Source: Mantamonas sphyraenae STR306
Taxonomy: Eukaryota > Protista > CRuMs
Direction: 5' to 3'
Assembly (NCBI GenBank): GCA_026936335.1
Contig: JAPMXV010000005.1
Span: 248,001 to 312,000 of the forward strand
Length of the DNA: 64,000 nucleotides
The notes under the pieces: model-generated
What the model saw: the letters and a program-made list of their open reading frames with translations, nothing else
The model's database searches: none
Told to the model about the DNA's origin: nothing
Position numbers and translations under genes: made by a program
Shown: positions 1 through 64,000 of the stretch, in pieces
Position numbering within the stretch: the first letter of the stretch is position 1
How the letters are laid out: the number at the start of each line of letters is the position of its first letter

Positions 1-1730
1 GACCGTCGCCCTCCGCGTGCACTGCTGCTGCCACTGCCGCTGCCGCTGCCCTTGCCCTTCTTCTTCTTCTTCCGCTTCGCCTTGCGTTCCTTGTCAAACT
101 TCTTCTTCCATGCCGACAGCTCCACCTTGAGTGCCTCGTCCATCTGCTGGCGAATCTCCCACTCGATGTCCGGCATCAGTTCCTGCCTCACCAGCGTGTC
201 GTCCCGCCGCTGCTTCATGTTGTTCTCGTCGTCATAGTCCATCCACACCTCTTTGAACTGCCGCGTGTGCTTCTCCAACCGCTCCTTTGCCTGGTGCCTC
301 GAGAATCCCGGCGGCGGCCTCGCGTTCTCCTCGTCCTTCTTTGAACGCCGCGACGAAAACACACCTGCCGACGCCGCCGCCTTGGCACGCTTCTCCTTCT
401 TCTTTTCCTCCTCCGTCTTGCCCTTCTTCTTCTTCTTCTTCTTCTTCAACCGCGCCGCAATCAGCAACTCCTCGTCCTCGTCCTTCGGCGGCGGCTCCAC
501 CCCGGCCCACGCCGCCGTTCCCTTAAACTCTGGAAACTTCTTGCCTCCCCCGTCCAAGTCTCGCAGCACATAGCTGACTGCAAACTGGTGGATTTCCTCC
601 CGCATCCCGGGTCCCTCGTGTTCCAGGATCCGTTCCCGAATGCTGTCCTTCGCCTGCTCGTAATCCTCCCTGTTCGCCACCACCTGTGCACGCATCTCCT
701 CCCTACGTTCGTTTTCCACCCTCTTCAACTGCCAGTATAGCGTGTCATCCGACTCTTGCATCCCGATAAACTCAAACTCGTTCTCGCGCAGCCTTGACAC
801 CTGCTTCCGCGCCAACGTCCCTCGGATCATCCGCTGGATGCTGATGGCTGCAATCTCCTGGTCCATTTCAGGCTCTTCCGCCTCCATGGCTCGTCGTTCG
901 TTCTCCTCAATCTGCTTCAACTCCCGCATGTTGCGGAAGCGCAGGCGGCCCTGACGCGCTCGCTCTGCCTTTTGTACAATCAGAAGGGCCTCGTCCAGGC
1001 TCATTGCATCCCTGTCCGCCTCTTCTGCCAGCGGGTCCTGGAATTGGTCCTTCAGCATCGCCACCTCCTGCTGGTGTAGCATGATCTCTTCCCGATTCGC
1101 AACCGCGCAAAACCGCGGTGGCGGCAGCTCCAATGCCTCGGGCGTCAGGTGCAGATCCAACAAAGCGGCGTCAAAGTCCACATACTCTGTCAGGTATTCC
1201 TCCACCAGTTCCTGCGATGCGGGGCAATCCCACCGTGTCAGTCACCGCGCCAGAACCACCCAAAGTGGCCGTTCCAGCCGTTTTTTGGCGCGCTCACCTC
1301 TTTCAGTTCCAGCACACGGCTCATTGTGTTTTCCAGCACCTTTTGAAGCAGCTGTCGCTTCTGAGGGTGCACCATTTGGTCGTATGCGTCTTCCAACCGC
1401 CTGTAGATATCCACATAGCGCACATATAGGACAATTGTAAAGTGTTGCTTTTCGGCTTTGCTCTGTGTGTGTTCGTCGTCGCCTGGTCAGTGTCACCTCC
1501 CTTGCCATCGTACACCCACCCATCCATCTCCTCACTCTCCCATCCCCAACCTACCGCATGTTTCAGCGATGCCACCTCGTGTTCCTCCTCGTGCAGTTGG
1601 TCCATGATGTCCACCATCGTGTCCTTCCACAGCGAGTTGTACGTTCTGTGTGGTGCATGCGTGAGTGTGAGTATGTGCATGGATCCTCTAGTGTCCTTCC
1701 ATTCACACTATGTTCGTACAGATGGCTCAT
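1..1730 (-). CDS. DRC11: Dynein regulatory complex subunit 11 / IQ-AAA protein (5' part; runs off the window start)
   Basis: Predicted splicing (ATG 1730, intron 1719-1646, further introns near 1554 and 1297) gives MSHLTYNSLW...YVDIYRRLEDAYDQMVHPQKRQLLQKVLENTMSRVLELK...AERARQGRLR, matching the IQCA1/DRC11 N-terminus as I recall it. Confidence 0.88.
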
Positions 1731-1845
1731 CTTGCCCAAATTGCTTCTTTGTTTGTCTTGTCCATCGCACCATCCAACACAGCATCCCTCTTCTGTTCCA
1801 TCGCTTCCACCTTTTGTTGCCTCCTGTCCAATCATCATCATTTCA

Positions 1846-4800
1846 TCATTGCAATCGGTCGAGGGCCTCGCGCTTGCGACGCCAACGCCAGCGCAAGGAG
1901 CCGTTCTTGACCCTGCGTGTGCTCTCGTCCGTCTCCAGGTCCAGGGAGTCCAGGACGTCGTACACCCCATCCAGGGTCTTGAGATAGTCGGCAAAGTGCT
2001 TGTTGGCGAGGACTGTGAGGTCGTCGCGGTGGGCATCCAGGTAGCCGGCAAAGAGGATCAGCACCACATACCGTTCCAGGTAGTTGATGCCTCGCTTCAG
2101 GTAAAACTCACGCTTGTCCTCGGGCATGCTTTCGTCCTGTGATTTCATGCGGCACTCCTGGATGGCCTCCAGGAAGTTTTGCATGTGGTCACACTTCTTG
2201 ATGCAGTCGTCCGTCAACTGCTTCAGAAGCTGGCCTCGTTCGCCACCCAGGATGTCCACCACTCGTTTGACAACCTTGTACTCGCCTCGCAGTGGCCACT
2301 GTGGACGTCCGGAGAATGCCCCTGCGTCCACTTCCATGTTGTCCAGTGCCCCGCGCTGTGTGGAGAACCACAGGCACGCCACAATCATGCCCGTCGTCGT
2401 GCGCCCGCGGCCCATTTGACAGTTCCACACCACACCTGTTTTGTCGTCCATGTCCAGGAGCAGGAGGACCATGTCGTCCAGATCCTTGTCTTCGGGCGGG
2501 TTCTCGTCGGCGATGGGGATGCGTTCGTAGCGCACCTCTGCCTGCACCTCCTCCATCAGTGAGTCGTAGATCTCACTCAGGGTACACACGTCCTCCACCT
2601 CTTCCTGTCGCTCCTCGTTGTCCATCTCCTTCGTGTACTGGTGCCAGTACGTGAACGGCCGTCCCTTCTCCTTGGTGTTGCCCAACACGTCTGCCTTCAG
2701 CTGCATTTCCATCTGTGTCAGCTCCGTGCCTTCGATCGACGGGAATTCCACGTTTTCGTTCAGGTTGGTTGCCGAGCGCGGTGCGTACGGCCATCCGTTG
2801 ACAAACACCACCGGTTCTTCGCGCAGATTGACCCAGAACACGCGTCGGAACCCGTCGCTGTGCATGCGGTCCACCACATGCTTGAACCCATCGCGTGACG
2901 GCTGCGCCACGCCGTACACGGGATGTGACACCACCTTGCGGAAGTTGGGCACCCCTTCCCAAAGCTTGCCAAGGCGGTAGATCCCTTCAAACTGGTCGTA
3001 CTTCATCACACTGTTGTTGAACACGGGAACGTCGTATCGCTTGGAGTTCATCGTGCCCAGCAGTCGGTACAGCTCCGCATGCTCGTTCATCCACGTCGAA
3101 AACGACTGTTTCGCCTTTTCCTCCCCCGCCGCCGCCGACGACGACGACTCCGTTGCTTCCTCGCCGGCGGACACACTGGCCCCACGCGTGTCCAGCAGGT
3201 AGGCCTGGAAGACAATGAGGAAAAAGTAGCGTTCGAGGTAGTTGAAGCCTCGCTTGATCCAAAACGCGCGCTTGGCCTGCTTCAGCGCCGTCTCTGAACG
3301 TTCACGACACTTGTTGATGGCCGTGCGCAAGTTTTGCATGTGATCGCATGCGTCCATGGACTCGTCCACCTGCTTCTTGATGAGTTCTCCCTGCGGAAGC
3401 TGTTTCACAAGCGCACGGATCACCGCAAACCAGCCGTTGGCATAGTCATGGTCAGACGTGGTGGCAGGAGGTGCTTCTGCTTCTGCTTCTGCTTCTGCCC
3501 CTGCTTCTGCTGCCTGTTCCTGTCCCTCCTCTGTCATTGCTTCCTCGGCCTCGTGCTGTGCCGCCTCTGCGTACGCCTCTGCGTCGGCGCGCTCCTGCTC
3601 GCGTGCCTGTTGCCACGCACTCACGTTGGAAGCCAGGTTGCGCATGAGGTGGCACACCACCAGACCAGTGGTGGTGCGTCCACGGCCCATTTGGCAGTTG
3701 AAGACAAAGACGGCATCGTCGGGGGCACCCTCCAGCATGGCCACAAAGTCATCAAAGTCCACCTCTTCAGGGGCGTTCTCGTCGGTGATGGGAATGCGAT
3801 GGTAGGCCACATGGATGCCCTCTGGGTTCAGTTCCTGGTTGAGGGCCTCGTACACCTCTTCGAGAATGACCACCTCGTTGTCGTCCAAGCCCTCCAGTGT
3901 GCGACGCACATTGACCATGGGCTCCGCAGGCTCTGTCCACACCTCCACACTGCGTGTGTCGCCACTGGATGCCAACGCACTCAGCAGGTCCTTCTTGAGG
4001 TTGCGTTCCAGCTGCGCAAGATCATCGGGGGCAATTCCCGGGAACTCGATGTTGGCGTTGAGCTTGCCCTTGTCACGTGGCACAAAGGGACTGCCGCGGA
4101 TAAACACAAAGGGTTCCTCACGCAGGTTGCACCACACAATGTGGTTGGAGCCCGTTTCGGTGTGCACCGTGCGTGCCAACTCGCTCATGCCCTCCACGGT
4201 GGGTTGGCCGCTGCCAAACATGGCCTCGGTGCCAATGCGACGAAAGTTGGGTGCCCCAGGCACCAGCACATCCAACATGTAGATGCCGTTGAACTGGTCC
4301 TCCTTCAGGAGCTTGTCCTCAAGGACCACAGTGCCCTTGCTCTCCTCCACACGCTGCTGCTCCAGCTTGCGTCGTGTCAGGAAACCCTTGGACAGGGCCT
4401 GCAGCTTACCACGTGCCATAGCCTCGTTCTGGTCCGATTCGGCCTCCAGTTGCAAGGCGTCCGCAAACACAGCCATCATGGCCTCGTGCACCTCATCCAC
4501 CGTACCTCCACCGTTCACCCTGCTCAAACGACCCTGCCCTTGCACCTCTTCAAGCACAGGCTCGCCAAGGGTGACCCACGTCTCGTAGCGGGCCTCAAAC
4601 GATTCGCTCTGGTTGCCCAGCTTGGCTTGCTGGCGGCCACGCTTGAGGTAGCGCTCGTGGAGCACACCGTACTCCACTTCCAGGAGGACAAAGTGGCGAA
4701 AAGGCAGGAGAGAGGATTCAAAGAGGTCCAACTCCTCCTTGGAGCGAGGGAAGCCGTCGAGGAGGAAGCGAGTGTGGGTGGAGTTTGCCACCGCTTCGCT

Positions 4801-5142
4801 GATGATGCTGACCACCACCTTGGCATCGACGAGCTTGCCTGCACGGATGCATGCACTGATTTCCTGGGCATGCACTCCCTTGTCGGCCACATGATTGCGC
4901 AGCAGGTCGGCGGTGGCCAGGTGGACGAAATTGTGACGTTGCACAAGCTGGGCTGCCTGGACGCCCTTGCCAGCCCCCGGACCGCCCAACAGACTCACAA
5001 ACGTGATGTCTTGCGATGGCAACGGGTGGATGATGGGTTCGGCAGCAGACGACGTGCTGTTTCCCTGTTCCTCAGGTGCCACATTGCTGCTGTTTTGGGA
5101 CGATGACATGCTGGTGGAAGAACGAGAACTGCCGCAGCCCAT
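1846..5142 (-). CDS. Acylated adenylate-kinase-like + IQ + two paladin-type PTP-like domain protein (~1098 aa)
   Basis: MGCGSS start; GGPGAGKG P-loop and LLDGFPR; IQ-like LQALSKGFLTRR; two repeats of PNFR...NLREEP...RIPIxDExxP...NCQMGRGRTTTG (CX5R intact). Confidence 0.85.
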   Translation of the reverse strand: MGCGSSRSSTSMSSSQNSSNVAPEEQGNSTSSAAEPIIHPLPSQDITFVSLLGGPGAGKGVQAAQLVQRHNFVHLATADLLRNHVADKGVHAQEISACIRAGKLVDAKVVVSIISEAVANSTHTRFLLDGFPRSKEELDLFESSLLPFRHFVLLEVEYGVLHERYLKRGRQQAKLGNQSESFEARYETWVTLGEPVLEEVQGQGRLSRVNGGGTVDEVHEAMMAVFADALQLEAESDQNEAMARGKLQALSKGFLTRRKLEQQRVEESKGTVVLEDKLLKEDQFNGIYMLDVLVPGAPNFRRIGTEAMFGSGQPTVEGMSELARTVHTETGSNHIVWCNLREEPFVFIRGSPFVPRDKGKLNANIEFPGIAPDDLAQLERNLKKDLLSALASSGDTRSVEVWTEPAEPMVNVRRTLEGLDDNEVVILEEVYEALNQELNPEGIHVAYHRIPITDENAPEEVDFDDFVAMLEGAPDDAVFVFNCQMGRGRTTTGLVVCHLMRNLASNVSAWQQAREQERADAEAYAEAAQHEAEEAMTEEGQEQAAEAGAEAEAEAEAPPATTSDHDYANGWFAVIRALVKQLPQGELIKKQVDESMDACDHMQNLRTAINKCRERSETALKQAKRAFWIKRGFNYLERYFFLIVFQAYLLDTRGASVSAGEEATESSSSAAAGEEKAKQSFSTWMNEHAELYRLLGTMNSKRYDVPVFNNSVMKYDQFEGIYRLGKLWEGVPNFRKVVSHPVYGVAQPSRDGFKHVVDRMHSDGFRRVFWVNLREEPVVFVNGWPYAPRSATNLNENVEFPSIEGTELTQMEMQLKADVLGNTKEKGRPFTYWHQYTKEMDNEERQEEVEDVCTLSEIYDSLMEEVQAEVRYERIPIADENPPEDKDLDDMVLLLLDMDDKTGVVWNCQMGRGRTTTGMIVACLWFSTQRGALDNMEVDAGAFSGRPQWPLRGEYKVVKRVVDILGGERGQLLKQLTDDCIKKCDHMQNFLEAIQECRMKSQDESMPEDKREFYLKRGINYLERYVVLILFAGYLDAHRDDLTVLANKHFADYLKTLDGVYDVLDSLDLETDESTRRVKNGSLRWRWRRKREALDRLQ

Positions 5143-5345
5143 TTCAGAAAAAAATCGATTGGCCCCTCCAGTGGGTGGGGGTGACTGATGAACAGTGCGC
5201 ATTGGCAGCTGGGTGGAGAGGGAAAAGGGGGGGGGGATTGGCAACCAAGGGGGGAGCAAGGTCTCATGTGCAGTGCAAAGCAAGTTCAAGAGTCGCCTCT
5301 GCCTCAGCCTGGCCAACAGAACGCGAACAGGCTGCAGCTTCGGCC

Positions 5346-6306
<961 letters not shown>

Positions 6307-6441
6307 TGGATTTCCCACAGAGGGAGAAAATGAACGAAGGTCAAAAAAGGGAAGAAGCATCCTGTTTCCTGGTTCTTTCTCTCTCTCACTGCACTGCACT
6401 GCACTGCACGTGTGTGTTCTCTGTGCCCCGTGATGATTAGA

Positions 6442-8064
6442 TCAGAGTTTGGCATTGACCAGCCACTCCCAGGGGCCAAAGACACGCACGAGGACGACGG
6501 CGATGGCCAGGAGGACGAGGAGGACAAAGACGTTGCGCTTCCAGTGGGATCCTGACCAGTCTGCAGAGGTGGGATAGCCCAGAGCCATCTTGACGAGGTT
6601 GAGCTTGCGTTCAGAGTAGGGCTGGTACTTGGTGTACACGTTGACGTTCTCCAGCAGCCTGTTCTGGTTCTTGTTGAGCATGGAGCGTCGGTGGGTGAAC
6701 GTGTCAAACGAGAACTTGCCGTGGTACTGACCCATTCCCGAGGGCCCCGTGCCACCAAAGGGCATGGAGGAGACGGCGACGTAGGTGATGACGTCGTTGA
6801 CAGAGGCACCTCCACTGCGCGTGTTGTCCAGCACGGAGCTGACGTACGCGTCATCCTGACTGAACACATACAGGGCCAGGGGCTGGTCGCGAGAGTTGAC
6901 AAAGTGCACGGCGTCCTCGAGGGTGTCGTACGGCACAATGGGCAAAATGGGACCAAAGATCTCCTCCGTCATCACCGCCGAATCCTTGTCCACATTGCGC
7001 AACAGTGTGGGCGCCATGAAGCGCGCTTCCACGTCGTACTCTCCACCCAGGGCAATCTCACCATCTTCCAGATAGGCCACGAGACGCTTGACATGGCGTT
7101 CGGCAACGATGCGAGGGTAGTCCTTGTGCTCACGGATGTCACCGTCGCCAAACAGACGCTGCAGGGCAGCACGGCAGGCATCCACAAAGTCGGCTTCCAC
7201 CTCACGGTCACACAGCACATAGTCGGGTGCCACGCAGGTCTGACCCGCGTTGACGGTTTTGCCCCACATCACCCGGTTGGCCACCACGTCCAGATTGCAG
7301 TTGCGATCCACAAAACACGGCGACTTGCCGCCGAGTTCCAACACAACGGGTGTGAGGTATTCTGCGGCGGCGCGCATGACGATGCGTGCCACCATGCCGT
7401 TGCCCGTGTAGAAGATGTGGTCCCAGCGTTGAGCGAGCAGTTCGGTGGCAAGACGGATCTCGCCCGTGATGCAACGCACCACACGTGGGTCCAGATACTT
7501 GGCCATGAGGGTGGCCATGACACGTGCGCTGTTGGCTGCCACATCGCTGGGTTTGACGACCACGGTGTTGCCTCCGGCCAGTGCGCCAATCATGGGCACC
7601 ATGGTCAGTTGCAAGGGATAGTTCCAGGCCCCAAAGATGAGACAGGTGCCCAGGGGCTCGTGTCGCACCGTGGGTTTGTCCAACGCAAAGACCAGGGCGG
7701 AACTGGGTTTTTCCGGGGCAACCCAGCTGGCCAGGTTTTCCATCGTCTCCTCCAACTCGCTGTGCAGCAGGGACAGCTCCGTCATCACCGTCTCTGCGCG
7801 GCACTTGCCCAAATCTTGTTGCACGGCCTCGCACAGCTCCTCCTCGTTCTCAAACACCATGCGCCGGAAGGCTTTCAGCACCTCCAGCCGCTTGGCCAGC
7901 GGAAGGGTGATGCCGCTCTGGAACGACTGGCGCATGGTACGGTTCAGCGTCTCCGCCACCGCCGGTGTGTCATCATCGTCCGAGTACAACACGATTTCGG
8001 GCACGTCCGAAGTGTCCTGCAGCGTCTTGTTGGACTGCGATTGAAGCAGCGGGGCAACGCTCAT
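6442..8064 (-). CDS. ALDH3: Aldehyde dehydrogenase family 3 (fatty aldehyde dehydrogenase, C-terminal membrane anchor)
   Basis: EPLGTCLIFGAWNYP, LELGGKSP, NAGQTCVAPDY (catalytic Cys), EEIFGP, PFGGTGPSGMG; hydrophobic C-tail. Confidence 0.93.
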   Translation of the reverse strand: MSVAPLLQSQSNKTLQDTSDVPEIVLYSDDDDTPAVAETLNRTMRQSFQSGITLPLAKRLEVLKAFRRMVFENEEELCEAVQQDLGKCRAETVMTELSLLHSELEETMENLASWVAPEKPSSALVFALDKPTVRHEPLGTCLIFGAWNYPLQLTMVPMIGALAGGNTVVVKPSDVAANSARVMATLMAKYLDPRVVRCITGEIRLATELLAQRWDHIFYTGNGMVARIVMRAAAEYLTPVVLELGGKSPCFVDRNCNLDVVANRVMWGKTVNAGQTCVAPDYVLCDREVEADFVDACRAALQRLFGDGDIREHKDYPRIVAERHVKRLVAYLEDGEIALGGEYDVEARFMAPTLLRNVDKDSAVMTEEIFGPILPIVPYDTLEDAVHFVNSRDQPLALYVFSQDDAYVSSVLDNTRSGGASVNDVITYVAVSSMPFGGTGPSGMGQYHGKFSFDTFTHRRSMLNKNQNRLLENVNVYTKYQPYSERKLNLVKMALGYPTSADWSGSHWKRNVFVLLVLLAIAVVLVRVFGPWEWLVNAKL

Positions 8065-8341
8065 CGTGGGGAAAAAGAGGCCAAAAGAAGATTTCGGGTG
8101 GCAGCGGATGCGCGGCTGTGCGCTGTGGCCACACTCACACACTCTCTCACAAAGAGGGCAGATGGGACAGAGGCTGTGTTGAGGATGGATGGGGTGAATG
8201 TTGGGAGTGGAATGGGAGTGGGGAGAGGCATTCGCCACCTCCCCTTGACGTATGTGATGGAACAACGGAATTGAACACATTTGTGGATGATGGACTGTTC
8301 ATTGGAGTGGATGGGGAGGTGTCATTAGGCGTCATTGTCCT

Positions 8342-9040
8342 TCACTTGGCTGTGAGCTCGGCCTGTGCAGCGCAAAGGAGTGTCAGCAAGCGTGCGCGCT
8401 TTCAAGGGCACGCGTGGACGCAGGGAGGGAAAGGCAGGGGTGGAAAACACAAGCAGTGTCGCCCCACCGAGGCGGTAAGCCAAACACAGGTGTGTGTGCA
8501 GGTGGATTGGAAGGCAGGAGCGGGTGTGGAAAGGCCGGGGCGTGGGCGGAAGCCGCGGGAAAACGGGCCGGAAGGAAGATCCCCACACGAAACCTACCCT
8601 CAATTGCTTGGCAAAGGTGTCATCGACCTCCTCGTCATCCCAGTCATCGACCCACTCGAGCTGGTCGCCCTTGTCGAGGTCCTTGGCACCCCAGTTGTCT
8701 GTGGAAGTGGTGGGTTGCACACGAGGAGTTCCGCGGGTGAGCGATGGCGCTCCAAAGGGGAGGGGCGGGCGCAGTCCACACGCACAACCTGCACGAGTGC
8801 ACACGACGGAAAGTCGCATTCAATGTGCATGTGGGTGTGTGCAGGGCAGAGGCCGGGCGGGTTTGGCCAAACGGGGGAGGGGGGGGTTGGGGGAAGGAGG
8901 AGGGCACCCAGGCACTCACCGGTCTCAAACTCTTCAAACTCGTCGTCCTCCTCCAGGATATCCAGCTCCTCGTTCTTCACCTTTTGATCCTTGGCATCCT
9001 TGGCTGAGGAAGACGAGGATGATGACGATGATGAGGACAT
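8342..9040 (-). CDS. SEM1: SEM1/DSS1 proteasome lid subunit (3 exons)
   Basis: Predicted splicing gives LEEDDEFEEFETDNW...WVDDWDDEEVDDTFAKQLRAELTAK*; introns 8919-8699 and 8597-~8363. Confidence 0.9.
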
Positions 9041-9206
9041 GGGTGCGTGTGTTTGTGGTGGTGGAAGACGCGTGTTCATTGTATTGGCCATGTGGAAACT
9101 GCGCTGATGGTTTGGGTGCCAAGTGTGTCGTCCATGAAGGGACACCACATCCCATTTGAATGTGGTCTGCATTTGCGCGCAGGTCGAGACAGCCAAAACA
9201 ACAACC

Positions 9207-9970
9207 ATGGTGGGTCCGCCGCCTTCCTGCGCTTTTGCCCCGCCCACGGCCTTGTTCCCATTCCATCGCCGCAATGTTGACCCTCCCGTGCGCATGGTGA
9301 CTTACACATTACCCTTGCGCATCGTGTGCGTCTGCTCATGTCGTGTGTCTGGCTTGCTGTGCGCGCAAAAAAAAACTCAGTCGACCATTCAGAACCTGCA
9401 AACATTCGGTACGTGCCTGCCCGCACGCACGGGGACCCCAGCCACCACACAGACTGTCACCGGGTGTTTGAGCAGGGCCCCACACCACGTTTGCCACAGC
9501 ACACCTGTTTGCAAGGGTGTGCGAGTGCGTGAAGAGCGCGGTTTGGAGTGCAAATGCTCTGCTTGCTTTCCGAGAAAGCCGCCGCTGACACACGCACACA
9601 CGCACACACCGCAACACACGCATTGCATGCTGTGCCACACCCACCCACCCAAACACACGCACGCGCACACACAGATCCATTCATGGACACGGAGGAGGAC
9701 AAGACCAACGTGTCGTACGTGCACATCCGTGTGCAGCAGCGAAACGGGCGCAAGAGTCTGACCACGGTGCAGGGCATCGACGAGAAGTTTGACCTGAAGC
9801 GCATCCTCAAAGTGTTCAAGAAGGAGTTCTGCTGCAACGGCACCATTGTGGACGACCCGGAAATGGGCGAGATCATTCAGCTGCAGGGTGACCAGCGCAG
9901 CAAGATCTTTGAGTTCCTGACCGAGCAGGAGATTTGCAACGAGAAGAACGTCAAGGTGCACGGTTTCTAA
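9207..9970 (+). CDS. EIF1: Translation initiation factor eIF1/SUI1 (ATG-only first exon at 9207 or 9294, then 9381-9408 and 9675-9970)
   Basis: M|STIQNLQTF|DPF...VHIRVQQRNGRKSLTTVQG...FCCNG...IQLQGDQR...KVHGF. Confidence 0.93.
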
Positions 9971-10018
9971 TTCGCAAATACACCCCCCCTCCCTAAGACA
10001 CACCCATTGTTCATTTTC

Positions 10019-10586
10019 TTAAAGGCGCTGGGTGTTGATACCGTGCTGAGCAAACAGCTCCTTGAGTTCGCCCGAGGCGTGGAGCTGGTGCAGGTCGCTG
10101 TTGCCACCCACGTGCTGGCCACCGATAAAGATGTTGGGCACAGTGCGCTGGCCAGTCATCTCGTGCAGCTTGCTCTGGATGGCATAGCCGTTGTCCTCCA
10201 GATCCATGTCCATGGCGTAGTACTCCACGTCCAGCGAATCCAGCAGCGTCTTGGTTGCACGGCAATACGGGCAGTACGACTTGGCAAACACCGTGATCTT
10301 GTTGTTGTCAATCTTCGCCTGCAGATCCTCCTTCATGCTATCACTGTGCACACGTGTCATCCCACACCAGTGTTCCTCGTTCGTGTCAGCTCCCGCCAAA
10401 GACGGCACCCCGAACCCGCACCCGCCAACCAGGGAGGGTTTCCGGCCCCCAATTTTCCTCGCCACCCCCACCCTGCATGGCTTCCCCATCGACCTCCATC
10501 CCTCACTCCTCCCATGGTCCAACGTACGCAGAGGCAAGGCACACAATGGCAGCAAGAGCCAGCAAAGTCAACAGGTACGCACGCAT
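10019..10586 (-). CDS. Dithiol glutaredoxin (CPYC) with predicted signal peptide
   Basis: Exon 1 MRAYLLTLLALAAIVCLASA spliced to DSMKEDL...SYCPYC...TVPNIFIGGQHVGG. Confidence 0.88.
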
Positions 10587-10709
10587 CGTCGGTCGTTTTG
10601 AAGTGGCTGCGCCATCGCATCCACACGCCACCACCAGACGTGGAAACACACTCCGCTTTCCCCAAGGCACCCAAGAGCACACTCCCCGCCCCAACCCACC
10701 CGTTGAATC

Positions 10710-13700
10710 ATGTCTGGTGAAGCACCCGAGATTGCTCTGGAGCCCCTGGACAGCAAAGGGAGCCGATCCGTCGGCGCCGACGGCGAGACGTCGTCAGCAC
10801 AGGGCCAGGCCGTACAGAGCCAATACACCCATCCGGAGGAGGAGGCCAACCTGTGGACCAAAGCCACCTTTGGATGGATCAACTCCCTCATGCAGCTGGG
10901 CTACAGCAGGCCCCTGCAGATCGACGACATCTGGGAGATGGCCGACTCGGACCGTGCCCTCAACCTCAACCGCGATTTCGATGCTCAATGGAAGCAGGAA
11001 GAGCAGCGTGTGGCCACCCTTCCTGACACATCGTACGTTTCCCCCTCTGTATCCTTCCACGACACCCTTTGCATGGCACTATCGCCTGTTGCTTCCAGAC
11101 ACATTCCGGCGCATGCACCCCTCATGGTTTCAACACACACCCCATGTCTCTTTCCCTTGCCACTTGTCCACCATGTCCCATTCCCCCCCATTTGCAAATG
11201 ATTCCCTTGGTGATTCCCGTCCCCGTCCTCCCGTTATCGCCGCTTGTTTCCGGCTCTTTCGCTCACACTGATCGGCACCACCCTTCCGCTCCCCGCTTCC
11301 CGTCCCCCCTCCCCCTTCTTCCCCGGCCGTGAACTACCCCCTCCCAATGACGTCTACGGTAGGCCTTCGCTGCTGCGTGTGCTCAACGGCTTTGTGGGAC
11401 GCAACTTTTGGATGTCGGCAGCGTGGAAGCTGGTGCACGACGTGGCGCTGTTCATCGGACCGCTAATCCTCAAGGAACTGCTGCACTGGGTCAACGACAA
11501 GACGATGGACCCCGGTCTCGGCTGGCTCTATGTCTTTGGCTTCTTCATGGGCAACATGCTCATCCTGCTCACCATCAACCAATACTTCCACACGCTGTTC
11601 CGCGTCTCTGTTCATCTGCGCGCAGGCCTCATCACAGCCCTGTACCAAAAGGCCCTCAAGTTGTCCTGCACCGCTCGTCAAGGCATGACGGCAGGCAAAA
11701 TCACCAACCTGATGAGCACAGACACCAGCAAGTTGGCCGACACCGTGGTGTACCTGCACGTGTTATGGAGCTCCCCATTCCAGATCATTGTGTGTCTGTA
11801 CCTCCTCTACGGCATCCTGGGCCCCTCTGTGTTCCTGGGACTGGCCATCATGATCCTGCTGATTCCCATCCAGGGCCGTGTGGCCAAGATGGCCGCAGGG
11901 TACGCCCGTGCCAAGATGCGACACATGGACGAACGCGTCAAATCCACCAACGAGATCCTGCATGGCATTCGCATCATCAAAATGTACGCCTGGGAAACGG
12001 CGGTCAGTCAGACCGTGGAGCAGATGCGCAGTGCCGAACTCGTCCAGCTGCGCAAGAGCCTCATCCTCAACAGTTGGGCCTCGGCCATTTCCAACTCGGT
12101 CATCCTGTTGGTCACCCTGGCCACGTTTGCTCTGTACACTCTGCTGGGCAACGAACTCGATGCACCCACCGCCTTTACCTCCCTGGCCCTCTTTGGCGTC
12201 CTTCGCTTCCCGCTCGCCATGCTGCCACGCATCATCACTCGAGCCGCAGAGAGCAACGTCTCCCTTAAGCGCCTCAACGTCTACTTTAACCTGGACGAGC
12301 TCGATCCCATGGACTTTTCTCTGCACGGCGATGCCTCTGCAGAGCCGCATGTGACCATGGACCAAGCCACCTTTGACTGGAGCGCCCACCAGCAAACCAC
12401 CAACCTGCTGGAGAGCCAGAGCAAGGACAAGAGCAAGAAGAGTGACAACAAGCAGCAGGGCAACGGAAAGGAGCAAGGGGCGAAGGAGGAGGAGCAGAAG
12501 GACGGGAAGGAGGAGAAGGATGATCAGCAGAACACAGGTCCCACGCTCAAGAACATCAGTGTGCACGTGAGCAAACATGAGATGCTGGCTGTGGTGGGCG
12601 AAGTGGGATCAGGCAAATCGTCGTTGCTGCAGGCCATTCTGGGCGAAATCCCCTTGCTGACAGGCTCACAGGCCACCAAGGGATCCATTGCCTATGTACC
12701 CCAGCAGGCGTACATCCAGAACGCCACCGTGCGTGACAACATCCTCTTTGGTCTGCCTTACAACGAGCGACGCTACAACGAGGCTTTGGACGTGTGTGCC
12801 CTGCGTCCCGACATCCAGGTGCTGCCGGCGGGCGACGAAACCGAAATCGGCGAAAAGGGCATCAATCTGAGCGGAGGCCAGAAGCAGCGCATCTCGTTGG
12901 CACGTGCCGTGTATGCCGACGCGCAGGTGTACCTGCTGGACGACCCACTGAGTGCGGTGGATTCGCATGTCTCTCTGCACATTTTTGAGCAGTGCATCAC
13001 GGGGGCACTGAGCAACAAGCTGCGTGTGTTTGCAACCAACCAGCTGCAGTACGTACGCTACGCAGACGCCATCCTGGTGCTGGAAAACGGCCAGGTCAAC
13101 ACGCAAGGGTCCTACGACGACCTCATGGAATCCAACGAGGTCTTTCGCAACCTCATCATCAAGTTTGCCGGCCACGAGGACGAGGAAAATGAGGAGGGCG
13201 ACGGTGCTGCAGCGGTCATCGATGGCGATGATGTTGATCCTTCTGCGCAGCTCGATGAAGTCGTGCGTGCAGAGGGGGTCATCCCCGAGGTGGTGGTTGA
13301 ATCCGATGCCACAGTTGCCACGCGAGACACAGACTCTGAGGAGAAGGGCGAAGGAAACGACGTGGGGGAAGAGGAAGAGGAAGAGGAGGAGGAGGAGCAG
13401 TTTGACGATGTGGACTTTGCCACCGACGAAGACGACATGGGAGGTGCCTCGTTGCTTGCTGGAAAGAAGGACAAAAAGGAGAGCAGCAAGTCCAAGCAAA
13501 AACAACAGAAGAACAAGGGCAAGAAGAACACGAAGGAGGAGCAGGAAGAAGACGGGGCCGACAAGCTGATCGACAAGGAAGAGCGTGAAACGGGCAGCGT
13601 GAAGAGCAAGGTGTATCTGTCCTACCTCAAGGTGATGGGCACACCCATGTTCCTTGCGCTCATGGGCGCTGCGTTTGTCATGGTGCAGGGTACTCAGGTG

Positions 13701-15368
13701 GGCAGCGACTTTTGGCTGGCCTGGTGGACGGATGAACACCACGACCTGCAGGTGTGGTGGTACATGCTGGGTTACGCGGGTTGGACGTTTGCTACAGCCC
13801 TGGCTTCACTGGGCCGAGGCGTGATGGTTGCGTATGGGAATTACAACGCCTCGCACACGTTGCATCATCGCCTGTTTGATGCTGTGCTTCACGCACCCGT
13901 GCGCTTCTTTGACACCACCCCCGTGGGACGCATCATCAACCGCTTCAGCAAGGATTTGGAGGAGATCGACTCTGTGCTGTGTTGGAATCTGCTCATGTTT
14001 GCTGGGTGCCTGCTTGTGGTGTTGTCCACCCTGGTGGTCATCTCCGCCATCACGCCGTACTTCATCCTGCCCATGATCCCCATCATGTACCTGTACTTCC
14101 GCTTCCAACGCTTCTACCGCAGCAGCAGCCGAGAGATGAAGCGTCTGGACAGCATCAGCCGCAGTCCCATCTACGCACACTTCAGCGAGACGCTGGGAGG
14201 CCTGACCACCATCCGCGCCTACCAGAGTCAAGAGCGCTTCTCCAGCGAAAACGCAACCAAGCTGGATACCAACCTCAAGGCGTTCTTTACAAACAACGCC
14301 AGCAACCGGTGGTTGGATGTGCGCCTGCAGTTCATTGGCAACTGCGTGGTGTGCTTTGCCGCCACCTTTGCGGTGTTGGCACGCAACGAGTTGCCGCCGG
14401 GACTGGTGGGTCTGAGCATCACCCAGGCACTGCGCATCACGGGCAACCTCAACTGGGCGGTGCGCATGTTTGCAAGCACCGAAAACAGCATGAATGCCAT
14501 GGAGCGTGTGCGACACTACGGCAAGCTCGAACCCGAGGCCCCATTTGACATCCCTGCCACCCAGCCGCCTGCCACTTGGCCTCAGGAGGGTCGCGTGTCG
14601 TTTGAAAAGTATTCCATGCGCTACCGCGAGGGCCTGGACCTGGCGTTGAAGCAGATCAGTGTGCAGTTTGAGGCCCACGAAAAGGTGGGCATTGTGGGAC
14701 GCACCGGCAGTGGCAAGTCGTCCATGATGGCTGCCCTGTTGCGTCTGGTTGAAGCTGCCTCTGGGCGCATTGTCGTCGATGGCGTGGATGTGTCCACCAT
14801 TGGTCTGCACGCCCTGCGTTCCGCCGTGGCCATCATCCCGCAGGATCCCACCCTGTTTAGCGGCACCATCCGCTACAACATCGACCCGTTCGACGAATAC
14901 GGCGATCTGGAGGTGTGGACGGCGCTGGAGCGTGCACACATGCGCAGCGTGGTGGAGAATCTGCCAGGCAAGCTCGAGGAACCCGTGAGTGAGGGTGGCG
15001 AGAACTTCAGCGTGGGTGAGAAGCAGTTGCTGTGCCTCGCCAGGGCTCTGATCCGCAACGCCAAAATCATTCTGCTGGACGAGTGCACGGCTGCAATCGA
15101 TCCGCAAACCGATGAACTGGTGCAGGAGACCATTCGCGACGAGTTCCGCGACTGCACCGTGCTCACCATTGCCCACCGGCTGCACACCATCATCAGCAGC
15201 GATCGCATCCTCGTCCTCGAACAGGGAAGCGTCCTCGAGTTTGACTCTCCCAAGGTCCTCCTCCAGAACCCAGAGTCTCTTTTCAGCAAACTTGTCGACA
15301 AGACAGGCAGCAGCACCTCTCGTGTCCTCCGAGCCATTGCCAATGGGGAGGAAGTGACGAGTCAGTAG
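10710..15368 (+). CDS. ABCC/MRP full transporter lacking TMD0 (intron 11033-11362)
   Basis: Lasso motif ANLWTKATFGWINSLM; NBD1 GEVGSGKSS, LSGGQKQR, LLDDPLSAVD; NBD2 GRTGSGKSS, FSVGEKQL; FFDTTPVGRIINRFSKD. Confidence 0.95.
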
Positions 15369-15380
15369 TTTCGTGTGTGC

Positions 15381-16593
15381 ATGGAGTGGGCAGTACAATC
15401 TGATGAATCTGATGATGGATGGTCACCCCCCCCCAACCCCCCCAACCCAAATCCTATGGTCGCCTCAATCGTCACGTACATCATACTGGCGTTTTGTGCG
15501 CCCGTAGTGGCGGCCGTCTTGCCACTGGTGTTGTTTGATCGGCAGGTGCCCGATCGGGTGGCGTCGATCATGCTTGCCATTTCAGGGGGCCTATTGCTGT
15601 CCATTGCCACGCTCGATCTGATCCCAGAGGCCATGGGCATTGTATTGGGCGATGGTGAACTGGATGCCTTCCACGCAGGCAGCCGCTGGGTCATGTGCGG
15701 CATGGGCGTGGGCTACTTTACCCTCCTCACGCTGGAGCAGTTCTTTGGCCACGAGCATGGCAGCTCCAGTGGCAACGGCCCCACTGGGCACAGTCACAGT
15801 CACAGTCACAGCCACAACGCCGGTCCTGCCGAGCTCGCCTCCTCCAAAAAGGATGAGGACGCCCACGACCGGGAGCTGGAGACGGGAACCCCGACGCATG
15901 CCCACAGTCACGCCCACAGCCACAGCTTCGACGAACAGCCCTCGGGCCATGCCATGTCCACCACTGCCTTTATTGGACTGGCTGTGCACAGTTTTGTCGA
16001 CGGCGTCGTCATTGCTGGTCAGTTGTTGCCTTCCCCGCTGCAATCGGACGCGGGCTCCTCTTGTTCCCCCTTTGGATATCCGCTCCAACCCTGTTGCTGA
16101 CACACTTGCTCATCCGCACACCCACTCGCTGGGCTTCACATCGTACGTGTCCATGTGTACACATGCCTGTTCTCCGGTCACCCCCTCCCACACAGGCGCC
16201 TTCAACGCGAGTGTGGAGATCGGCAGCCGCGTCGGGTTGGCCATCGTCATCCACAAGTGCCCTGACGGCATTGTGATGGCCTCCTTGCTCGCCAGTGCTG
16301 CTCGGGGCAAAATCAACTGGTCGCAGCTATGGCTGATTGTGGCCATCAGTGCCATGACGCCGTTGGGCACCATTGTGGGCCTGTCTTTCTTGACTGGATT
16401 TAGCAACTTGTCCCTGGGCTTCGTGCTTGGCTTTGGCGCGGGCTCCTTCCTGTATATCTCAGCCACTGGCATCATGAACGAATTGATGCACGAGGACGAC
16501 AAGCAAGCACGTATGCTCTACCTCATCAGTATCATGGTCGGCTACGGGTTGTTTGCCGCCAGCGAGGGATTTGGCGTCGGACATGCTCATTGA
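15381..16593 (+). CDS. ZIP (SLC39) metal transporter (intron 16018-16195; alternative start 15456)
   Basis: LDLIPEA, His-rich HSHSHSH loop, GLAVHSFVDG, IHKCPDG, MTPLG, GSFLYI. Confidence 0.9.
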
Positions 16594-16669
16594 TCGACAC
16601 CCACCCACCCACCATAAACACAGTCTCCGTTTGAAGTGTGTTGTAAAACTTGCTGTTCATTCAATTCAA

Positions 16670-19431
16670 TCATTTGTCCACCTCGAGGTACCGGGAGATC
16701 AAAAAGTGGTGTCGTTTCATGTTTTCGATGTGCACCACACCGGTGACAGTGACGAGCAGGGCAGTGTACGTGCCAAACAGCGCTGGAGGCGTAAAGTTAA
16801 ACACCAGCGAGTACAGGGGCAGGAGGAGCACCTGCACGAAAGCCATACCGACGGCGTCAACACTGCGCACGGTACCGGGCACAACAACCGCACCCATGAA
16901 ACACATGAGGGCAGACATGTACCCGATCTGCTCTACAAACGGGAGGATGGTCACAAGCGTCGCCAGCAGGCCCAACACGTTGAACATCAGCACAAAGTAA
17001 AAGTTTGCCACGGAGCGCAGGCACAGCTTCTTGTTTGGCATGAGCGTGAGAATGTACGCACTCAGGGAGAGGAAACACACAATAATGAGGCGTGCAAAAA
17101 TGGCGATCTGGTAGTACGCCTGGTTCACAGGCGACAGCATAAGGGCGTCGCTGCCAGCACCGATGCACAACGCAGCCCATGACCACATGACCACGGTGCG
17201 GAAGGGCCCAATGCCTCCCTCTGCCACAAACTCCTCGTACTCTGACTCCAGACGCGGGTCTTCAAAGCCACAGCGGTACGTCCATGGATGATGTGAAAGC
17301 AGGCGGTACGGAAGAGCACTGTGCTGGTGCACGTTGCTCTCCAGCCGAGCGTCCATATCCATGTTCACGTTGGAGATGTTCAACTGTGCCGCTGGTTGGA
17401 ACAGACAGGACCACCACGCTCTGTGCAAGGCACTGCGCTCGGTATCGTCGTCGGGCAAAATGCGAAACAGATCGCGTTCCTGGTGTCGCAATTCCGTGAT
17501 GCGCACAAAGAAGCGGCGTCGCATGCGTTCGATGCCAAAGGCACACACCATGGTGATGATGGACACCTGCACGGGTGCCAAAAAGGTGTAGAGCAGCTCA
17601 CCGGGCTCGGTGCTCACCAGCGACGCAGCCGATGTGAACAGCAGACACACTGCGTTGAGCACTATGAGGTCGCGGAAAAGCATGCCACTGGCCAGATTGA
17701 ACCACAGGATCCGCACAAACACAATGAAGCTGTTGCGCTGGCCACTGGGGGCGCCGCCTGAACGCAGCAGGTACTCCACGTATGCGCTGAACATAGCTCC
17801 CACAAGGAAGGACATGGCCGACCAGATACGCCCTCGCTGCGGTCTGTTTCTGTCAATGAGCACCCCCAAGATGGGCACGCAGGTGATGGTCACCGAGCCC
17901 ACGGTGACATAGAAGGGCATGCGCATCTGGGCACCGCCAAGGTACAGGCCCTGAACGGCAATCCACGGAAGACGCATTACAGCCGATCCAATCACAAAGA
18001 ACATCGTCAGCCAGCGTGTGGTGATGGCATTCATCCTCGTGTACCTGCTCTCGAGTTTGGGGTCGTTGAATGCCAGGGTGAATGGATGGACCAACCCTGT
18101 GATGCGTCCGATGCGCAGGCGTGGTGCATCGGGTTTGAGATGTGCCAGAACAGTTGCGTCTGTAGGCGCACTCTCCATGGCCTTGTCTGCCATGCGTCGC
18201 TGTCTGTTCACCTGCATGTCTGTGGTCCAGCGCGACGACAGATTGTTTGCGTTGTACTGCTGCACCATGGTGCTGTTGCTCACAAAGCCTTCCACCATGG
18301 CCATCGAGACATCGGATGCGGTGCTCTCTTCCAAGCAGCGCATGATCGTGTGCAGCGAGGTGTGCATCACCTGTCCACTCAACACGACCTCCTGGTCCCT
18401 GTCTGGCAGCAATTGATGTTCGGACCTTGCATCCACCACACGTTGTTGGCCGTACCACTCTGGAAGCAGCACGTCACCGTACACAAGTTCCATGGGTGTG
18501 TCTGCCTCCGCCATCATCCGTGTTGGCGAGCCTGCAGGCGACCACACCGCGTCGTCTCGGTCGTACACGTGCGCTGCAGATTCGCTGTGAGTCAGCTCAT
18601 CGTCAGAATCCTCCTCCATCATGGCTTCCTCCGCCCATCGCTTGTCAATACCCGATACTGGAGAGGACGGAGGAGAGGTCTCGGCACCACTGCCTCGGCC
18701 CAAGGACGTCGAGGTGGACGGATGAACCTTGGAGCTCGGCGCCGCTGACGTCGTTGTACCGTTGCTATTGCGTTGTGCCTTTTCCTGTGCCATGCTCTGG
18801 CCCAGCGAAATGATGCGCCTCGCCACACGGAGATCGTCTGCGGCATTGGGTGAGGCAGACACGATGTTGTTGGCCTTTGCAATTTGCATCAACTGGGGAT
18901 GGTGAGGCACTTTGGCGAGGTTTGCGCCGGTGTCCACATAGTGTTCCTGCTGTGGCTGCTGCTCGGTGCCTCGGGGACGGCGTGTTGCCGACAGCATGCT
19001 CGACACATACGACGACTGGTGCGAGTGAGTCGCTGTGGGCCTTTTACGCGCTGTGGCTTGCACCCAGATCCTGTCGCCGTGCTGATCCACGAGTCTCAGA
19101 GTGCCGTGGTGCAGAATGCCCATCGTCGGGAGCTCGGCCAGCCGCTCCGCATCTTGTCGAGACCACCTGGTCGACGCACGTGAGATGCGAGACACAGTGT
19201 TGCGTGTCGATGCACGGCTGTGTGCACGGCTGCCCACACGCGTGCTTGGCGCACGCGTACGCTGTCTCCGATCCTCAGGTTCGTCTTGCAACACCTCTTC
19301 CAAAGCGAGCGCCGTGGATGGACGCTCCAGGGTGTTTGTCTCGGGAATGCTCTCCAGCTTGGAACCACGGCCGTTTGCGGCCTTGCGAGTTCCAGTGACA
19401 CCAGATGCGTTGGGAGTGGTTGCGCGAGAGC

Positions 19432-19472
<41 letters not shown>

Positions 19473-22400
19473 CGATGGCTGCTTTTGGTGTCCTGCGTCA
19501 GAGGTGGCATCTGCTCTTTCAGGTCCAGAGGGATGATGGTCAACACAGGCAGCATGATTTGACGTGCCTGCTCGATGGATTGCACGTCGCAGGTGTCCGA
19601 GAACAGCATACAGCTACCGTCTGGTTGCAGCACAACAGACACTCCTTCTCGTTGACACAGGCTGATCAAGTCACACAGCAGCGTCAACTGCTGCTTGACT
19701 TCCGGCCAGCTCCACGAGGAGGCAAAGTTGTCCGGCTTGATGCGTCGCAAAACGGCCACAAAGCGCGTTTCCGGCAACTCGTACGCACCGGACATCAGCG
19801 CTTCATCCATGCTTGCCTCCATCTGCTGTCGTTCACTCTCCTCCACTTCTGCTTCGTCTGATCGTGCATCGTCGTTGTCGACATCGTCGTCGTTCAAGGT
19901 CTCATGCTGCGGCGCGTTTATCGTTTCGGACGAGTTGGTCGAGTTGGTTTCGCGGGTAGCACTCGTTGGCTGGCGTTCATCCTCCAGGTGTGCAATGAAG
20001 ACTGCCGATTCGGTTTGCGCACACACCCCATCCAACATGGGGGTGTTGACCGGACGCAGCGTGAGGAGGATGCGACGCAGGGTGTCCGTTTGTGCTTTTG
20101 CGATTTCGCCAACCTCGTTCAGGGAAAACACGACACGATCTTCACGCAGCCGTTCCCTACGCACGAGATAAGTGACAAAGCCTGCGAAGATCACAAAGCC
20201 AATTGGCTTGAGCACGATTCCCATGGTTGGATCGAGGGCGATGACAAGCGTCACCTGAGCTGCAAGCACAGCTGCCACTGCCAGTATGGAGCGTGGGCGA
20301 AGAAAGAAACCGGCGTGGACAAAGAAAAGGGTGATGAAAAGGTCGACGACGCCGTAGATAGCCCACTTGGCTCCAACGACGAGAATGAGGAGACTCGAGG
20401 CACTGCCAACAAGCACAGCCACAACGGCGCTGAACCGCTCCGAGTGGCGCACAAAGAAGTGAGTGTAGGTGAGGGCAAACGCGATGATGATGACGGGCAC
20501 TGTGAAAAAGGTGCGCACGGCAATGGTTCGCGTGGGAGGCATTTCAAACAGGAGCACCTCCACGACAGTAAACACAGTGCTGCGCACAGCCAAAAGAATC
20601 AGCATGATGCGCAGGATACGTGCGTTGATCACTTGGCGATGCGTACGGAATCGATTCTCCGTCTTGGGATCTGTAAACGCGTTGAGGCGGTTGAGCTTGT
20701 TGTCACAGTACACATCGAGGGCTTCGACGAGTGCCTTTCCGCTGACAATGCTCAGGATGTCAAACACGGTGCAAGCTTCGTCATGGGTCATCCGCCTCGT
20801 CAATAGGGGCGGCGTCTCATGCAGTTCACTTCCGCTGGCGAGCTGGATCGTGTCTGTCAACTCAAGTTGCGGTTGCACGCGTCGGTTATTGCGCCGTGGC
20901 GGCCTGTATGCTGCAGCTGCATAATCTGTGTTTGCACGTTGGTCCTCGCTGTCCAAGTTACCGAGACCGTCGTATTCGCGGAAGGCCTCGCTGAAGCGTT
21001 GCAGGGCAGGGAAGCGGGCGCCGATGATGTTCTGCATCTCGATCCACTGGCTGGTCGGCAGGTAGCTATCCATGTGCTTGGAGCAAATAGTGTTCACGAT
21101 GGGCATTTTGAGGCATCGAATGCGAGCGTGGATGGGAGGCAGACTGTCGTCGTGCTGTGGAGGCGGCCCCAACTCGTGAGGATCAGCACCGGGTGGCACG
21201 TGGCTGCAGTGGTTCCCAGAGGCCATTGCATCCGTGAGAGAAGCGTGCGATGAGGATGGAGATGACGAGTTCTCACGCAAAGGGCGCGGAGCGGATTGAA
21301 ACGCCGGGATGGAGGGCATGATGGAAATACCGCTGGAACCGTTGTGGCCTTCGTTGTTGATTGGCGCAGGCTGTTGGGCCGGTTTGGGTTGGGCGTGCGG
21401 CTGGTGTTTTGACGGATCCGGTGTTTGGATGGGCTTCAGTGCACTTTCATAGTTGGGATGCACAATGATCTTGGTATCGCCGGGGGAGACGTGTTGCAGA
21501 TTCTGGATGGCGATGTCCTGGGCGGGACCCGAGAGCATGCACAGCTGGTCGGGGTTGAACTCCAGAGTGTATCCGGCCACAATGGTAAAGGAGACGAGTG
21601 CAGGGGTTGTTTGCTTGCTTGCGTGTTGCGCGTTCTGCATTGCGCTCGTGTGCGAACTCTGAAGGAGCTCGTCAAGGAAGGAAGCATCGCTGCTTTGTCT
21701 TCTTAGCCTGCTTGACTGCGATTTGGGGCTCGCGTTGCCACTGGGAGGAGTCGTGGAGGCGCTTGCTGCCGTGCTGGCAGTTGCCGAGGTTTGAGCGTGG
21801 CCGCCATCGTCGTCGTGGTTCGGACCACCATTTGCGTTTGCAGTTGCTAATCGATTGAACAAAACGGAGCTAAACATAGCGTTGGCGGAGGAAGCCAGCG
21901 TGTCAACGGCATCTGCCATGGGCAGGAGGAACTCGGGACATTCGTTTTGCATGAGGGCGAGATGAGAGAGGGTGAGACGGCGAGCAACCTCTGCAATCTG
22001 GCTGAGCATGTGGTTGATAAACAGATGATTGTGCTGGTGGCGCAGGGTGTCGAGATGATGTGGGGAGGGAGGGGTGCGTTCGAGCGACTGGTAATACTCG
22101 CTATAGCGCATTGTCTGGTGATACTCACGCACCATGGCAGAGATGGGTGCACAGAGGGTAAGCACATCTCCGTGTGCCCTCCAGCTTTGGATGCCGAGGG
22201 AGGCGCAATAGTTCTCGAGCTCGGCCAGAAGGACCTTGCGCACGGTACGAGGTAGGGTTTGCGATCGAGGAGGATAGGCCGCATCGTGGGAGGAGCCAAA
22301 CACGTCGTTATAGTCGTGGAAATGGATGGCCAATAGGACAGAGGGCGCAGAGTGGCGGGCCGGCACGGGCAGAGGGTAGGTTTCAATCACCTGCGCCAGG

Positions 22401-23496
22401 CTCTTGGAATGCACAATGGCTGCGTAGCGGGCATGGACACGGCGCATCGATAGCAGCTTGCTGTGTGTGTCCACCAGTGCCCCAAACGCACGTGCGTGGA
22501 AAAGCACGGACAAATAGTTGACAATCGTGGCCGCGAAAACGCTTCGCATGGCAAGCACAAGGTTCTGTATGCTGTGCGCATTGAAAATGTACACGTCAAA
22601 CACGAGCAGATTGACGGTGCTGGCTATGAGAAAGGCAGCAAAGGTGTCGCGGGTGCGTTGCAGAATTGTAGCAGCGAGGACTGGGGGGAAATGAGAGGTG
22701 CCGAGTCGCCCGGCCGTGGGTGTGTTAGCCAAACGTGGTACGGGCACAAAGCAAACGTTGATGTCTCGCGTGCGATGTCCATGGCAAGGAAATGGGATGA
22801 GGTAGGGCAGAACAGAGGAGCTAGTGTACAATAACCGTGCACTGGCGCCACGGAGGCCGCAATAACAAAAGAGGCAAGTGTAAAAAACGGCGGCGGCGAG
22901 GGATCCCCCTCCGGGGTCGGAGGAGCTTGTGTGTACTGCAATGCAAAGTGAAAAACTTACGAAACTTTGTGAAAGGAGCCAAGATGGTGCCTGAAGGGAA
23001 AGGAGTTGTGGGCAGAAGGGGAAACGCTGTGAGCGGGGGGATTCACCGACGGAGAAGGAACGGGCTGGTGGGAAGGGTCGCGAAGCAACTCACGCAGATG
23101 GGCGGCCTCGTGCAGATGGGACAATGCATGGACGGCCACGACAATGTAGAAAACATAGAACCTGCGCACCACAGGAAAATAGGCAAAGTAAAGGTCCGTG
23201 TTGAAGGTGAGGCCGAGCATGGCAGCAGTTGGAAGGATGACCGAAAGCGGAACGAGCACCTCGGTTGCGATAAGGTGGCTGCTGTGATCCCGATGCATGG
23301 CATCATGCAAAACCGTGAAAATGGTGGCAACCATGACACACACCGCAAGCAGGCGTGCCGGTCGCTTGTTCGCTCGGACGTTATAGACCTCGTAGGCGGA
23401 GTCGTACGGAAAGGGCACAATCAGGCCAAAGTCGACGCCACGCTCGATGAGGTGGGGTCCCAAAAGGACCTTCCGAGCCAAGTCGATGATGGACAT
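16670..23496 (-). CDS. Large multipass protein with adenylyl-cyclase-type membrane blocks and degenerate cyclase-like domains
   Basis: 2053-aa ORF plus a likely 5' exon 23496-22961 (GTAAGT donor). Repeated F.DP..E..Y/F motifs precede hydrophobic clusters that end in E...R..F. No intact cyclase motifs seen. Confidence 0.6.
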
Positions 23497-23614
23497 GTGG
23501 TGTGTTTGAAGAAAACCACAATCCACAGAGCGAGTGTGGACTGGCTGGGTGGATGCAAGAAGAAAATGATGGTTGAGCCTGGGGCTTTCAGTCGTCGTCT
23601 TCTTTTCCCACGTC

Positions 23615-26529
23615 TCACGTCCTGCCTTGCATCTCCAACGACTCGCGCTCTTCCTCGTCCTTGCCCTGGAGGCAGTGGAGGAACTGGTCCCAGGAGTGGA
23701 CGTTGAACATCTTGATCCAGGCAAAGATAAAGGCGGCAAAGGAGGCAAGGCAGAGGATGATGTGAAAGACCACAAGGACGCTGCCGGTCGTGGCACGCGT
23801 GACAAGGTTGTCTGCGGTGGGAGCGTCCATGTAGACGAGGCAGCAGCCGACAGAGACGATGTCGAGGATGGTGGCGAGGAGTTCGAGGTAGAGCTGGGCA
23901 CTGTCGATAAACGGCTGGATGACGCCGATTTGGACGACGTGGAGCACCAGCACAAACATGGTGACAATGACCTGGGCCAGGGGCGACGTGCGTGCAAAGC
24001 CAATGGCCACGGCCACGAGGAACTTCTTGGCCATGGCGTTGGCAAAGAACCACGGGGCCTTGCTCGTGTACTGTTCGTACATGCAGCCGAAGCGCATGCG
24101 AGTGCGGCGGCGGAAGGTTTGGCCCTTCAGCTTGGCAGTGCCGTTGGCGCTGCGTGCGCGGAGGAAGAAGAAGCCAAAGAGAGGGAATCCCAGGCCGTAG
24201 AAGGCAAAGACAATCAGGGCGACCACCCACAAGCCCCAGCCACTCTGCTCGCCGTACGTGATGGTCACGGCGGCAGTGAGGAGTACGGGCGAGTAAGAAA
24301 ACATGAGGACGCGCAGGGTGGCGTACACGAAGCGGTTGGGCAGGATGCCGGGCTTCTGGGGATCGGCATCGAGAGTGAGGGCCTTGGCAATCACCCACGC
24401 AAGGGCCGTGAGGATGAGCATGCCCACCAAGAGGATGCCAAAGTAGAACACGGCGCCACTGAACACCTGCGAAGCCACGAGTCCCGACTTGGAGGAGTAC
24501 TGTTCCACGGTGAGCAAACGGCGTGCAGCCGAAGCCGAGGCAGCGGCGTCGGTGGCCGACCAGGGGGCCTCGATGCCGTACAGGGTCCAGGAGAACACGC
24601 TGGAAAAGGTGATGTACATGGTGGGGAAGTTGACGCTGATCATGCTCATCATGGCGACAAACTGGAGGCGATCCATGAGGAAGGCGGTCTTTGCCGAGCG
24701 TTGTGCACGCCACCAACTCTTCTGCACGAGGCTGCCACTGAGGGTTTCCTGTACGTCATCCTGGATGGCAGACACGAGGTCAACGAGCATCATGAAGCCC
24801 CACAGGCCGACGAGCATCCAAGAGAAACCGGTAAAGCCTTCGGGCGGGCACGAATCATACTGCCAGTCGGGGCAGATCTGCTTGGTGCTTGCGGCGGGAC
24901 CGGTAATGTTGCCATCGATGCACTGGGAAGTGGTGGCACACCAACCACAAAGCGGGTCGATGAAGCATGCGTTGCAATCCTTGCGTGTGGAGCATGGCGG
25001 ACGGTCGGGGATGACGGTGGCACAGTCGGCACCACTGTACTTGGGTTGGCATGTGCAAGTGAAGGTGTCAAAGTTGCATGTGCCGTGGCCACTGCACTGG
25101 CCGGGACAGGTGCGAGTTTGGCATCCGTCGCCGATGTAGTCGCCCGCACAGACGCAGGTGCCGTTGTTGCACGTGCCCTCGCCACTGCAGTCACCCAGAG
25201 CCACAGAGGACATGGGGCAGGTGAGGGAAGCGCAGGCGGAACCGGTCCAGTTCTTTGCCTGGAAGGCACCCTGGCACTGGCAGGCGCCAAAGACACAGTT
25301 GCCATGTCCGCTGCACTCGTCGGGGCATCGTTCGGTCATTTGCAGGGCAAGAATGACGCCCGTGGGTGTCGAGTCTGCCTGTTTGCTGGTGCCGATGTGC
25401 ACGACGCGTGTGGCCTGGTTGACCACCATGGCCTGGAGACCAATCTGGCCTGCCTGGCTGGTGTTTGTGCCTGCAATGCGCCATGCATTCAGGTCGACCT
25501 TGATGACGGTGTCGCGGAACTGGGTGCCCACAAAGTCGGACACAGTGCCCATGTACAGGGCGCCGCCGGCGGTGTCAAGGGCCATACCGCGCGGGTTGCG
25601 CACAGCGAGATTGATGGAACCCACCTTGCGAAGGTCGCCGGCGGCCACGGAAATCTTGACCAGGAAGCCATCGACGGTGGAAAAGTAGGCGAATTGGCGT
25701 GGGGCGTCGAGGACACTGCTGATCATGGTGTGTTCAAAGTCCTCGATGCCAATGTGGCGCACATAGGTCATGGTGGTCAGGTCGACCTCGACCACACGTG
25801 GCGGATAGTCGCCGGTGCCCAGAAAGGCGTGTCCGTTGTACACCACACCGGTGGTGATGAAGGAGAACGTTTCGGGTGCGTTGGGCGGGTGCAGCAGCAG
25901 CGAGTAGTTGTGTCCATTCGACGTGTAGTTCATCGTCGTCGTGTCGATGGACATCAAGTTCGATGCAAACGCTGTGCTGACGTTGGACACAGGAACCACC
26001 TTTTCCACCACCGTCAGCAGTGTCTTGCTGTTGTGGCCGGGGAGGAGGATCATTGGCAAGGCAACAACGCCCCGGCAGCGCTACAGTGTGAGTGTGTGTG
26101 TGTGCCCGCCTGCAACAGTGTCACGTGGGCATATGTGCATGGGACATCCACAGCACTTGGAACGGTGCCGAATGTTGCGAGTGGGCGGCGAAATGGAGGG
26201 GCGAGCAAAAACCAAGAATGTTTTGGGAGGGCCTTGTCGGGACAACTCACCTGGCCTCGTCGTACGCAGGGAGGGAGGTCAGGAGCTCGGAGTTGGGCTG
26301 TGTGGAGGATGCAAAGGGGGCGGGGAAGGGAATGGTCAGCCGTGTGGGTAGATTTGCAGGCCAAGGGGTCTGTAGTGGAGGCGCAGGAGGCAACGCACCG
26401 AATGGGTAAAAGTTTGCTGGAGAACCGGCGAGGCAGGATTGGACACGTTGACCTTGCGGATGACGGTGCTGAAGGACGGCATCACATAAAGGCACTGCTG
26501 AGAGTCAGAGGACTGCATGCCCTGGATGA

Positions 26530-26560
<31 letters not shown>

Positions 26561-26905
26561 AGGGGTGGGTGGGGTCAGGCGCCGGGGTGCTCTGGCAACG
26601 AGAGAAGCGCACAGAATCTTGAAATGGGCGCATACGTACCTGTCTGCGGCAGGCAGATAGTAGAGCGGGGAAGGAGTGAAGCCCGTGTTGAGGTTGAACG
26701 GGGCAATGGCAGCCTGAGTGGGTGCACTGTTTCCATAGGTGGAAAAGTAGGCCCAGTTGTTGCTCATCTGGGCTGCAAAGGTGACCTGACCCGTGTTGGC
26801 CGGCAGCGTGGTCTCTGAAGAGAACACGAGGTCTTCCTGGCACGAAGCCAGCATGGCCAGTGCAAGCATGGCAACGACGCAAACAATGGACGTCCGCTGG
26901 AGCAT
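23615..26905 (-). CDS. Signal peptide + EGF repeats + PSI + TRP-like (Pkd2/Flc-type) multipass membrane protein
   Basis: MLQRTSIVCVVAMLALAMLA; CPxxCSGHGxC EGF repeats; CNACFIDPLCGWC PSI; LQFVAMMSMISVNFPxMY..F...FSW and RFGCMYEQY...WF...Q...QPF. Confidence 0.75.
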
Positions 26906-26955
26906 CGCTGAGAAAGAGTGGGCACCACTGCGGATTCATTCGTTTCCCAACAACA

Positions 26956-29900
26956 TCATCGGCGTTGTGTGGACATCGCTGGTGATGCAGTCACAGAGGA
27001 AGAGGAGGCAGAGGAGGACGATGATGATGACGATGCCGAGGTGGAGGATGAGCCAAAGAAACCCGCTCCGGAGCCGCGTGTGTTGGATGCCTTGCGGCCG
27101 CCGAGGTGTTTGCGGATGGCAGGCACCCAGCCGTCCTGGATGCCCATGGTGGTCTTTGCGTGGACAGCCACGAGGGGATGGACACGTACAAAGTAGTCGT
27201 CGATCTGAAGGAGGTCCTCGAGGGCGTTGACACGTCGGTCTGCAGCCAGATCCATGGGCGGTTCGTCGGCATCGGTGGTTTCGTGCAAGGTGACCAGAGA
27301 GGAGGCAGCAAGAAGCTTGAGGTGATCGGTGCAGTCCATGTGCAGCAGCTGTTCGATTTCTTGCAGCCTCCAGCTGGCCTTGTAGTTGCTGGCAAGGGCG
27401 ACAAAGGCAAGGCAGCGCAGGACGTCGCGGGCATCCTCCTCGTCGGCTTCGTCCAGCAGCAACAGGGAGGGAGAGGCTGTGGAGGAGGGCGAAAGGAGCG
27501 ATGTGGTGTTTGGGGACACCAGCAAGGTCTCTGCCGTCTCCTGCAGCTGTTGCCCAAGATAGCCGTCGTTGTGTTCCAACACATCGCGTACACGAAACGA
27601 GCGCAAATCCACCTGCCCGGATTCGACCAGGTCCGCCAGCGACACGATTGCCAACGGATGACCACCCAACTTGCCCAGTACAGCGGCCTCGTTCAACGCA
27701 TCGTGCTTGTTCCACGCCGCACGTTGCTTTCTGCCCTTGTGCTTGTTCTTGGCACTTGTGCGGGAGGAGGTGGTGGAGGCAGCGGTGGTGGTTGTGGAGG
27801 AGCTGCGGCGTGGGTTCACCTTGGTCTTGCTCCTACTGGTGCTCCCGGTGCCCCCGGTGCTGCCGATGGCGGTGGATGCAGACAGCGAGGATGAGGAGGT
27901 GGACGATGTAGCCCCCGTGCCTGTGCCTGTGGCAACAGTCAATTCGCCCCAGTCGGCTGCGTCGAGTTGACGGCCCATGCGTTCCAAGAACAGTGAGGCG
28001 CACGCATCCGGTGCGATTCCACCCACGTGAACCACCTTTTCATACTCGCTGATGGCTTGCATGGACTGCCGTGTGGTGAGAAGCACCTTGAGCCTGCGTG
28101 TGTTTTCCAGGAGCGTGTTGACCACGGCTCGGAATTGGCTGCAGCGCGTGCTGCGTCGCTTGCGAAAGCGCGACGACGACGCCACGCTGCCGATGCCTCC
28201 GGCTGTGTTGTCGTGGTTGTCCTCCTGCTCCTCTTCACCCAACACATAGGGACGCATGAGTTCGTCGGCGTCGTCGAGAAGGATGAGGCACTGGTGGTGA
28301 TGCAGGGCGGCAGCGAGCTCCTCGGCCGTGGCAAACGTTCCCTGCAAGCCGACGGCATCAGCCACGCGTTGAGGCACCAAACTGGCCTTGGTGACGCCCT
28401 TGAGGGACACCTCAAAGACACCGTCGGCCATGGTGACGGCGGCGGCGCTGTGATGGCGTGCACACACGTAATCGCACACGGCACGTGCCACGGTGCTTTT
28501 GCCGACGCCAGCACACCCAAGCAGTGTGGCCATGCGAAAGGTGCGTGAGAGGACAGAAAGCACACGTGCGACGTCTGCGTGGCGTCCGTGCACATCGGCC
28601 ACACCCACACGCTGGGTCAGATTGTTGAGGCAGGCAGGGGCCCCGGCAAAGGAGACACTGCCCACGTGCAGGCCACCAAAGATGGCCTCGTCGTGGTATG
28701 ACTTGTCTGTGTGGCGTGGGTACAGTTGGAACTTTGCACGGCCGTGTGTCTTGAGTTCGCGGCAACAGCATCGCTCGGTATGGGTCCCTTCCTGGGCGCC
28801 ATGGTGCTGCTCGTGGGCCACGCGATCGCAGCTGCTTCGGTGCGGGTGTGCGCAGCAGCACGTGTGCACGCCTCCCAAGCTGCCTCGTCGTCGTGCGCTG
28901 TCAAAAGCAAAGCGAACGCTGCGGCCGGCAAAGAGGTCGTAGTAGAAGCGACGCAGGAAGAAGCGCACGGGATAATCTTCGATGTCGTCCGGGTTACTGT
29001 GGATGGCCACCACATGCTTGACACCTGCGTCCACCATGGCCTGTGCCGTGTTGTGAGAGTACAAGGAGCAGACCACGACCAGATCCAGGGTGTACGGCGA
29101 CGTGTGAGTGCTGGAAGCACTTGAAGCGGAAGAATTGTTCCCACTGTTGGTGACGTTGCGCACATGGCGTTGCTGCGCCTTGGCAAGCAGGGTGCGCAGC
29201 CGTGTGCCTGGCAGAGCACGTGTGCCGCCCACACCATCTTCCAATCCGACGCAGCCTTCCTCGGCCACACCGTTGCACGACAGGTGCATCACTCGGCATC
29301 CGCTGGCCACGGCACCGATGATGTCACGTGCGCTTCCGGGCACTTGCAACATTTCGATGTCCTTGCACGAGTTGTGCATCTCCTCCAGCAGCACATCCAG
29401 CTCCTTGCCGTGGTCGCGCACGCGTACACGCTCGCTTCCGTGCTCCACCAGCGGCTGGCAGAACGCATATGCAAACATGTTGTTTGTGCTTGGCGTCACT
29501 GCTGTCTTGTCTCCTGCGTGTGCGTCGGATACCTCCTTGGTTGACGGTTCACCAGCCGTTCCTGTCGGCTGTGTCTGCTTCTGCTTGTGGTGTGTTGTTT
29601 TGCTCGTCGTCACCGATTCCACTTCATCCACTGGTGCCACGAGTGCCCCACCCGCCTGTGCCTTGGTCGAGGTGATTGTGGACGGGCTATCGACGCCGTT
29701 GTTGCTGCTGCTGCTGCTGCTGCTTGATGACAAAGTCGACACAGAGGGTTTCGTCTCTTGTGCAACACCCTCTGTGACTGTTGGTGACGACAATGTCGAT
29801 GATGACGTCGGTGGCATCGGGGTTGCTGATGCCGCCACATCGGAATTGGGCGAGGCCAGTTGATCGCTGGTACCTTTGTCCCTTTGTTCCTCGTCGTCAA

Positions 29901-32900
29901 CGCCAGCAAGGTTCTGCGTCGTTCCACTGCCCTCACGAGACTGCACATTTTCTCCGCCTGCTGAGTCTTTGGGCTGGTTGGGTTGCATCACGGTGGCGCT
30001 GGTGTCGCTGCTTGTTGCAGCAGCAAGTGCAACCTGGTCGATCCCACTGCCAGCCTCCATCTCTCCATCCACCACAGCCGGCGACGGATCCATGTATGTG
30101 GCTGCACTGGCCACGAGCACTGCGTCTGCGCGCTTGGCCATGGTGTCTTCGAGGCGGGTCTTTGCACGTCGTGCCTTTGCCATGGCCGCCTGGTTTTGTG
30201 TGCGTTCAGCAAGTGCAATGGCCTTTTCCATCATGGCCAAGGCAGCATCGGCTCCGGCTGTTTCCATGCTCTGTTCCATCTGCCACTCGCCAGCCAGCCG
30301 GTAGCATTTGCAAGCGTCCAACCACTCCTCCAGCTTTTCGTACTGTTCGGCTGCCCTCTGGATGGTCTCCATGGCGCGTTCCACGTCTCTTCCCATGCTG
30401 TGCAGCACCATGGCAATCTGGCACCACGCGTCGGCACGCAGGTGTTCATCGTCGGCAAGCTGCGCACTTTCCACAAGCTCCACCGCCACGCGGGCAAGCT
30501 CCAATGCCTGTCTGCTGCGTCGCCGCTGGGCCAGTGCCTTGCTGTACTCCACTGCCACTGTGGCACGGCCCACGGCGTCTGTCAGTTGTGTGCTGATGTC
30601 CAGTGCGCGTTCAAACACAAGCAGGCCTTCTTCTGTGCGGCCGCTCATGATCAGCATCCGTCCAAACGAGCACCCGATGCTCATTGGCGCACTCATCGGC
30701 ATGGATGCGGACGACGACGACGCAGACAAGTGTTCTTCCTGTCCTTCCTCCTGTCCCTGCTCCAGAATGCCGCCGCTTTCGCTGTCGACCTTGGGCGCGC
30801 CGTACACAGGGAACAGCCCCACACGACTGGCATCCAGGCACATCCACAGATTCAACTCCTCGGCGTCGACGAAATGGCCAATTTCGCGGGACACACCTAC
30901 GTTCTGGCCGACAGAATGGGCCAGCAAGTTGCGGCATCGTTCCGCAAAGTGGGCTGCAATCTGACGCACGTACAGCGTTCGTTCCGATGCAGTCAACACA
31001 TGTTCGTCCGCATACATGGTCACCACAGGCAGGGTACTGTACCGGTCGCGTTCTCCCACGCTGCTGCGCTGGACCAGACTCAGGTTCACCAGGGAGCGTT
31101 TGGCCGAGTCGCACTCTGCACGTCGCTGGGCCATCCAGATCTTGTCGTGTACATCCAGAGAGGAGGATGACGAGGAGGACGAAGGAGATGAAGATGAAGC
31201 GGCCCTCTCCTGGACAGTTCGCCAGATGGCATCAATGTCCTCCGAGTAGGCGCCGCCTGGCAGAAGGCCGAGGACGCCAAAGAGGACAACCGCCTGGGGT
31301 TCTGTTGTGCGCAGGTACTGCAGACTCATTTCCAGGCTCTGATGCACAGAGGTCTGCGTGGTGTGCTGGCCATCGGGGATGTGATCGAGTTGAAGCGCCT
31401 GAACATTCTTGGTCTCGATGAGTGTCTGCAGATCCTCGAGCGAGCGACCACGCAGCAGCGAGGCAGCGATGCACGTGGCATGCGGGACGCCTGAGCAGAA
31501 CTGGAGGACCGGGTGCTTGCGCAGCGTGGCCAAATCCTTCTCCTGGTCGTCCAGGAACTGAGCGGCGAGGTCGCGAAAGAGCTTGGCTGTGTCCTTTGCA
31601 TTGAGGTTGCGAAGGGAGTAGGTGTGTTCGCGCGGAATGCCCAGCACCTGCCGCGAGGTGACCAGCATTTTCACCTTTTGGGTGTCCATGAGTCGCTGGA
31701 GAAAGTCGCGAAAGTCAATGGGGATGGCGTTGAGTGGATCTTCGCAATTGTCCATGACGAGGAGGACCTCGAGTCGGCGCAGGGCTGCAAACAGTTCGCC
31801 GTCGTTGCGCACCTCCAGCCCCAGTGCCGACGCGGTGCTGATGCGCAGGGCATCGCGTGTGGTTTTGTTGCGTAGTTCGATCATAAACACACCGTCGTTG
31901 AAGTGCCTGCGCTCCAGGAGGTAGTTGCCCACAGCGACGGCCAGGGTGGTCTTGCCAATGCCCGGCATGCCGTGCACGGTGACGAGACGGCGTTCGGCCT
32001 TTTGGCAGAGGGCGTGATTGATGGCCACGAGGTCTTGGTTGCGGCCAACAAACGGATACGGAGTCACCGGAAGATTGGTAGGGGCCAGTTCTTTGGTATT
32101 GATGCAAGCACCGGACTCGAGGGCGTCAAACACACCCACGTCATGGTCGGCATCCTCGGGCAGCAGCACAAACTTGGCCATCTCCTCGTGGGGCACCTTT
32201 GGATCGCAGCACAAAGCTTGCGGACACTTGGATGCGGGGCACTGGTGGCGATACTTGCAGGAGGTGTGATGCTGGTGGAAGCAGCAGTTGGAGCTGGGCA
32301 AGTGCAGGTGTGCGCGGCAAGGAAGGGGTTTGTCAAGCTCCAAAATGCCCACCATGTCGGTGGCATGGTTGAAACTGGCCAACACCGAGTTGCCCTCCAC
32401 GAGCATGTGGTAAAAGTGTTGGGCGAAGCGTTTGGCGGTGGAGTCGAGGATTTTGGTGCTGCTGTGGACGGCGACGACGTGGGGCACGCCTGCGTCGACA
32501 AAGGCCTTGCCCACGTGCCACGAGTGGCACGCAGAGACAAACACAAGTTCAAACGGGGCCTCTGTCTTTGCACCTGCGGGTCGGATCAGCTGCTTGAGTT
32601 TGCCCACCGACAGTGGATCCATCCAGCCCAAACCGTCCTCGAAGCCCAGGAAGAAGGTCTTTTCGTTGCTTTGTTTGGTGCTGTTCATGCGGTCGCCGTG
32701 GCCACTGTAGTGCAGCACCTTTGGGCGTTTGGCCACCATTTTGCCGAGGGTCTCACGAGTGGCCACTTCGACACGGATTTTGATGCGTGCTCCTGCCTCA
32801 CTGAGCGAATCAAACAGCAGTTTGCGTTCCGTGCCCAGATCCAATGCGTCCATGTTCTTGGGCGCCCTGCGGTCGTACAAAAGGGGCGAAGCGTACAGGA

Positions 32901-34071
32901 GGGCCAAATCCAGGCGGACGTCATTGGCAAAGCGTGAACGAGGGCGTGCATACACACTGCCTGCGTCGTTGAAATCGATCGAGTCGCGCATGGACAGGCT
33001 GTTGTTGCTGTTGGACAGGGCGGCGCTTGTCCGTCCGCTGCCGGAACTGCTGCTTCCGCCGCTGTAGAACATGGACAGGGGCGAAGAGGAGGTGGAAGAG
33101 GTGGACGAGGTGGGAGGCAGCCCCACAGTGGCACCGAGGGGGCGTGTGGCCCACTTTGCTTTGCGGATGCCCGAGTAGCGTGGAATGCGTGAGCTGCTGG
33201 CATGGCTGTTGGCACTGGCAATGGAACTGGCCACGGTGGAGGAGGCCACGGAGGAGGAAGCTGTGGAGGAGACGCTGCTCGTGGGCGAGGTGGGCTCCGA
33301 GGCAAGGGAGGCTGTGCTCACGCGTCCACTGGTGTTGGTGTTGGAAGAGGACAGTACAGACTGCACTGCACTCTGCACTTCGTCCTCCAACAACGCCTCT
33401 TCGTCTTCCAGGCTGCTCTGGTGCACGACGTCGCCGTCATCGTTGTCAGGGTTGTCCTCGTCCTCGTCCTTGTCCTCGTCCTCGTCGCCGTGCGCTTGCG
33501 TCGATGCACTTGCGCTTGTCTGTGCAGGGTGCGACTCCATGTCCTGAGCAAGGCGGCGTGCAGTTTGGGGAGATGCAGGTTTGGTGGGCGTGGGGCGCTT
33601 GAAGCTGCTGTGTGGGGAGACGAGAAAGGAAGTTGGCGCGTCGACGGTGTTGATCAAGGCTTCGGGCGGCGGTGAGGCCGGCGACGGGACGCGTAGGTCG
33701 TTGGGAGGCTCGGAATCGGCCTGGCCGGCGTCGTGGGAAGCGAGAGGGGCGGGTGACTCGGAAAGAGAGGCGACACTGTGGTGGGAGGCGGCGCTGGCAC
33801 TGCTGGCGGGACGGAATTCGGGGGTGTCGGATGCCAGGGCTTGAGATGGGGCGACTGAGGATGCCGCAGGTGCGGCTTGTACATTCAATAATGATAAGAG
33901 CATGTCGTGGAAGGTGTCTGCGTCGCCCATGACGCTAAACACCTGGTGTGCGGCGACGATGCGTGGGTCGTTCGTAAAGGCCAGTTCAAACAACCTCTTC
34001 TTGGCCGCCTTGTCAAACCGGTCCTCGGGCAGCTGGGCCAGTAGCGTAAGCAAGTCGGCCAGCGAGGACAT
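26956..34071 (-). CDS. NLR-like CHAT-STAND(NB-ARC-like)-TPR-pseudoCHAT-STAND protein (2371 aa)
   Basis: CHAT LHYSGHG, FEDG, VFVSACHS; NTPase FVGR, GMPGIGKT, LLVMDNCE, LVTSR; TPR-like helices; second module HLSCNG, GCAGVGKS, LILLDDAD, LLTTR. Confidence 0.85.
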   Translation of the reverse strand: MSSLADLLTLLAQLPEDRFDKAAKKRLFELAFTNDPRIVAAHQVFSVMGDADTFHDMLLSLLNVQAAPAASSVAPSQALASDTPEFRPASSASAASHHSVASLSESPAPLASHDAGQADSEPPNDLRVPSPASPPPEALINTVDAPTSFLVSPHSSFKRPTPTKPASPQTARRLAQDMESHPAQTSASASTQAHGDEDEDKDEDEDNPDNDDGDVVHQSSLEDEEALLEDEVQSAVQSVLSSSNTNTSGRVSTASLASEPTSPTSSVSSTASSSVASSTVASSIASANSHASSSRIPRYSGIRKAKWATRPLGATVGLPPTSSTSSTSSSPLSMFYSGGSSSSGSGRTSAALSNSNNSLSMRDSIDFNDAGSVYARPRSRFANDVRLDLALLYASPLLYDRRAPKNMDALDLGTERKLLFDSLSEAGARIKIRVEVATRETLGKMVAKRPKVLHYSGHGDRMNSTKQSNEKTFFLGFEDGLGWMDPLSVGKLKQLIRPAGAKTEAPFELVFVSACHSWHVGKAFVDAGVPHVVAVHSSTKILDSTAKRFAQHFYHMLVEGNSVLASFNHATDMVGILELDKPLPCRAHLHLPSSNCCFHQHHTSCKYRHQCPASKCPQALCCDPKVPHEEMAKFVLLPEDADHDVGVFDALESGACINTKELAPTNLPVTPYPFVGRNQDLVAINHALCQKAERRLVTVHGMPGIGKTTLAVAVGNYLLERRHFNDGVFMIELRNKTTRDALRISTASALGLEVRNDGELFAALRRLEVLLVMDNCEDPLNAIPIDFRDFLQRLMDTQKVKMLVTSRQVLGIPREHTYSLRNLNAKDTAKLFRDLAAQFLDDQEKDLATLRKHPVLQFCSGVPHATCIAASLLRGRSLEDLQTLIETKNVQALQLDHIPDGQHTTQTSVHQSLEMSLQYLRTTEPQAVVLFGVLGLLPGGAYSEDIDAIWRTVQERAASSSSPSSSSSSSSLDVHDKIWMAQRRAECDSAKRSLVNLSLVQRSSVGERDRYSTLPVVTMYADEHVLTASERTLYVRQIAAHFAERCRNLLAHSVGQNVGVSREIGHFVDAEELNLWMCLDASRVGLFPVYGAPKVDSESGGILEQGQEEGQEEHLSASSSSASMPMSAPMSIGCSFGRMLIMSGRTEEGLLVFERALDISTQLTDAVGRATVAVEYSKALAQRRRSRQALELARVAVELVESAQLADDEHLRADAWCQIAMVLHSMGRDVERAMETIQRAAEQYEKLEEWLDACKCYRLAGEWQMEQSMETAGADAALAMMEKAIALAERTQNQAAMAKARRAKTRLEDTMAKRADAVLVASAATYMDPSPAVVDGEMEAGSGIDQVALAAATSSDTSATVMQPNQPKDSAGGENVQSREGSGTTQNLAGVDDEEQRDKGTSDQLASPNSDVAASATPMPPTSSSTLSSPTVTEGVAQETKPSVSTLSSSSSSSSSNNGVDSPSTITSTKAQAGGALVAPVDEVESVTTSKTTHHKQKQTQPTGTAGEPSTKEVSDAHAGDKTAVTPSTNNMFAYAFCQPLVEHGSERVRVRDHGKELDVLLEEMHNSCKDIEMLQVPGSARDIIGAVASGCRVMHLSCNGVAEEGCVGLEDGVGGTRALPGTRLRTLLAKAQQRHVRNVTNSGNNSSASSASSTHTSPYTLDLVVVCSLYSHNTAQAMVDAGVKHVVAIHSNPDDIEDYPVRFFLRRFYYDLFAGRSVRFAFDSARRRGSLGGVHTCCCAHPHRSSCDRVAHEQHHGAQEGTHTERCCCRELKTHGRAKFQLYPRHTDKSYHDEAIFGGLHVGSVSFAGAPACLNNLTQRVGVADVHGRHADVARVLSVLSRTFRMATLLGCAGVGKSTVARAVCDYVCARHHSAAAVTMADGVFEVSLKGVTKASLVPQRVADAVGLQGTFATAEELAAALHHHQCLILLDDADELMRPYVLGEEEQEDNHDNTAGGIGSVASSSRFRKRRSTRCSQFRAVVNTLLENTRRLKVLLTTRQSMQAISEYEKVVHVGGIAPDACASLFLERMGRQLDAADWGELTVATGTGTGATSSTSSSSLSASTAIGSTGGTGSTSRSKTKVNPRRSSSTTTTAASTTSSRTSAKNKHKGRKQRAAWNKHDALNEAAVLGKLGGHPLAIVSLADLVESGQVDLRSFRVRDVLEHNDGYLGQQLQETAETLLVSPNTTSLLSPSSTASPSLLLLDEADEEDARDVLRCLAFVALASNYKASWRLQEIEQLLHMDCTDHLKLLAASSLVTLHETTDADEPPMDLAADRRVNALEDLLQIDDYFVRVHPLVAVHAKTTMGIQDGWVPAIRKHLGGRKASNTRGSGAGFFGSSSTSASSSSSSSSASSSSVTASPAMSTQRR

Positions 34072-34119
34072 AAGGCCAGTTGTGTGCTTGTGTGTGTGGG
34101 ATTCGCCAGACGGGCGAAT

Positions 34120-35928
34120 TCAGGTGGATGGATCGGCGCTGAGATGGTTTGCGTGGATGTGGTTGTGTGTGTGGTTGCTGACACGGATGCGGAGAAAGGT
34201 GTGGTCTGCGGTGTGGCGTGCTCGCTGAAAGGCCCTCCCTGTGGTGCGGTTAAACTCGTGGCAAGCGTTGCACAGGTCGATGCCTCCAGTCCCAGTCCCG
34301 TTGGCATCGCCGTCGTCAAGCTCGCATTGCATGCACTGCCAGCGGTCTCCGACGATGGGATTGGCGCCACATTGGTCGCACTGGTAGCCGACGTGCATGC
34401 GTGACGTGTCGACGGCTTGTTCCTTGGCCTGTCTGCGTTTCAGCTTCTGCAGCCTGCGCAGCTCTTTGTACGCCGCCTGGTCTTGTGTGCTGAGTCCACT
34501 GACGTCTGTTCCCTCTGTTCCGTCGTCTTCTTCGTCTTGTTCTTCTTCGTCGTCGTCGTCCCACATGTCGTCGTCGTCGGTGTGTTCAGCGCTGCTGCGT
34601 CGCTTGCTCATCCCTTTGCGGATGGTCAACCGCCTTCGTTTCCGCCTCTTTGCCTGTGGTTTGCGAGTGTTTGTGGCTGACAGCGATGATGACGAAGACG
34701 AGGGTGGTTGCGTGGGAGTGGGCGTTGTGACGGTGCTGCTGCTGCTGCTGCTGCTGCGGGCCCCTGGAAGCGGCAGACCGGCCTCTTGCAGTTTGCGAAA
34801 GTAGCGCTGGCAGCGAGAGGCGACTTGCTTGTGTGTGCGTGGTGTGCTCATGGCCTGGGCGATTTTCTTGAAACGCTGCTGCTTGACTTCTTCCTCAGGA
34901 AACACCTCGAGGAGCTTGACAAGCTCGGCCTGCTCCTGCGGGGTCCAGCGTTGGTTGATCTCCTGCTCCACGGAGGGTGTGGAAGAGGAGGGTGCGGATG
35001 TGGAAGTGGCTGTGGCTGTGGCTGTTGTTGTAGTAGTTGTTGTGTTGCTGCTGCTGCTGGCATGGATGTCCATGGCCTGGTCCTGGGTCAGGCTGTCGAG
35101 TTCCTTGAGAAGACGAGGAGCTTCGGTTTGGAGATCGCGTCGAGGCGTGTGCAGAGTGAAATGTGGCTGGACGTGGTCTGCAAGCGAGGACCAAGGGCGC
35201 TCCTTGGCATGGTGTTCGCCCAAACTGTCCTTGACCAGTCCATACTCTTCCCCATAGGCGTAACGAAGATACTCGGTGTCGGAAAGCGACTCGGCAAGCT
35301 GACGCCACTCGGCACGTGCCTCCTGGGGTAGTGGCACATCGTGGGTGGTGTGCAGGAGGCGCACAGTGGCGGTTCCGTCCAGAGAGCGAGATATGTCGAG
35401 CAAGGGCAGCGGGGCGACCTGTTGGGGACGAGGAAACGCGGGCAGCGATTGCTGCAGAAAGTCACGCACAAAGGCGAGGGGCTGGTTTTGGGCGCGGTTG
35501 CTGAGTTGTTGCAGCTGTTCGATGTCCATGTCACACTGCTGGAGCTGTGCATGCAGTTGGGCAGCGGTGCGACACAACGTGTCCACCACGTCAGCGTAGG
35601 CCTTGTTCTCCTGACACAATGGCCCTGTCACTCGGTGCAGCTCATCCACAATCTCCTGCCATGACGGAAGGTCCTCCTCAGCCAAGGTGGTGGGCTGCAC
35701 ACGCCGTTGCGAGTGCATATTGGGCTTGCGTCCTCCTCTTGGTCCAGCAAACGCAGAGAGAGCATGTGTGTGTATGTGTGTGTGTGTGTGAGTGTTTTCG
35801 GGGAACGGTTGCATGTGGTGATGTGGTGGGGGAGAGTGATGTGGAGCAGGTGAGGTGGACAGCGAGTCGATGGGTCTTCCCCACCCGCTGCCACCGCCAC
35901 TCCAACTTTCAGGTGGGTTTCTTTTCAT
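34120..35928 (-). CDS. ZZZ3: ZZZ3-like Myb/SANT + ZZ zinc-finger protein (start uncertain: 35718 or 35928)
   Basis: NQRWTPQEQ...FPEEEV...KQVASRCQRYFRKL; HVGYQCDQCGANPIVGDRWQCMQC...DLCNAC...HTADH. Confidence 0.85.
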   Translation of the reverse strand: MKRNPPESWSGGGSGWGRPIDSLSTSPAPHHSPPPHHHMQPFPENTHTHTHIHTHALSAFAGPRGGRKPNMHSQRRVQPTTLAEEDLPSWQEIVDELHRVTGPLCQENKAYADVVDTLCRTAAQLHAQLQQCDMDIEQLQQLSNRAQNQPLAFVRDFLQQSLPAFPRPQQVAPLPLLDISRSLDGTATVRLLHTTHDVPLPQEARAEWRQLAESLSDTEYLRYAYGEEYGLVKDSLGEHHAKERPWSSLADHVQPHFTLHTPRRDLQTEAPRLLKELDSLTQDQAMDIHASSSSNTTTTTTTATATATSTSAPSSSTPSVEQEINQRWTPQEQAELVKLLEVFPEEEVKQQRFKKIAQAMSTPRTHKQVASRCQRYFRKLQEAGLPLPGARSSSSSSSTVTTPTPTQPPSSSSSSLSATNTRKPQAKRRKRRRLTIRKGMSKRRSSAEHTDDDDMWDDDDEEEQDEEDDGTEGTDVSGLSTQDQAAYKELRRLQKLKRRQAKEQAVDTSRMHVGYQCDQCGANPIVGDRWQCMQCELDDGDANGTGTGGIDLCNACHEFNRTTGRAFQRARHTADHTFLRIRVSNHTHNHIHANHLSADPST

Positions 35929-36377
35929 GTGAGCGGGACATTGAGGGAGCGAAACGTATGCGAACACCTGGCCTGTGTGGTCATGGCACGTGTGACGGGC
36001 AGGCGTGCTGCATGAGATGTCGAGGGTGGCCGGGTGGGCCTGGAAAGTTCGAAGGGTCTTCGACGGTTGACCATGGGACACACAAAGGCGCACGCGTGTA
36101 CGTGCTCGTGGGCGCATGCCCAATGGGTCAGGGCGTGCATGATGCAAACGTGCGTGTGCACGCGATTGGCCGGTGCGTGCATGTGATGCAGCGGCATGGG
36201 AAGGGCCAAAGTCGTGTGGGGACGAGGTGTTTTTTCGCGGCGGTGAAATGCGCGGTCGAAATCCGCAGGCACAGGAACGATGGGGCTGACACGGATGCAC
36301 GCGGGACATGTGGGACACGCAAACCATACACACAGCTTGCATATCCACCTTGCGACCGATCCTTGGGAGCAGACACG

Positions 36378-37268
36378 ATGGTGAGCCAGAACGCAACACA
36401 GACACAGCAGGGAAAGCAGGCGCAGGCGCAGGCGCAGGCGACGCAGCCCGAAGCCGATGCGAGCGGAGCGGGCAAGCGCAAGCGCAGGCAACGTGGCTTC
36501 AATGTGCTCAATGCGTTCATTCGCTCTCCGCACTGGATCGAACTGATGACGGCATACTTTTCGGTGCACGTCATCTCGACGGTGCTGCTCTTTGATCACA
36601 TGGAGGGCACGATGAGCGACTACGCAGCGGGTCTGCTGGGAGGCATGGTGGTGTACACTTTTATCGAGTACTGGTTCCACCGTACGATTCTGCACACGTG
36701 GATCTACGAGGCAGCCCACAAGAACCACCACGACTTTCCTCGCAAGCTGAAGATCATCACCACGCCGCTGCTGCCGGTGCTTGTGTATGACATCCTTCTG
36801 CTGTCGGTGTTTGCACTCGTACTCTCTCCGCGCTGGGCCATCATGCTCAACCTGGGCATCTCTATTGGCCAGCTGGTGATGGATCTGGTGCACATTGCCG
36901 AGCATTCCCAGTGGCAGCCGTGGTTCCTGCGTGCGGCGCGTTCGTACCACCACCACCACCACATCATTGGTCAGGAAGAGGTCGGTCACGGCCTCACCAC
37001 CTCCTTCTGGGACTTTTTCTTTGGCACCCTTCCACTGGAGTGGCATGAGTACAAGGCCAACCCGTGGATGACGTGGGTTCAACTGCCCTTCCCCATGTTC
37101 TCCTACATGATCATCAGCCCCTTCTGCACCAAGCCCAAACTGGAGAGCACCGAGAAGCTGCCGTCGCTTCCCAGTGCCTCAGAGGCACACTGGGGCTATG
37201 TACTGACCAGCTTTGCTGCTGGCGTGGTCACGGGCTTCAACCCCATCGTGTTGGCTATGCTGGGATAA
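36378..37268 (+). CDS. Fatty acid hydroxylase / sterol desaturase superfamily protein (no cytochrome b5 domain)
   Basis: His boxes EYWFHRTILH, HKNHH, DLVHIAEH, YHHHHH; GLTTSFWDFFFGT. Confidence 0.85.
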   Translation: MVSQNATQTQQGKQAQAQAQATQPEADASGAGKRKRRQRGFNVLNAFIRSPHWIELMTAYFSVHVISTVLLFDHMEGTMSDYAAGLLGGMVVYTFIEYWFHRTILHTWIYEAAHKNHHDFPRKLKIITTPLLPVLVYDILLLSVFALVLSPRWAIMLNLGISIGQLVMDLVHIAEHSQWQPWFLRAARSYHHHHHIIGQEEVGHGLTTSFWDFFFGTLPLEWHEYKANPWMTWVQLPFPMFSYMIISPFCTKPKLESTEKLPSLPSASEAHWGYVLTSFAAGVVTGFNPIVLAMLG

Positions 37269-37469
37269 GCGAGCAAAGCAAGGCCATGCACAGTGGCAGC
37301 TCTACGGACGGGGTGAGCATCACCATGACTCCCCCTCTGTGCCGTTTGGGTGCGGTTGAAGCGAAAACGGGCGACCCACAGGCCCAAGCGGAGGACGACG
37401 AGAAGAAGCAATGCAAAGAGGTTGGATCACACAGTTTCATACAGTAACTCATGCAGTAGCTCGACTGTT

Positions 37470-39185
37470 TTACAGGCCGATTTCGACGTCGTTGAGCATT
37501 TCGGCCCAGGCGGTAGTGATCTCCTGCGAAAAATCGATTTGTGCGTTGGCATACTTGGTGAGCAGGTTCTTCATGTCGTGGAGACGGGTTGCGTGGAAGC
37601 GATTGAGCTCGTTGAGGATGACCAATGTCATGCGGTCCATCTCCTGCTTGAGTTCGGCTGTTTTGAGCTCGAACTCGGCCAGTTGTTCGCTGGTCTTTTG
37701 TACCTGCGCTGGCTTGGTGCCGTTGGTCTTTTGCTTGTCCAGCTTGGCCTTGGTGGACTCCACCTTGTTGACAGAGGCCTTGAAGGCGTTGATCTTGTTC
37801 TCACGCTCCTTGAACACGTCCTGGAAGCCTCCGAGATAGGCCAGCACTTCGTTGAAGTCTTCGGGCAGCGACTGCTCTTCCCGCACCTTCTGCTTGCGGT
37901 ACGCCTGGAACGAGTCATGGCAGCACTCGGCAAAGCGGTCAAAGCCGTCGCCCATCTTGGTGCAGTAGGGACAGGATGAGTCTTGCAGGAAGCAGTTGGC
38001 GGTGGTGGCCTTTTGGCCGTCGACGCCCGAGCCAGAGAGCAGTTTGACCAGGGCGCCGATCTTGATGATGTTTTCGGCTTGCGCTGCGTGCAGCAAAAGG
38101 GGGGGGAGGGTGAATGGGTGAGTGCCTCGGTGTGTGGGTGAGGAGGCAAGGGCAAGGAAAATGGGGGGAGGACAAAAGCAAAGGCGTACTGTTGACGGAG
38201 GCAGTGATCATCTCGTGGACCTTGACAATCTCGTTGAGCTGGTTCTCGTAGGCCGTGGCCATGTGCTGAAAGGCAGCAATGCGCAGATCTGCGTCGTGGG
38301 GCACCTCGGCTGTGCTGATGGAGGTGTCCACGTCGGGAGGGCTCTTGCTGATGTACTTCATGTAGTTCTTCCACGTCTTTTCGTCGTTTTCCTTGAGGAA
38401 GGTGATGAATGTGTCACACTGAAGCTTCGGATGCTGCGCAATGCGTTTCAGAAGCCGGTTGAAGTCGCGCATGCGTCGCGCGGTAAAGTCGTCGTCGAAG
38501 CGGTCTGTTCAAAGGATCCTGTGTCAGCTGGCTGCTTCCTCTGGCGAAACGCATCCGTGCAGATCCCTGCAGACATGGCAGGGATCCACACAAACACTGA
38601 CAACACACAATGCCTCCTCAGGGCCATCGACCACGAGTGGGGGCAGGGGACGTACTGAGGAACTGCTTGGAGGGCAGGCGAGGAATGACAATGCCAGGAA
38701 AGGCGTCGTTCAAAGCCTGCCGCAGAAAGACAAAGTCGCTGTAGCGGCGAAAGACGAGCCAATCGTGGGGCTAAAGGGAAACAAGGGGTCGGCGATGTGG
38801 GCCACGGCGTGAGTGGGACGCGAGGAGGCGGGTGAAAACCGAGGGGCGAAAATTGGAGACGACGCACCTTGGTGGCGATCAAAAACACGGTGTACTTGCT
38901 CAAGCCGCTGCCTTTCTCCTCCACAGCCTGGATTTCGATGTCCAGCTGCTCTTCCGGCAGCTCAATGTCCACCACGGAAGCCGAGACAGTGAGCTGCTCG
39001 GGCTCAGCTGTGGAGGAAGAGGAGGAGGAGGAGGAGGAGGAGGAAGAGGAGGCGGCGACGTCGGATGGCGAAGGCTGCTCCTCTTCGTAGGACTCCTGGG
39101 ACTCTTGGGATTCCTGTGATTCCTGGATCTCTTGTGTGTCCTCGTCGGTGCTTTGGGGATCTGCAAACGGATTGATGTCGGACAT
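37470..39185 (-). CDS. PX-BAR sorting nexin (multi-exon)
   Basis: N-terminal NPF; PX motif VFRRYSDFVFLRQAL...PGIVIPRLPSK; BAR-like tail ELNRFHATRLHDMKNLL. Confidence 0.85.
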
Positions 39186-39298
39186 GGGAAGGAGGGGTAG
39201 GGGTGGGAAGCGACGCGCGTGCACAAGCACAGCAGACCAGAGCTTAGATTTTTTGTGTGCTGTGCTGCCACGGGAAGGAGACAGCGTGAGGAAGAGCC

Positions 39299-40348
39299 AT
39301 GGCACAACTTGTGATTGCTGGGTCGACCCTTGCGGCGCTGTTTCATGCGTTTAGCGTGTCGGAGTTTGACTGCGAGGGGCTGTTGCTGGGCGAGGTGCTG
39401 GAGCAGGTGGAGCACAACAAGACGGACGGGGCGGGCGAAGGGATGGATGTGACGACAAGCACGGCAGTGGTGCAGAGTTTTCGTCTGTTGCAAGCCAAGG
39501 GGGGCACCCACACGTTCTACGACACAAAAGGAAGCCTGGACAACACAGCCATGGACGAGTGCATGGGCAATTCGTCGATGGTGAGTGTGCTCTTGTGAAC
39601 ACAGTGGCCCGAATAGGAGAGGGAGGGTGTGCGCACGGTAGGAATAAGCGTCCTGACACACACGAGGGGCCGTGGGAGGGCACAGGGCTGCTTGGGCTGG
39701 TTCAAGTTTCGGCGGAACACAGGGGTGCCGGTGCGCATGTCGCTGGTGGAAACGGCAGTGAGCCAGGCGTTGCACAGGAGTGGCAAGCTATGCAGCAAGG
39801 AGTTTGCGCTGTGTGCAGTGTTTACGGCGTCGTCCAACCAGCTTGGCTCGACGCACACGTTTGACTATGCGTGGTTCAACGTGATGGCCAACTCGGTGGT
39901 GGCCATGCCGCTACAAATCACCAATCTGCACCACAACAGCGATCAGGAGTACGCCCAATTTGTGTCGCTGTCCACAGACAAGACGACGCGCGAGTTGCTG
40001 GGCGACACAGTCAGCACAGAGACACCCACCAGCGTGGTGCAACTGGAAACCGTGTTTGAACACAGCATGGTATCGCTACAGGACAGGTTGGACCAGCTCT
40101 ACCAGCTGAGTGTCAGCGTAAGCCAGTTGGAAGAGCAGATTGCAAACAAGACGAAGAACCACAGCGGCGGCAGCAGCAGCAGCAGTGGCGGCTCACGTGC
40201 TGCTGTGCGCGTGGAAACAGGCTCCAGCGCTAGCGAGGATCTCATTGAACTGGACTTTGATTCGCTGACTCCAAAGGCTGTGGACGGCGGGGATGTGGAT
40301 GTGGATGCCATGTTTGCGGATTTTCTGAGCAGCAGGGGAGGCAAATGA
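39299..40348 (+). CDS. Abraxas/ABRO1 (FAM175)-like MPN- protein (intron 39581-39685)
   Basis: DCEGLLLGEV, FYDTKGSLD and GWFKFRRN resemble Abraxas (DTEGFLLGEV, FYNSSGEV, GWYKFRRH); coiled coil follows. Confidence 0.78.
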
Positions 40349-40382
40349 GTGGACCAGGACCAGAGGGATCCGGCGGTGGGGA

Positions 40383-42059
40383 TTAATGCACACACATGGC
40401 CAACCCATCACCACGTGGGTCACTTCCTGCGCAGAGCACGTGCGGGACGTCGTCGTCGTCGTCGTCGTCGGACTCGGGCAGACGCTGGATGATCTGTGCT
40501 CTGCCAAACACGGTTCGATTCATGCCTGTGACGGCCTGTGCATTGTTGGCGATGTTGTGGCCCATGTCGACGAGGGCGTTGATGGTGGTCTGGTCGATAC
40601 CGTCCTCCAAGGCCACTGCACCGTCGTGCGTGCCGTCGACAATGCAGAAGCGAGGGCTGTCGATGGCCTGTTGAGGATCCATCCCGTCGGTGAGGTGTGC
40701 GATGAGCTGCAGATGACCCTGGGGCTGCATAAAGCCGCCCATGTTGCCGAAGCACGCAAAGAGCGCTCCCGATTCTGCGTGGGTGGCCATGCCTGGGATG
40801 ATGGTGTGATAGGGACGCTTGTTGGGTGCGAGTACGTTGGGGTGCTGGTCGTCAAGCACAAAGTTGCAGCCTCTGTTTTGCAGGGTGAAGCCGCAGTCGC
40901 GGGGGACAATCCCAGTGCCGAAACCGGCGTAGTTGCTTTGGATGAAACTGCAGGCGTTGCCTTGCTTGTCGACGACAGAAAGGTAGATGGTGTTGCTGGC
41001 ATGGGCCGGGTAGCCGTGGGTGAGGTCCGTGCTGGCGCGGCGGACGTCATAGTACATCTTCAGCCTCTTGGCAGCGTAGTCTTGTGAAAGCAGCTCGTCG
41101 ATGGGCACATCAAAGCACTGTGTATCTGCAACGTAGTAGCGTGTGTCTGCAAATGCAATGCGCATGCACTCGATTTGCTGGTGGAGTCGTTCGACCGACC
41201 CCGGCTCCGTCTGCTGCTGCTCCTGCGGCATCTGTTCCAAAAGACGCAGGCCCATGAGTGCTGTGATGCCCTGGCCATTGGGTGGGATCTCCCACACGCG
41301 CACACCGCGGTAATCGACGCTGATGGGCTCGTCCAAGGTCGACACGTGTGTGGCCAGGTCTTCAGTGGTCATCACTCCGCCCATGGCTGCCAGTTGGTCG
41401 ACAATGGCGTCGGCAATGCGTCCCGAGTAGAATCCATCGCGTCCCTTTGAGGCCACCTCGTGGAGGGTGTTTGCAAGATTTGGCAGGCGGAGAATCTGCC
41501 CTGCACGAGGCGCCTTTCCGTTGGCAAGGAGCATCTCGCCAAAGTTTGGCTCGTTGGCGTGTTTGGAGGCACCTTTGGCCCACAGATGGGCGGTCCAGGG
41601 ACCAGAGACTGGGAATCCGCGTGTGGCAAGATCGATCGAGGGGGCCAAGAGCGATTGCATGCCCAGAGAGCCTGAACCAAAGTGCTCCAGGGTGTCGAAC
41701 CAGCAGGCACAGGTGCCTGGCACAGTAACTGCGTGTGGGGAGTTGTATCGGAGGGAGGATGGCGAGGCAAAGTCGGCGTCGTCTTTGGCCAGGTCCAGGG
41801 TCAAAGCGGCAGGTGCTCGGCCCGAACCATTGATGCCACGCACGCTCTGGTCACTGTTGTCGTAGTAGAGGCAAAAGGCGTCGCCTCCGATGCCCGTGCT
41901 GCACGGCTGGAGGACGTTCATGGCGGCAGCAACCGCGATGGCAGCGTCCGCGGCGTTGCCACCCTTGCGGAGGATGTCTGTGCCGATTTCCACAGCCAGG
42001 GGCTGCGACGCGGCAACCATGCCGCCTGTGGAGTAAACTGGTGAGCGTGACGTGGACAT
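40383..42059 (-). CDS. Gamma-glutamyltransferase family protein (soluble, YwrD-like)
   Basis: GGNAADAA, GIGGDAF, NGSGRAP, VTVPG, EIPPNGQG, nucleophile NTIYLSVVD, KRPYHTIIP, MGGFMQPQGH, SDPRGDG. Confidence 0.93.
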   Translation of the reverse strand: MSTSRSPVYSTGGMVAASQPLAVEIGTDILRKGGNAADAAIAVAAAMNVLQPCSTGIGGDAFCLYYDNSDQSVRGINGSGRAPAALTLDLAKDDADFASPSSLRYNSPHAVTVPGTCACWFDTLEHFGSGSLGMQSLLAPSIDLATRGFPVSGPWTAHLWAKGASKHANEPNFGEMLLANGKAPRAGQILRLPNLANTLHEVASKGRDGFYSGRIADAIVDQLAAMGGVMTTEDLATHVSTLDEPISVDYRGVRVWEIPPNGQGITALMGLRLLEQMPQEQQQTEPGSVERLHQQIECMRIAFADTRYYVADTQCFDVPIDELLSQDYAAKRLKMYYDVRRASTDLTHGYPAHASNTIYLSVVDKQGNACSFIQSNYAGFGTGIVPRDCGFTLQNRGCNFVLDDQHPNVLAPNKRPYHTIIPGMATHAESGALFACFGNMGGFMQPQGHLQLIAHLTDGMDPQQAIDSPRFCIVDGTHDGAVALEDGIDQTTINALVDMGHNIANNAQAVTGMNRTVFGRAQIIQRLPESDDDDDDDVPHVLCAGSDPRGDGLAMCVH

Positions 42060-42213
42060 GGCAAGGTAGAAAAAGGTGGATGACACTGCGGAAGGTCTGC
42101 CATCGAATTCGTCACATCGTGTTTGTCTGATCTCACTGAGCGTCACACAGCGAAGCAGTAGTCGGAGACAGTAGCACAGCAAAGTCAAACACACACACAC
42201 ACTCAACAGAAGA

Positions 42214-43333
42214 ATGGGAAACTCGATTTCGGAGCTGAACGAGGAGACCGTGGTGCCGCAGAAGGACCGCGTGGTGATTGTGACCGGAGCCAACATTGGG
42301 TTGGGCCTGTCTGCTGTGAAGGCCCTGGCAGAGTTTGGTGCGACGGTGGTCTTGGGTAAGCCGGAAGCGTGCCGTGGGAAGGCGTCATGCGGCGGAATTT
42401 TTCGAGCTACGTTTTCGGCGGCTGACAATTCGGCCACACACAGCGTGCCGCAGCATGGAAAAGGGAGAGGCGGCCGTGCAGCTGGTGAAAGATGAGCTGG
42501 ATAACCAGGACCTGCCGCTTCACGTGATGGAGCTGGACCTGGCGAAGCAGGCCAGTGTGCGTGCGTTTGTGGAATCGTTCCGGAGCCGCTTCGAGCGGCT
42601 GGATACCCTCATGAACAACGCCGGCATCATGGCATTGCCAGAGCTGACCTTGTCAGAGATGGGACTGGAGCAACAGATCACCACCAACCACTTTGGACAT
42701 TTCACGCTGACTATGCTGCTTCTGGAGCTGCTGGAGCAAAGCGAGGCGCCGCGGATCGTGAACCTGTCCAGCTATGCACACAACATGGCGGATTTCGAAG
42801 AGGACATTACAAAGGAATCGCTGGCGTATGAAACGCAGAGGCGTTACGATCCATGGGGGTCGTACGGGCGCTCGAAGCTCGCGAACGTGCTGTTCACACA
42901 GCGGCTGCAGAAGTACATCGACGAGCACGAGGGCAAAACGGTCGTGTATGCCGTACACCCGGGCATGGTGAACACCAACCTGATGAGCAGCACAGGGTAC
43001 CCGGAATGGGCGCAGAACATGCTGCGACCATTCATGCGCAGTGCGGAGAACGGCGCCAAGACGCAGGTGCGCTGTGCCGTGGCCAAGGACCTTGCGGACG
43101 TGAAAGGAAAGTACTTTCAGGATGAAAGGGAGAAAGAGGCCAACAAGAAGCTGGCTGGGAACGAGAAGCACGAGGAGCAGCTGTGGGAGCTGAGCTTCGA
43201 GCTGACGGGAGTCAAGGAGGTCAAGCCGTTTGTCTTTGTTGTGGAAGAAGTGGAAGGGAAGGCGGATGAGGAGGATGAGGAGGTGGACGAAAAGGACGGT
43301 GAGGTGGTGAAGGAAGTGGAGGTGGAAGCGTGA
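42214..43333 (+). CDS. Short-chain dehydrogenase/reductase, RDH/WWOX-like (intron 42356-42443)
   Basis: MGNSIS myristoylation-like start, VTGANIGLG, NNAGIM, NHFGHF, YGRSK, VHPG. Confidence 0.92.
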
Positions 43334-43363
43334 GCAGAGCCAAACAAAACAAATACCAACACA

Positions 43364-44035
43364 ATGACTGAATTGTGCACAGGAGTGTATGTGGGCAGTC
43401 GCGCACAAGTGCAGGATGCGAAACTGATGGAGGAGCTGCAGGTGAGTGGAAGTTGGGGTCAGCGGAAGAGAAAAATGGGGCCAATCGGCTGACCATGTGC
43501 GTGTCTGGCCCTGGTGCAGATCACACACGTGGTGAATGCGGCCAGCAAGGACTGTACGGACATCCAATATCCGGAGGGAGTGGAAGTGATGGAAGTGGGC
43601 CTGACCGACGGTCGCAACGACGAGCTGGAGCCGCACGTTCGTCCGTTTTGGGAGTTTGTGAGCGGTGCCTTGTACGAGGGTACGGAGAGCAGCAGCAGCA
43701 GCGGCAGCGGCAGCGGCAACGAGGTGGCAGGGCGTTGCTTTGTGTTTTGCACAGAGGGTCTGTGCCAGAGTGTGACGCTGGTCATGACGTACATGATGCA
43801 GGAGCCAGCGACACTGAGTCTGAAAGAGGCGTCGCGTCGCGTGAGCGCAGCGCTGCCAGCCCAGCCGACAGAGCGCTTCTGGAAGCAAATGATGGAACTG
43901 GAGCGCAAAATGAGCAGCAAGGGCCTGAACACGGTGGCAGAGAAGGAGTACTACGACTACTTTGTGGATCGTGACCTGGATCCGCTGGTGGATGCGCTGG
44001 ACAAGGAGGTTGACAATGAGTGTGCGACGCAATAA
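43364..44035 (+). CDS. Dual-specificity phosphatase-fold protein, probable pseudophosphatase (intron 43442-43519)
   Basis: VYVGS...LQITHVVNA; active-site loop reads VFCTEGLCQS rather than VHCxxGxxRS. Confidence 0.75.
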
Positions 44036-44080
44036 GCCGGGTATAATTAATGTAGCGAGCGTTGTTCTACATGGGATCCA

Positions 44081-46417
44081 TTAGGCGGCCATCCAGAGGC
44101 GGGAAAAGTCGTTGACCCGCTTCAGGACGGCAAGATCGTTGACAAACCGCTGCTGGACCTGAGCAGACAGCTCTGGGTCGGAGGAAGCAAGCAGACACAG
44201 AGCATCGATGGCCGCAGAGGGCAACAGACGTTCCCAGGAAAGCAATGGGATGACCATGGAGCTGTCCAGATTCTCGATGATGGCGGCGACGACAAGTTCG
44301 GTCATGCCGGGGAGGAGCAGCTCGTCGGCCACGGCGAGGACGCCCATCACGTCTTCGCCCCACTCGTCGATGGGTTTGAGTTGTCCTGTGTACGCGTAGT
44401 GGATGGCGACGCGGAGGGCCAGAATGTCGACGTCGTTCAAGGCAAATTGATCCTGGTCGGCCTCCTTGAAGCCGTCCTCAAAGGCCATGCGGAAGTATTC
44501 GCTGACGGAGGCCAGGATGCCGCGCGAGGCGTGGATGCTCCCGCCGGTGGCCACGAGTTCGATGTCACTGTACGCCTTGTTGTCGAGCATGTGTGCGAGA
44601 TGAGGGGCAGAGAAGGATTGCGAGGAGAGGGTCGACACAAGCATGCTACCCGTGGGACCAAACTTGTCCCAGATGTCCAAGTCGAGAAGGGCCACGAGAG
44701 ACATGTCGGCGCTGCTCTGGTGGACCTCGGCTCGCCAGAGTTCAAAGGAGTCTGCGGTTGCGGGCGTGTTTGCGTGGTGGTTGCGTGTGGCCAGCCTGTT
44801 CATGGGCCTCCAATGCTCGTTGGCGTCACGTCCGCTGAGGAAGCCGCCCGTGGCTTGGTTGCACAGGCGCAGTTGCATCTTTGTGTGGCCGCGTTCCACC
44901 CTCCACACAGCTGTGTCCAGGCCCACGTCGTTCAGATCGTCCTCCGACACCCACAACACAGGCCATTTGGACGATGCATTGTTGGACGACAGGTAGCGAC
45001 CTGTGGAGGCGTCGTAGAGCATGACGGCGTTGGGTTCCGTGGCACCCTTTTCGGCTGCATCCACCACGGTGAGGACCGTGGCCTCCAGAGAGGTGCTCAA
45101 CTCGGGGTCACCCTTGGAGTTTGTGCCCAGATGCCCTCCCAGGCGCACGTAGCCGAGGGAGATGACGTTGCCCGGCGTGGCTGGGTTTTCATCCTGCTGC
45201 TGGAGCAGAGAGAACAGGTTTGCCTGCGCCTCCATCCACACCGACTTCCAGTCGCCACTCTCGCAGTACGAGGCGTTGCCGCCGTCCTGGAACATGACGA
45301 TGTTGAGCTCCTCAAAGGAGTCGCATGTTGCAGGGGTCCCCTTGATGTGGTTGCGAGTCCAGCAGCGATTGCGGGCCCAGCTTTCGTTGCGCATGGACAA
45401 AGCCCCTCCTGTGGCCTGGTTGATCAAATAGGTGGAACTCTGGCCATCCAAGGGCTTGACCAGCTTCCATGTCTTCTCGAGGTCGTCTTCCACCTCGCTG
45501 CGGTCGACAAACTCAATCATCAGGTCTGTGCTCTTCTTGCTCACCATCAGCCGCTCCGAGTCGCGATGGAGCACCTCAAACATCATGGGAGCCACGCATG
45601 TGAACATCAGCTCGGCATCCTCACGCTTCACCTCTTCTTCCAGGTCGACCATGGTGAGCGTGCGGTTCTGCACCACCAGCTGCTTGCGCCACAGGACGCT
45701 GTACATGCGCGCAAGAAACATGGAACCGGGTTCGGTTTGCACATATTCACGCACCTGTGTGACAATCTCGGCCATGTTGAAGGCCAGCGACGTCCTGTCT
45801 ACATGTTGGACCACGCGAAGCGCCTGGTAGCCCTTGCAGGCTGCTGCCTCGCCGTCTGCGTTTACACACGTCCAGCAACGCCCTTGGGCCCACTGCTCGT
45901 TTGTGGGTCGCACGTTGAGGGCGCCGTGTGTGGCCTGGTTGACGAGATACTGGTTTTCGCCAATCGACGACCAATCCCAGCGCGTGCATGCCTCGTCGCA
46001 CTCGAGCTCGTCAGGGATGCCAAACACAACGCCCATATCACCTGGCTCGCTGTAGGCAACAGTGCCGCTGGCCGGGTGGTGCAGCTCAAGGGTGTTGACG
46101 CCGACAAAGTGGAATTCGAACGAGTCGGCATGCTCGTCTTTGGCCTCCTCTAGCAGGCCCACAGGCACGAGATAGTCGTCACGCTTGATAAGGCGCTTTC
46201 CGCCATGGGCAATGCCAAAAAGGGTCACCTCAATCGTCGTACCGGCCAAGTATAGGGTGTCGGCGTGGAGTTGGACTTGCACAAAGTCTTGGGAGGAGGA
46301 GGAGGAGGAGGATGAGGAGGAGAAGGAGGAGAAGGAGCTGGAAGATGTTGCAGAGAACATAGAACTGGACAGCGGCACTTCGTCTGCAGAGACAGAGCGT
46401 GTGACGCGGTTGCCCAT
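44081..46417 (-). CDS. Putatively myristoylated three-repeat + C-terminal BTB/POZ protein
   Basis: MGNRVTRS start; three NQATxG repeats; BTB motif YSDIELVA...HASRGILASVSEYFRMAF...YAYTG. Confidence 0.8.
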   Translation of the reverse strand: MGNRVTRSVSADEVPLSSSMFSATSSSSFSSFSSSSSSSSSSQDFVQVQLHADTLYLAGTTIEVTLFGIAHGGKRLIKRDDYLVPVGLLEEAKDEHADSFEFHFVGVNTLELHHPASGTVAYSEPGDMGVVFGIPDELECDEACTRWDWSSIGENQYLVNQATHGALNVRPTNEQWAQGRCWTCVNADGEAAACKGYQALRVVQHVDRTSLAFNMAEIVTQVREYVQTEPGSMFLARMYSVLWRKQLVVQNRTLTMVDLEEEVKREDAELMFTCVAPMMFEVLHRDSERLMVSKKSTDLMIEFVDRSEVEDDLEKTWKLVKPLDGQSSTYLINQATGGALSMRNESWARNRCWTRNHIKGTPATCDSFEELNIVMFQDGGNASYCESGDWKSVWMEAQANLFSLLQQQDENPATPGNVISLGYVRLGGHLGTNSKGDPELSTSLEATVLTVVDAAEKGATEPNAVMLYDASTGRYLSSNNASSKWPVLWVSEDDLNDVGLDTAVWRVERGHTKMQLRLCNQATGGFLSGRDANEHWRPMNRLATRNHHANTPATADSFELWRAEVHQSSADMSLVALLDLDIWDKFGPTGSMLVSTLSSQSFSAPHLAHMLDNKAYSDIELVATGGSIHASRGILASVSEYFRMAFEDGFKEADQDQFALNDVDILALRVAIHYAYTGQLKPIDEWGEDVMGVLAVADELLLPGMTELVVAAIIENLDSSMVIPLLSWERLLPSAAIDALCLLASSDPELSAQVQQRFVNDLAVLKRVNDFSRLWMAA

Positions 46418-47985
46418 GGTGGATGTCTTGGTGGAGTTTGCGGAAAAACGCAAATCGGGTGGTGCGGCCACATCGCCGTTGTGTGCAGTGAAGATGGCTC
46501 GGAATGGGTATGGGGTGCCCTTGTGTGTGGGTGTGTGGGTGCTGGGGACTGGCTGCAGCCCCCACGTTGAGACAACCCGAATTCGGACTCGTGAAATCAT
46601 GACGACAGAGTTGTTGAAGAAGAACCTGAAAGCTGCTGAGGAGTATGATCAAATCAGCGAAGATGTGAGTTGTTTGGGGGTTCTCAGGCCGGTGGTGGGG
46701 CGTGGGAGGGTTTTGCACGAAACGGTGGAGAGCCGAGTCTCCAGCCCGTCTGCAGACGTCAGGATTAGGGTTGCAGAGGCCCTACACTATGCGATTGGTC
46801 GACAATGCTCTAAAGGAGCCATGCATTGTGTTTTGTCCTCGTGGAATGGTCGTGTGCACAGGAGGGTGCCCGTTGGCTGACACCTTCGTAACACAACGCG
46901 TTTTTGGCAAAAACCAAGTATGCCGAGAGCAAACTCCTTCCATACAGGGAGCACATCGAGAAGTACACCCTGTTGAAGATGCTGGATGGGTACAAAGGCG
47001 CACGCGTGCTCGATCTGGCATGCGGGGAAGGATTGTGAGTGGAGAATGTTCTGCGAAGCCGACTTTTTTTCCAACAAACCAACACCAGCAAAATTGCTGT
47101 GCAAGACCTCACTGACACCCAAACAGCTACACGCGCATCATCGCTCGTTCGGGGGCATTTGAAGAGGTTGTCGGTGTGGACATTAGCGGCGAAATGATCG
47201 CACTGGCAAAGGAAAAGGAGGAGGCCGCTCCTCTGGGGATCGACTTCCGCAAAGGCGACGCCCTGGCTCTGACACCGGAGGACATTGGCACCTTTGATGT
47301 GGTTGTGGCCACCTTTCTGCTCAACTACGCGCAGGATGAGGAGACGCTGCGCGGATTCGTCCAAACAGCAAAGAGCCTCTTGAAGGATGGGGGTGTGTTC
47401 ATGGGACTGAATGACAACCCCGCCAACAAGGTCGAGAACTATCTGCTGTACGACAAGTATCACTTCGTGAAGATCGACAAGCACAACGGCAAGGAAGGCG
47501 GCACGATCACCTACGAGTACCGCAATCCTGGCGGCAACACCTTCTCGTTCTCAAATTACTTCTGGAAGCCCACCACCTACGAAGCAGCATTCAAGGACGC
47601 CGGATTCTCCTCCATGGAATGGGTTCAGCCACAAGTCGACGCCAAGGGGATCGAAGAGTTTGGCGAGGAACATTGGCAGCTCTTCCTCGAAGATCCAGCC
47701 ACCATCCACTTCCAGGCTTGCTGAACGAGCCACGAGGCATGCAACTGTTGTTCCTGTGTGCAAAACAAAAGGAGATGAGGCAGCAACCACAGTCGTCATT
47801 CATTTTGACCCTCTTGCAATTCACGCCGTCACCTCCACCTCCTCGCCAGCATTGAACTCGTCGATGCGTGCCAACTGGCGCGACACCAGTTGCTTGTAAA
47901 TCCCATCCTGTGCCAGCAATTCGTCGTGTTTGCCCAATTCCGCCACACGACCCTTGTCCAGCACCGCAACGCAATCAGCGTCCTT
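45465..47985. repeat. Tandem segmental duplication, copy A (2521 bp)
   Basis: Near-identical to 47986-50521; junction reads cagcgtcctt|ttccatgtc. Confidence 0.95.
46599..47724 (+). CDS. Class I SAM methyltransferase, ToxA-like, copy A (exons 46599-46664, 46919-47034, 47127-47724)
   Basis: YDQISEDYAESKLLPYR...VLDLACGEGFYTR...VVGVDISGEMI...FDVVVATFLLNYA...LKDGGVF. Confidence 0.88.
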
Positions 47986-48950
47986 TTCCATGTCTTCTCG
48001 AGGTCGTCTTCCACCTCGCTGCGGTCGACAAACTCAATCATCAGATCTGTGCTCTTCTTGCTCACCATCAGCCGCTCCGAGTCGCGATGGAGCACCTCAA
48101 ACATCATGGGAGCCACGCATGTGAACATCAGCTCGGCATCCTCACGCTTCACCTCTTCTTCCAGGTCGACCATGGTGAGCGTGCGGTTCTGCACCACCAG
48201 CTGCTTGCGCCACAGGACGCTGTACATGCGCGCAAGAAACATGGAACCGGGTTCGGTTTGCACATATTCACGCACCTGTGTGACAATCTCGGCCATGTTG
48301 AAGGCCAGCGACGTCCTGTCTACATGTTGGACCACGCGAAGCGCCTGGTAGCCCTTGCAGGCTGCTGCCTCGCCGTCTGCGTTTACACACGTCCAGCAAC
48401 GCCCTTGGGCCCACTGCTCGTTTGTGGGTCGCACGTTGAGGGCGCCGTGTGTGGCCTGGTTGACGAGATACTGGTTTTCGCCAATCGACGACCAATCCCA
48501 GCGCGTGCATGCCTCGTCGCACTCGAGCTCGTCAGGGATGCCAAACACAACGCCCATATCACCTGGCTCGCTGTAGGCAACAGTGCCGCTGGCCGGGTGG
48601 TGCAGCTCAAGGGTGTTGACGCCGACAAAGTGGAATTCGAACGAGTCGGCATGCTCGTCTTTGGCCTCCTCTAGCAGGCCCACAGGCACGAGATAGTCGT
48701 CGCGCTTGATAAGGCGCTTTCCGCCATGGGCAATGCCAAAAAGGGTCACCTCAATCGTCGTACCGGCCAAGTATAGGGTGTCGGCGTGGAGTTGGACTTG
48801 CACAAAGTCTTGGGAGGAGGAGGAGGAGGAGGAGGAGGAGGAGGAGGAGGAGGATGAGGAGGAGAAGGAGCTGGAAGATGTTGCAGAGAACATAGAACTG
48901 GACAGCGGCACTTCGTCTGCAGAGACAGAGCGTGTGACGCGGTTGCCCAT
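47829..48950 (-). CDS. Chimeric truncated copy of the BTB-protein N-terminus with an out-of-frame ABCB-derived tail (may be a pseudogene)
   Basis: Matches the 44081-46417 gene up to KTWK, then reads the duplicated ABCB 3' end in a shifted frame to a stop at 47829; lacks the BTB domain. Confidence 0.75.
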
Positions 48951-50521
48951 GCTGGATGTCTTGGTGGAGTTTGCGCAAACACGCATCAACAAATCGGGTG
49001 GTGCGGCCACATCGCCGTTGTGTGCAGTGAAGATGGCTCGGAATGGGTACGGGGTGCCCTTGTGTGTGGGTGTGTGGGTGCTGGGGACTGGCTGCAGCCC
49101 CCACGTTGAGACAATCCGAATTCGGACTCGTGAAATCATGACGACAGAGTTGTTGAAGAAGAACCTGAAAGCTGCTGAGGAGTATGATCAAATCAGCGAA
49201 GATGTGAGTTGTTTGGGGGTTCTCAGGCCGGTGGTGGGGCGTGGGAGGGTTTTGCACGTCACGGTGGAGAGCCGAGTCTCCAGCCCGTCTGCAGACGTCA
49301 GGATTAGGGTTGCAGAGGTTGCCACACTATGCGATTGGTCGACAATGCTCTAAAGGAGCCATGCATTGTGTTTTGTCCTCGTGGAATGGTCGTGTGCACA
49401 GGAGGGTGCCCGTTGGCTGACACCTTCGTAACACAACGCGTTTTTGGCAAAAACCAAGTATGCCGAGAGCAAACTCCTTCCATACAGGGAGCACATCGAG
49501 AAGTACACCCTGTTGAAGATGCTGGATGGGTACAAAGGCGCACGCGTGCTCGATCTGGCATGCGGGGAAGGATTGTGAGTGCGAGAATGTTCTGCGAAGC
49601 CCCCTTTTTTTTTTTTCCAGCACACAAACACCAGCAACAAGACCTTACTGACACCCAAACAGCTACACGCGCATCATCGCTCGTTCGGGGGCATTTGAAG
49701 AGGTTGTCGGTGTGGACATTAGCGGCGAAATGATCGCACTGGCAAAGGAAAAGGAGGAGGCCGCTCCTCTGGGGATCGACTTCCGCAAAGGCGACGCCCT
49801 GGCTCTGACACCGGAGGAAATTGGCACCTTTGATGTGGTTGTGGCCACCTATCTGCTCAACTACGCGCAGGATGAGGAGACTCTGCGTGGATTCGTCCAA
49901 ACAGCAAAGAGCCTCTTGAAGGATGGGGGTGTGTTCATGGGACTGAATGACAACCCCGCCAACAAGGTCGAGAACTATCTGCTGTACGACAAGTATCATT
50001 TCGTCAAGATTGACGGTCACAACGGCAAGGAAGGCGGCACGATCACCTACGAGTTTCACAACCCCGGAGGCAACACCTTCTCGTTCTCAAATTACTTCTG
50101 GAAGCCCACCACCTACGAAGCAGCATTCAAGGACGCCGGATTCTCCTCCATGGAATGGGTTCAGCCACAAGTCGACGCCAAGGGGATCGAAGAGTTTGGC
50201 GAGGAACATTGGCAGCTCTTCCTCGAAGATCCAGCCATCATCCACTTCCAGGCTTGCTGAACGAGCCACGAGGCATGCAACTGTTGTTCCTGTGTGCAAA
50301 ACAAAAGGAGATGAGGCAGCAACCACAGTCGTCATTCATTTTGACCCTCTTGCAATTCACGCCGTCACCTCCACCTCCTCGCCAGCATTGAACTCGTCGA
50401 TGCGTGCCAACTGGCGCGACACCAGTTGCTTGTAAATCCCATCCTGTGCCAGCAATTCGTCGTGTTTGCCCAATTCCGCCACACGACCCTTGTCCAGCAC
50501 CGCAACGCAATCAGCGTCCTT
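47986..50521. repeat. Tandem segmental duplication, copy B (2536 bp)
   Basis: Near-identical to 45465-47985, with small indels and clustered substitutions. Confidence 0.95.
49138..50260 (+). CDS. Class I SAM methyltransferase, ToxA-like, copy B
   Basis: Same exon structure as copy A; six amino-acid differences in the last exon (D/E, F/Y, K/G, Y/F, R/H, T/I). Confidence 0.88.
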
Positions 50522-52485
50522 GACCGTGCTGAGACGGTGCGCAATCACAAGCACAGTGCGTCCCACAGCAAGTCTGTCCAGTGCCTCTTGCACCAGATGC
50601 TCGCTCTCTGCATCCAATGCACTCGTCGCTTCGTCCAGCAACAGAATGCGCGGGTTCATCAGCAGCGCACGTGCAATTGCAATCCTCTGCTTCTGCCCGC
50701 CGCTCAAACGCACGCCACGCTCGCCCACCAGCGTGTCCATCCCTGCAGGGAACGTTTCGATGTACTCGAGTGCGTTTGCATCGCGCGCCGCCGCGTAGAT
50801 CTCTTCGTCCGTCGCGTTCACCTTTCCGTACGCAATGTTCTGTGCAATTGTGCTCGCAAACAGAACTGGCTCTTGGCTCACCAGTGCCATTTGGGTGTGC
50901 AACCAGCTCGGGTCCAACTCTCGGATGTCCCTTCCGTCGATCAGCACCCGGCCGCCGTCCACGTCGTAGAACCGTTCGATCAGATGCGCAATGGTGCTCT
51001 TTCCCGCACCCGACTGGCCCACCAGCGCAAGAGTCTTGCCCGGCTGCAGATCTAGCGTCAGTCCACGAAGTACAGGCACGTCCTCCCGCGATGGGTACGT
51101 GAAGTGAACGTCCTCAAACTGCACACGGCCCTCCACACGCGGCAGTGTCGCCCCCTCCTTCAGCGGCACACGCGGCTTCCTGTCCAACAGGTCAAACACA
51201 CGCTCCGATGCACCAGCTGCCTTCATCAGCTCCGTAAACAGCGAACTGATGGCCACCAGAGCGCCACCCACATTCAACGTGTACAGAATGAACGAGGTCA
51301 GGCCGCCTGCGGTCATTTCCCCATCCAGCACTAGTGTGCCTCCGTAGAAGAGCACGGCAAGCATGGCCAGGTACGCCACCATGCCAATCACGCCGCTCCA
51401 TCCTCCATACGCCAGGCCGCGGATCTTGGCCAGCCGGTAACTCTCGTCCACCGCCTCGTTCATCAATCGCATCTCGTGATCCTCACCGGAGAACGACCGC
51501 ACGGTGCGCACGTTGGAAATGCTGTCGCTTGCGGTTTCGTTGGACACAGCCAAAGCGTCCTGCACCTGCTTGGAGATCTTTTGCACAAACTTGCCGTACA
51601 ACACCGCCCCGATGCTCACCACGGGCACGCAGCTCAGCATGACCAGCGTAAGCTTCCACGACAGCACAAACAGCACCGTCAGACCGCCCAGTGCCTGCAG
51701 CGAGTACCGCAGCGCCATGGAGATGTTCACCGTGGCCATGTTCTGAATCACCGTCGCATCCGAGCTCAGCCTGTTCAACAGCTCTCCCGTCCGTGTCACG
51801 TCAAAGAAGCCCACTTCCTGTTGGATGATGGCCGCAAACAGATCCTTGCGCAGGGTTGCCACCACACGTTCGCCAGCAATGGTGAACAGCGACGCGCGGA
51901 AGAAGCCCATGATGCTCGTAAACACGCTCACCAACACCAGTTGCGTCACCGTCTCGTCCAACAGAGCACGTCCGTTCTCCGGATGTGTGATGGCGTTGAT
52001 CACATTGCCAATCAGATACGGAAACACCAGCGCCGAGGCGCTGTACAGCAACAGACACAATGTTGCCAGCGCCAGCAGCTTCGACTCACGTTTGGCCATT
52101 CCAATGATACGTGCAAGCACGTCCGATGTCATCCGCTTGTCCTGTTCAACCATCCGGCCCCTCCACGTGTCAGCCGGAAAATTCGTGCTTCCCTTCCCAC
52201 CGGGCGCCTTCCGCCCGCCTCTCTCTTGTTGCTTACGTTGTTCTCCTCCTCCTTCTCCTTCATTGCCTTCAACGCTGCCCGTTCCTTCTCCTTTCGCTGT
52301 CGCCACAAGTCGCCATCGCTCTCCTCCTCGTCCTCCTCGTCGCCGGCGCCCACCACCTTCCGCGTCGCCGCATAGCCGCTCTCCTGCGAATACAGGCTCA
52401 CTTCTTGCATGTGCAGCACCACGTCGTCCTTTTCCTCCCCCTCCACGTCGTCTTCGAGCACTGCAAACTTGTTGTGCGTGGGCAT
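50357..52485 (-). CDS. ABCB half transporter, TAP/ABCB10-like (intron 52236-52142)
   Basis: FTIAGERVV, FFDVTRTGELLNRL, GQSGAGKST, LSGGQKQRIAIARAL, LLLDEATSALD, IAHRLSTV. Confidence 0.93.
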
Positions 52486-52644
52486 GACTTGGCCCCTCTC
52501 CCGCACCTTGCCCAACACACCCTTGCACGGGAGCTGTTCTCTCCACCGAGCAACTCATTCCCGCTTCACCCTTTTCCTGCCCCTGTGCATGCACCTTCCC
52601 CCTCCTCACCCCTTCGCGCCGGACATCCCATCCAAACACACGCC

Positions 52645-55231
52645 ATGTCCGTTGCCGAACAACTCGAACCGGGCCAGGTGCCAGCTGACGACAGCCAGCA
52701 GGGCACCAAACGCAAACGCATGCTGGACGAACACGACGTGTATGCTGTCCGCCATGACGAGGACAGCGACCGCCGTGCGGCTCGCCTGGAGGCCAAGGAG
52801 GCCGAACGCGACGAACGCCATCGCGAACGTCGCCACAGACGCAGGAGCAGCAGCAGCAAACACAGAGACCACAAACACCGCCACCGACGACGCCACCGCC
52901 GTAGCAGACACCATAGCGACAGCGACAGCGACAGCGACAGCGATCGAAGCCGCAGCCGCAGCCGAAGCAGCAGACACCACAGACATCGTCGTCGCTCAGG
53001 CTCTCGTTCTCGCTCCCGTCGTCACAAGCCCAGCAGCAGCAGCAGCAGCAGCAGTAGCTCCTCCTCCTCCTCTTCTTCCTCCTCTTCTTCTTCTTCTTCC
53101 TCCCGTCGCTCCCGCTCACCCGAGCACAAGTCTGCAGAGCCCGCGGTGGACCCCGAGCAGCAAGAGGCCGATCTGCGGAAGTTGCGCGCGGGCATGTACG
53201 TACCGCCCCACCGCATGCGCGCCCTGCGTGACAAAATGGCCCAGCAATCCGACGAGGACCAACAACGCATGTCCTGGGACAACTTGAAAAAGACCATCAA
53301 CGGCATTGTCAACAAGGTATGTCTTATCGGGTCCCCCCGTCCACCTTGCGCGCTCTTTTCCCACTCTCCGAACCCCTATTTCACCCACGTCCTCATCCCA
53401 ACCCCCCTCACCTTTGCCTCTGCTCACCCTTCTCAATGTCCTTTCTCTCTTCCCCACCGCACCCACCGTCCTCGTGTTCCCACAGGTCAGCGAAGGCAAC
53501 ATTGTGCATATCATCCCAGAGCTCTTCCAGGCCAATCTCGTCCGTGGCCGCGGACTTCTCTGCAAGGCCCTCCTTCAGGCACAGGGCACCTCTGTCGGCT
53601 ACTCCCATGTCTATGCCGCCGTCACCGCCATTGTCAACAGCAAGTTGCCCGAAATCGGCGAGCTCCTCTTGACACGCCTCATCCTCCTGTTCAAGCGCTC
53701 CTTCCGCCGCAACGACAAAGCCCGCCTTATTTCCAGCACCGCCTTTATTGCCCACCTCGTCAACCAGCAGGTTGCCTCGGAATTTGTCGCCCTCCAAGTC
53801 CTCACCCTCCTGCTCGAGCGACCCACCAACGCCTCTGTCCAGGTTGCTGCCAGTTTCATGAAGCTCTGCGGTGCCACCCTCAATGACCAGATCCCGCGAG
53901 GCCTTCATGTTGTCTTTGAGTCCTTTCGCAACATCCTCCTCGAGGGTGATATCGACTCCAAGACCCGCTACGTCATTGAGGACCTCTTTGCCGTGCGCAA
54001 GGCAAACTTTGACGACTTTCCAGCCATCACCCCGCAGCTCGACCTCGTTGAGGACGACGACCGCATCACTCTCGATCTGACCCTCGAGGACGAGGACCTC
54101 GACAAGCAGGATCACCTTGACGTCTTTCGACTCGACGACGACTTTGCCGAGCACGAGGCGCAATATGCCCAGCTCCGTGCAGAGTTCCTCGGCGAAGACT
54201 CGGACGATGACGATGATGACGACGATGATGATGATGATGATGATGATGATGACAGCGACGATGCTTCTGAAGAGGCTGACGACGAAGCTGAAGCCGGGGC
54301 AGGGAACGCCGGCCAATTCTCTTCCGCCGGCATGCCCTCATCCTCCTCCTCCACCACCTCGGAGGCCATGAAGACACAAGTGATCCACGATCTCACCGAG
54401 ACCGAGCTCATCAACCTGCGCAGGCAGCTGTACCTGGCCGTCATGTCCTCACTCAACTTTGAAGAGTGCGCACACAAAATCCTGGGTCTGGACATCCCAA
54501 ACGGCCAGGAGGTCGAAGTGGCCAACATGATTCTCGAATGCTGCTCCCAGGAGCGCAGCTACCAAAAGTTCTACGGCCTGCTGGGCAACCGCTTCTGCCA
54601 CGTCAGTCGCACCTACCAGGCGTGCTTCCAGTCTGCCTTTGGCGAACAGTACGCCAACGTTCACAACCTCGAAACCAACAAGGTCCGCAACACTGCCTTC
54701 TTCTTTGCAAACGTCATGAACCTTGACGGCCTCGACTGGTCCTGTCTCCAGGTCATCCGCCTCACCGAAGAGGACACCACCGCCTCCCAGCGCATCTTTA
54801 TCCGCTTCCTCTTTCAGGAGCTCAGCGAGAACATGGGTCTGCCCTCCCTCAACGAACGACTCGTCAACATGGACCCGGTCCTCCTCGCAGGCCTGTTTCC
54901 CTCCACCGATGCACGCCACATGCGCTTCAGCATCAACTTTTTCACAAGCATCGGTCTCGGTGGCCTCACCGAGACCATGCGTGTTCAGCTCAAGAATCTG
55001 CCCAAGCAGCAGCTTGCCGAACAGCTTGCCGCTGCGCGTGCTGCCGCCGAAGCCGGTGACTCCAGCGATTCTGACAGCAGCAGCCTCTCCGATAGCAGCA
55101 GCCTCAGCTCCAGTAGCAGCTACACCTCTTCTTCCTCACGCACAGGCTCGTCATACACCTCCAGCTCCTACTCTGGCAGCAGTGGCGAGAGCGACGCAGG
55201 TGGCCCCAATGACAAGCGAGCGCGTCATTGA
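52645..55231 (+). CDS. CWC22: Pre-mRNA splicing factor CWC22 (intron 53317-53485)
   Basis: RS-rich N-terminus; GMYVPP, QRMSWDNLKKTINGIVNKV, NLVRGRGLLC (MIF4G); MSSLNFEECAHK, RFSINFFTSIGLGGLT (MA3). Confidence 0.95.
54204..54252 (+). repeat. (GAT/GAC)n microsatellite encoding poly-Asp in CWC22
   Basis: Run of gacgatgacgatgatgac... read directly from the sequence. Confidence 0.9.
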
Positions 55232-55270
55232 ACTTGTTTTCCATGTGTCCATTCCTCCCTCTCCCCCTCT

Positions 55271-58200
55271 CTACAGGTACAACTCGTGCACGTCGTCCTT
55301 GCTGAATCCCTTGCCACAGCCGGGACAAATGCGGTTGCGAGACTGGATGCGCTCGTTCACGCAGTAGGAACAGAACACATGGAAACACCGCGTAATCACC
55401 GTGTCCTTGTCTCGTGTGTTGCACACCTGACACTGCTGCAACTTCTTGTACAGCGCCAGCTGTTCGCTCAGCGACTCGGTTTCTTCGCTCAAGCCCGAGT
55501 TCTTGCGCAGTTTGTGCAGGCGCCGCTTCACCTTGCTCAGCTCCTCCCGCGTCCGCTCCAACTTGCTCTCCGCCTCCTTTGCACGCTCCAGATACTCGTC
55601 CACCTGTGCCATCGTCGTTTTGACCTTTTCCTCGCTGTCCCTCGCAACTCCCATCAACTGGTTCTTTTCGAGCTCTCGTCCCTCCTGCATGCGCCGCAGC
55701 TCCTCCATGGCACTCGTCAGCGCCTTGTTTTCCTCCAGCAGTGCCGTTCTCACCTGTTCCCCGTTCGTCAACTCTGCCCGCAGCGTCGCAATTACCGTTT
55801 CCTGCTCCTTGCCCTTGGTCGCCATCAGTTTCACCGTCTGCTCCAGAGCATCCTTCTCCGCCACCACCTTGCGCTGTTGGTTCTTTTCCATGATGCGGTC
55901 GCTCATCAGCTGGTCCACGCTGTCGTTCTTCGCCCCCAATTCATGCATCATCCGTGCATTCTGCTCCTGCACGCTCGTGTAGTCCATGCTGATCGCGTCG
56001 ATTTCCGCCATCAGGGCGTTGTACTCCTCCTTGGCGTTCTTCAAACTCGCCTGCTGCGTCTTTACCAGCGTTTGCAATTCCTCCACCGACCCCGGTGTCT
56101 GGTTTGCCGTCGACGCTGCAGACGTCGAAATACGCTCCTTCAACGCCTTCAGCTCGGCCTGCGTCTCCGCCACTTCCTCCTCCAGCTGCTTCTCGTGCTT
56201 TCGCACTTCGTGCAGCTCCCGCTTGTCCTTTGACGCGCTCTGGAACACGCTCAGCGTCACCTGCAGATCGCGTTCACGCTCCTTCCACTCCTTCTCTTTC
56301 TGTCGGATCACCTCCAGCAGTTCTCGCGATGACTTGCCCTGCAGCGACTCCACCAGGCTGCTCTCGCCTTCAACATCCATCCCGCTGCCGCCACCGCCAC
56401 TGCTGCTGCTGCTGCCATCATTTCCGCTCATCGCTGCCTCCAGCTGTTTGTTTGACATGTCGGTGATGTCGATGCCATGCTCTTCCAGGCGTTTGCGCAG
56501 CTTCTGTACCTCTCCGTACAGTCGCTTCTTTTCCCCTTGCAGCGACTTGATCATCTGGTCCATTTCGTCGCGCAGCCGCTTGCCCTCCTTGCTCTTGCTG
56601 CTGTTCTTCAGAGTGTCCACCTGGAACTGCAACTGCGTGCGCTCCTCCTCCAGCGCCTTTACCTGGGTCGTCAGCTCCGCCACACGCCCTTCCATCTGTG
56701 CCCGTGCTGCATCGAATGCCCCGCTCAGATTGCTCACTTGCTTCTGGTGCTCGATGCTCATGGCTGCGTTTGCGTTGCGCAGTTCCTCGCACTTTGCATT
56801 CAGCTGGTTGCTGTTGTAGCTCAACTGCTGGAAGCTCAGTTGCAGTGCCTGGTACACCTGACTCGCCTGCACCTTTTGTTCGTCCACCATCGACCGCTCA
56901 TGCTTGTACTGAGCCACCTCTCGCTCCAGGTTCATCTTGCTCTCCCGCAACGAGTTGATTTCATCCAACCTTTGCTCCGCCGTGCGACGCAGCTCCGCCA
57001 GCGCCTCCTTGCCCGCCTGGTCCAGCGATCCTCCTTCCACGTCCATCTCTGCACCTTCGCCTCCAGCCACTCCTGCCCCGCCGCTCGCTGCCGCCGCCGC
57101 TGTGTTGGCCGCCTCCTGCGCTGCTTGCTCCGCCAGCACTTTCATCTTGGCCAACTGTTCGTTCAGTTCACTCACCACACGCGACAGAGTTTCCACCTTG
57201 CGCTCTGCATACAACAGCGCCGTCGACGTGTCCTCCAACGTGTTCTTGGTTTCCAGCAGCTCCGCCTCCAGCACTCCCTGTGCCGCCTTGGCTTGCTCCT
57301 GCACCTTGGTCACCTTGGCCAGTTCCACTACGTGTTGCTCCAGCGCACTCCGCGTCGCTTTTACCTGAGCCTCTGCCTCGGCCACCTTTGCGGCCACCGC
57401 CGCGCTGTCTCCGCTCTTCAGCCCTTCCACCGTCTCTGCAAACCGTTTCCGTTCCGCGGACACTGCGTTCACCACCCGTGCAAACAGCTCCTTTGTGGCT
57501 CCTGCTCGCTTGCGAAACGCCTGTCCCAGCAAATGTGCGTCAGCGTCGTTCCGTCTCCCGTGTTTCTGCTGGTGCTTGCTTCCCACGCCTCACCATACTC
57601 CATCACACCCACGTACCTTGTCCAGACGCACAGCACCTTCACTATTGCTGCTCGTGTCGTCGTTTGATACCTGCAGCAACGTGTATAACGCGCCCTGGCT
57701 CGGTGCTGACGGTGCGGCGACCGTGTTAGCCAGCGATCTTCCGCTTTCCCCGCTCTCCCTGTTCACCTCGGAACGCCTGCACTCACCAGACTCGCTATTT
57801 CCCTGCTTCAGTGCAACCTCTGCCGAACTGTCCACCAGCAGCCACAAGTACTTCAGGTCTTCCACAAACTGCGCACAGAAGATCACGCCACTTCGTGTCA
57901 GCCTCTTCCGACACCTTTCACTCACCACGACACACGTGCCCCCGCCATGCGCACACGCCACAAGCACACACACACACACACACGCACGCATCTCGCCTAT
58001 ATGTCTACAGGCCACACCTCCTATCCCTTGCATTTGGACATTGACCATTGCAGCCACACGTGTCTGTGTGGCCTCGTTTTGTGTGTTGCTCGCTCGCGGG
58101 AAGCGCATTCTGCTCTTCCCGCGTCTCGCAAACGTCAACCCCCATCTCTTCTTCTCCTGTCCAACGTGTCCTCTGGTCACGTATGCACCTTCACTTACCA

Positions 58201-58752
58201 TGTTCCACTCTGCATCCAAGTGTGCCATGGCCATCTCGTGTTTCAGGCTCCGGCTCTCCGCGCGACGTCGCTCCCTCTCCAGCTGCCGAAGCTCCAGCTT
58301 CTGCGCGCGCAGTTTCCCGCTCACAGCTTCCCGCATAAACTTCACCATCTGTTGTCCAGGCAATCACCATGGCCCCATACCACACAAAACAGGATGTCAC
58401 ACATGCACGAGGGATTGCGGCACGCACAAGCCGTCGTCGCACACGCACAACGAACCGGCAAGCGATGGATGTCAGCTCTCCCACGCTTTCCCATTTTCCG
58501 CCCTCGCGTTCTCCTTCCTACCTTGCTCGCACCCACGCCGCCAAACTCCAGCTTGCGCTCCAACTCTTCTTCTGCCGCTGCATCCACACTCTCCTCCACC
58601 GGAAGGCCAATTGCCCCTGCCGAAGGGGTGTTCGACACTTCCACAGCCTGCTTCTTCAACGGCGGCCCCTCCCCTGCAGCAGCCAATCCAGACGCAGCTG
58701 CGCCCTCTACATCCATCCCCTCGCTACTTTTTCGCTTCAACTCCGTGGACAT
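55271..58752 (-). CDS. BRE1: BRE1 (RNF20/40) H2B ubiquitin ligase (multi-exon)
   Basis: Long coiled coil with C-terminal RING CQVCNTRDKDTVITRCFHVFCSYC...RNRICPGCGKGF..DDVHELYL. Confidence 0.88.
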
Positions 58753-58811
58753 GACAAACAAACGCGAGGATTGGGTTGGTTTCTTCATCGACGGCTGCCG
58801 CACCGAGTCTC

Positions 58812-61391
58812 TCAACGACGACGCGCCACCTTGGCCTTCTTCACGCTCTTGGCTCGCGCAGTGGGGCACACGCACAGTTGGTTCAGCGTCGTCGCCTTGC
58901 GAGACACCTTGTTGCACTGCGTACGGCCCTTGCGGCAGAAGCTGTCCTCGATCTTCAGATTGCGCGAGCAGAAGCACTGCTGGCACACCTTTTGCTTCTT
59001 CTTGTTCTTCAGCGTCTTGGTGCTGCAGTGCTTCACACGCTCGCCCTGGTCAGCCAGGCACTTGCAGTGCTTGCGCTGGCCCTTCTTCCCGTTCTTCTTC
59101 CACGAGCACTTGCACAGCGGCGTCGTGCGCTTCACACGCGCCTCCATCTGTGCCTGCAGTGCCTGCAGACCGCTTTCGTACACTTCCATCACCTGTGCAC
59201 GCTCCATCAGCCGCCTCACAGTCTTCTCGTCCACCTTGCCTCCCTTTTCGTGGGCCGCATACGCCTCCGTCAGCTCCTTCACCAAACCCACAACCTGCAC
59301 GCGCGTCTGCACCACAACTCCCTTCACCTCAGCCAGATTGTTGTCCGGTCGCAGCTTGCCCAGCACAAACTTGGCCTTTGTCCACTCCTCCGCCAGCTTC
59401 TTCTTGTCCACAGCCCCGTTCTTCTTCTCCAGCTCAGGAACACGCACGCCCTCCGCCGCCTTCTTGCGTGCGTCAATCATGTCGCGAAGACGCTGCAGCG
59501 TCCCCTCGCCCATCTTTGTCACCTTGGCCAGCTGTGCGTCCAGCGCCTCCGGCTTGAACAGCTTGCGCAGCTTGCTGCCCTTCAGCAGCTTGCCAAGGCG
59601 TCCAATCAGCTCGCGGAACTTGCTCTCAGCGCCACTCACCATCTTCTCCAGCTCGCCCGCCTCGCTCTCGTCCGCCGTCTGGATCATCTTCACCAGTTCG
59701 TCCACGCGTGCACGGCTAAACAGGCCGTACACTTCCTGCTGGATTGCCTCTGCCTCCTGGTACTCCTTCGAGTTCACTGCGTTCAGAAGCTTGTTCTTTT
59801 GCGCGGTTTCAAACGCGTGGCGCGCCTCGGCGTCCTCAAACAGCTTGGCAAGCTGCTTGAAGAACGTCTCGCCTCGCTTCTGCGTGTTGTCAACCAACGT
59901 CTTCACCTGCGCCTCCGTCATCACTCGCTTCATCTCGGGGATGTTCAGCAGGTCTCGCATCTCGTCCAGGTGTGCCAGGAAAAACTCGTACGACCCGTCA
60001 AACGACTCCTTCAGCAGCGCCTTGTCGAACGAGCCGTTCTCCCCGTACGCCTGCTGCAGTGTCTCCATCACAGCCTTGCCCTCAAACAGCGTGCGCATGT
60101 CCGCCATAATCTGCTTCACACGATCCATCGTCGACTTGATCACCGCCGCCGTCTCTGCGTCTTCCTGTGCGCGCACGCGTGCTGCCTCCTCCATCTGCGC
60201 CTCCTGCTCCGGGTTGAACATGTCCTCCTCGCGGCCTGTCTTGCCGCGCACCACGTTCACAATGTCCGTCACCTGGCCAATTGTCTCGCGCACCGAACCC
60301 ACCAGATTCTTCACGTTCGTCCACACCTCCTTGCCTCGCTTGAACAGCGTGCTCACCTTGCCCAAGAACGACTTGCCCGTCAGGCCACCGCTAAACAGAC
60401 GCTTCACCGAGCTCACCACACCCTTGCCCTGCGACAAGATGCTCTTCACCGCGCCCAGCGCTCCCGATGGATTCTTCAGCATGTTCTGCACGCCAGCCAG
60501 CAGCTTGCCGCCCACCGACGCAAACTTGCCTCCAAACAGGCGCTTTCCGTACGCCACCACGCGGTTGGCCGTGTTCATCACCGTGTGCAACAGGCTCTTC
60601 TTGCCAAACTTGCCCAGCACACCCAGGATGGGGCCCTTGACATAGCGCGACACCACCGTGCTCAGCTTGCCCTTCAGGCCCTTGAATGCAACAAGATCGC
60701 GCGCAAAGCTGCCAAACTTGCTCTTGACCGACGTCAGCAGCGTCTTCGGGGCGCCCACAACCTTTTGCCACGAGTACTTGAAGCCCTTGATCTGGCCGAC
60801 CGTGGACTCAAACACGTCGCGGTACTTAAGGAAGGTCTTGCCCAGCTTGGTGCGCATAAACATCTTGCCCAGCTGGCCCTTGATCACGCCGGCCAGCTTG
60901 TTCTTGTCCTTCAGCGTCGACAGAATGCCCTTCAGCGACAGGCGCTCCGTGCCCAGCACGCGCGTCACCTTGTCAAAGATGGAACCAAACGTGTTGGCCA
61001 CCTTGCGGAAGGGCTTGAACTTCATCAGGCGTGCCTTGACCTTGTCCACCAGCTTGTTCTTCAGCTCCTCAAACTTGCCCTTCAGGATGCCCTGGATGGG
61101 TCCTGGGATCTTGCCAAACAGAGCCTGGCCCTTGGCAATGAGCTTGCCCACAGAGCCGCTCAACAGCTTCTGTGCAAACGGAGTCTGCCCCAGCGTGCTC
61201 TTGAACACACTGAAGATCTTCCCCTGCGCAAGGTCGCGCGTCACGTTGATAGCCTTGGTGGCAAAGTTGGCCACCTTGCCCAGCATGCCGCCCAGACGAG
61301 TCACCTTGAGGCCACCGCTCAGTACGTTGAAGCCCTTGGTGACGCCTGCTGCCAGCTTGCCGATGAGCGAGCCGCCCATTTTGCTAGCCAT
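58812..61391 (-). CDS. Lys/Gly/Phe-rich amphipathic + helical + Cys-rich protein; probably the frameshifted continuation of the upstream secreted gene
   Basis: 859-codon ORF from ATG 61391, overlapping the upstream TAG; composition continues that of the upstream ORF; 12-Cys C-terminal domain. Confidence 0.7.
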   Translation of the reverse strand: MASKMGGSLIGKLAAGVTKGFNVLSGGLKVTRLGGMLGKVANFATKAINVTRDLAQGKIFSVFKSTLGQTPFAQKLLSGSVGKLIAKGQALFGKIPGPIQGILKGKFEELKNKLVDKVKARLMKFKPFRKVANTFGSIFDKVTRVLGTERLSLKGILSTLKDKNKLAGVIKGQLGKMFMRTKLGKTFLKYRDVFESTVGQIKGFKYSWQKVVGAPKTLLTSVKSKFGSFARDLVAFKGLKGKLSTVVSRYVKGPILGVLGKFGKKSLLHTVMNTANRVVAYGKRLFGGKFASVGGKLLAGVQNMLKNPSGALGAVKSILSQGKGVVSSVKRLFSGGLTGKSFLGKVSTLFKRGKEVWTNVKNLVGSVRETIGQVTDIVNVVRGKTGREEDMFNPEQEAQMEEAARVRAQEDAETAAVIKSTMDRVKQIMADMRTLFEGKAVMETLQQAYGENGSFDKALLKESFDGSYEFFLAHLDEMRDLLNIPEMKRVMTEAQVKTLVDNTQKRGETFFKQLAKLFEDAEARHAFETAQKNKLLNAVNSKEYQEAEAIQQEVYGLFSRARVDELVKMIQTADESEAGELEKMVSGAESKFRELIGRLGKLLKGSKLRKLFKPEALDAQLAKVTKMGEGTLQRLRDMIDARKKAAEGVRVPELEKKNGAVDKKKLAEEWTKAKFVLGKLRPDNNLAEVKGVVVQTRVQVVGLVKELTEAYAAHEKGGKVDEKTVRRLMERAQVMEVYESGLQALQAQMEARVKRTTPLCKCSWKKNGKKGQRKHCKCLADQGERVKHCSTKTLKNKKKQKVCQQCFCSRNLKIEDSFCRKGRTQCNKVSRKATTLNQLCVCPTARAKSVKKAKVARRR

Positions 61392-62460
61392 GGCCAGACG
61401 CGCGGGTGATGAGGTTCGAGCCCAGGCCTCCCAGCGAGCTGAACATGCCGCTGATACCGCCCAGCGCCGTGCCAATGCCCGGCACAAACGAAAGGATCAT
61501 GGAGCCGATCTTGAACCACTTGCTCTGCATGATCTTCACCGCCCAAGGCGCCACCTTGTTCAGGAAGCCTGCCACCTTGGCGCCGATCTTGGCCACAAAG
61601 CCGCCGACCTTCTTGACAGCCTTCTTGACAAACTTGCCAAACTTGCGGGCGACGCGCTTTACCGTGCGCACTGCCTTGCTGACGAAGCGGCCCACGCTGC
61701 GCACGGCCTTCTTCACGACGCGGCCCACGCGACGCACAACACGGCGGACCGCGCGGGCGATGGGGCGTGCGACACCTGTGGCATTAAGCAGGACGAGCGA
61801 AACGGGCAGAGTGAGCGGCGACGAAGTGGCAACACAGGCCAAATTCCCACGCGGCTCACAAAAAACTCGCGGCGGGATACGCTGGCAGAAAACGTACGAC
61901 GGACGACACGCACGACACGCCGCACAATGCGGCGCACGGGTCGAGCAACCTTGCGGACAACACCTGCAGGGGGAAAAGCAAAGCAATGCAAGGCACCGGC
62001 GTTTGGGGGGGGGAAGCGCGTGTGAGCGGGGCGGGCAGATGGAAAAAAAAAGGGGATGGGGCCACAGGGCCAACGTACGGACGACACGGCGGACAACGCG
62101 ACGTGCAACGCGGGTGACACGGCGGAACCAGCCACGACGACGACGACGACCCCAGTAATCACTGTTGTCATCCATGTCGTACACGTCCGGGTCCTGGAAG
62201 AGCGCATCTTGCACCTCCTCGTCGGCCGAGTACACGTCGCCCTCGTCTTCGTCGTCGTCTCCAGAATCGTCGGATTGCACGGGCAGGTGACGTGCGTACT
62301 CATCGGTACTGTCGAAAGCGTCACTTTCACCCACGTCAGAGCGATCCATGTCTTGGTCAGACACGTCGGACGACGCACTTGCAGACGCACTCGAGCTGTC
62401 GGCCAGAGCGGCAGAAGCCACGAGCAGAAGCATCAGCACAGTCACAAAGTATTTGCTCAT
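61384..62460 (-). CDS. Secreted prepro-protein: signal peptide, acidic prodomain, RRRRR site, cationic amphipathic helix (exons 62460-62079, 61963-61898, 61775-61384)
   Basis: MSKYFVTVLMLLLVASAALA; D/E-rich segment; WGRRRRRGWFRRV...; two GTACGT...CAG introns join the Arg/Val repeats in frame. Confidence 0.8.
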   Translation of the reverse strand: MSKYFVTVLMLLLVASAALADSSSASASASSDVSDQDMDRSDVGESDAFDSTDEYARHLPVQSDDSGDDDEDEGDVYSADEEVQDALFQDPDVYDMDDNSDYWGRRRRRGWFRRVTRVARRVVRRVVRTLALWPHPLFFSICPPRSHALPPPKRRCLALLCFSPCRCCPQGCSTRAPHCAACRACRPSYVFCQRIPPRVFCEPRGNLACVATSSPLTLPVSLVLLNATGVARPIARAVRRVVRRVGRVVKKAVRSVGRFVSKAVRTVKRVARKFGKFVKKAVKKVGGFVAKIGAKVAGFLNKVAPWAVKIMQSKWFKIGSMILSFVPGIGTALGGISGMFSSLGGLGSNLITRASGHG

Positions 62461-62662
62461 GCTTGTGCTGAAGTTTGCGTGTGTGTGTAGGGGGGGGGGG
62501 ATGGGGGTGATGCTCGAAAGAGCAGCAAAAAGGTTTTGTGTGGTTTCTTGGTCGCACCGTCTCATTTGTGCCACTCGAGCGTGACGGAAGGTGGGACGTT
62601 TGGTGTGTGTGTGTGAGAGAGAGAGAGCTGGATTGCAAAACACATTTGCGCACACTCAGTAC

Positions 62663-64000
62663 TCAGGTTTCATTGAGGATGACAAGCGCAGCGACGATGC
62701 TGGTACTGCCCAGGATCTTGAGGCCGACATTGAAGGGGTCCCTGAGTTCGACACGCTCGGAAGCAGTGGTGTTGAGAAAGGTAGGCCAGCCAAAGTTGAG
62801 GGCGAGGGAAGTGAGCCAAGCGAGGACAACGCGGCTCAGGGTGAGCTCGAGGTAGACGACGTTGAGGTCGTAGCTGATGGCCAGGTAGAAGTAGGCCATG
62901 GCGCGTGCATTGAGCATGAATCTGTACATGACGAGATTAAACAGGTTGGCCTCCCGGTAGGTGGCCTTGACGGCTTGGACAAAGGTCTCGTCCAGTTCGG
63001 TGTCGCCGGCGTAGTATCGCTTGAGCCACGGCAGATAGTCAAGGAGGAGAAGAAAGGGCCAGAGGAAGAGGGGAAGGAGCACCTGATCGAGCGAGGTGTA
63101 CCCAAACACGTTGACACGGTACGTGGTGTTGTACAGCACCTGAGACACAAACCAGGTGCTGTACGTCCATAGAATAAGGCTAAACGGAAGCAGGATGCGG
63201 AAGGAGCGTGGCCAAACAATTTGCGCAGTGCAGCGACGATATGAGCAGAGCGGGAAGTTGGGACCTGCGACGTGGGCATGGTGTCACGGAGTGGGCGATA
63301 GGTGGACGAGGACGTGGCGTCGTCCAGTGGCTCTGCAGACTCGTGATCGTCAGAGAGATCCAGCTTCTGATAGCTGGTGGAGGGTACACGTCGCTCGATG
63401 ACACACAGGAAAGCACCGAGGAGGCCGAGAGCAAACACGCCGGCGCCGACGGGTTTCTGGGGCGGAAGATCGAACAGTTCAAACGTTGGGTTGATGAGAA
63501 AGGAGGAGGTGAGGGAAGCCATGACGAGCAAGACCAGGCCGAGAGGTTCGCTGTTGAAAGTGTTTTGACGGCAAGTGTGAGGAAGGACAGAATGGGTACA
63601 GCCGCGGCGTGAACGTGGAAAACACACCGCGCTCGTGAACCGGGGAAGCGGGGGAAAGAGTGCTACGGGGACAACGTACTTGTATAGAACAACCTCGCAG
63701 ACGTAGTAGAGGATGGCAATGGCGCCGTTGATGAGAAGGACGGGATGTTGGGCAATCTTGGAGAACATGGAAAAAGGGCCTTGCGGAGGACACTGAACTG
63801 GGGTGCAAGAGTGCTTTGAACAGTAGTCGGGCGTGTGTCCATCGTAGTCAACCTCTTGATAGCATTGCTGTTGCTCGTTGTGTGCATAGATGGCAGAGGT
63901 GATCGTAGGAAAGCCGAGTTGGAGAATGGCAAAGATGACAAAGACCATGATGGATGAAACGGTAGAGAGAGCAATCAACATATGTCGCTTGGATCTCCTG
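62663..64000 (-). CDS. Multipass membrane protein of unknown family (possibly 5'-partial; apparent frameshift near 63220)
   Basis: Hydrophobic segments in two frames that join if one base is added at cgcaaattg (giving ALRKIVWPRSFRILLPF). Confidence 0.55.

Follow-up and report, generated by a model that had tools for sequence, protein, structure and literature searches.

The question raised by this locus of Mantamonas sphyraenae is whether a gene encoding a signal peptide, an acidic segment, a run of arginines and a cationic helix that begins as nearly pure Arg/Val is a small precursor of a lytic peptide, as an earlier note proposed, or part of something larger. The window in which the gene lies is the whole analysed stretch of DNA, 64 kb in length; it is intron-poor, and its genes are located almost all on one strand. 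A kinetoplastid origin, which these two traits might suggest, was rejected in view of the clear GT-AG introns. The mantamonads belong to the CRuMs; they are gliding flagellates that live freely in the sea, and are voracious bacterivores (PMC10492846). The published M. sphyraenae FALCON assembly (25.06 Mb, 78 contigs, 59.19% GC) was built on PacBio long reads and polished, and the organism is diploid (PMC10492846). The genome searched here contained 25,061,354 bases in 78 contigs. The exons and the two sides of the frame break described below were searched and folded as separate pieces, never as a joined protein.

The gene is predicted to consist of three exons separated by two introns (Table 1). 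Translation reproduces what had been described before, namely a signal peptide, an acidic segment of ~80 aa, WGRRRRR, and an Arg/Val helix extending over three exons. Exon 1 codes for the signal peptide, the acidic piece, WGRRRRRGWFRRV and the beginning of the Arg/Val run. Exon 2, formed by 21 codons and two split Arg codons, is nearly pure Arg/Val. Exon 3 contains eight 11-residue amphipathic turns, along which the composition shifts gradually from Arg/Val to Lys-rich. The reading frame is likewise kept if both introns are retained or exon 2 is omitted. Duplication of one intron into the other was not supported, as their sequences are not copies of each other. The presence of GT-AG introns within the cationic helix in this family is supported by the paralogue on contig C51, whose spliced reading agrees with an mRNA of Mantamonas plastica (P0002) at GFFRRVGRAFR. 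The earlier note placed the gene at 61540–62460. The feature is indeed there, but the lower end of this span falls inside exon 3, whose frame continues to 61384 and very probably runs on to 58812.

Table 1. Features of the Arg/Val gene and of its probable continuation (positions in the window)
Feature	Coordinates	Strand	Description
Exon 1 (predicted)	62079–62460	minus	382 nt; opens at ATG 62460
Start codon and putative signal peptide, aa 1–20	62401–62460	minus	Basic n-region, 13-residue hydrophobic core, A-L-A before D-S; by inspection
Acidic pro-piece	62155–62400	minus	~82–84 aa; net charge −28
Junction WGRRRRRGWF	62125–62154	minus	Putative furin/kexin-type site after the Arg run; proposed mature N-terminus GWF
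Intron 1 (predicted)	61964–62078	minus	115 nt; GTACGT..CAG; phase 1; based on frame and motif continuity
Exon 2 (predicted)	61898–61963	minus	66 nt; single 22-residue Arg/Val amphipathic unit
Intron 2 (predicted)	61776–61897	minus	122 nt; GTACGT..CAG; phase 1
Exon 3 as it stands (predicted)	61384–61775	minus	Amphipathic turns, hinge, hydrophobic helix, then TAG 61386–61384
Hinge Q-S-K-W-F-K-I and Gly-rich hydrophobic helix with GxxxGxxxG zipper	61420–61527	minus	Most conserved block of the family
Frame break	61392–61410	minus	Paralogue homology crosses from the exon-3 frame to the ORF2 frame; stretch too short to hold an intron
Lys/Gly-rich amphipathic domain, ORF2 aa 1–387	60231–61391	minus	Net charge +61; furin-type site at its C-terminal border
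Near-neutral helical-bundle repeats, ORF2 aa 388–755 (~370 aa)	59127–60230	minus	Common to a gene on contig C10; R-V-K-R site at the end
Basic C-terminal tail and stop, ORF2 aa 756–859	58812–59126	minus	12 Cys, CxC pairs, net charge +28

The cationic amphipathic helix is coherent over ~125–150 aa and has an 11-residue period, its first third being nearly pure Arg/Val. Within a stretch of 62 aa, ~74% of the residues are Arg or Val, and Thr, Ala, Pro, Ile, Lys and Gly are scattered among them. The amphipathicity on which the earlier reading depended was borne out by helix analysis. The hydrophobic moment equals 0.74 for 84 aa of exon 3 (0.20 ± 0.06 for shuffled sequences) and 1.09 for exon 2; each value was reached in 0 of 5000 shuffles, and the maximum lies at 95–100 degrees. 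Autocorrelation of Lys and Arg positions has maxima at 4, 7, 11, 18 and 22. Tandem Repeats Finder detected short repeats only, among them a 33-nt tandem period at 61665–61737; the helix also has a 66-nt unit, with Pro marking the unit borders. No Asp or Glu is present in exons 2 and 3, and the polar face is all-cationic.

A very high Arg content and GC-rich CGN and GTN codons might indicate an Arg-rich protein of the nucleic-acid-binding or ribosome/protamine-like kind, or else translated simple-sequence DNA. The genome is ~59% GC, and the Arg/Val richness partly reflects this composition, given that the M. plastica homologue has Lys where the M. sphyraenae gene has Arg. The same substitution, together with the shortness of the tandem repeats, speaks against the simple-sequence explanation. 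Moreover, Arg and Val codons differ synonymously along the helix, which points to selection on the protein and not to a simple repeat of the DNA. Arg residues follow a strict helical periodicity rather than being clustered, and the protein has a signal peptide and an acidic pro-piece. Homology to a known structural or nucleic-acid-binding protein, which could have overturned the original proposal, was not seen in Pfam, where all pieces gave sub-threshold noise only. We consider such an origin of the Arg/Val stretch highly improbable.

The resemblance to the designed peptides LBU and WLBU2, pointed out in the earlier note, is retained in part. The WLBU2 sequence was confirmed in published papers; for LBU2, a literature search did not turn up the exact string. 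LBU2 is a 24-mer of Arg and Val only, and 24-mers of this composition are bactericidal and disrupt bacterial membranes (PMC7357155). LBU2 and WLBU2 (PLG0206) belong to a design class rather than a family of homologues, and are idealised amphipathic helices built almost wholly of Arg and Val. The gene studied resembles them in its less pure Arg/Val stretch, and exon 2 with a split Arg codon shares the 10-mer VRRVVRVVRR with WLBU2. However, such a match is expected from a two-letter alphabet and helical spacing, and thus it should be regarded as compositional convergence, not ancestry. Further, the designed 24-mers have no precursor, whereas the Mantamonas stretch passes into a Lys-rich helix and belongs to a large protein.

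The N-terminus preceding the helix is of a type found also in paralogues on contigs C52 and C32 and in the M. plastica transcript. The acidic pro-piece is rich in Asp, Glu and Ser (exon 1 contains 24 Asp and 6 Glu). It is followed by a junction that obeys a family pattern: acidic residues, D-[FYL]-W-(G), four to seven Arg, G-[FW]-F, and two basic residues. Conserved in at least seven genes of the genome, this motif is present in the gene studied (contig C5), on contigs C42, C51, C52 and C57 (twice) and in P0002; it is weak on C24, and the C32 paralogues have no Arg run. The codon pattern for WGRRRR shows no excess over the control genome-wide, and only 4 of its 21 matches occur in the family context.

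The suggestion of a polybasic Kex2/furin site gained support from the conservation of this junction in the paralogues and in M. plastica, as well as from the presence of a suitable enzyme. On contig C45, an ORF combining S8 and P domains codes for a convertase of the furin/kexin type (E = 2.5e-88 with furin and 2.9e-85 with kexin). According to a passage in PMC5129557 that cites Nakayama 1997, an aliphatic residue at P1' is unsuitable for furin; this rule derives from animal enzymes and may not be that of the Mantamonas convertase. Within the helix, all Arg pairs precede a Val or an Ile. Applied as coded, the rule lets only RRRRR/G through among the N-terminal 278 aa, and two further sites pass in ORF2, at the borders of the Lys/Gly-rich domain and of the Cys-rich tail. 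Furin-like extended specificity would be required of the processing enzyme, since a plain dibasic protease would shred a helix filled with Arg pairs. We infer that the convertase cleaves after the Arg run.

A further element of the original proposal, self-neutralisation of the precursor, does not hold for the protein as a whole. The positive charge equals +49 up to the hinge and +61 beyond it, ~+110 in total, and therefore the acidic piece with its charge of −28 is insufficient to neutralise the entire cationic array.

Precursors of linear cationic antimicrobial peptides of animals (dermaseptin/magainin, cecropin and melittin types) release peptides of 12–50 aa. The gene resembles them in its signal peptide, anionic pro-piece, putative basic processing site and cationic amphipathic helix, and to this extent the classic precursor layout claimed earlier is in place. 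What is missing is the short mature peptide: the Mantamonas mature chain would be 170 to ~1,030 aa long with no second release site, and no sequence relationship to the animal precursors is seen. In fungi, Ece1 is a secretory protein cut by a kexin-type convertase, which frees candidalysin, a membrane-damaging helix. The similarity here lies in the kexin/furin homologue encoded by Mantamonas and in a gene on contig C57 (C57a), where a unit made up of an acidic spacer, poly-Arg and GFF stands three times in tandem. In contrast to the Lys-Arg pair of Ece1, the Mantamonas site is an aromatic-flanked run of four to seven Arg.

The length of the mature chain depends on where the gene ends. The exon-3 frame, closed by the TAG codon, overlaps the start (ATG at 61391) of an 859-aa ORF in another frame (ORF2). 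In the C51 and C32 paralogues, the exon-3-like and ORF2-like parts are contained in one uninterrupted frame, and the M. plastica transcript P0002 is colinear with both sides of the break (E = 4e-9 and 9e-11). These continuous frames and the colinear transcript argue for a single gene rather than two, and the locus appears to encode one protein of ~1,140 aa, its frame being broken by a single base. A 16-nt GT..AG mini-intron over the stop would restore the frame; it was rejected, given that introns of the family are 112–122 nt long and that the resulting protein fits the paralogues more poorly. A longer intron spanning the break was rejected as well, because conserved residues are found on both sides within 20 nt.

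If the TAG were the true end, the product would have 278 aa and could be a classic antimicrobial-peptide precursor freeing the Arg/Val lytic helix. The stop codon is there at 61386–61384, the signal/anionic/poly-Arg/amphipathic layout is in place, and Arg/Val 24-mers do kill bacteria (PMC7357155). However, the homologues and the transcript read through the equivalent point, and the furin-rule scan detected no second furin-type release site in the 169 aa past the Arg run. Moreover, this 169-aa piece ends in a hydrophobic helix severed within a conserved block. With no release site for at least 170 aa and with homologues and P0002 continuing past that point, the idea of a small peptide precursor was not sustained, and we regard it as unlikely.

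The break itself may be either an assembly error or a genuine lesion. The next gene, 1.8 kb away, has another frame change, which suggests a local assembly error. If the break is genuine, the C5 copy would yield the 278-aa product or be a dying gene. A decaying pseudogene, whatever the function of the family, would be consistent with a frame change at 61392–61410 in spite of the polishing of the assembly, and with the multicopy nature of the family, in which one C32 copy is itself fragmented. On the other hand, both pieces have kept open frames and good conservation (45% with C51 over 389 aa), and the assembly was made from PacBio long reads of a diploid with a second frame change 1.8 kb off. 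Decay of this copy therefore appears improbable.

Downstream of the break, the Lys/Gly-rich domain is kept in C51 (45% over 389 aa) and C32 (39%). In the family, this domain is characterised by a G-F-K-Y-S-W-Q-K-V-V-G-A-P block and lies in the same reading frame as the core; in the C5 copy, the domain lies in the other frame past the break. The helical-bundle domain was modelled by AlphaFold with pLDDT of 71.6, and a Foldseek search of this model against PDB gave nothing below E = 0.2. The conserved core was modelled with pLDDT of 40 and no confident fold. The Cys-rich tail has counterparts in M. plastica, whose homologues likewise end in Gly/Cys CxC motifs.

An HMM of the helix-hinge-zipper core identified seven loci in the genome, the locus of the Arg/Val gene having E = 2.4e-33. 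The gene also contains the hinge-zipper pattern of the family, N/Q-S-[KP]-x-F-K-I followed by L-S-F-x-P-G-x-G-T-A-x-G. The homologues extend 300–1,000 aa past the cationic start, and the M. sphyraenae copy, read across the break, extends ~1,030 aa. In some relatives acidic and basic segments alternate. A class-3 lipase gene carries a 75-aa copy of the module directly before the catalytic Asp motif. A PLA2-like match occurs in the genome only on contig C16, in a protein with an acidic region and no cationic helix. Expression of the family is seen in M. plastica, whose homologues P0001 and P0002 (the latter from EukProt) are Trinity transcripts.

Searches of ORF2 1–400, ORF2 388–859 and P0002 against 5.8 billion clustered proteins returned nothing besides the query itself. 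Over 1.84 billion representatives, a profile search yielded nothing but the two transcripts of M. plastica and a pair of weakly matching metagenome proteins. Pfam gave sub-threshold noise for all pieces and paralogues, with a weak Phasin_2 match in the C24 relative, and Protein Atlas gave leads below 0.9 only. No relative was found among GTDB genome contigs, and no match among isolated phages in INPHARED. Among the searches made, members with the full predicted architecture were found only in Mantamonas.

The two metagenome proteins, P0003 and P0004, one of them on a bacterial contig, begin with Met-GFF or Met-GFL and line up with the family in register. They score 37–40 bits against the family HMM, as compared to at most 13 bits in 2000 shuffles. 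Similar cores occur on IMG/VR and JGI contigs (L057–L062, L064, L065). Like the Mantamonas family, these look-alikes combine GFF/GFL and basic residues with a cationic helix; they further share F-K-I-A-S..L-S-F-[IV]-P-G and the Gly zipper, at 35–41% identity in an almost gapless alignment. They differ from the Mantamonas proteins in having neither signal peptide nor poly-Arg, the bacterial ones beginning at Met. On phage contigs the core is preceded by an acidic region and an L-x-E motif, and forms part of an N-terminal extension carried by a head scaffolding protein of ~1,200 aa, next to the head maturation protease. At 16 bits the phage matches are weak, and their loci were retrieved using the motif itself, so these should be treated as a lead only. 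A mature N-terminus at G[FW]F fits these observations, since the prokaryotic look-alikes begin with Met-GFF and the phage ones follow a protease-type site. The presence of look-alikes in phage heads and on a bacterial contig raises the question of the origin of the module.

Judging from the sequence, there is about an even chance that the protein is a secreted, convertase-activated effector that binds or permeabilises membranes of prey. The acidic piece would mask the first part of the cationic helix in transit. The furin/kexin-type convertase would then cut after the Arg run, so that the mature chain starts with GWF. The exposed helix could bind anionic bacterial membranes, after which the hydrophobic zipper helix might insert. 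Prey would thus be permeabilised or digested by the bacterivore, in the food vacuole or extracellularly. Such a role is consistent with the bactericidal activity of Arg/Val 24-mers, with the lipase fusion and with the multicopy, divergent character of the family. Both the membrane action and the cell location are predictions. Counter to the effector role, known lytic peptides bear little likeness to a helix of more than 100 aa carried by a protein of more than 1,000 aa, and the cationic helix resembles 11-mer lipid-surface binders that do not lyse membranes. The charge deficit of the acidic piece, the missing Arg run of the C32 paralogues and the low-confidence model of the core also count against it.

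Exchangeable apolipoproteins, perilipins and synuclein are such non-lytic proteins, with lipid-binding helices built of 11/22-residue repeats. The 33-nt/11-residue period, the 66-nt unit and Pro at the unit borders are a clear likeness between them and the Mantamonas helix. Accordingly, the protein might have a non-lytic role: a lipid- or surface-binding scaffold, a coat or condenser of secretory granules acting by acid-base pairing, a binder of lipid particles, or a cationic adhesive for gliding or prey capture. Besides the 11/22-residue period with its Pro punctuation, which recalls exchangeable apolipoproteins and perilipins, such a role would suit the very large size of the protein, its helical bundles and Cys-rich tail, the alternation of acidic and basic segments in some relatives, and the weak Phasin_2 match in the C24 relative. 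However, the polar face of the Mantamonas helix is purely cationic, unlike that of class A lipid-binding helices, which is zwitterionic, and a signal peptide, a pro-piece and a zipper helix are added to it. The conserved hydrophobic glycine-zipper helix and the lipase fusion point to attack on membranes. None of the Mantamonas pieces has a Pfam match to families of the apolipoprotein/perilipin/synuclein type, nor did the Pfam and fold searches point to a scaffold family of any kind. On this evidence, a non-lytic role seems rather doubtful.

Almost nothing is known of the molecules with which the chief grazers of bacteria, small heterotrophic flagellates, kill and open their prey. Most protist effectors described so far are amoebal pore formers of the saposin-like kind. 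The unannotated family described here offers a concrete candidate prey effector in a lineage near the base of Amorphea. Its proposed mode of activation would combine a signal peptide and an acidic mask with a conserved poly-Arg junction, for which the genome offers a convertase gene.

In a broader and more tentative interpretation, which is possible although we would not presume it, the family would be an arsenal of a deep-branching CRuMs bacterivore, consisting of convertase-activated, self-masked cationic amphipathic and glycine-zipper effectors absent from sequence-family and structure databases. The module would have been grafted onto a lipase and other secreted proteins, and its core would be shared with, and perhaps acquired from, bacterial or phage membrane-active proteins starting at GFF. 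If this is true, what the engineered LBU peptides were designed to be would have a natural equivalent in the Arg/Val array. The family also offers peptide research natural Arg/Val, Arg/Gly and Lys/Val variants of the amphipathic helix.

Two genes on contig C57 of the Mantamonas sphyraenae assembly carry copies of the module that characterizes the secreted cationic-helix gene of the window (coordinates of all features are given in the table). In the class-3 lipase the copy is an insert of ~75 aa, composed of an acidic run, DFW, six Arg, GGFF and a Lys/Val/Ala amphipathic helix, and is flanked by the part of the protein that aligns with lipases of fungi on one side and by the catalytic-Asp motif D-L-V-T-R-I-P on the other. 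The polyprotein-like gene has a single unit formed by poly-Arg, a helix, a hinge and a hydrophobic part. This unit is followed by two near-identical ones, in each of which an acidic spacer precedes either F-G-R7 or a degenerate site, and GFF with a Gly/Arg-rich amphipathic segment comes next.

Locations of the features. G000 is the M. sphyraenae assembly.
Feature	Locus or source	Position	Strand
Class-3 lipase with module insert	L015:1249-2502	G000:C57 ~136,500-137,750	-
Polyprotein-like gene	L005:490-1764	G000:C57 ~306,700-308,000	-
1,034-aa ORF	L052:2472-5576	G000:C10 ~103,970-107,075	-
Giant ORF	L014:46-3264	G000:C24 ~106,667-109,885	+
Secreted-looking PLA2-like protein	L056:1117-1935	G000:C16 ~215,387-216,205	+
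Furin/kexin-type convertase	L054:94-2391	G000:C45 ~304,314-306,611	+
P0003, 212-aa protein	L053:157-795	ENA ERZ23495063 scaffold_22455	
Phage contigs with core-like unit (GC ~40%)	L057 (JGI Ga0129333_10002280), L061, L062, L064, L065 (IMG/VR)		
Multi-pass membrane protein gene adjoining the cationic-helix gene		window 62663-63981	-

Related parts are also found in two large ORFs. The ORF on C10 contains WGRRRR, after it an Ala/Arg helix of ~290 aa (AAARAR-type), and further Pro/Arg/Thr/Lys repeats and helical-bundle repeats, the latter shared with residues 334-663 of ORF2, the 859-aa downstream ORF of the cationic-helix gene (35% identity). In the ORF on C24, a very acidic stretch leads via TWGRARRW to a cationic 11-mer helix of ~140 aa with a weak Phasin_2 match (22.6 bits). 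A spacer rich in Lys comes next, and the C-terminal region, which is beta-rich, extends past the locus end. The PLA2-like protein on C16 has an acidic N-terminal region and the core Y-C-G-x-G / H-D-x-C-Y (sub-threshold Pfam match), and lacks the cationic helix. The convertase on C45 combines S8 and P domains with a C-terminal SH3 domain, a tail that is unusual among enzymes of this class.

Units resembling the family core occur outside the organism as well. In the phage contigs, a head scaffolding protein of ~1,200 aa (phrog_237) is encoded after the head maturation protease (phrog_207). The N-terminal extension of the scaffolding protein comprises acidic regions and L-x-E motifs, together with a unit in which a GFFKKIGK helix is combined with an LSF[VI]PGVGTA zipper. 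The metagenome protein P0003 starts with MGFFSKIGK, is 35–41% identical to the family core and shows weak similarity to part of an endolysin family in PHROG (E 2e-4); its contig is bacterial-looking, with UbiA, PdxA and CcmB as neighbors.

The reading frame of the adjoining membrane protein gene changes at window ~63150-63290. Two explanations are considered: a frameshift, or an intron whose donor is atypical and whose acceptor is TCTCAG at ~63141. Throughout window 1-64000 large ORFs lie almost exclusively on the minus strand, without interruption, and include a PTP-like phytase/adenylate kinase fusion, ALDH, GGT, an ABC transporter and a 2,371-aa NB-ARC/TPR protein. As seen in this window, the M. 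sphyraenae genome is gene-dense and intron-poor.
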